Positions 1 through 7,115 of a DNA stretch of 7,115 nucleotides are shown here, piece after piece. How positions within the stretch are numbered: position 1 is the first letter of the stretch; every line of letters begins with the position of its first letter. The notes under the pieces were generated by a model that was not told the DNA's origin, made no database searches, and saw only the letters and a list, made by a program, of their open reading frames with translations. The position numbers and the translations under genes were made by a program. This stretch comes from a virus (taxonomy: Duplodnaviria; Heunggongvirae; Uroviricota; Caudoviricetes). Location: IMG/VR virus record IMGVR_UViG_2695420412_000015, one strand, 5' to 3'.

Positions 1-189
1 GGTGTGTCATACACCACGTCAGCGGTGGGGACGGGATACTGGTTACTGCAGCTGCTGGACAAAGTCTCTCCGTCCCAGTGGGTGGCAATAGGTGTACTGG
101 GGAGTCTGCTGTTTGGCCTGCTGACGTATCTGACTAACCTGTATTTCAAAATCAGGGAGGACCGCCGTAAGACGGCGCGGGGAGACTAA
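1..189 (+). CDS. S: Pinholin (phage 21 S-like holin), 5'-partial at window edge
   Basis: The translation ...[51 protein letters not shown] closely matches the C-terminal two thirds of phage 21 pinholin S21 as I remember it. The ORF is open to position 1, so the true start lies upstream of the window. Stop TAA at 187..189. A pinholin is the expected partner of the SAR-type endolysins downstream. Confidence 0.8.
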
Positions 190-193
190 AGCG

Positions 194-1183
194 ATGAAGA
201 AAAAATACGAACTGGTTGTTAAAGAGATAAATAATTACCCGGATAAGATTGCTGTTACTGTGGCACTTGAAATTGGCGGGCATCCGTCGTTGTTGTTGCC
301 ACATGTGGCGATTAGTCTTGACCGTACTGAAGGTGCCACGCTGGAGTTCTACGAAGCTGAGGCGAAAAAACAGGCGAAGCAGTTTTTCATGGATATTGTT
401 GCCGGGTTATGCGAAGGGGATGAACCGTCACCGGAAAAGCGCCCCGTAATTTTAGATGCGCAGGATGTATTGATAACCTACAAAGGAAAGCTACCGGGAA
501 GAATTACTTGTTCTCTGAAGATGCCGCCGTCAACACTGCGGTCAGAAAAAGATGATGTTGAATCGCGTATTGAAAAACTGGAGTGCTATATCGCTGAATT
601 GAAAAAAAGCACCCCAACAAAAAATGAGGTGCTTGCAGCAGACGAAATGAAAGAAGCTATTCCTGATCGCGCGGCGAATCTAAGCTGCGCTTCATGGTTG
701 AAAGAGCATCTTCAGCAGCCTGAAAAAAAACGCCGCGATGAGCAGTTTGCTGCGTTTTACGATTATTGCCGGAAAGTGATGAGCAGAAATCTCGCAGAGT
801 GTTTCAGTATTCATAATGATAATTTCAGTGACCTGGAATGGGAGTGTAACCGGCCATCCTTTGTTGTATCCGGTGATGCTGGGAAAATAACCATCTCAGA
901 AAATGGAAAAGTAACACCGCCATCGCACCAGCATAGTGAGGAGCTCATTGAATTTGCCATTGATTACCTGAAGAACAATAAAAAGCAGGGGCTGATGAAG
1001 TGCATTGGTCGTTGCATGGGATATCTGCAGATAGCTGCTGAGATTGAAGCGCTGGCCAGTGGTGCGGACAAGGATGCAGTTGTGCGGGAGGCTCTTCTTC
1101 GTGATTTTGATAATCCGCCCTTTAAAAAAGTGCCGGCTTACTGGTTTCATCCAGGACTGACTTATCTTAAAGGACGTATATAA
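194..1183 (+). CDS. 329-aa ORF: N-terminal DUF1327-like domain (residues 1-109) fused in frame to a ~220-aa C-terminal domain of unknown function
   Basis: ATG at 194, five nt after the holin stop. Residues 1-109 are co-linear with the 110-aa copy-B protein (2064..2396) and resemble the small protein family found beside lysis genes in lambdoid prophages (I recall this as YdfR/DUF1327; family name from memory, unverified). From codon 110 (ATG 521..523) the ORF continues through sequence absent from copy B to TAA 1181..1183. A 990-nt open frame is unlikely by chance; the only antisense ORF (896..1150) is short. Translation of the C-terminal part alone from ATG 521 (220 aa) is an alternative gene model. 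Confidence 0.7.
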   Translation: MKKKYELVVKEINNYPDKIAVTVALEIGGHPSLLLPHVAISLDRTEGATLEFYEAEAKKQAKQFFMDIVAGLCEGDEPSPEKRPVILDAQDVLITYKGKLPGRITCSLKMPPSTLRSEKDDVESRIEKLECYIAELKKSTPTKNEVLAADEMKEAIPDRAANLSCASWLKEHLQQPEKKRRDEQFAAFYDYCRKVMSRNLAECFSIHNDNFSDLEWECNRPSFVVSGDAGKITISENGKVTPPSHQHSEELIEFAIDYLKNNKKQGLMKCIGRCMGYLQIAAEIEALASGADKDAVVREALLRDFDNPPFKKVPAYWFHPGLTYLKGRI

Positions 1184-1225
1184 GCTGGCTCGTTATCTGT
1201 TGCCGATAAATCCTGATAAATATCC

Positions 1226-1759
1226 ATGAACACCAAAATCAAATACGGCCTGTCGGCTGCCGTTCTGGCGCTGATTGCCGCTGGTGCGCCTGCGCCTGAC
1301 ATTCTCGACCAGTTTCTGGATGAAAAGGAAGGTAACCACACCACGGCATACCGTGATGGTGCGGGGATCTGGACCATCTGCCGTGGTGCCATCATGGTGG
1401 ATGGTAAACCTGTTGTTCCAGGCATGAAGTTGTCGAAGGCAAAATGCGCTCAGGTTAACGCCATTGAGCGTAATAAGGCGCTGGCATGGGTGGAGAAAAA
1501 CATCAAAGTGCCATTGACCGAACCACAGAAAGCGGGGATTGCGTCATTCTGTCCGTACAACATTGGCCCCGGTAAGTGTTTCCCGTCGACGTTTTATAAA
1601 CGAATTAATGCAGGCGATCGCAGGGGGGCGTGTGAGGCGATTCGCTGGTGGATTAAGGACGGTGGCAGAGACTGCCGTATTCGCTCAAACAACTGTTACG
1701 GTCAGGTATCCCGTCGCGACCAGGAGAGTGCGCTGGCGTGCTGGGGAATTGACAGATAA
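1226..1759 (+). CDS. R: SAR endolysin (phage lysozyme, T4/P22 lysozyme-like GH24 fold), copy A
   Basis: 177 aa. The N-terminus MNTKIKYGLSAAVLALIAAGAPAP is a Gly/Ala-rich weakly hydrophobic signal-anchor-release type segment. The body carries lysozyme motifs (E...YRDGAGIWTICRG..., ...VPLTEPQKAGIASFCPYNIGPGKCF..STF.., ..WWIKDGG..) in the arrangement seen in P22 gp19 and phage 21 R. It sits directly downstream of the pinholin region. Confidence 0.9.
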   Translation: MNTKIKYGLSAAVLALIAAGAPAPDILDQFLDEKEGNHTTAYRDGAGIWTICRGAIMVDGKPVVPGMKLSKAKCAQVNAIERNKALAWVEKNIKVPLTEPQKAGIASFCPYNIGPGKCFPSTFYKRINAGDRRGACEAIRWWIKDGGRDCRIRSNNCYGQVSRRDQESALACWGIDR

Positions 1760-1853
1760 GCAGAATATTTTGCTGAAAAATGCGGTTTGCTCACACGGAC
1801 GGATAACACGAAATCCTGCGAACTGACAAAAACTAAGTGAATAAAAGTAAAAA

Positions 1854-1888
1854 CCCCGTTTGTTGGCTGCAAGCGGGGTTTTGTGTTT
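1854..1888 (+). terminator. Rho-independent terminator-like hairpin, copy A
   Basis: Stem CCCCGTTTG (1854..1862) pairs with CAAGCGGGG (1870..1878), with one G.U pair, around the 7-nt loop TTGGCTG, followed by TTTTGTGTTT. It is preceded by an A-run, so it could act in both directions. Conserved in copy B. Confidence 0.55.
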
Positions 1889-1918
1889 CCTGACTCTGGA
1901 AAAGTCAAAGGAGAAAGT

Positions 1919-2059
1919 GTGTTTGATTTTAGCAAACTGATTCGGGAGATTCGAGTGATGGCTGAAAAATTATCCACCTGGAAGTTCATTCTTATCTGGC
2001 TGGTGTTTGTGATTATGGCCTCCGGTTATTTCATCGGTCAGATACGACGGGGAGAGTAA
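1919..2059 (+). CDS. Small single-pass membrane protein ORF (46 aa from GTG 1919; 33 aa if ATG 1958 is used), copy A with chimeric 3' end
   Basis: AGGAG at 1910..1914 lies 4 nt before GTG 1919 (in copy B the AGGAG-to-GTG spacing is 5 nt); GGGAG at 1944..1948 precedes ATG 1958. Translation VFDFSKLIREIRVMAEKLSTWKFILIWLVFVIMASGYFIGQIRRGE* has one clear transmembrane segment. The copy at 3131..3268 differs in this segment only by synonymous changes, which argues for purifying selection. The last codons (RRGE*) look like the holin 3' end rather than copy B (RWW*). Confidence 0.45.
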   Translation: MFDFSKLIREIRVMAEKLSTWKFILIWLVFVIMASGYFIGQIRRGE

Positions 2060-2063
2060 AGCG

Positions 2064-2396
2064 ATGAAGAAAAAATACGAACTGGTTGTTAAAGGGATAA
2101 ATAATTACCCGGATAAGATTACTGTTACTGTGGCACTGGAAATTGGTGGGTATCCGTCACTGTTGTTGCCAGATGTGGCGATTAGTCTTGACCGTACTGA
2201 AGGAGCCACGCTGGAGTTTTACGAAGCTGAGGCGAAAAAGCAGGCGAAGCAGTTTTTCATGGATGTTGCTGCCGGGTTATGTGAAGGGGATGGTCCGTTG
2301 CCGGAAAAGCGGCCCATCATTTTAGAGGCGCAGGATGTGTTGATAATCTACAGAGGAAAACTACCGGGAATAATTACTGGTTCTCTGAAGACTTAA
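2064..2396 (+). CDS. DUF1327-like small lysis-region protein, 110 aa (copy B, unextended form)
   Basis: MKKKYELVVKGINNYPDKITVTVALEIGGYPSLLLPDVAISLDRTEGATLEFYEAEAKKQAKQFFMD... is co-linear with residues 1-109 of the 194..1183 ORF (about 14 aa substitutions by eye) and ends ...SLKT* at TAA 2394..2396. Same position relative to the endolysin as in copy A. Family name recalled from memory, unverified. Confidence 0.7.
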   Translation: MKKKYELVVKGINNYPDKITVTVALEIGGYPSLLLPDVAISLDRTEGATLEFYEAEAKKQAKQFFMDVAAGLCEGDGPLPEKRPIILEAQDVLIIYRGKLPGIITGSLKT

Positions 2397-2438
2397 CATA
2401 TCCAGGGATTTGAAATCGATAAACCCTGATAAATATCC

Positions 2439-2972
2439 ATGAACACCAAAATCAAATACGGCCTGTCGGCTGCCGTTCTGGCGCTGATTGCCGCAGGTGC
2501 GCCTGCGCCTGAAATCCTCGACCAGTTTCTGGATGAAAAGGAAGGTAACCACACCACGGCATACCGTGATGGTGCGGGTATCTGGACCATCTGCCGTGGA
2601 GCCACCCGGGTGGATGGTAAGCCTGTCCTCCCGGGCATGAAGTTGTCGAAGGAAAAATGCGACCAGGTTAACGCCATTGAACGTGATAAGGCGCTGGCAT
2701 GGGTGGCGAAAAACATCAGAGTGCCACTGACCGAACCCCAGAAAGCGGGTATTGCGTCATTCTGTCCGTACAACATTGGTCCCGGTAAGTGTTTCCCGTC
2801 TACGTTTTACAGACGAATTAATGCAGGTGATCGAAAAGGTGCCTGCGAAGCGATTCGCTGGTGGATTAAGGACGGTGGCAGAGACTGCCGTATTCGTTCA
2901 AACAACTGTTACGGTCAGGTATCCCGTCGTGACCAGGAGAGCGCGCTGGCGTGCTGGGGAATTGACAGATAA
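2439..2972 (+). CDS. R: SAR endolysin (phage lysozyme), copy B
   Basis: 177 aa, co-linear with copy A and differing at about 11 residues by manual count (e.g. AIMVDGKPVV versus ATRVDGKPVL; KAKCAQ versus KEKCDQ). Intact ORF with the same N-terminal SAR-like segment. Confidence 0.9.
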   Translation: MNTKIKYGLSAAVLALIAAGAPAPEILDQFLDEKEGNHTTAYRDGAGIWTICRGATRVDGKPVLPGMKLSKEKCDQVNAIERDKALAWVAKNIRVPLTEPQKAGIASFCPYNIGPGKCFPSTFYRRINAGDRKGACEAIRWWIKDGGRDCRIRSNNCYGQVSRRDQESALACWGIDR

Positions 2973-3065
2973 GCAGAATATTTTGCTGAAAAATGCGGTT
3001 TGCTCACACGGGCGGATAACACGAAATCCTGCGAACTGGCAAAAACTAAGTGAATAAAAGTAAAA

Positions 3066-3100
3066 CCCCGTTTGTTGGCCGCAAGCGGGGTTTTGTGTTT
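3066..3100 (+). terminator. Rho-independent terminator-like hairpin, copy B
   Basis: Stem CCCCGTTTG (3066..3074), loop TTGGCCG, stem CAAGCGGGG (3082..3090), then TTTTGTGTTT (3091..3100). The stem is identical to copy A; the loop differs by one base. Confidence 0.55.
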
Positions 3101-3130
3101 CCTGACTCCGGAAAAGTCAAAGGAGAAAGT

Positions 3131-3268
3131 GTGTTTGATTTTAGCAAACTGATTCGGGAGATTCGAATGATGGCTGAAAAATTATCCACCTGGAAGTTCA
3201 TCCTTATCTGGCTGGTGTTTGTGATTATGGCTTCCGGTTATTTCATTGGTCAGATACGCTGGTGGTGA
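3131..3268 (+). CDS. Small single-pass membrane protein ORF (45 aa from GTG 3131; 33 aa from ATG 3167), copy B
   Basis: AGGAG at 3121..3125 lies 5 nt before GTG 3131; GGGAG at 3156..3160 lies 6 nt before ATG 3167. Translation ...MMAEKLSTWKFILIWLVFVIMASGYFIGQIRWW*; stop TGA 3266..3268 is immediately followed by the Rz ATG at 3270. The track ORF starting at 3050 would run through the terminator hairpin, so I prefer a downstream start. Confidence 0.45.
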   Translation: MFDFSKLIREIRMMAEKLSTWKFILIWLVFVIMASGYFIGQIRWW

Positions 3269-3269
3269 A

Positions 3270-3737
3270 ATGAACCGCGTACTGTGCGTGGTCATCATTG
3301 CCCTGCTGGTGGCCTGTGGTGCGCTTAGTCTGGGGCTGAATCATTACCGTGATAACGCCATAACCTACAAAGAGCAGCGCGATAAAAAAGTCAGTGAGCT
3401 GGAGCTGGCAAATGCAACCATTACTGATATGCAGGTGCGCCAGCGCGATGTTGCTGCGCTCGATGCAAAATACTCGAGGGAATTAGCCGATGCGAGAGCT
3501 GAAAATGAAACTCTGCGTGCTGATGTTGCCGCTGGTCGTAAGCGCCTGCGGATCAACGCCACCTGCTCCGGTACCGTGCGTGAAGCCACCGGCACCTCCG
3601 GAATGGATAATGCAACCGGCCCCCGACTGGCAGACACCGCTGAACGGGATTATTTCACCCTCAGAGAGCGGTTGATGACAATGCAGAAGCAACTGGAAGG
3701 GGCACAGGACTATATCCGCACTCAGTGCCTGAAATAA
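3270..3737 (+). CDS. Rz: Rz i-spanin (inner-membrane spanin subunit)
   Basis: [40 protein letters not shown]...[31 protein letters not shown]...[35 protein letters not shown] is co-linear with lambda Rz as I recall it ([20 protein letters not shown]...[19 protein letters not shown]). I place the start at ATG 3270 rather than the track's 3246, matching the lambda Rz N-terminus. Confidence 0.9.
   Translation: [155 protein letters not shown]
3490..3675 (+). CDS. Rz1: Rz1 o-spanin (outer-membrane lipoprotein spanin subunit), embedded in the +1 frame of Rz
   Basis: MRELKMKLCVLMLPLVVSACGSTPPAPVPCVKPPAPPEWIMQPAPDWQTPLNGIISPSESG parallels lambda Rz1 (..LPLVVVGC...CVKPPPPPAWIMQPPPDWQTPLNGIISPSERG). 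It has a lipobox (VVSAC) and a proline-rich body. Lying wholly inside Rz in another frame is the classic arrangement. The true start may be the internal Met (MKLCV...). Confidence 0.85.
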   Translation: MRELKMKLCVLMLPLVVSACGSTPPAPVPCVKPPAPPEWIMQPAPDWQTPLNGIISPSESG

Positions 3738-4087
3738 GTTTTGTTGATGCGCCGTATCGTCGCTGTATTCCCTCATTAACAGAGACCGCAGCCCGACAGG
3801 GAGACTCCTCTGCGCGAGTGTGCGGGGATAATCAAAAACGATACACACCGGGGTTTACCGCGTTAACGGAGCGCGGCGTTGTCCCCTCATAGTCGCCTGT
3901 CCGGTGCGATGGTGGAAGAAGCCGGATGTTTATCACTATTAATTGATGACACAGAAATGGATTCATTGAATTTCAGCACGTTTTTGTATTCGTGTTATTG
4001 AACATCTGTTTATTTTACTTTTAACATATTGATAATAAAAAGAGCTGTAAATCTTTAGATGAGTCGATTTTGTCCGGGGAAGTTCAA

Positions 4088-4237
4088 ATGGATTTTATGC
4101 TGACGGTTTCTGGTGTGGTTATCCTGTCCATTGCTTATACTGCAGATAAATATGGCTGCCATTTGTTATCACGTATTGGCGCTTATTGTTCGTTGATGCT
4201 GATTTTCTCGTCGCTTTTTTTTATTTTTTTTGAGTAA
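4088..4237 (+). CDS. Hypothetical 49-aa hydrophobic peptide ORF (not in the supplied track, below its length cutoff)
   Basis: ATG 4088 is preceded by GGGGAAG with a 5-nt spacer. My manual translation is MDFMLTVSGVVILSIAYTADKYGCHLLSRIGAYCSLMLIFSSLFFIFFE*. It is strongly hydrophobic, AT-rich, ends in a T-run, and has atypical codon usage, so it may not be a real gene. Confidence 0.2.
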   Translation: MDFMLTVSGVVILSIAYTADKYGCHLLSRIGAYCSLMLIFSSLFFIFFE

Positions 4238-4369
4238 GTTATATTAATTATAACAAATAATTTTCTGTGTTATTTTTTCAGGCTATCCCGTCAGAGGGGA
4301 AGCCTGTACTGCCGGGGAGCGAATGGAAAACTGATGTGTCCGGTAACTGCGTGTTCTGTGAACACCATG

Positions 4370-4555
4370 TTACTTAATTATGTAATTCATACCCGAACTC
4401 TCTGTTGACAGCCTTCTTCTGCAGGCTTCAATAACCCACGCTGAAAAGTTTCCTGAACCTTTCAGGTCAAGAGCGATGTTAATTTGTTCAATTATCTGGT
4501 TTGGAAATCGGATGTTGCGGGTTGTTGTTCTGCGGGTTCTGTTCTTTGATGACAT
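4370..4555 (-). CDS. Hypothetical small ribbon-helix-helix-like DNA-binding protein (61 aa)
   Basis: Minus-strand ORF MSSKNRTRRTTTRNIRFPNQIIEQINIALDLKGSGNFSAWVIEACRRRLSTESSGMNYIIK. It has a basic N-terminus, then a beta-strand-like IRFP segment, a helix, a GSG turn and a second helix (NFSAWVIEACRRRL), which is the Arc/Mnt/CopG-type layout. Its position between the spanin genes and a Nu1 homologue recalls small ORFs such as ylcI upstream of nohD in E. coli cryptic prophages (from memory, unverified). No strong Shine-Dalgarno sequence seen. Confidence 0.4.
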   Translation of the reverse strand: MSSKNRTRRTTTRNIRFPNQIIEQINIALDLKGSGNFSAWVIEACRRRLSTESSGMNYIIK

Positions 4556-4754
4556 AATGTTGCCCCGTATTCAGTGTTGCTGATTTGTATTATCTGAAGT
4601 TGCTTTTACGCTAATTTGATGCAGATCAATTAATACGATACCTGCGTCATAATTGATTATTTGACGTGGTTTGATGGCGTAGATGCACGTTGTGACATGT
4701 AGATGATAATTATTATCATTTTGCGGGTCCTTTCCGGCGATCCGACAGGTTACG

Positions 4755-4766
4755 GGGCGGCGACCT
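4755..4766. other. cosN: cosN: 12-nt cohesive-end sequence GGGCGGCGACCT (terminase nicking site)
   Basis: 4721..4754 (TTGCGGGTCCTTTCCGGCGATCCGACAGGTTACG) matches the right end of phage lambda DNA as I recall it. 4755..~4799 (GGGCGGCGACCTCGCGGGTTTTCGCTATTTATGAAAATTTTCCGG) matches the lambda left end; the sequence diverges after that. The segment just upstream (about 4700..4754) should contain cosQ. Confidence 0.85.
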
Positions 4767-4799
4767 CGCGGGTTTTCGCTATTTATGAAAATTTTCCGG

Positions 4800-4911
4800 G
4801 ATCCATGTCCGGTTTCTCTTCAAGTTAACTATATGAAAAATATAAAAACAGGTCTTCTGTGAACCGGACATGAACAAAAAACAGACATGTAAACCGGACA
4901 TGACCGGTTTT
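4800..4911. promoter_or_regulatory. cosB: cosB-like region: three copies of an AACCGGACATG element (one inverted, two direct) flanking an AT-rich putative IHF site
   Basis: CATGTCCGGTTT at 4804..4815 is the inverted copy. An AT-rich stretch follows (4816..4860, ...AAGTTAACTATATGAAAAATATAAAAACAGG...). Direct copies are AACCGGACATGA at 4862..4873 and AAACCGGACATGA at 4891..4903, followed by the palindromic arm ACCGGTTT. The order and position between cosN and the Nu1 start parallel lambda R3-I1-R2-R1, but the element sequence differs from lambda R sites. Confidence 0.55.
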
Positions 4912-4949
4912 GTTGTGATTGTGAGGTGAGAGTTTTTGCGAGGTGAGGA

Positions 4950-5459
4950 GTGGCTACGCAGACTGAAGTTGCCAGGCATTTAAGTCTGACCGATCGCCAG
5001 CTTCGCAGATTGCAGAAATTGCCGGGTGCCCCGATATCGAATAAGCGAGGGCAACTGGATCTGGATGCCTGGCGCGATTTTTACATATCGTATCTGAGGA
5101 GAAGTAAAAACGATGTGCCTGATGGCGATAGCGAAGACGACTATGAGGAGAAATTGCTTATTGCCAGATGGGAACTGACAGCAGAACAGGCTGTTACACA
5201 GCAGTTAAAAAATGAGGTGTCAAAAGGAAAACTTATTGACACCGGGTTCTGTATTTTTGCCCTCAGTAAGCTGGCAATGGCGTTATCCAGTACGCTTGAT
5301 TCCATCCCTTTATCCATGCAGCGACAGTTTCCTGATTTAACACCGCGCCATCTTGACCATCTGAAAACCCTTATTGCGAAGGGGGCAAATCAGTGTGCGC
5401 GGGCAGGGGATAAATTACCGGATTTACTCGATGAATATATCAGAGCAACAACTGAATAA
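4950..5459 (+). CDS. nu1: Terminase small subunit (lambda Nu1 / E. coli NohA/NohD family)
   Basis: GTG start at 4950 after AGGTGAGGA. The C-terminal half (..TGFCIFALSKLAMALSSTLDSIPLSMQRQFPDLTPRHLDHLKTLIAKG...LPDLLDEYI) is co-linear with lambda Nu1 (..TAFCTFVLSRIAGEIASILDGLPLSVQRRFPELENRHVDFLKRDIIKA...IPGLLSEYI). The N-terminal HTH-like region (EVARHLSLTDRQLRRLQKLPGAP) is diverged. Stop TAA at 5457..5459. Confidence 0.9.
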   Translation: MATQTEVARHLSLTDRQLRRLQKLPGAPISNKRGQLDLDAWRDFYISYLRRSKNDVPDGDSEDDYEEKLLIARWELTAEQAVTQQLKNEVSKGKLIDTGFCIFALSKLAMALSSTLDSIPLSMQRQFPDLTPRHLDHLKTLIAKGANQCARAGDKLPDLLDEYIRATTE

Positions 5460-7115
5460 TATGATGGCTGCCGTTTCGGTTGCGCTGCAGCCTCTGGTCA
5501 GGGTTGTACCAATGACGGCAGTTGAATGGGCTGATCAAAATTATTATCTGCCTAAAGAATCTTCATATGGTGAGGGAGAATGGAAAACGCTGCCATTCCA
5601 GATCGCCATTATGAACTGTATGGGTAACGACCAGGTTCGCACGGTTAACCTGATTAAATCTGCCCGTGTTGGCTATACAAAGATGTTGCTGGGGGTGGTC
5701 GGGTATTTTATTGAGCATAAATCCCGAAACAGTCTGCTTTTTCAGCCCACGGATTCTGCCGCTGAAGATTTTATGAAGTCTCACGTGGAGGCGACGATTC
5801 GGAACGTGCCATGCCTGAAAGACCTTTCCCCATGGCTGGGTCGTAAACATCGTGACAATACTCTCACGCTGAAACGCTTTTCATCGGGCGTCGGTTTCTG
5901 GTGCCTGGGCGGCGCTGCCGCCAAAAACTACCGTGAAAAATCCGTGGACGTGGTCTGCTATGACGAACTTTCCTCGTTCGAGCCGGATGTCGAAAAAGAG
6001 GGGTCGCCAACCCTGCTGGGGGATAAACGTATCGAGGGCTCTGTATGGCCAAAATCCATTCGCGGCTCGACGCCTAAAATCAAAGGCTCCTGCCAGATCG
6101 AAAAAGCCGCTAACGAGTCGGCACATTTCATGCGTTTTTATGTGCCCTGTCCGCACTGTGGGGAGGAGCAGTATCTGAAATTTGGCGATGATGCCTCGCC
6201 TTTCGGTCTTAAGTGGGAGAAGAATAAGCCAGAAAGTGTTTTCTACCTTTGTGAGCATCATGGCTGTGTGATCCATCAGTCTGAGCTTGACCAGAGTAAC
6301 GGGTGGTGGATCTGTGAAAACACGGGCATGTGGACCCGTGACGGCCTGATGTTTTTCAGCGCCCGGGGGGATGAAATTCCGCCGCCGCGCTCCATCACTT
6401 TCCATATCTGGACGGCGTACAGTCCGTTCACCACCTGGGTACAGATTGTCTATGACTGGCTGGATGCACTGAAAGATCCCAACGGTCTGAAAACTTTTGT
6501 TAACACCACGCTGGGCGAGACCTGGGAAGAGGCCGTGGGCGAAAAACTCGATCACCAGGTACTGATGGATAAGGTCGTGCATTACACGGCGGCGGTGCCA
6601 GCCCGGGTGGTTTATCTGACGGCGGGCATTGACTCGCAGCGAAACCGTTTTGAGATGTATGTCTGGGGATGGGCTCCGGGAGAGGAAGCCTTTCTGGTGG
6701 ATAAAATCATCATTATGGGGCGTCCCGATGAGGAAGAGACGCTGTTACGTGTGGATGTGGCGATCAACAAAAAATACCGCCATGCAGACGGAACCGAAAT
6801 GACCATTTCCCGTGTCTGCTGGGACATCGGGGGGATCGATGGCGAAATCGTTTATCAGAGGTCAAAAAAACACGGTGTTTTCCGGGTGCTGCCGGTAAAA
6901 GGCGCATCTGTCTATGGCAAGCCGGTGATCACCATGCCAAAAACCCGCAATCAGCGGGGCGTGTATCTGTGTGAAGTGGGGACAGACACCGCAAAAGAAA
7001 TTCTCTATGCCCGTATGAAAGCCGAGCCCACGCCTGCGGATGAAGCCACGTCGTATGCCATCCGTTTTCCTGATGATCCGGAGATTTTTTCGCAGACAGA
7101 GGCGCAGCAACTGGT
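5431..7115 (+). CDS. A: Terminase large subunit (lambda gpA family), 3'-partial at window edge
   Basis: Not in the supplied track because it has no stop inside the window. ATG 5431 overlaps the Nu1 3' end in the +1 frame, as in lambda. My translation MNISEQQLNNMMAAVSVALQPL...AVEWADQNYYLPKESSYGEGEWKTLPFQIAIMN...FWCLGGAAAKNYREKSVDVVCYDELSSF...GSVWPKSIRGSTPK...CPHCGEEQYLKFGD...FHIWTAYSPFTTWVQIV...FVNTTLGETWEE...YLTAGIDSQ... is co-linear with lambda gpA over the whole ~560 codons. The minus-strand ORFs at 5563..7110 are antisense shadows. Confidence 0.95.
   Translation, partial: MNISEQQLNNMMAAVSVALQPLVRVVPMTAVEWADQNYYLPKESSYGEGEWKTLPFQIAIMNCMGNDQVRTVNLIKSARVGYTKMLLGVVGYFIEHKSRNSLLFQPTDSAAEDFMKSHVEATIRNVPCLKDLSPWLGRKHRDNTLTLKRFSSGVGFWCLGGAAAKNYREKSVDVVCYDELSSFEPDVEKEGSPTLLGDKRIEGSVWPKSIRGSTPKIKGSCQIEKAANESAHFMRFYVPCPHCGEEQYLKFGDDASPFGLKWEKNKPESVFYLCEHHGCVIHQSELDQSNGWWICENTGMWTRDGLMFFSARGDEIPPPRSITFHIWTAYSPFTTWVQIVYDWLDALKDPNGLKTFVNTTLGETWEEAVGEKLDHQVLMDKVVHYTAAVPARVVYLTAGIDSQRNRFEMYVWGWAPGEEAFLVDKIIIMGRPDEEETLLRVDVAINKKYRHADGTEMTISRVCWDIGGIDGEIVYQRSKKHGVFRVLPVKGASVYGKPVITMPKTRNQRGVYLCEVGTDTAKEILYARMKAEPTPADEATSYAIRFPDDPEIFSQTEAQQL

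Follow-up and report, generated by a model that had tools for sequence, protein, structure and literature searches.

What is encoded between the holin and the lysozyme gene of this prophage, where one of two copies of a small DUF1327-type gene carries ~0.66 kb beyond base 521 that are missing from the other? An initial annotation, made from the sequence alone, had taken these bases (521–1183) for an inserted module, creating a 329-aa open reading frame (ORF) with an undescribed, cysteine-rich C-terminal domain. The lysis cassette that holds the ORF is of the best-studied type, and to our knowledge no role has been described for anything between S and R; in Stx phages, the timing of lysis sets toxin release. 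We analysed the ORF in the window, by which we mean the whole 7,115-nucleotide (nt) stretch of DNA under study (IMG/VR virus record IMGVR_UViG_2695420412_000015), and compared it with its relatives in public sequence collections.

A 329-codon ORF in a lambdoid late region

The prophage is a lambdoid, Stx-phage-like one of E. coli, and the window is its late region, which contains, in this order, the 3′ part of a holin gene, the 329-aa ORF, a lysozyme gene, a short second copy of the DUF1327 gene (copy B), another lysozyme gene, the spanin genes and the small and large terminase genes. The holin part (4–189, plus strand) belongs to the phage 21 S or class II holin family (Pfam PF04971, E 1.3e-28) and is labelled ‘class II holin family protein’ in genomes of identical sequence. 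Four nucleotides after its stop codon, at an ATG preceded by the Shine-Dalgarno sequence GGGGAG, begins the ORF (194–1183, plus strand), which stays open for 329 codons up to a TAA at 1181–1183. The first lysozyme (endolysin) gene follows on the same strand at 1226–1759 (PF00959, E 2.6e-24). Copy B, a 110-aa allele that ends where the first copy (copy A) continues, occupies 2064–2396, again on the plus strand, and the second lysozyme gene lies at 2439–2972, in a unit that lacks a holin. As the initial annotation had proposed, the segment 521–1183 falls inside the Q-dependent late region and adjoins the lysis genes; a scan for promoters and terminators around the gene gave nothing above shuffled expectation.

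The long frame is intact, conserved and already catalogued

The 329-codon frame is real. Bases 1–1300 of the window are 100% identical in many complete E. coli genomes, O55:H7 strains among them, and the exact protein is present on at least 999 public contigs, so ORF 194–1183 is not a product of chance. The segment 521–1183 is truly coding and is kept across genera: compared with a 296-aa allele, the extension has a Nei–Gojobori dN/dS of 0.29, and compared with a free-standing one, of 0.36, values that imply purifying selection. The whole gene gives a dN/dS of 0.37 overall, which likewise indicates that the 329-aa protein is under purifying selection. The protein is soluble and without a hydrophobic segment, with a maximum Kyte–Doolittle 19-residue mean of 1.09.

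The gene was not undescribed, as had been claimed, although no function is assigned to its family. The entire protein (residues 1–329) matches the phrog_1085 profile end to end (1–296 of 296, E 2.5e-180) and differs in nothing from a member of that family, which has no Pfam model for the C-terminal part. Its exact sequence carries the database names ‘YdfR family protein’, ‘Phage protein’ (UniProt A0A0K4PT01) and G2583_2458 (E. coli O55:H7 CB9615). In the Stx2a-converting phage Stx2_95, a 990-nt coding sequence (BCI50300.1) is annotated between ‘phage holin’ and ‘phage endolysin’, the same position as in the window, and its product is 97.7% identical over the 220-aa part. With its intact frame, its deposited copies and its dN/dS values, the 329-aa gene is the common, already known full-length form of a catalogued, YdfR-family prophage protein.

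RefSeq presents the locus differently. In many genomes, PGAP calls the bases equivalent to 194–529 a ‘YdfR family protein’ pseudogene, ‘incomplete, missing C-terminus’; this call sits on an intact long gene at locus L001 (9194–9529) and is also found at L004, L010, L011 and L012. The label stems from comparison with short members of the family; the frame itself is not broken. Of the conserved coding sequence, about 650 nt are left blank, or a fragment of them is called ‘hypothetical protein’, because the family model spans the short N-terminal part only. A common, intact and selected 329-aa gene is thereby mislabelled across RefSeq E. coli genomes, O55:H7 and Shiga-toxin strains included, and defining the C-terminal domain as a family of its own would mend this gap.

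Both homopolymer runs listed in the initial annotation, A7 (602–608) and A8 (723–730), are present on the plus strand of the segment, and each is a frameshift hotspot in related genomes. The frame of locus L010 is lost at the A7 run, so that its product ends after 151 aa, and a free-standing homologue (L002) loses its frame at the EKKRRDE codons equivalent to the A8 run; the breaks in the frameshifted versions found elsewhere (L010, L011 and L002) all lie at or near these two runs. They could reflect real decay or sequencing errors in homopolymers. Since frameshifted copies exist in some genomes, loss of the gene appears to be tolerated in lysogens.

Head, linker and tail

The N-terminal part of the protein (the head, aa 1–100; 194–493, plus strand) is a DUF1327 (YdfR) domain, scoring 132.1 bits against PF07041, well above the gathering cut-off of 25. 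Its position is also that of a DUF1327-type gene: the holin ends at 189, the ORF starts at 194 and the lysozyme gene at 1226, as in the essQ-ydfR-rrrQ order of the Qin prophage of E. coli K-12. K-12 YdfR (DUF1327, PF07041, 103 aa) shares this head and slot with the window protein, at 41% identity over aa 1–74; after residue 74, however, it has a different short tail, and it lacks both the linker and the conserved C-terminal domain described below. Secondary-structure prediction gives the head three strands and a long helix, and a PDB Foldseek search with a poor full-length model returned weak matches to double-stranded-RNA-binding domains (E ~0.8).

Between head and tail lies a variable, acidic and helical linker (aa 110–217; 521–844, plus strand; pI 5.1), which includes the heptad-like stretch VESRIEKLECYIAELKK. 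The alignments (A1 and A4) contain many insertions and deletions between alleles in this part, among them a 28-residue piece that only some alleles carry, and a low-confidence model places helices at residues 113–138, 143–172 and 181–203.

The remaining residues form a conserved C-terminal domain (the tail, aa 218–329; 845–1180, plus strand), which is predicted to fold into a three-strand meander with four helices. The AlphaFold2 model of the tail, built from a 60-sequence alignment, has a pLDDT of 80.4 and a pTM of 0.72, whereas that of the whole 329-aa protein from 33 close relatives (pLDDT 49) is too poor for use. Seven tail positions (H247, L259, G272, L278, Q279, P309 and K311) are invariant among the 60 relatives, and R273, W317, P320 and Y324 are each kept in 59. 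The seven cysteines of aa 110–329, the KCIGRC motif and the HQH motif are all present in the sequence, but the idea of a cysteine-rich CxxxC domain did not survive the alignment: Cys270 is Arg in 49 of the 60 relatives, and Cys274 is Cys in only 34, being A, S or T in the other 26. Within HQH, His245 is His in only 28 of 60, and His247 is the invariant residue. A cysteine-based metal-binding or redox domain (CxxxC or HxH) was accordingly rejected, neither the cysteine pair nor His245 being conserved among the relatives. Another candidate, that the tail is a second DUF1327 copy, since both parts combine three strands with a helix, was also discarded (hhalign E 0.52).

The tail is as unassignable as had been stated, with no characterised family found by sequence or fold in Pfam, NCBIfam, PADLOC, the PDB or Foldseek searches. 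Pfam, NCBIfam and PADLOC searches with the 220-aa part and ten relatives gave nothing significant, and sequence and profile searches of the PDB with the tail gave no match. In PADLOC-DB the full protein had no match and the 220-aa part matched only Avs2, at a chance-level E of 0.019. Foldseek returned nothing below E 0.13 in the PDB with the poor full-length model, and nothing below E 0.6 among predicted viral structures with the tail model; the fold matches to the tail were generic helical ones, with no specific fold. The conserved tail of ~110 aa thus belongs to no described family, and it has no recognisable nucleic-acid-binding or catalytic motif.

Relatives and genomic slot

Of 5.8 billion proteins searched, those with the module came solely from E. 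coli and Shigella, where it is either fused to the head (287–333 aa) or free-standing (185–221 aa). When 1.84 billion cluster representatives were searched exhaustively with a profile, only 41 clusters that carry the tail came up, and the distant ones among them are Salmonella enterica prophage proteins. In GTDB, with one genome per species, three loci were found by a pattern-based search, which diverged copies may escape. Judged from these searches, the tail family is restricted to prophages of Escherichia, Shigella and Salmonella. Among 83 related loci, ~40 are fused, ~28 free-standing and ~14 fragments.

The Salmonella proteins, ‘hypothetical proteins’ of 225–338 aa (for example, P0125, P0127 and P0166), have the same head-linker-tail architecture as the window protein, to which they are 27–29% identical over 94–98% of the length, with the same invariant tail residues; conservation of the tail in Salmonella extends down to 27–40% identity. 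Unlike the head of the window protein, their heads fall below the Pfam DUF1327 threshold. Their genes also differ in position: they follow Q, which HicAB often accompanies, and precede a holin of a different family, whereas in E. coli the gene comes after the holin. There, whichever form occupies the slot, be it the short head, the fused protein or the tail protein on its own, the holin stop precedes its start by 4 nt, and its Shine-Dalgarno sequence is inside the holin gene. In a third, metagenomic lineage, the holin is of the phage-21 type and the gene lies two genes upstream of it. The one constant across the lineages is that the gene sits near the lysis cassette in the late transcript.

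Two further arrangements were observed among the relatives. In Escherichia phage PhiR5_1 (L108, 1671–2306), a 211-aa allele consists of the head and the helical linker without the conserved tail and is followed by a reverse-strand gene, representing a third kind of truncation. In four diverged lineages, a conserved gene of ~105 aa (phrog_1853), convergent with the tail-domain gene, comes immediately after the 3′ end of that gene or overlaps it (L013 3652–3966, L008 5807–6124, L104 436–759 and L105 585–902, all on the minus strand), with 22–52% identity between lineages; this gene is missing from the window and from 98 of the 105 loci checked.

Insertion or truncation

Copies A (from 194) and B (from 2064) are collinear through TTCTCTGAAGA (to 521 and 2391, respectively), part there, and rejoin at ~1203 and ~2416, ~25 nt before the lysozyme start. 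Copy B ends at ACT TAA, giving 110 aa, as first described. Downstream of its stop codon, a visual check for traces of the tail-coding 3′ end turned up only ATCCAGG-like words at ~1152 and ~2400, a similarity too short to count. No terminal inverted repeats, and also no flanking direct repeats, were found around 521–1200; an IS or other mobile element was rejected, there being no bracketing repeats and no match to a transposase family, which bears out the initial annotation on this point. The segment had further been described as more AT-rich than its flanks. Its GC content (0.43–0.49) is indeed below that of the lysozyme gene (0.49–0.55) but the same as that of the DUF1327 part (0.44–0.49), so that the segment is not compositionally foreign to its own gene.

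The Salmonella relatives bear on the direction of the change. BLASTP aligns them with the window protein in one piece, from aa 6 or 20 to 329, at 27% identity (E 5e-26 to 8e-28). This alignment crosses the 109/110 boundary, where GKL-PGRITCSLKMPP faces GKIEPTELSCKMKVAI, and then continues into the same heptad-like helix; the Salmonella N-termini match the E. coli DUF1327 profile by hhalign (E 1.8e-5, probability 78%), although in Pfam they remain sub-threshold (E 0.004). Given a single alignment from head to tail, the fused architecture is old, and truncation is the best reading of the 110-aa copy. The long form is also common: of 5,426 complete E. coli genomes, 781 carry the long junction, compared with 719 for the short one. 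Insertion of a foreign module or moron, as first suggested, does not fit a head-tail architecture that Salmonella proteins share at 27% identity, boundary included, and the direction is instead probably reversed, an outcome that the initial annotation had itself named. Sequence comparison thus identifies 521–1183 as the linker and C-terminal domain of the full-length allele, and copy B is probably a truncated derivative. We consider this anatomical and evolutionary reading, a two-domain protein whose long form is old, to be very likely correct.

Two other readings of the gene were weighed against it. A recent insertion of the module into a short DUF1327 gene, with a chance fusion, or a 220-aa protein translated separately from ATG 521, as the result, would explain why copy B stops exactly where copy A goes on, why ATG 521–523 is in frame, and why free-standing versions of the module exist. 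We nevertheless regard it as very improbable, in view of the fused architecture and boundary sequence kept in Salmonella, of segment ends without repeats, and of a composition equal to that of the head. Nor is the separate 220-aa protein borne out. The Shine-Dalgarno sequence of ATG 521, already noted as weak, amounts to no good one upstream, and in place of Met110, 6 of 15 fused E. coli relatives have one of T, N and S, which makes an internal start at Met110 unlikely; the free-standing versions begin ~10 residues further in than Met110, directly after the holin. Still less probable, and rejected by us, is that the gene is a decaying YdfR pseudogene, as RefSeq has it, whose downstream frame is a non-functional remnant. 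The PGAP label on 194–529 in many genomes and the versions frameshifted at the A-runs speak for decay; against it stand the 329 intact codons, the same protein on at least 999 contigs, the dN/dS of 0.29–0.36, the conservation of the tail in Salmonella at 27–40% identity with its invariant residues, and a tail that folds confidently in silico.

Possible functions of the long-form protein

Phage proteins known to bind or modify RNase E and so reshape RNA decay include T4 Srd, phiKZ Dip and T7 gp0.7. In the literature on DUF1327, YdfR and genes between holin and endolysin, our search found only a paper on an RNase E interaction and a passing mention. In that paper, K-12 YdfR bound the N-terminal (catalytic) half of RNase E through its residues 1–72, as seen by two-hybrid assay and co-purification; RNA co-purified with YdfR, and YdfR overproduction had a limited effect on the transcriptome (PMC13232886). 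The 41% identity of the window protein to K-12 YdfR (aa 1–74) covers exactly this binding part.

As the best explanation of the locus as a whole, we tentatively propose a two-domain late-operon protein that is an RNase E-contacting cytoplasmic adaptor. The long-form protein would be made late, together with the holin and the endolysin, and would act in the cytoplasm, where its head, like residues 1–72 of K-12 YdfR in the published work, would contact RNA and/or the catalytic half of RNase E. The linker may oligomerise, and the tail, with its invariant G-R...L-Q helix and P-P-F-K...W..P-G..Y-L tail, would provide a second protein-binding surface. The outcome would be an alteration of host RNA decay late in infection, a mechanism that is drawn by analogy and that we hold to be rather doubtful in itself. 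The likeness to T4 Srd, phiKZ Dip and T7 gp0.7 is one of analogy only, in that the YdfR head binds the N-terminal half of RNase E; these proteins have no homology to the window protein, and the transcriptome effect of YdfR is small. That limited effect of overproduction (PMC13232886) counts against the adaptor, as does a tail that lacks a nucleic-acid-binding or catalytic motif and has only generic helical fold matches. Since the same slot can hold a tail that has no DUF1327 head, RNase E binding by the head cannot be what the function of the tail depends on. The frameshifted copies seen in some genomes, which suggest that lysogens can do without the gene, weigh on the same side. Furthermore, the tight linkage of the gene to the holin stop fits a role in lysis at least as well.

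Such a role is the substance of the main rival; the adaptor keeps our weak preference, and the defence, pseudogene and recent-insertion readings are less likely. As a cytoplasmic regulator of lysis timing, the protein would be made at a fixed ratio with the holin, bind the cytoplasmic C-terminal tail of the holin or the membrane-tethered endolysin, and delay or sharpen triggering. This would suit a soluble protein, a slot in which 4 nt separate the holin stop from the start of each E. coli occupant, whose Shine-Dalgarno sequence is in the holin gene, and a gene that always adjoins the holin-lysozyme-spanin cassette in three diverged lineages. Precedents exist in T4 RIII and P1 LydB, small soluble cytoplasmic holin antagonists that are encoded beside the holin gene and made late; the window protein is likewise soluble, holin-adjacent and encoded in the late region, but no sequence or profile similarity to either was found, which leaves an analogy only. 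We judge this reading unlikely, however, because the protein has no similarity to annotated lysis proteins in PHROGs or Pfam, the Salmonella gene is 120–800 nt from the holin, sometimes with other genes between, and many prophages have only the short head, or nothing, in the slot. The association with two holin families (PF04971 and PF16080) argues further against a specific holin partner. A gene of benefit to the lysogen or in phage competition (superinfection exclusion, abortive infection or anti-defence), acting in some lineages with a convergent partner, seems more improbable again. The slot resembles the accessory-gene sites of lambdoid phages in its high mosaicism, and four diverged lineages have phrog_1853 immediately after the tail-domain gene or overlapping it; yet that partner is missing from the window and from 98 of 105 loci, PADLOC gave no significant match (only Avs2 to the 220-aa part, E 0.019), and the gene, around which no promoter or terminator of its own was found, lies inside the late transcript and would thus go without expression in the lysogen.

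Lambdoid lysis cassettes might have in this tail a new, lineage-restricted effector domain, which would act alone or tethered to an RNase E-binding YdfR head and control something that has not been ascribed to these cassettes, a prospect that we consider distinctly unlikely. If it were true, one candidate would be a cytoplasmic checkpoint that couples holin triggering to host RNA decay or to the stability of late mRNA, and another a module that acts late and, in some phages, has the convergent phrog_1853 gene as its partner. The long form is a reasonable and cheap target for the study of lysis in Stx phages.

Tandem duplication and other features of the window

The DUF1327 gene, the lysozyme gene, a hairpin and a small membrane ORF form a block that is doubled in tandem between 190 and 3268 (unit A, ~1,870 nt; unit B, ~1,209 nt), with shared parts ~90–95% identical, an estimate made by eye from a pairwise alignment and not a computed value. 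Unit B lacks a holin; at its left junction (2036–2069), the end of the small ORF is joined to the last codons of a holin gene. Neither the 5,426 complete E. coli genomes nor any IMG/VR contig contained this junction, and the best-matching genomes have a single unit, with 2,788 nt where the window has 4,000.

Just 3′ of each lysozyme gene is a strong terminator-like hairpin with a 14-pair stem and a T-rich tail (1850–1882 and again ~3059–3091). Each of the two is directly 5′ of a small ORF with one hydrophobic helix (1883–2059, 58 aa; 3050–3268, 72 aa), and both fall inside the expected single late transcript. A search of the whole window against Rfam gave no RNA family.

The spanin pair (3270–3737 and 3490–3675) is of the nested type, the gene for the outer-membrane lipoprotein (61 aa, with a lipobox-like LVVSAC) lying in the +1 frame of the inner-membrane component. 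Downstream, an AT-rich stretch (3950–4300) contains a 55-aa hydrophobic ORF (4070–4237) and is followed by a 61-aa ORF on the minus strand (4370–4555), whose position matches that of a ‘YlcI/YnfO family protein’ in L001.

What the first reader, a model, noticed from the sequence alone, without database searches (positions are those of the whole stretch)
3066..3268. Conserved hairpin plus small transmembrane ORF between endolysin and Rz, present in both repeat units
Between each endolysin stop and the next gene lies a GC-rich stem-loop with a U-tract (1854..1888 and 3066..3100), followed by a Shine-Dalgarno-preceded small ORF encoding a single-transmembrane peptide (..EKLSTWKFILIWLVFVIMASGYFIGQIR..). 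Within the TM-coding segment the two copies differ only at synonymous third positions (ATT/ATC, GCC/GCT, ATC/ATT), suggesting the peptide is under purifying selection. Copy B ends 1 nt before the Rz start codon, suggesting translational coupling to the spanin. I do not know this element from the classical S-R-Rz/Rz1 cassettes. It could be a lysis regulator (antiholin-like or spanin-associated), and the hairpin could be an attenuator read through under Q antitermination.
Basis: partly seen in the sequence, partly recalled or inferred. Interest (0 to 1): 0.5.

Follow-up and report, generated by a model that had tools for sequence, protein, structure and literature searches.

The report
Portable small membrane-protein cassette in phages
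The hairpin and small ORF between the endolysin and Rz genes are a real, conserved, self-contained cassette (a structured RNA leader plus a 45-residue membrane protein of unknown function) that temperate phages of many proteobacteria carry at many genome positions, so it is not a spanin-specific lysis part.

Summary
The ORF is a real gene, PHROG family phrog_6632 (unknown function). It has 45 codons and a GTG start, with median dN/dS of about 0.15 over saturated synonymous sites. The model shows an N-terminal cytoplasmic helix and one transmembrane helix ending in RWW.

"Present in both repeat units" reflects a lysis-region duplication whose junction is absent from 5,426 E. coli genomes and 50,697 phage records. 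Copy A is a chimeric, C-terminally altered copy.

The hairpin belongs to the cassette, not to the endolysin. A two-hairpin leader precedes this ORF in Enterobacterales, Pseudomonas, Haemophilus, Neisseria-like and Burkholderiaceae prophages. It consists of a terminator-like stem plus a second, covarying stem that pairs with the Shine-Dalgarno sequence. The same leader also precedes another small transmembrane ORF family.

The cassette also sits between head, tail and baseplate genes and beside toxin-antitoxin genes, always co-oriented with late genes. Synonymous sites in codons 3-18 are frozen. This fits an internal start at Met14 and a minus-strand extended -10 for an antisense RNA of about 80 nt.

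Best reading: a tightly throttled, toxin- or holin-like small membrane protein moron. The function is inferred, not shown.

The parts
3061..3095 (+). HP1 of copy B. This is a terminator-like stem-loop (AAAACCCCGUUUG...CAAGCGGGGUUUU) with an A-tract on its 5' side and a U-rich tail on its 3' side. It marks the left end of the cassette.
   Evidence: It folds at -21.3 kcal/mol with z = -4.2. Across 22 leader copies the helix is 94% paired, and 7 pairs show changes on both sides. The cassette boundary is shown by comparison with Sakai Sp10.
3098..3126 (+). HP2 of copy B. The pyrimidine tail UUUCC pairs with the Shine-Dalgarno purines GGAGA, and there is an inner stem UGACU/AGUCA. Together they mask the ribosome-binding site at 3121-3125.
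   Evidence: HP2 appears in the minimum-free-energy folds. The inner stem covaries at the same position in other loci: CCTTG/CAAGG, CGTTA/TAACG, CCTTCTG/CAGAAGG, TTAAG/TTTAA. Masking of the Shine-Dalgarno sequence is only modestly above a shuffle control, 0.70 against 0.59.
3131..3268 (+). Small ORF, copy B, the native copy. It has a GTG start and encodes 45 aa: MFDFSKLIREIRMMAEKLSTWKFILIWLVFVIMASGYFIGQIRWW. It belongs to PHROG phrog_6632.
   Evidence: It matches phrog_6632 at E = 8e-30 over positions 1-45 of 45. Median dN/dS is 0.15 over 59 pairs. The start codon is GTG in 12 of 13 sequences and TTG in 1 of 13. AlphaFold2 gives helix 3-17, a break, then helix 20-44, with mean pLDDT 80.6.
3156..3172 (+). 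Candidate internal start. GGGAG at 3156-3160 lies 9 nt before the conserved ATG of codon 14 at 3170-3172. Initiation here would give a 32-aa form.
   Evidence: Codon 9 is CGG or AGG and codon 10 is GAG in 12 of 13 sequences, and ATG14 is present in 13 of 13. Met14 is at least 90% conserved across 31 diverse members. Use of this start is inferred and has not been shown.
3138..3146 (-). Candidate minus-strand extended -10 element, TGCTAAAAT. It is the reverse complement of codons 3-6.
   Evidence: A TGnTAnnnT motif occupies the same aligned position in 16 of 19 family members, including P. aeruginosa and Burkholderiaceae. GAT, xTT and AGC are each fixed in 13 of 13 sequences. Synonymous divergence is 0.43 in codons 2-22 against 0.77 in codons 23-45. 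The consensus promoter scan does not call it.
3050..3133 (-). Predicted antisense RNA of about 80 nt. It is inferred to have a CU-rich 5' end complementary to the Shine-Dalgarno sequence, then the complement of HP2, then the complement of HP1 acting as its terminator with a UUUUACUUUUAUU tail.
   Evidence: The minus-strand sequence folds at -22 kcal/mol with z = -3.4. There is no Rfam match. No expression data were available.
1850..1882 (+). HP1 of copy A.
   Evidence: Found by the terminator scan. It folds at -21.6 kcal/mol with z = -4.4.
1919..2059 (+). Small ORF, copy A. This is a chimeric copy of 46 aa ending ...GQIRRGE*. From about 2046 the sequence is the 3' end of the holin gene.
   Evidence: The alignment of the two units shows where they diverge. 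The junction is absent from the E. coli genomes and phages collections.
2439..2972 (+). Endolysin copy B, the upstream neighbour. It is a phage-21-type lysozyme; I read its hydrophobic N-terminus as a SAR (signal-anchor-release) domain from knowledge of the family, which was not tested here.
   Evidence: It matches Pfam PF00959 at E = 1.4e-24 and is annotated as lysozyme or R protein in related records.
3270..3737 (+). Rz i-spanin gene. Its ATG lies one base after the stop of the small ORF. Rz1 is embedded at 3490-3675.
   Evidence: Rz matches PF03245 at E = 3e-50 and Rz1 matches PF06085 at E = 1.5e-19.

Best explanation
The feature is a self-contained, portable cassette of about 210 bp, a "moron" carried in phage late operons. 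In this H-19B/Stx-type lambdoid prophage it sits in the slot between the endolysin gene R and the spanin gene Rz.

**Composition.**
1. HP1, a terminator-like hairpin.
2. HP2, a second hairpin in which the pyrimidine tail of HP1 and a covarying inner stem pair with the Shine-Dalgarno sequence.
3. A weak GTG start.
4. A 45-codon gene for a bitopic inner-membrane protein. It has a conserved amphipathic, basic N-terminal cytoplasmic helix with the motif x-D-[FIL]-S-K-L-I-R-E-[LI]-R-x-M-x-E-K-L-P-x-W-K-F, then one transmembrane helix, usually ending RWW.

**Shown.** The gene is real and under purifying selection. The leader structure is conserved with compensatory changes. The cassette moves between unrelated genomic positions and phage types, always co-oriented with late genes. 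It has no recognisable promoter of its own on the coding strand.

**Inferred mechanism.**
- The protein is made only from read-through late transcription, which is Q-antiterminated in lambdoid phages.
- Even then it is made at a low level, because the terminator, the masked ribosome-binding site and the GTG start each cut expression.
- A conserved minus-strand extended -10 inside codons 3-6 probably drives an antisense RNA of about 80 nt. This RNA would cover the start codon, the Shine-Dalgarno sequence and both hairpins. It would keep the gene silent in the lysogen, as in type I toxin-antitoxin pairs such as symE/SymR.
- An internal Shine-Dalgarno sequence and Met14 may give a second, 32-residue product.
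- The product most likely acts as a membrane-perturbing peptide, toxin-like or holin-like. In this phage that would affect the timing or robustness of pinholin/SAR-endolysin lysis. It is not a dedicated partner of the spanin.
- The UGGUGGUGA-N-AUG junction lets the cassette sit directly in front of a downstream gene start, here Rz, while supplying a Shine-Dalgarno-like sequence or allowing re-initiation.
For: **The gene is real.**
- The phrog_6632 profile (45 positions) is matched end to end.
- The 45-aa length and the GQIRWW end are conserved in E. coli, E. albertii, E. fergusonii and Salmonella.
- Wider members occur in Pseudomonas, Haemophilus, Burkholderiaceae and Neisseria-like contigs.
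- Median dN/dS is 0.15 with dS saturated. In the TM half, pN is 0.23 against pS 0.77.
- All 80 of 80 IMG/VR copies are intact.
- The AlphaFold2 model is helix, break, helix.

**The leader is conserved.**
- HP1 and HP2 are present in every lineage examined.
- A covariance model of the leader finds it in front of the ORF in all taxa. On the model-fitted alignment (which leans towards the model structure), 88% of cells are paired and 10 pairs have double changes. None of 500 shuffles reaches this, and slid controls give 35-60%.

**The cassette is portable.**
- Varied contexts are listed.
- The slot has alternative occupants: an antirepressor plus another small TM ORF in Sakai Sp6, Sp10 and Sp15, and nothing in K-12 Qin.
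- The same leader precedes a second small TM ORF family, phrog_12997-like. Loci carry up to three leader-plus-ORF units.

**Expression is throttled.**
- The start codon is GTG or TTG in 13 of 13 sequences.
- The Shine-Dalgarno sequence is paired in most minimum-free-energy folds.

**Antisense promoter and internal start.**
- Synonymous sites are frozen in codons 3-18 but free in the TM codons.
- TGnTAnnnT lies at the same minus-strand position in 16 of 19 members.
- The predicted antisense RNA folds as two hairpins plus a U-tail.
Against: - There are no expression, toxicity or localisation data, so the function is inference.
- The consensus promoter scan does not call the minus-strand site, because its -35 is weak. 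The site is absent in the Haemophilus copy, one Neisseria-like copy and one other copy. It is also absent in most members of the second ORF family that shares the leader.
- Frozen synonymous sites could instead reflect constraints on translation initiation at the two starts.
- HP1 contains G-U pairs that make it more stable on the plus strand than on the minus strand, -21.3 against -14.4 kcal/mol.
- Type I toxins normally have their own promoter, and none is visible here.
- Masking of the Shine-Dalgarno sequence is only slightly above a composition-preserving shuffle, 0.70 against 0.59.
- In several thousand E. coli prophage copies the position is always R-cassette-Rz. This keeps a lysis-specific role possible.
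Confidence: 0.5

Rival explanations
1. The peptide is a dedicated lysis regulator, either antiholin-like or spanin-associated. It is translationally coupled to Rz, and the hairpin is an attenuator of the R-Rz segment.
For: The position directly before Rz, with a TGA-N-ATG junction, is fixed in E. coli, Salmonella, Citrobacter and E. fergusonii lysis cassettes. A possible dual-start motif recalls holin/antiholin genes. The gene lies in a late transcript.
Against: The same cassette occurs away from any lysis gene: between baseplate genes, between portal and protease, in a tail moron slot, beside toxin-antitoxin modules and near an integrase. The partner holin, endolysin and spanin families differ between phages. 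Many phages with the same R and Rz lack the cassette or carry other cargo in the slot. It matches no holin, antiholin or releasin Pfam or NCBIfam family.
Confidence: 0.2
2. This is a lysogenic-conversion or superinfection-exclusion moron. A small inner-membrane protein is made in the lysogen and blocks DNA entry or otherwise protects the host, as HK97 gp15 or T4 Imm do.
For: The distribution is moron-like, lying in known moron slots and near defence and toxin-antitoxin genes. The product is a small bitopic membrane protein. The cassette is present in roughly 871 to 2,066 of 5,426 E. coli genomes.
Against: There is no coding-strand promoter between HP1 and the ORF. A terminator-like hairpin lies immediately upstream, the ribosome-binding site is masked and the start is GTG, all of which argue against steady expression in lysogens. 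It matches no PADLOC defence model.
Confidence: 0.15
3. The main product is RNA. Either a terminator-ended plus-strand RNA or the minus-strand sRNA acts in trans, and the ORF is secondary.
For: The leader is conserved at the nucleotide level from Enterobacterales to Burkholderiaceae and is shared by two ORF families. The predicted antisense RNA has a typical sRNA architecture. EHEC prophage late regions are rich in Hfq-bound sRNAs (PMC4104026).
Against: There is strong protein-level purifying selection in the TM half, where nucleotides are otherwise free to vary. There is no Rfam family. None of the Sakai Hfq-CRAC peaks I mapped falls in the R-Rz slot, although the three Sakai prophages checked carry the other cargo there.
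Confidence: 0.08
4. This is an ordinary endolysin terminator followed by a chance ORF or a decaying gene remnant.
For: PGAP often leaves the ORF unannotated or calls a 72-aa form. Some copies are frameshifted.
Against: dN/dS is 0.15. The 45-aa length is kept across genera. A PHROG family exists. The structured leader moves together with the ORF. All 80 of 80 viral copies are intact.
Confidence: 0.02

Closest known systems
Type I toxin-antitoxin loci with a 5'-overlapping cis-antisense RNA, such as symE/SymR and hok/Sok. This comparison rests on my own knowledge and on Fozo et al. 2010 (PMC2887945).
   Same: Both have a small hydrophobic single-TM protein and several layers of translational repression (a structured leader masking the Shine-Dalgarno sequence, a weak start). 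A candidate antisense promoter lies inside the first codons and would give an RNA of about 80 nt over the translation-initiation region. Both occur in tandem or multi-copy arrangements, sit on mobile elements, and are found next to other toxin-antitoxin modules.
   Different: No toxin promoter is visible, and the gene appears to depend on read-through of a phage late operon. The antisense RNA is only predicted. Toxicity has not been tested. The protein has a conserved 22-residue cytoplasmic helix that is unlike the known toxins, and it has no sequence similarity to any known type I toxin family.
Phage morons, for example HK97 gp15 and lambda bor/lom. This comparison rests on my own knowledge and on the Juhala et al. 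2000 concept as cited in PMC4104026.
   Same: It is an extra gene inserted between conserved late genes. The same slot has alternative or empty occupancy in related phages. It has a mosaic distribution across phage types, and its product is a small membrane protein.
   Different: Classical morons carry their own promoter upstream and a terminator downstream, and they are expressed in the lysogen. Here the terminator-like hairpin is upstream, no promoter is seen, and the stop codon abuts the start of the next gene.
Holin/antiholin dual-start genes: lambda S105/S107 and phage 21 S68/S71 (own knowledge).
   Same: These are small membrane proteins in the lysis cassette. The present gene has two candidate in-frame starts, and the longer form would carry extra basic residues. 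An RNA structure lies at the start region, which recalls the sdi stem of lambda S.
   Different: It has one transmembrane domain only. The two starts are 13 codons apart rather than 2-3. It matches no holin Pfam family. A canonical pinholin gene (PF04971) is already present in the window. The cassette also occurs outside lysis cassettes.
Mu gp25 "releasin" (DUF2730), from Chamblee et al. 2022 (PMC9239132).
   Same: Both are membrane-tethered proteins that are mostly cytoplasmic, and both are encoded near a SAR endolysin and spanins.
   Different: The topology is opposite: Mu gp25 has an N-terminal transmembrane domain. There is no Pfam hit to DUF2730. The cassette also accompanies endolysins of other families (a GH19 enzyme, a P22-type lysozyme) and occurs with no endolysin nearby.
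Prophage late-region sRNAs of EHEC and EPEC: AgvB, AsxR, StxS and the Pas sRNAs (PMC4104026; bioRxiv 10.64898/2026.05.13.724894).
   Same: These are short, terminator-ended RNAs encoded in moron slots of the same lambdoid late operons.
   Different: Those loci lie upstream of the holin gene. Rfam models for AgvB and AsxR do not hit this window. The present element contains a protein-coding gene under selection.

Membership tests
PHROG phrog_6632 (phage protein family of unknown function) | A significant full-length match to the family HMM. | tested here: met
   E = 8e-30, residues 1-45 against profile positions 1-45 of 45. Members from Pseudomonas, Haemophilus, Burkholderiaceae and Neisseria-like contigs also match.
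Type I toxin-antitoxin system | A small hydrophobic protein, under about 60 aa, with a transmembrane helix. | tested here: met
   The protein is 45 aa. The AlphaFold2 model gives helix 20-44, which covers the hydrophobic stretch 23-42 (sequence).
Type I toxin-antitoxin system | An antisense RNA antitoxin that pairs with the toxin mRNA. | tested here: inconclusive
   A conserved minus-strand extended -10 is present in 16 of 19 members. Synonymous divergence is suppressed, and the predicted RNA of about 80 nt is foldable. There are no transcript data, the promoter scan is negative, and there is no Rfam family.
Type I toxin-antitoxin system | The toxin mRNA has its own promoter. | tested here: not met
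   Nothing is conserved upstream of HP1 across contexts, and no -10/-35 fits between HP1 and the Shine-Dalgarno sequence.
Type I toxin-antitoxin system | The protein is toxic when overproduced, and the toxicity is relieved by the RNA. | not testable with these tools
   This requires controlled expression experiments.
Holin / antiholin | Membership of a holin sequence family. | tested here: not met
   There is no Pfam, NCBIfam or PHROG lysis-category hit for the small protein. The window's holin is the separate PF04971 gene at 4-189.
Holin / antiholin | A dual-start motif that gives two products. | tested here: inconclusive
   GGGAG and ATG14 are conserved at the nucleotide level. Use of the second start has not been shown.
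Holin / antiholin | Obligate linkage to an endolysin in a lysis cassette. | tested here: not met
   The cassette is found between portal and protease genes, among baseplate genes, in tail slots and beside toxin-antitoxin modules.
Phage moron (Juhala/Hendrix sense) | An extra gene in a slot that is empty or differently filled in related phages. | tested here: met
   K-12 Qin has R overlapping Rz with nothing between them. Sakai Sp6, Sp10 and Sp15 carry an antirepressor plus a phrog_4906 ORF in the same slot.
Phage moron (Juhala/Hendrix sense) | Its own promoter upstream and a terminator downstream. | tested here: not met
   The terminator-like hairpin lies upstream. No downstream terminator exists, because the stop codon abuts the next start. 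No promoter was found.
Intrinsic (Rho-independent) terminator | A GC-rich stem of at least 5 bp followed by a U-tract. | tested here: met
   The stem has 14-15 pairs and is followed by UUUUGUGUUUCC. Whether it actually terminates has not been tested.
Mu releasin (DUF2730) | A match to DUF2730 together with an N-terminal transmembrane anchor. | tested here: not met
   There is no Pfam match at E <= 1 to DUF2730. The transmembrane helix is C-terminal.

The most novel reading that the evidence does not exclude
The hairpin-leader plus small TM ORF units form a previously undescribed superfamily of portable, late-operon-embedded cassettes resembling type I toxin-antitoxin modules. The superfamily would include phrog_6632, phrog_12997-like and possibly other ORF families, which share one structured RNA leader and often an RWW C-terminus. 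In this reading, a cis-antisense RNA and the leader keep a holin-like membrane toxin silent in lysogens. Antiterminated late transcription then releases the toxin, giving temperate phages of Gamma- and Betaproteobacteria an exchangeable "second trigger" for membrane depolarisation, or an addiction or abortive-infection function.
Probability: 0.3. Interest if true: 0.7.

Novelty: new variant of a known kind. Interest (0 to 1): 0.55.

Why it matters
The cassette sits in the lysis region of Stx1, Stx2a and Stx2c phages. Matches to the region occur in 2,066 of 5,426 complete E. coli genomes, and 871 of those carry most of the query. Despite this it is absent from descriptions of Stx-phage lysis cassettes, for example PMC8136144. 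It is annotated only as "hypothetical protein" or not at all.

If the protein perturbs the inner membrane, it could shift the timing of pinholin/SAR-endolysin lysis and therefore of Shiga-toxin release.

More generally, a conserved RNA leader that travels with different small membrane-protein genes across two proteobacterial classes is a compact system for studying two things. One is how phages keep toxic small proteins silent. The other is how morons insert without breaking operon expression. The leader is also a candidate new RNA motif, because it has no Rfam family.

Tried and rejected
- **Rfam.** I searched the window at E <= 1 and 13 related loci at gathering score. Nothing falls on the cassette. 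The only hit near it is a sub-threshold rimP-leader match on the minus strand of copy A, which reflects generic terminator similarity.
- **Protein family libraries.** Pfam, NCBIfam and PADLOC give no family for the small protein.
- **Literature.** Full-text searches for the peptide sequence found nothing. Searches for lysis-cassette descriptions, type I toxin-antitoxin surveys and the releasin work found nothing describing this ORF.
- **Known EHEC Hfq-bound sRNAs (Tree et al. 2014, Table S2).** I tried to link the element to these peaks. EcOnc11 lies downstream of Rz and EcOnc33 lies inside the esterase gene. The Sakai prophages Sp6, Sp10 and Sp15 carry the alternative cargo (antirepressor plus phrog_4906 ORF) in this slot, so the dataset could not test the antisense RNA.
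- **An sRNA in the ~90 nt between the endolysin stop and HP1.** I rejected this. That stretch belongs to the endolysin flank and is shared with phages that lack the cassette.
- **The minus-strand promoter called by the scan at 3253-3224.** I rejected this because it is not conserved in Salmonella and lies where synonymous sites vary freely.
- **Shuffle test for Shine-Dalgarno masking.** The result is only marginal, because any pyrimidine-rich tail will pair with the purine-rich Shine-Dalgarno sequence.
- **RNAalifold on a MAFFT alignment.** It recovered HP1 but not HP2, because the stems were aligned out of register. I dealt with this using per-sequence folds, a stem table and a covariance-model alignment.
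Full report
**1. What the window is**

The 7.1-kb window is the late region of a phage-21/H-19B-type lambdoid prophage of E. coli. The genes run in this order:
- 3' end of the S21-type class II holin (4-189, PF04971)
- a 329-aa DUF1327 fusion protein (194-1183)
- a phage lysozyme (1226-1759)
- hairpin and small ORF, copy A
- a truncated DUF1327 gene (2064-2396)
- a second lysozyme gene (2439-2972)
- hairpin and small ORF, copy B
- Rz (3270-3737) with Rz1 embedded (3490-3675)
- an AT-rich accessory stretch
- a sequence I recognise from memory as a lambda-type cos site, near 4757
- Nu1 (4950-5459) and the start of the large terminase subunit

The R-to-Rz segment is 100% identical to many STEC chromosomes (O121, O157, O111), to one Stx2a-converting phage record (LC567829) and to many Stx2c-converting phage records. 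It is 99.2% identical to phage H-19B, where only R and Rz are annotated.

**2. Checking the observation**

- The hairpins at 1850-1882 and 3061-3095 fold at about -21 kcal/mol. Their z-scores are about -4.3, and 0 of 200 shuffles fold as well.
- AGGAG lies at 3121-3125, five bases before GTG at 3131.
- The ORF ends with TGA at 3266-3268, and the Rz ATG is at 3270.
- Across the shared part of the ORF, the two copies differ at codon 13 (Val/Met) and at three synonymous third positions in the TM segment.

Two corrections are needed.
- The duplication is peculiar to this sequence. From about 2046, copy A continues into the 3' end of the holin gene, so its product ends IRRGE instead of IRWW.
- That junction is absent from 5,426 complete E. 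coli genomes and 50,697 phage records. None of the IMG/VR relatives whose locus reaches the endolysin carries a second endolysin copy; 77 of the 80 do reach it.

Copy B is therefore the native copy and copy A is a chimeric by-product. The units are only 93-97% identical. This suggests recombination between two different prophage lysis regions rather than a recent in-place duplication, but that is inference.

**3. The ORF is a real gene**

- The 45-residue product from GTG 3131 matches PHROG family phrog_6632 (unknown function) end to end, at E = 8e-30. PGAP sometimes annotates a 72-aa form starting at GTG 3050, which runs through the hairpin. The homologues show that the 45-aa form is the conserved one.
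- Close relatives occur in E. coli, E. albertii, E. fergusonii and Salmonella.
- tblastn-confirmed copies occur in Citrobacter, Edwardsiella, Yersinia, Izhakiella, Sodalis, Brenneria, Symbiopectobacterium, Serratia, Providencia, Trabulsiella and Dryocola.
- Profile searches extend the family to P. aeruginosa, H. influenzae, Canicola, Burkholderiaceae and Neisseria-like oral metagenome contigs.
- Nei-Gojobori comparisons of 12 copies give a median dN/dS of 0.15 over 59 pairs, with dS saturated.
- In the TM half alone (codons 23-45), pS is 0.77 and pN is 0.23. Protein-level selection therefore does not depend on any overlapping nucleotide signal.
- All 80 IMG/VR copies are intact. A minority of genomic copies are frameshifted, as expected in decaying prophages.
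- With a 31-sequence alignment, AlphaFold2 gives helix 3-17, a break at 18-19 (usually L-P) and helix 20-44, with mean pLDDT 80.6.
- The basic residues lie N-terminal to the hydrophobic stretch (K6, R9, R12, K17, K22). The positive-inside rule therefore predicts an N-in, C-out bitopic protein with only R-W-W at the periplasmic face.
- The most conserved part is the cytoplasmic helix, with the motif D-[FIL]-S-K-L-I-R-E-[LI]-R-x-M-x-E-K-L-P-x-W-K-F.

**4. The hairpin belongs to the ORF, not to the endolysin**

In every lineage a GC-rich hairpin with a flanking A-tract and U-rich tail lies about 35 nt before the start codon. Its stem sequence changes in a compensatory way:
- CCCCG/CGGGG
- CTCCG/CGGAG
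- GCCCCG/CGGGGC
- ACCCG/CGGGT
- completely different inner stems in two Neisseria-like copies

In Sakai prophage Sp10, the DNA after the endolysin stop matches the window up to the base where HP1 begins. It then continues into different cargo, an antirepressor gene and a 48-aa TM ORF of phrog_4906. K-12 Qin has nothing between R and Rz. The R-Rz junction is therefore a moron slot, and HP1 is the left end of one particular insert.

**5. A second hairpin and a weak start**

Between HP1 and the start codon, most minimum-free-energy folds contain a second hairpin, HP2. In it, the pyrimidine tail of HP1 (UUUCC or UUUCU) pairs with the Shine-Dalgarno purines. A 4-7 bp inner stem closes directly against the Shine-Dalgarno sequence. 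The inner stem differs completely between lineages while keeping its position:
- TGACT/AGTCA in the window
- CCTTG/CAAGG, CGTTA/TAACG, CCTTCTG/CAGAAGG and TTAAG/TTTAA in other loci

I built a covariance model from 13 leaders. It finds the leader in front of the ORF in all taxa. On the model-based alignment of 22 copies:
- 88% of cells are paired
- 10 pairs show changes on both sides
- no shuffle out of 500 reaches the observed values
- slid controls give 35-60% pairing

That alignment is fitted to the model, so it leans towards the structure. RNAalifold on a plain MAFFT alignment independently recovered HP1, with four compensatory pairs. Masking of the Shine-Dalgarno sequence is only slightly higher than in composition-preserving shuffles, 0.70 against 0.59. 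The start codon is GTG in 12 of 13 Enterobacterales copies and TTG in the other.

**6. The cassette is portable and is not a lysis-cassette component as such**

*Lysis-cassette contexts.*
- Window: S21 pinholin, DUF1327 gene, phage-21-type lysozyme, cassette, Rz.
- Salmonella and Citrobacter: in Salmonella, a Phage_holin_2_3 holin and a P22-type lysozyme precede the cassette and an Rz (PF03245) follows it. Citrobacter has a similar Rz after the cassette, but its holin and endolysin were not assigned to families.
- E. fergusonii: Phage_holin_8, a GH19 endolysin, cassette, and a DUF2514 protein of the RzpQ type, which I take to be the spanin.
- In all of these the stop-N-ATG junction is tggtggTGAnATG.

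*Other contexts.*
- between baseplate genes that I read by eye as V-like and W-like (Yersinia; degraded copies in Serratia and Dryocola)
- after a 965-aa protein (Brenneria, Symbiopectobacterium)
- between portal and ClpP-capsid genes in H. influenzae
- in the lambda-like tail K to J accessory slot in P. aeruginosa
- among ParE, RelB-YafQ and HicAB modules just upstream of terminase in Burkholderiaceae
- next to SIR2 and WYL genes near an integrase, and in Bro-N/KilA-N accessory regions

Wherever flanking phage structural or lysis genes were present, the cassette was co-oriented with them. No conserved sequence, and no promoter-like site, lies upstream of HP1 or between HP1 and the Shine-Dalgarno sequence. 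The simplest reading is that the gene depends on read-through late transcription. In lambdoid phages that transcription is Q-antiterminated, and HP1 would insulate the gene from unmodified polymerase. This step is inference.

**7. The same leader serves other small TM genes**

The covariance model also hits plus-strand leaders in front of a different small TM ORF family, phrog_12997-like. An example is MKESSNKTNLNTGGKMSEKGADRAGVILAVAALISALALLVWAASWVKWW. These occur in E. fergusonii (directly upstream of the phrog_6632 unit), Dryocola, a Neisseria-like contig, and twice more in the Burkholderiaceae locus. Some loci therefore carry two or three leader-plus-ORF units in a row. Most of these proteins also end in (R/K)WW. 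They also have a conserved internal Met preceded by a strong Shine-Dalgarno sequence. The leader thus looks like a shared regulatory front end for a set of exchangeable small membrane-protein genes.

**8. Nucleotide-level constraint inside the first third of the ORF**

Across 13 Enterobacterales copies with saturated synonymous divergence, codon choice in the first third is nearly fixed:

| Codon | Observed | Count |
|---|---|---|
| D3 | GAT | 13 of 13 |
| codon 4 | xTT | 13 of 13 |
| S5 | AGC | 13 of 13 |
| K6 | AAA | 12 of 13 |
| R9 | CGG or AGG | 12 of 13 |
| E10 | GAG | 12 of 13 |
| R12 | CGA | 13 of 13 |
| M14 | ATG | 13 of 13 |
| L18 | TTA | 12 of 13 |

The TM codons use all synonyms freely. 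Mean pS is 0.43 in codons 2-22 against 0.77 in codons 23-45. Two overlapping signals fit this pattern.
- **An internal start.** GGGAG lies 9 nt before the conserved ATG14 and would give a 32-aa form. This is a dual-start arrangement reminiscent of holin genes.
- **A minus-strand promoter.** The reverse complement of codons 3-6 reads TGCTAAAAT, an extended -10. A TGnTAnnnT motif occupies the same aligned position in 16 of 19 family members. These include the copy in P. aeruginosa, a GC-rich genome (TGCTAAAAT), and the Burkholderiaceae copy (TGCTAGAAT).

A transcript started there would begin at about the complement of the start codon. It would run through the Shine-Dalgarno sequence and HP2 and end at HP1, whose conserved upstream A-tract becomes a U-tail on that strand. 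The predicted RNA of about 80 nt folds as a free CU-rich 5' end, a hairpin, and a terminator. This is the geometry of the SymR/symE type I toxin-antitoxin pair (own knowledge).

*Caveats.*
- The -35 is weak, and the consensus scan does not call the site.
- Three family members, and most members of the second ORF family, lack the motif.
- HP1 is more stable on the plus strand.
- No transcript data were available. The Sakai Hfq-CRAC peaks I could map do not fall in this slot, but the three Sakai prophages checked carry the other cargo there.

**9. Most likely mechanism**

*Shown.* A portable cassette with a structured leader, a weak start and a conserved bitopic membrane-protein gene, embedded co-directionally in late operons.

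*Inferred.*
- Expression is restricted to late lytic transcription and is kept low by HP1, HP2 and GTG.
- A cis-antisense RNA probably silences leaky expression in lysogens.
- The protein is a membrane-active, toxin-like or holin-like peptide.
- In this phage, where lysis presumably follows the phage-21 pinholin/SAR-endolysin route triggered by membrane depolarisation, such a peptide would most plausibly tune lysis timing or act as a suicide or addiction factor.
- The UGGUGGUGA-N-AUG end is a docking feature. It lets the cassette sit in front of a gene start (Rz here, a protease gene in Haemophilus, another small ORF in the Neisseria-like contig) without removing its ribosome-binding site. It is not evidence of a functional partnership with the spanin.

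**10. Comparison with known systems**

- The element works most like a type I toxin-antitoxin module, and it is distributed like a moron.
- It fails one defining feature of each: it has no toxin promoter, and its promoter/terminator layout is not that of a classical moron.
- It is not a member of any holin, antiholin or releasin family by sequence.
- It matches no PADLOC defence model.
- It matches no Rfam family.
- It is catalogued only as phrog_6632 or "hypothetical protein".
- I found no paper describing it.

**11. Verdict**

The spanin-specific and lysis-specific reading is weakened by the cassette's wide, position-independent distribution. The element is a new variant of known kinds (moron and type I-like small toxin cassette), with a distinctive conserved RNA leader. 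Interest is moderate. It is very common in Shiga-toxin phages and uncharacterised, and its function could be settled with simple genetics.

Noticed in passing
window 178-3258 (units 178-2047 and 2048-3258): The lysis region is partly duplicated in tandem: holin 3' end, DUF1327 gene, endolysin, cassette. The units are only 92-97% identical. The second DUF1327 copy is truncated to 110 aa, against 329 aa in the first. The junction at about 2046 is absent from 5,426 E. coli genomes and 50,697 phage records. It may come from recombination between two prophages, or it may be an assembly artefact.
   Followed up: partly
window 194-1183: This is a 329-aa protein. Its first ~100 residues are DUF1327 (YdfR family). 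The rest is a long extension that matches phrog_1085 and several other unknown-function PHROGs. The usual protein at this position between holin and endolysin is about 110 aa.
   Followed up: no
L009 3680-3908; L024 2527-2746; L123 2700-2920; L112 4625-4879 and 6151-6384: A second family of small TM ORFs (phrog_12997-like: ...GGKMSEKGADKAG-TM-(R/K)WW) is preceded by the same two-hairpin leader. It has its own internal Shine-Dalgarno sequence plus Met. It often lies directly upstream of the phrog_6632 unit, forming arrays of two or three units.
   Followed up: partly
L116 4556-5271 (Sakai Sp10); also L115 (Sp15) and L117 (Sp6): In these O157 Sakai prophages the same R-Rz slot carries an antirepressor gene followed by a 48-aa TM ORF (phrog_4906, MGWLMISDKLITLVKSLCVLVGISFLVMLVAIFFSTAWRVLTLSGLVG), which ends 7 nt before Rz. 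A different small membrane protein therefore occupies the position just before the spanin gene.
   Followed up: partly
L009 3896-3925: The upstream small ORF ends tggtggTGAtATGtcccgg. This is the same WW-stop-N-ATG junction, followed by what looks like a stub of a gene start and then the next HP1. It suggests that cassettes are stacked by recombination at this junction.
   Followed up: no
window 4070-4237 (+) and 4370-4555 (-): The AT-rich stretch between Rz and cos holds a 55-aa hydrophobic ORF (MSGEVQMDFMLTVSGVVILSIAYTADKYGCHLL...). It also holds a minus-strand 61-aa ORF at about the position where related genomes annotate a YlcI/YnfO-family gene downstream of Rz. I did not analyse either.
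   Followed up: no
window ~4757-4800: The sequence GGGCGGCGACCTCGCGGGTTTTCGCTATTTATGAAAATTTTCCGG resembles the left end of phage lambda (a cos site), as I recall it. It is followed by Nu1-like and terminase A-like genes. I did not check this with a tool.
   Followed up: no
L005 708-801 and 1942-2151; L015 439-557 and 1119-1329: The Salmonella and Citrobacter prophages carry STnc100 sRNA copies and several tRNA genes upstream of their lysis cassettes (Rfam gathering-score hits).
   Followed up: no
L109 1581-1647 (H. influenzae): There is a weak leader-like hit of the covariance model (21 bits, E about 0.003) immediately upstream of a Rha/ORF11CD3 antirepressor-type gene. This could mean that the hairpin leader is also used in front of larger moron genes, or it could be chance.
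   Followed up: no
L121 4657-4728: A c4-2 antisense RNA family hit (Rfam RF02944, 43.8 bits against a gathering score of 41) lies just upstream of a Bro-N gene in the Neisseria-like phage contig.
   Followed up: no

Follow-up and report, generated by a model that had tools for sequence, protein, structure and literature searches.

The interval between the Rz gene and cos, positions 3738-4754 of the window (the whole 7,115-nt stretch of viral DNA that was analysed), is probably an accessory spacer of the lambdoid late operon, situated between the lysis and packaging modules and made of four separable pieces. What is new here is one of these pieces, a structured RNA element without a Rfam family, which is present in lambda itself. 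Lambda and the Shiga-toxin phages are among the best-studied viruses, and the DNA that leads from lysis to packaging genes is treated as dispensable cargo space; a conserved covarying fold at this place brings a new component, regulatory or structural, into the late operon and is directly open to testing by lambda genetics. The features of the interval and its borders, in window coordinates, are:

3270-3737, + strand: Rz (i-spanin), left neighbour of the interval (Pfam Phage_lysis, E 3e-50; PHROG 13 'Rz-like spanin')
3490-3675, + strand: Rz1 lipoprotein, an ORF with a lipobox embedded in Rz
3725-3892, + strand: 55-aa ORF over the structured element, with a match to phrog_6954 and a 13-nt deletion in one copy
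3748-3927, + strand: predicted conserved structured RNA element of about 180 nt (RNAalifold consensus with 9 helices, 45 base pairs and a tentative 4-bp pseudoknot)
3940-4290, no strand assigned: AT-rich inserted block of the moron type, GC 0.319, nearly invariant among copies
4088-4237, + strand: small orphan ORF (49 aa in the window, 46 aa in most copies) whose product has two hydrophobic segments (PGAP hypothetical protein WP_000347012/13)
4215-4223, + strand: in-frame 9-nt insertion TTTTTTTTA at the T-run of the small ORF 3' end, private to the window (one of 56 distinct copies)
4238-4254, no strand assigned: AT-only near-palindrome GTTATATTAATTATAAC with 6-bp arms, immediately 3' of the small-ORF stop and followed by U-rich sequence
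4370-4555, minus strand: 61-aa gene of the YlcI/YnfO family (DUF3950), convergent with the small ORF
4421-4754, + strand: homolog of the lambda-like right end, running from the conserved N-terminal portion of ylcI through the DNA upstream of that gene to the left side of cos
4725-4731, + strand: cosQ GGGTCCT, the packaging termination site, located through the cosQ annotated in 434, where it lies 23-29 nt from the end of the genome
4755-4766, + strand: cosN cohesive-end sequence GGGCGGCGACCT, 12 nt, read directly, right boundary of the interval

The + strand of the interval shows only overlapping ORFs of 55, 40, 55, 36, 35 and 41 aa, and a single ORF lies inside it on the minus strand; a 121-aa minus-strand ORF (3483-3848), antisense to Rz, clips the left edge only. 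The first-pass annotation had counted no + strand ORF of at least 60 aa and one on the minus strand, as the ORF list confirms, and the latter (61 aa, 4370-4555) belongs to the named family YlcI/YnfO. Its description of the interval as low-coding is true in part, given that two genes and the structured element jointly cover about half of it. It had also reported that a bor-like gene is missing, and this was borne out: a Bor/Iss lipoprotein gene (about 97 aa, on the minus strand after Rz) was not found, there being no ORF longer than 61 aa inside the interval, and a tblastn search with lambda Bor gave no match in the window between Rz and the structured element. ARAGORN found no tRNA or tmRNA, and promoter and terminator scans called a number of sites at chance level, none of which accounts for the small ORF or ylcI.

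Base composition is uneven along the interval, with a GC content of 0.485 in the whole window, 0.415 in the interval, 0.372 in 3950-4720 and 0.319 in the core 3940-4290. The lowest-GC 350-nt segment of the 7.1 kb starts at 3931 and has a GC content of 0.306, against a mean of 0.482 and a standard deviation of 0.049 (about 3.6 standard deviations below). The AT-richness claimed for roughly 3950..4720 therefore holds, with the core as the lowest-GC stretch of the window by sliding GC; the left 200 nt (3738-3939) has a GC content of 0.554 and hence is not AT-rich. The T-runs that had been reported were found as three runs of at least six T within the interval (4215-4222, 4224-4231 and 4273-4278), with one other of this length in the window (7085-7090). 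From left to right, the interval reads as a mosaic of the folded element (3748-3927), the AT-rich block (3940-4290), the YlcI/YnfO gene (4555-4370, minus strand) and the homolog of the lambda right end (4421-4754).

The structured element starts 11 nt past the Rz stop codon, is GC-rich and has sharp boundaries, the flanks being unrelated between copies. Its consensus structure was obtained with RNAalifold on 54 copies that are mutually <96% identical. In this structure 98.3% of cells are paired, versus 37-63% when the 3' partners are slid along the alignment. Double-sided changes were found in 14 of the 45 pairs, in comparison with 5.6±1.6 in shuffled alignments, none of 500 shuffles reaching 14; since a good many copies in the alignment are close relatives, part of these 'compensatory' counts represents few evolutionary events. 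Pairing reaches 98.3% on the + strand versus 87.6% on the minus strand, with 266 G·U cells versus 12 A·C cells. At the level of sequence comparison, the alignment demonstrates the fold and the + strand of the element, and the covariation together with the G·U asymmetry argues for an RNA rather than a DNA feature.

Single-sequence stability of 3748-3930 is no better than that of shuffles (z = -0.37), and the folds of 3738-3950 on both strands have z-scores near 0. The minimum free energy (MFE) fold differs from the consensus fold and, for the window sequence, the consensus structure has -43.6 kcal/mol versus -64.4 kcal/mol for the MFE. This alternative MFE fold pairs 88.1% of cells, barely over shuffles (87.2%), and was not adopted; one of its pairs, between alignment columns 90 and 151, covaries. 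A pseudoknot of CACC with the GGUG of the P9 loop is only tentative because it shows one compensatory event, in four sequences. The covariance model of the element scores 214.9 bits for the window copy and 107.6 bits for the lambda copy. The central domain is degenerate in the lambda and DLP12 copies, and therefore not all helices are needed everywhere.

No intrinsic terminator was recognised at the element: P9, its 3' hairpin, is followed by sequence that is unrelated across copies (UGUUUAU, CGAUGUG, CACUUAC, UAAAACA), and the scan calls none in 3738-4350. The search of the whole window against Rfam (4227 families, E<=1) gave two sub-threshold matches, both outside the interval, and at E<=10 the region 3700-4760 matched only miRNA and snoRNA models of eukaryotes, with scores some 30 to 80 bits under their thresholds. 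The Rfam covariance-model search that the first-pass annotation had proposed as a check thus returned nothing in the interval, and comparison of homologous intervals, proposed there as well, was the sole route that revealed the element. The suggestion that AT-rich DNA could hide RNAs or peptides was right in that a structured RNA and a small peptide gene are present, and wrong as to place for the RNA, which lies in the GC-rich left part (3748-3927) and not in the AT-rich DNA. The additional statement that ORF-based annotation misses them did not hold for the small ORF, which PGAP already calls as 'hypothetical protein'.

The element is present in lambda (46,868-47,038), DLP12 of K-12, 434, ES18 and nearly all sampled Stx phages. 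It was found in 4145 of 5426 complete E. coli genomes (about 76%), with a median of two copies, and is mostly unannotated. All 220 fetched copies are situated 3' of the lysis genes and share their orientation. In 129 of them the upstream neighbour is of the Rz type and always has the direction of the element; where the element follows Rz or a 75-aa ORF (137 copies), it mostly lies 13-20 nt past the stop codon (medians of 14 and 20 nt). The genes located 3' of the element differ among the 220 copies and occupy either strand, and the element is found upstream of terminase genes in pac-type and cos-type phages. Two cargo slots are defined in this way, one before and one after the element, which aids the reading of prophage mosaics and searches for virulence-associated morons. 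ERIC and REP repeats, MITEs, tRNA-like RNAs and retron RNAs were rejected as the identity of the element because its position and orientation are fixed, ARAGORN and Rfam gave no matches, and the window contains no reverse-transcriptase gene.

Literature on ylcI/ynfO/DUF3950, prophage sRNAs, structured-RNA surveys and lambda late transcripts gave no name for the element. We tentatively propose, with somewhat less than even confidence, that it represents an undescribed class of functional structured RNA in the lambdoid late operon. Its conserved loops, along with the possible pseudoknot and a possible second conformer, would suggest that it has a specific partner or activity (it might bind a protein, act as a processing ribozyme, or switch conformation to control morphogenesis genes) and is not a passive hairpin. 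The element would presumably be transcribed within the pR' late transcript, since no conserved promoter of its own was found and it runs in the same direction as Rz in every one of the 129 copies (of 220) that have a Rz gene as the nearest upstream feature. It would function in cis or, once processed, as a folded RNA standing by itself, and would mark where the lysis genes give way to those for morphogenesis; its likeliest role would be that of a processing or stability determinant of the long late mRNA, possibly via a bound protein.

Cis-acting folded RNAs in phage transcripts include the put antitermination RNA of HK022, the lambda sib/RNase III retroregulation sites and 3' mRNA stabilisers. 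The element would resemble them in being a folded RNA within a long transcript, with fixed orientation and independent of adjacent coding sequence, and differs from them in lacking any sequence or structure match and a consistent terminator or U-tract. The prophage sRNAs AsxR, AgvB, Pas sRNAs, STnc100, Esr41 and DicF also have conserved positions in the lambdoid late region (PMC4104026; bioRxiv 10.64898/2026.05.13.724894). Like these sRNAs of pathogenic E. coli, the element would be a non-coding RNA at a conserved position of this region; however, they are Hfq-type RNAs of 50-100 nt encoded close to Q, pR' or the stx slot, ahead of the lysis genes, whereas the element is a multi-helix feature of about 180 nt, downstream of the lysis genes and without its own promoter or terminator. 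The Rfam models of AsxR, AgvB, Pas, STnc100, Esr41 and DicF showed no match in the window. A 2023 catalogue lists unnamed candidate structured RNAs of phages, over 10,000 in number (PMC10690425), and the element might be among them.

It is improbable that the element works instead as DNA, either as a recombination 'linker' between phage modules or as a protein-binding or packaging-related site. Its location at a module junction with both flanks unrelated, its place ahead of terminase genes in both pac- and cos-type phages, and its long invariant stretches such as ATAATCAAAAACGAT, which fit protein recognition, are consistent with such a site; nevertheless, covariation in nine helices and pairing through G·U in 266 cells, where the opposite strand has a C·A mismatch, are unexpected for duplex DNA, and the orientation relative to the late transcript is fixed. 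A small protein-coding gene ('Rz-like spanin', hypothetical protein, phrog_6954) is very improbable, even though the ORF 3725-3892 matches phrog_6954 (E 1.4e-16) and a CDS is annotated over the element in PA2 (gp73) and several other phage records, as variable columns lack codon periodicity (38/40/33), 61 of 64 indels are of 1-2 nt, no frame is open across the element in 30 of 54 copies, the start codon is not conserved, and most RefSeq genomes leave the element unannotated. The coding tests on the aligned copies fail, and this 55-aa ORF is most likely an annotation artefact; reading the element as a structured RNA puts right an error that recurs in annotations, which place 'Rz-like spanin' or hypothetical ORFs on it.

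Downstream of the element, the AT-rich block is extra DNA placed between genes that are neighbours in relatives, and has a divergent base composition; these are two of the traits of a moron. It is an insertion relative to ev066 and PA2 and is absent from relatives whose element adjoins ylcI, DUF1398 or terS, and in ev066 and others the element is separated from the ylcI stop codon by 33-42 nt, versus about 440 nt in the window. Across 56 distinct copies, 3918-4217 shows at most 4 variable columns per 30 nt, versus 10-13 per 30 nt in 3738-3857. The earlier view of the slot between Rz and cos as a site for accessory or cargo genes is well founded, since DLP12 and Qin of K-12 carry different cargo at the same place. 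Its view of the DNA as acquired applies to the AT-rich block, which behaves as an insertion between conserved flanks, and does not extend to the right third of the interval, which is a conserved cos flank and not cargo.

As in lambdoid morons of this slot (lambda bor; DLP12 borD-ybcV-ybcW; Qin cspI...ydfO), the block is located between Rz and the ylcI/ynfO-cos-nohD region, inserted between conserved flanks and with a base composition unlike its surroundings. It differs from them in that its cargo is one orphan ORF of 46-49 aa without relatives outside E. coli, for which the scans gave no promoter and terminator pair of its own: no promoter-like site was called on the + strand upstream of 4088 and no terminator after 4237. 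Close relatives of the small ORF are named from E. coli only and form 10 clusters. A HMMER scan of 1.84 billion representative proteins and a word-indexed search with the peptide retrieved only the E. coli copies and low-complexity noise, with no credible distant relative, and no family match was obtained in Pfam, NCBIfam, PHROG or PADLOC. According to its hydropathy, the product may be a membrane protein, and it may come from the late transcript, from an own promoter in the lysogen, or from both. Non-synonymous alleles of the small ORF do exist, and other T-run alleles shift its C-terminal reading frame (proteins P0001, P0004 and P0010). The near-palindrome that had been noted next to this T-run exists, with its position at 4238-4254, one base to the left of that given before; it folds into a hairpin on either strand and may be a weak terminator, which the terminator scan did not call.

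The block could alternatively be a xenogeneic spacer, such as a H-NS-bound region, promoter DNA or a transcriptional buffer before ylcI, in which the 49-aa ORF is fortuitous and encodes no functional peptide. We consider this rather unlikely. The lack of homologs outside E. coli is in line with it, and so are flanking non-coding DNA that is as conserved as the ORF, a C-terminus that varies through T-run slippage with frameshifted alleles in circulation, and scans that call neither promoter nor terminator. On the other hand, all four polymorphic sites among distinct aligned copies are synonymous third-position changes, the private 9-nt insertion preserves the frame, a Shine-Dalgarno-like GGGGAAG lies 6 nt before the ATG, and the 80 viral contigs retained have no stop within the first 45 codons.

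Much less probable is a type I toxin-antitoxin locus, in which the hydrophobic ORF and its surroundings would encode a toxic membrane peptide checked by an antisense RNA. A hydrophobic peptide of <60 aa, the AT-rich prophage context and convergent transcription from ylcI are features expected of it, and the minus-strand RNA 4200-4380 folds better than shuffles (z = -3.69), in a region where the copies vary too little for a covariation test. Nevertheless, no Rfam antitoxin RNA (Sok, Sib, Rdl, IstR, OhsC, OrzO and others) was matched at E<=10, no toxin family was matched in Pfam, NCBIfam, PHROG or PADLOC, and no antisense promoter was called over the small ORF. Furthermore, two short hydrophobic segments are atypical of type I toxins.

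The minus-strand gene 4370-4555, next to the moron-type block, belongs to the YlcI/YnfO family, with scores of 64.7 bits for Pfam DUF3950 (cut-off 25) and 35.1 bits for NCBIfam YlcI_YnfO_N (cut-off 30). It shares with the family (Pfam DUF3950, NCBIfam NF041551) its length, the conserved N-terminal 49 residues, the strand and the position beside cos/terS, and differs in a C-terminal tail that is specific to this cargo variant. Position and strand match those of ylcI-nohD and ynfO-nohA in K-12, and those in 434. Variable sites in 4448-4547 fall mainly in third codon positions, a pattern that indicates purifying selection on ylcI. The AlphaFold model of the YlcI monomer predicts an extended N-terminus followed by helices 19-32 and 37-55 (mean pLDDT 70). 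Foldseek gave weak, non-significant matches to the ribbon-helix-helix (RHH) proteins AtaR2 and HP0222 (E above 1), PHROG gave a HicB-like match (E 0.0098), and neither a PDB sequence match nor a PADLOC match was found. YlcI is probably a RHH DNA-binding regulator, a fold that is proposed for the family here.

The bor gene of lambda is expressed from the prophage and, by analogy with it, expression of ylcI from the prophage is assumed. Its transcription would come from the side of cos, opposing the late transcript and converging with that of the small ORF. The analogous ybcW-ylcI pair of K-12 is listed as a convergent excludon in RNA-seq (PMC12288877).

A lambda-type cos stands at the right border of the interval, with the cosQ heptamer and cosN at lambda spacing. 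Positions 4421-4754 have 92-93% identity to the last 334 nt of the 434, 2G7b and Lambda_* genomes, and lambda-like genome records end at the position aligned to 4754. As in lambda, GGGTCCT is located 23 nt upstream of the nick and is followed by GGGCGGCGACCT. Unlike lambda, the cosB side of the window (after 4766, outside the interval) has CCGGACATG repeats, and the N-terminus of the Nu1-like protein here is not covered by the Pfam Phage_Nu1 match. Of 82 related loci, 17 lose the homology at 4555, and a packaging module of the HNH/HK97 type then follows.

Followed along its late operon, the window is a lambdoid prophage with the order lysis genes (partly duplicated), interval, cohesive ends, small terminase and large terminase. 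DNA comparison finds the whole interval (3738-4754, from Rz to cosN) in hundreds of E. coli prophages, with 93-99% identity; at least 80% of its length is present in 456 complete genomes. By sequence, it is a mosaic of separate pieces. Among 56 distinct copies, 3738-3857 shows 10-13 variable columns per 30 nt, 3918-4217 shows almost none, and in 4448-4547 most variable sites share one codon position.

Features of the interval and its surroundings (window coordinates unless another genome is named)
3270-3737, plus strand: Rz, adjoining the left edge of the interval
3490-3675: Rz1, embedded in Rz
3748-3927, plus strand: structured element, predicted RNA fold
4088-4237, plus strand: small ORF, 49 aa in this window, 46 aa in the majority of copies; hypothetical protein in PGAP
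4370-4555, minus strand: ylcI/ynfO gene, 61 aa, DUF3950 / NF041551
4556-4754: cos flank, conserved right-end DNA of lambda-like genomes
4725-4731: cosQ, GGGTCCT
4755-4766: lambda cohesive-end sequence GGGCGGCGACCT, read from the sequence
4950-5459: Nu1-like small terminase gene, with the large terminase gene next
Phage lambda (L217, NC_001416) 46,868-47,038: copy of the element between bor and lambdap78, 107.6 bits
K-12 DLP12, about 579,009-579,180: copy of the element between borD and ybcV, 106.4 bits

The first-pass annotation had described the interval as low-coding and AT-rich, and its descriptive statements all hold with small corrections. ORF listing gives no plus-strand ORF of at least 60 aa in 3738-4754 and just one minus-strand ORF within it, of 61 aa; a 121-aa ORF antisense to Rz merely clips the left edge. 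The GC content is 0.415 in the interval versus 0.485 in the window. AT-richness is found in 3950-4720 (GC 0.372) but not in the first 200 nt of the interval (GC 0.554), and the core, 3940-4290 (GC 0.319), includes the lowest-GC 350-nt window of all 7.1 kb, about 3.6 sd under the mean. Three of the four T-runs of at least 6 in the window fall at 4215-4278, and the near-palindrome is present at 4238-4254, one base to the left of its reported position. While the observation was confirmed, its interpretation is partly supported: a probable small peptide gene and a structured RNA do lie in the slot, although the RNA sits in the GC-rich part and is invisible to the Rfam search that had been proposed. 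The interval is a cargo slot, its right third is packaging-site DNA, and the sole ORF counted earlier is a member of a named family (YlcI/YnfO).

The main point of interest of the interval is the structured element, whose function is directly testable in lambda. It is a widespread predicted RNA fold with covarying pairs, mostly unannotated or mis-annotated, common to lambda and Shiga-toxin phages. In a sensitive search, GC-rich 3748-3927 was the only segment common to about 400 phage records (76-100% identity), which include Stx1 and Stx2 phages, 434, lambda-like isolates and Salmonella phage ES18. Its borders are sharp (left TGCGCYGTATCGTCGC, right GAAGAARCYGGA), and the DNA on either side is unrelated from copy to copy. 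A covariance model made from the element alignment was used for copy detection, and the window copy scored 214.9 bits; the lambda and DLP12 copies retain the 5' domain and 3' hairpin around a degenerate central domain. The lambda copy is absent from the reference annotation. The element was found in 4145 of 5426 complete E. coli genomes, at 11,132 places (median 2 and maximum 11 copies per genome), most of them without annotation. Plasmid records account for 691 of the 11,132 matches, and these are possibly phage-plasmids.

In an initial five-copy alignment, helices were preserved by differing sequences (for example CCGCG/CGCGG, CTCAT/ATGGG, CTGTG/CGCAG and CAGC/GCTG). The alignment set contains 54 sequences, each less than 96% identical to the others, from copies gathered in viral and genome contigs by a conserved 22-24-nt pattern, and its RNAalifold consensus has 45 pairs in 9 helices. 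Standard pairs occupy 98.3% of cells, versus 37-63% after a shift of the 3' partners by 1-3 columns. Changes on both sides were found in 14 pairs versus 5.6±1.6 in column shuffles (14 reached in 0 of 500), and in 51 cells versus 8.6±2.6. The folded strand is predicted to be the late-transcript strand, because G·U cells number 266 versus 12 A·C cells and pairing is 98.3% on the plus strand versus 87.6% on the complement. The single-sequence MFE fold is unlike the consensus, and its stability is not unusual (z = -0.37). In an alternative fold GGGGAUAAU pairs with GUUGUCCCC, where one pair covaries, and a possible 4-bp pseudoknot, CACC with GGUG of the 3' loop, is based on one event in four sequences. 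Some annotations place an 'Rz-like spanin' or a hypothetical protein (phrog_6954; PA2 gp73) over the element; a protein-coding gene was rejected by the lack of codon periodicity (variable columns 38/40/33 by codon position), the indel sizes (1-2 nt in 61 of 64) and the missing open frame in 30 of 54 copies.

Across 220 copies in fetched loci, all 129 Rz-type upstream neighbours are in the orientation of the element. Rz or a 75-aa ORF is the upstream neighbour in 137 of the 220, at median distances of 14 and 20 nt, and bor on the opposite strand, or rha, takes this place in other copies. Downstream lies the small ORF, an opposite-strand ylcI or DUF1398 gene, or terminase genes. These neighbours vary and lie on either strand, which argues that the element is autonomous. 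This autonomy, together with the fixed orientation, the location at the lysis/morphogenesis boundary and the invariant loops, suggests an RNA domain that would act within the late transcript, either in cis or after processing. Its role is most likely mRNA processing or stability, or that of a platform for a protein. No Rfam 15 family matches it, even with a small search space and E up to 10. The prophage sRNAs AsxR, AgvB, Pas, STnc100 and Esr41 differ from it in being sited elsewhere, near Q and pR', and in RNA kind. No name for it was found in the literature searched, and it could correspond to an unnamed entry in a phage catalogue from 2023 that lists more than 10,000 structured-RNA candidates (PMC10690425).

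The 75-aa ORF (MKKLLVTVKPFQG...) is found between Rz and the element in 47 of the 220 contexts, and at 3767-3991 of PPyecE_EH1910 (L001). In relatives it may lie between Rz and position 3741, and its location upstream of the element marks a second cargo slot, distinct from the downstream slot with the AT-rich block. One viral contig (L104) has two element copies (5056-5240 and 6006-6190), 950 nt apart in the same orientation, which differ in their 3' domains.

The AT-rich block (about 3940-4290) has a foreign-DNA composition, as in morons, and is missing where the element directly adjoins ylcI, DUF1398 or terS. Its small ORF probably encodes an orphan membrane peptide. Evidence for a real gene comes from the four polymorphic sites among 56 distinct copies, all of them synonymous third-position changes, a 9-nt insertion in the terminal T-run, private to this window, that preserves the frame, GGGGAAG upstream of the ATG, and two hydrophobic segments in the product. 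However, the flanking non-coding DNA is equally invariant, the C-terminus is altered by T-run slippage and frameshifted alleles exist. No relatives were found beyond E. coli, even when 1.84 billion proteins were scanned in full with HMMER, no family matched in Pfam, NCBIfam, PHROG or PADLOC, and nothing passed in promoter and terminator scans. A type I toxin reading was not supported.

The 61-aa minus-strand ORF is, from its sequence, a bona fide DUF3950 and NF041551 member and evolves under purifying selection. Its position and strand match K-12 ylcI and ynfO, beside nohD and nohA. The first 49 residues are nearly invariant family-wide, while the tail varies with the neighbouring cargo. The AlphaFold model (mean pLDDT 70) has an extended N-terminus followed by two helices, and the best fold matches, which are not significant, include two RHH proteins. 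A published report lists the analogous K-12 pair, ybcW-ylcI, as a transcription unit with convergent overlap (PMC12288877); here the small ORF and ylcI likewise converge, with a gap of 132 nt. Between them, 4279-4306 shows a hairpin CAGGCT...AGCCTG preceded by a T-run, and 4338-4369 a hairpin GTAAC...GTTAC at the ylcI stop codon; both lack a proper U-tract. The minus-strand RNA of 4200-4380 has a fold z of -3.69, in copies that vary too little for a covariation test. In lambda, a matching minus-strand ylcI-like frame near cos (about 48,148-48,303), open over 52 aligned residues, is absent from the reference annotation.

Across its right third (4421-4754), the interval shares 92-93% identity with the final 334 nt of lambda-like genomes, 434 and 2G7b among them. 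The homology ends exactly at 4555 in 17 of 82 related loci, where another packaging module takes over, one that has an HNH gene and an HK97-type terminase. Three CCGGACATG copies lie in 4796-4910, after cosN and before the Nu1-like gene; two of them are within 16-nt direct repeats 30 nt apart, and the three probably serve this terminase as cosB binding sites. In the Nu1-like protein, the match to Pfam Phage_Nu1 is confined to residues 49-150.

The left part of the window carries a partial tandem duplication of the lysis cassette (178-2046 and 2048-3258), whose unit contains a YdfR/DUF1327 gene, a lysozyme gene and a small ORF that encodes a hydrophobic segment. Identity between the copies is no more than 92-97%, which looks like unequal recombination of two different prophages and not a fresh duplication. 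The junction shows a short shared CGGGGAGA(C/G)TAAAGCG sequence, and the best E. coli genome matches to this region are three non-collinear pieces, which suggests that the arrangement may be rare. After each lysozyme gene there is a strong hairpin AAAACCCCGCTTGC...CAAACGGGGTTTT (1826-1915, minus strand, repeated near 3040-3125), flanked by A and T runs in the manner of a bidirectional terminator; its Rfam 'rimP leader' match, which is below threshold (29.9 bits, E 0.09), reflects the terminator shape only. The conserved small ORF between the lysozyme gene and Rz (1883-2059 and 3050-3268, likely ATG near 1954 and 3167) has one hydrophobic segment (...MAEKLSTWKFILIWLVFVIMASGYFIGQIR...) and is without annotation in two RefSeq relatives (L002 and L003). 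The first YdfR/DUF1327 copy (194-1183) has 329 aa, its C-terminus being extended by about 220 aa (phrog_1085), and the second (2064-2396) has the usual 110 aa.

Follow-up and report, generated by a model that had tools for sequence, protein, structure and literature searches.

The window, by which we mean the whole 7,115-nt stretch of caudoviral DNA analyzed here (IMG/VR record IMGVR_UViG_2695420412_000015), carries lysis genes, the cohesive-end site cosN and a terminase small subunit gene. At 4370..4555 on its minus strand lies a 61-codon ORF with an ATG start, as originally predicted, and its product is the 61-aa protein MSSKNRTRRTTTRNIRFPNQIIEQINIALDLKGSGNFSAWVIEACRRRLSTESSGMNYIIK. The ORF listing, Pfam matches and the sequence confirm that this ORF runs antisense to the late genes, between Rz/Rz1 and cosN with its Nu1-like gene, and that the surrounding interval is AT-rich (GC 0.34-0.44 vs. 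0.48-0.58 in the flanks). We refer to the gene as ylcI, after the family to which it belongs. The features of the locus, with the basis for each in brackets, are as follows.

3246..3737, plus strand: Rz spanin, the end of the lysis cassette (Pfam Phage_lysis)
3490-3675: Rz1, embedded in Rz (Pfam Rz1)
4070..4237, plus strand: convergent small hydrophobic ORF (orf55), 55 aa (ORF listing; RefSeq, as a hypothetical protein of 45 aa)
4370..4555, minus strand: ylcI/ynfO-family CDS, 61 aa (ORF, Pfam, NCBIfam, PHROG, RefSeq orthologue, purifying selection)
4370-4372, minus strand: ylcI stop codon
4373..4405, minus strand: variable C-terminal tail, STESSGMNYIIK allele (allele comparison)
4406..4555, minus strand: conserved domain, codons 1-50 (family alignments, AF2 model, hhalign to the Arc family)
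4556..4754: conserved non-coding stretch from the ylcI start to cosN (diversity)
4563..4566, minus strand: GGGG, a possible weak Shine-Dalgarno sequence for ylcI, 7 nt 5' of its ATG (from a reading of the sequence alone)
4625..4657: inverted repeat ATCAATTAATACG / CGTCATAATTGAT, a candidate operator 70-102 bp upstream of the ATG (repeat search)
4755..4766, plus strand: 12-nt cohesive-end sequence of cosN, GGGCGGCGACCT (sequence; aligned with the lambda right-left end join)
4950..5459, plus strand: Nu1-like terminase small subunit, divergent from ylcI across cos (Pfam Phage_Nu1, RefSeq)

The size of the ylcI ORF is unremarkable in itself, as the window contains 73 ORFs of at least 30 aa; we consider it real because it is conserved. 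It had been described as the only sizeable ORF in the interval, which is wrong, since a second conserved ORF (orf55, 4070-4237 on the plus strand) converges on it. The orf55 product looks like two transmembrane segments and had no family match in Pfam, NCBIfam, PHROG or PADLOC. Across 48 loci this ORF is 98-100% identical, and it accompanies the 61-aa ylcI allele whether the packaging genes are of the lambda-cos or the HNH/TerS kind. A 37-aa GTG-start ORF upstream of the lambda ylcI was dismissed, as it is not open in the window.

On the lysis side, positions 178-3258 form a diverged tandem duplication, in which 178-477 pairs with 2048-2347 (92%), 1204-1503 with 2417-2716 (93%) and 1850-2046 with 3062-3258 (97%). 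A full DUF1327 gene (194-1183) and a lysozyme gene (1226-1759) come first; in the part that follows, DUF1327 is truncated (2064-2396) and the second lysozyme gene lies at 2439-2972.

Family identity and distribution

The ORF at 4370..4555 is a genuine gene of the already catalogued but uncharacterized YlcI/YnfO (DUF3950) family. A Pfam search, suggested together with the original prediction, places the protein in DUF3950 (PF13132) with an E-value of 6.6e-18 and 64.7 bits, above the curated cutoff of 25. It also matches NCBIfam NF041551 (YlcI_YnfO_N) with 35.1 bits (cutoff 30) and PHROG 949, which is itself of unknown function. The RefSeq orthologue is named "YlcI/YnfO family protein" and lies between a lysis protein and the terminase small subunit. 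Thus, the original prediction was right to point to an uncharacterized family of small proteins whose genes precede Nu1 homologues in cryptic prophages of E. coli; it is that of YlcI (DLP12) and YnfO (Qin). The first ~50 residues are about 88% identical to those of K-12 YlcI (b4589) and YnfO (b4533), and the place between the lysis genes and a Nu1 homologue (nohD/nohA in K-12) and the orientation against the late genes are the same. The C-terminal tail differs (61 aa here vs. 64 and 77 aa), as does the downstream neighbor, which is orf55 here vs. ybcW/ybcV/bor or ydfO in K-12. We found no functional study of YlcI, YnfO or DUF3950 in the literature.

The gene is common in E. coli and its phages. 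DNA corresponding to 3900-4950 matches 4633 of 5426 complete E. coli genomes, at a median of two places per genome, and ylcI-type genes occur in 151 phage records, among them those of 434, HK629/630 and many Stx phages. Phage lambda encodes an intact 64-aa homologue at 48109..48303 on the minus strand (3110-3304, minus strand, in our lambda locus L002), which is without annotation in both reference records (NC_001416 and J02459, our L164); several lambda-like records label the lambda-type copy a hypothetical protein.

Overall, the family is small and confined to Enterobacterales. At E <1e-3, only 100 clusters (50% identity) were found among 1.8 billion representatives, many of them frameshifted copies of control DNA that make the family look more diverse, and a profile search of a 5.8-billion-protein set recovered DUF3950 proteins only, among the 120 matches listed. 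Genuine diverged members, with 35-60% identity, occur in Salmonella, Klebsiella, Enterobacter, Serratia, Pectobacterium, Xenorhabdus, Proteus and others. Alignment of 22 diverse members shows I15, R16, I25, F37, W40, V41 and C45 to be invariant and F17, N36, S38, A39 and A44 to be at least 90% conserved. The family motifs IRF and NFSAWV..AC are both present in the first ~50 residues of the 61-aa protein.

We also considered a hypervariable C-terminal tail. This proved to be largely an artefact, as many of the variants are frameshifted lambda control DNA from nanopore sequencing. Genuine prophage alleles encode 50, 61, 64, 65, 66, 74 or 77 aa, with tails that are unrelated after about residue 50, so that about seven length classes still stand; at the DNA level, homology of ylcI to other prophages ends near codon 47-52. 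Lambda right-end DNA was found on ~3.5-kb or 48.5-kb contigs assigned to unrelated taxa such as Kitasatospora, Cohnella, Staphylococcus, Pedobacter and others (L006-L038, L061 and L066, with many ENA proteins, e.g., P0044-P0069), which is consistent with contamination by sequencing control DNA.

Purifying selection and conserved position

The gene is under purifying selection and its place is conserved. The original prediction depended on ylcI being an intact ORF in related prophages, and the ATG plus at least 50 codons are intact in 91 of 91 related lambda-type loci. Over codons 1-50, polymorphic sites among the 20 distinct alleles number 9 at first, 5 at second and 30 at third codon positions, and pN/pS is 0.098; between the window and lambda ylcI, dN is 0.054 and dS 0.88. 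Nucleotide diversity at the three codon positions is 0.022, 0.012 and 0.130, compared with 0.059 in the upstream non-coding stretch (4556..4754) and zero among the compared loci in the cosN sequence (4755-4766).

The edges of homology between prophages tell the same about the ORF. Some homology blocks extend from cos to about codon 47, whereas others run from the ATG downstream only, or cover codons 1-52 only; because homology in some phages starts at the ATG or spans codons 1-52 only, the ORF itself is conserved, beyond the neighboring cos. In some loci the cos side is replaced altogether, and the neighbor, 41 bp away and divergent from ylcI, is a module of an HNH endonuclease, a Terminase_2-type small subunit and a large terminase. 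The order of lysis genes, antisense ylcI and packaging genes, which is also that of lambda, 434, HK629/630 and Stx phages, is therefore kept with two unrelated packaging modules (lambda Nu1/cos and HNH plus Terminase_2), so the conservation of ylcI is not a by-product of cos.

These data bear on the alternative that the ORF is no gene and is open by chance inside DNA conserved for cos function. The neighboring non-coding DNA is likewise conserved and the lambda reference records lack the ORF, as such an explanation would have it; however, third codon positions are six to ten times more variable than first and second positions, pN/pS is low and all 91 loci are intact, the ORF is conserved alone where the cos-side flank has been swapped, and homologues with 35-60% identity are spread across Enterobacterales. 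The codon-position pattern and the ORF-only homology blocks together refute this alternative, whose probability we regard as negligible.

The genes around ylcI vary from prophage to prophage. Beside the 61-aa allele, orf55 is convergent; beside the lambda/DLP12 allele, ybcW is convergent, followed by ybcV (DUF1398) and bor. In DLP12 (L003 3185-4446) and lambda, ylcI shares its direction with the DUF1398 gene (ybcV / lambdap78) and with bor, and the opposite-strand ybcW / lambdap79 lies between ylcI and the DUF1398 gene. In Qin of K-12 (L165 5257-5958), the DUF1398 gene ydfO is co-directional and follows 57 bp after ynfO. This arrangement of ylcI and DUF1398 genes hints at an ancestral leftward accessory operon.

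With its deviant GC content, mosaic boundaries at the ORF ends and varying downstream partners, ylcI has moron-like traits. Like the lambda morons bor and lom, prophage-expressed genes that are antisense to the late operon or independent of it, it is an AT-rich insertion at the lysis-packaging junction that runs opposite to the late genes, and it is variably linked to bor in lambda and DLP12. On the other hand, bor and lom encode outer-membrane proteins, whereas the ylcI product is a putative DNA-binding protein.

Small proteins with ribbon-helix-helix-like features, such as those described in the next section, may also be antitoxins, and the original prediction had raised this reading. YlcI could then be an antitoxin, either within a type II toxin-antitoxin pair or as an orphan. 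The protein does have one weak match to a HicB-like PHROG (phrog_497, E 0.0098), and the upstream neighbor is a HicA toxin gene at one distant locus and a SymE toxin gene at another. Against this, a search of the neighborhood for a partner toxin came out negative: no co-directional ORF of at least 30 aa follows ylcI within the window, and the neighbors are convergent or divergent and differ between prophages. Pfam, NCBIfam and PADLOC yielded no antitoxin family. As a co-directional partner gene is absent, the antitoxin reading is disfavored, and we consider it very improbable.

A putative ribbon-helix-helix domain

The original prediction assigned the protein a ribbon-helix-helix (RHH) layout. 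This claim is moderately supported: structure prediction gives an extended segment followed by two helices, and there is an in-register profile match to the Arc family; support from Pfam RHH families, the PDB or fold searches was not obtained. The AF2 monomer model, built with the family alignment, has an extended basic N-terminus (residues 13-18 extended) and two helices at residues 19-32 and 37-55, with a mean pLDDT of 72 and 84-88 in the core. In this model the order of elements is that expected of one chain in an RHH dimer, although a strand as such could be assigned in a dimer only. Along the conserved domain, the predicted elements are the basic tail, the putative beta-strand NIRF (14-17), helix A (19-32), the GSGN loop and helix B (37-55). 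Among the 22 diverse members, indels are restricted to the inter-helix loop.

To compare the family with known RHH proteins, the domain profile was aligned with hhalign to a profile of 81 non-redundant Arc/Mnt/AmrZ sequences (Pfam Arc family). The score was 20.4-20.5 over 42-43 columns (P 6-8e-4, probability 29%). By comparison, 150 column shuffles of the domain profile scored 9.1 on average (sd 1.9, maximum 15.5), which places the real score 5.9 sd above them, and the reversed domain profile scored 13.3. The single sequences of Arc, NikR-N, AmrZ and Mnt also scored above all eight unrelated controls. The alignment sets T12, N14, R16 and P18 of YlcI onto Q9, N11, R13 and P15 of Arc. Of these Arc residues, Q9, N11 and R13 contact the bases in the complex with the operator. 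None of the 22 diverse members matched a Pfam RHH family, even with E-values as high as 5 allowed, searches of the PDB by sequence and by profile, using the protein and two family alignments, gave chance matches only, and fold searches with the monomer model returned no useful match to solved RHH proteins.

Compared with Arc and Mnt of phage P22 and with AmrZ (PF03869), YlcI is of similar size and has a basic N-terminus, the same strand-helix-loop-helix order and an aligned x-N-h-R-h-P motif (N14/R16/P18 with Arc N11/R13/P15); like them it is encoded by phages or mobile elements and may be a small regulator. It differs in that the similarity is below family level (hhalign probability 29%, no Pfam Arc match), the inter-helix loop is longer and helix B carries the distinctive NFSAWV..AC motif. 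Taken together, the profile alignment and the model suggest that the first ~50 residues of YlcI are probably an RHH domain.

A helical hairpin could also serve as a two-helix protein-protein adaptor rather than a DNA-binding regulator. YlcI might then modulate a host or phage factor and act in exclusion or anti-defence, and may partner the neighboring small membrane ORF or the DUF1398 proteins. However, the alignment to the Arc family is in register and scores far above the shuffles. A strongly basic N-terminal tail and an invariant R16 are consistent with DNA binding, distant homologues have operator-like repeats upstream (see below), and PADLOC gave no defence-system match. We therefore regard an adaptor role as unlikely.

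Upstream DNA, satellite homologues and the proposed role

If YlcI binds DNA, the region upstream of its own gene is where its targets may lie. The conserved stretch between the ylcI start and cosN presumably contains the ylcI promoter, and we take it to include cosQ. The inverted repeat at 4625-4657 has an identical sequence in the window, lambda and DLP12 and a single change in strain D1, and nucleotide diversity falls to 0.024 at 4631-4650, below that of the upstream region as a whole. This makes the repeat a candidate operator. No canonical minus-strand sigma-70 promoter for ylcI was found in the upstream region, and Rfam detected no RNA family in the window. For K-12, PMC12288877 lists ybcW and ylcI as convergent genes whose transcripts overlap in at least 50% of RNA-seq samples, which indicates transcription from a silent cryptic prophage.

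The same region also contains, at 4705-4723 on the minus strand, a 19-mer that matches the Fur-box consensus GATAATGATAATCATTATC at 16 of 19 positions, a match equaled by none of 200 shuffles. It lies just left of cosQ/cosN, has a counterpart in lambda at 48447-48465 on the plus strand (L002 3448-3466), and overlaps a plus-strand promoter-like site (GTGACA-16-TATCAT, 4692-4719). A palindrome is present at 4702-4717.

Distant homologues of YlcI, which are not beside terminase or lysis genes, are found in a different setting. Most are in satellites of the P4-like/PICI type (see PMC13612085), flanked by an integrase or AntA gene on one side and a D5/DUF927-type primase gene on the other, and a few are in other islands. 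For example, in Salmonella enterica subsp. diarizonae and arizonae (L043 and L044, respectively; 3995-4171), a DUF3950 homologue of 58 aa is encoded between the genes for an IpgD/SopB-type effector and a C69 peptidase, an SPI-5-like setting outside any recognizable prophage. The upstream neighbor is on the opposite strand in 30 of 32 distant loci. Pairs of 11-mer repeats (at most one mismatch, 12-45 bp apart) occur in 21 of the 32 distinct distant upstream regions, compared with 11% of control windows from the same loci (binomial P 2e-13, although the loci are related and the true significance is lower). In the satellites the repeats are two or three palindromes, GGTG-N6-CACC or, in another subgroup, GGTA-N2-TACC, spaced ~25-33 bp apart (L045 3880-4000; L073 3895-4000; L049/L062 about 3875-4000; L068/L078 about 3915-4000). 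In two of the three loci scanned, the palindromes overlap a divergent promoter-like site (TTGACG-18-TATGGT/TAGATT). The TTGACG-18-TATGGT site points toward the primase operon.

Judged from the arrangement of genes and repeats, this layout fits a small repressor that controls a divergent operon as well as itself. It resembles that of the divergently transcribed master repressors of satellites and temperate phages (e.g., Stl of SaPIs, CI/Cro-type switches), in that the distant ylcI homologues are lone genes divergent from an operon of small ORFs and a primase, with two or three palindromes placed over the divergent promoter-like site. The distant YlcI homologues have no sequence relationship to these repressors, would be RHH rather than HTH proteins, and their putative role is read from gene layout. 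Another difference is that the divergent partner of ylcI in the window is the cos/Nu1 region, for which we know of no promoter of its own.

The position of ylcI invites yet another explanation, that the protein is a packaging or cos accessory that binds near cos or the terminase genes and affects cos cleavage, packaging termination or the packaging of competing elements. In phages and prophages ylcI is always directly beside a packaging module, of either type; a constrained intergenic region of 200 bp separates it from cosN, homologues occur in satellites that hijack packaging, and one homologue (P0191) is joined to a terminase segment. This last protein, of 129 aa, consists of a DUF3950 domain followed by the N-terminal, DNA-binding segment of a Terminase_2 small terminase subunit (E 1.7e-6) and could be a natural fusion or a gene-calling artefact. 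However, ylcI is antisense to the late operon and so would not be co-expressed with the packaging genes, and the distant homologues lie beside primase, AntA, integrase, chromosomal or SPI-5-like genes instead of terminases. In addition, the Rz-cos region of lambda is dispensable for plaque formation. A packaging function thus seems improbable, more so than an adaptor role.

The reading that we favor, with a probability of roughly 0.55, is that ylcI is a functional YlcI/YnfO-family gene, moron-like and expressed in the prophage state, whose product is a small RHH-domain repressor or autoregulator. The RHH fold is moderately supported. According to this proposal, ylcI would be a moron-like insertion of one gene that separates the lysis cassette from the packaging genes and is transcribed against the late operon, and YlcI would be made in the prophage state, independently of late transcription. 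In a dimer, the N-terminal strands (NIRF) of the two chains would join as a beta-ribbon and read the DNA from its major groove; N14 and the invariant R16 would occupy the positions of the base-contacting N11 and R13 of Arc, and the basic tail would add contacts to the DNA backbone. The dimer would then repress its own upstream region and/or a neighboring, divergent promoter.

A broader reading, which we put forward as speculative and give well below even odds, is that YlcI/YnfO proteins form a distinct, unrecognized clade of RHH repressors that includes both master repressors of satellite primase operons and an overlooked regulator beside cos in lambdoid prophages. In satellites these proteins might act at the GGTG-N6-CACC or GGTA-N2-TACC operators. 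In lambdoid prophages the targets might be the ybcV-bor accessory promoter or leaky transcription into the packaging genes. If this were true, phage lambda would still carry an unannotated, functional regulator gene.

The gene is already catalogued and present in most E. coli genomes, and calling it in this window adds nothing new. What is added here is the evidence for purifying selection, a link of moderate confidence to Arc-type RHH proteins, the unannotated lambda copy and the repressor-like architecture of the satellite homologues. It is the function that would matter, as the family is strongly selected and present in lambda, and yet omitted from its reference annotation. If an RHH regulator were confirmed, two K-12 y-genes would acquire a function, the lambda map would gain a regulator, and a group of phage satellites in enterobacteria would have a candidate immunity repressor.
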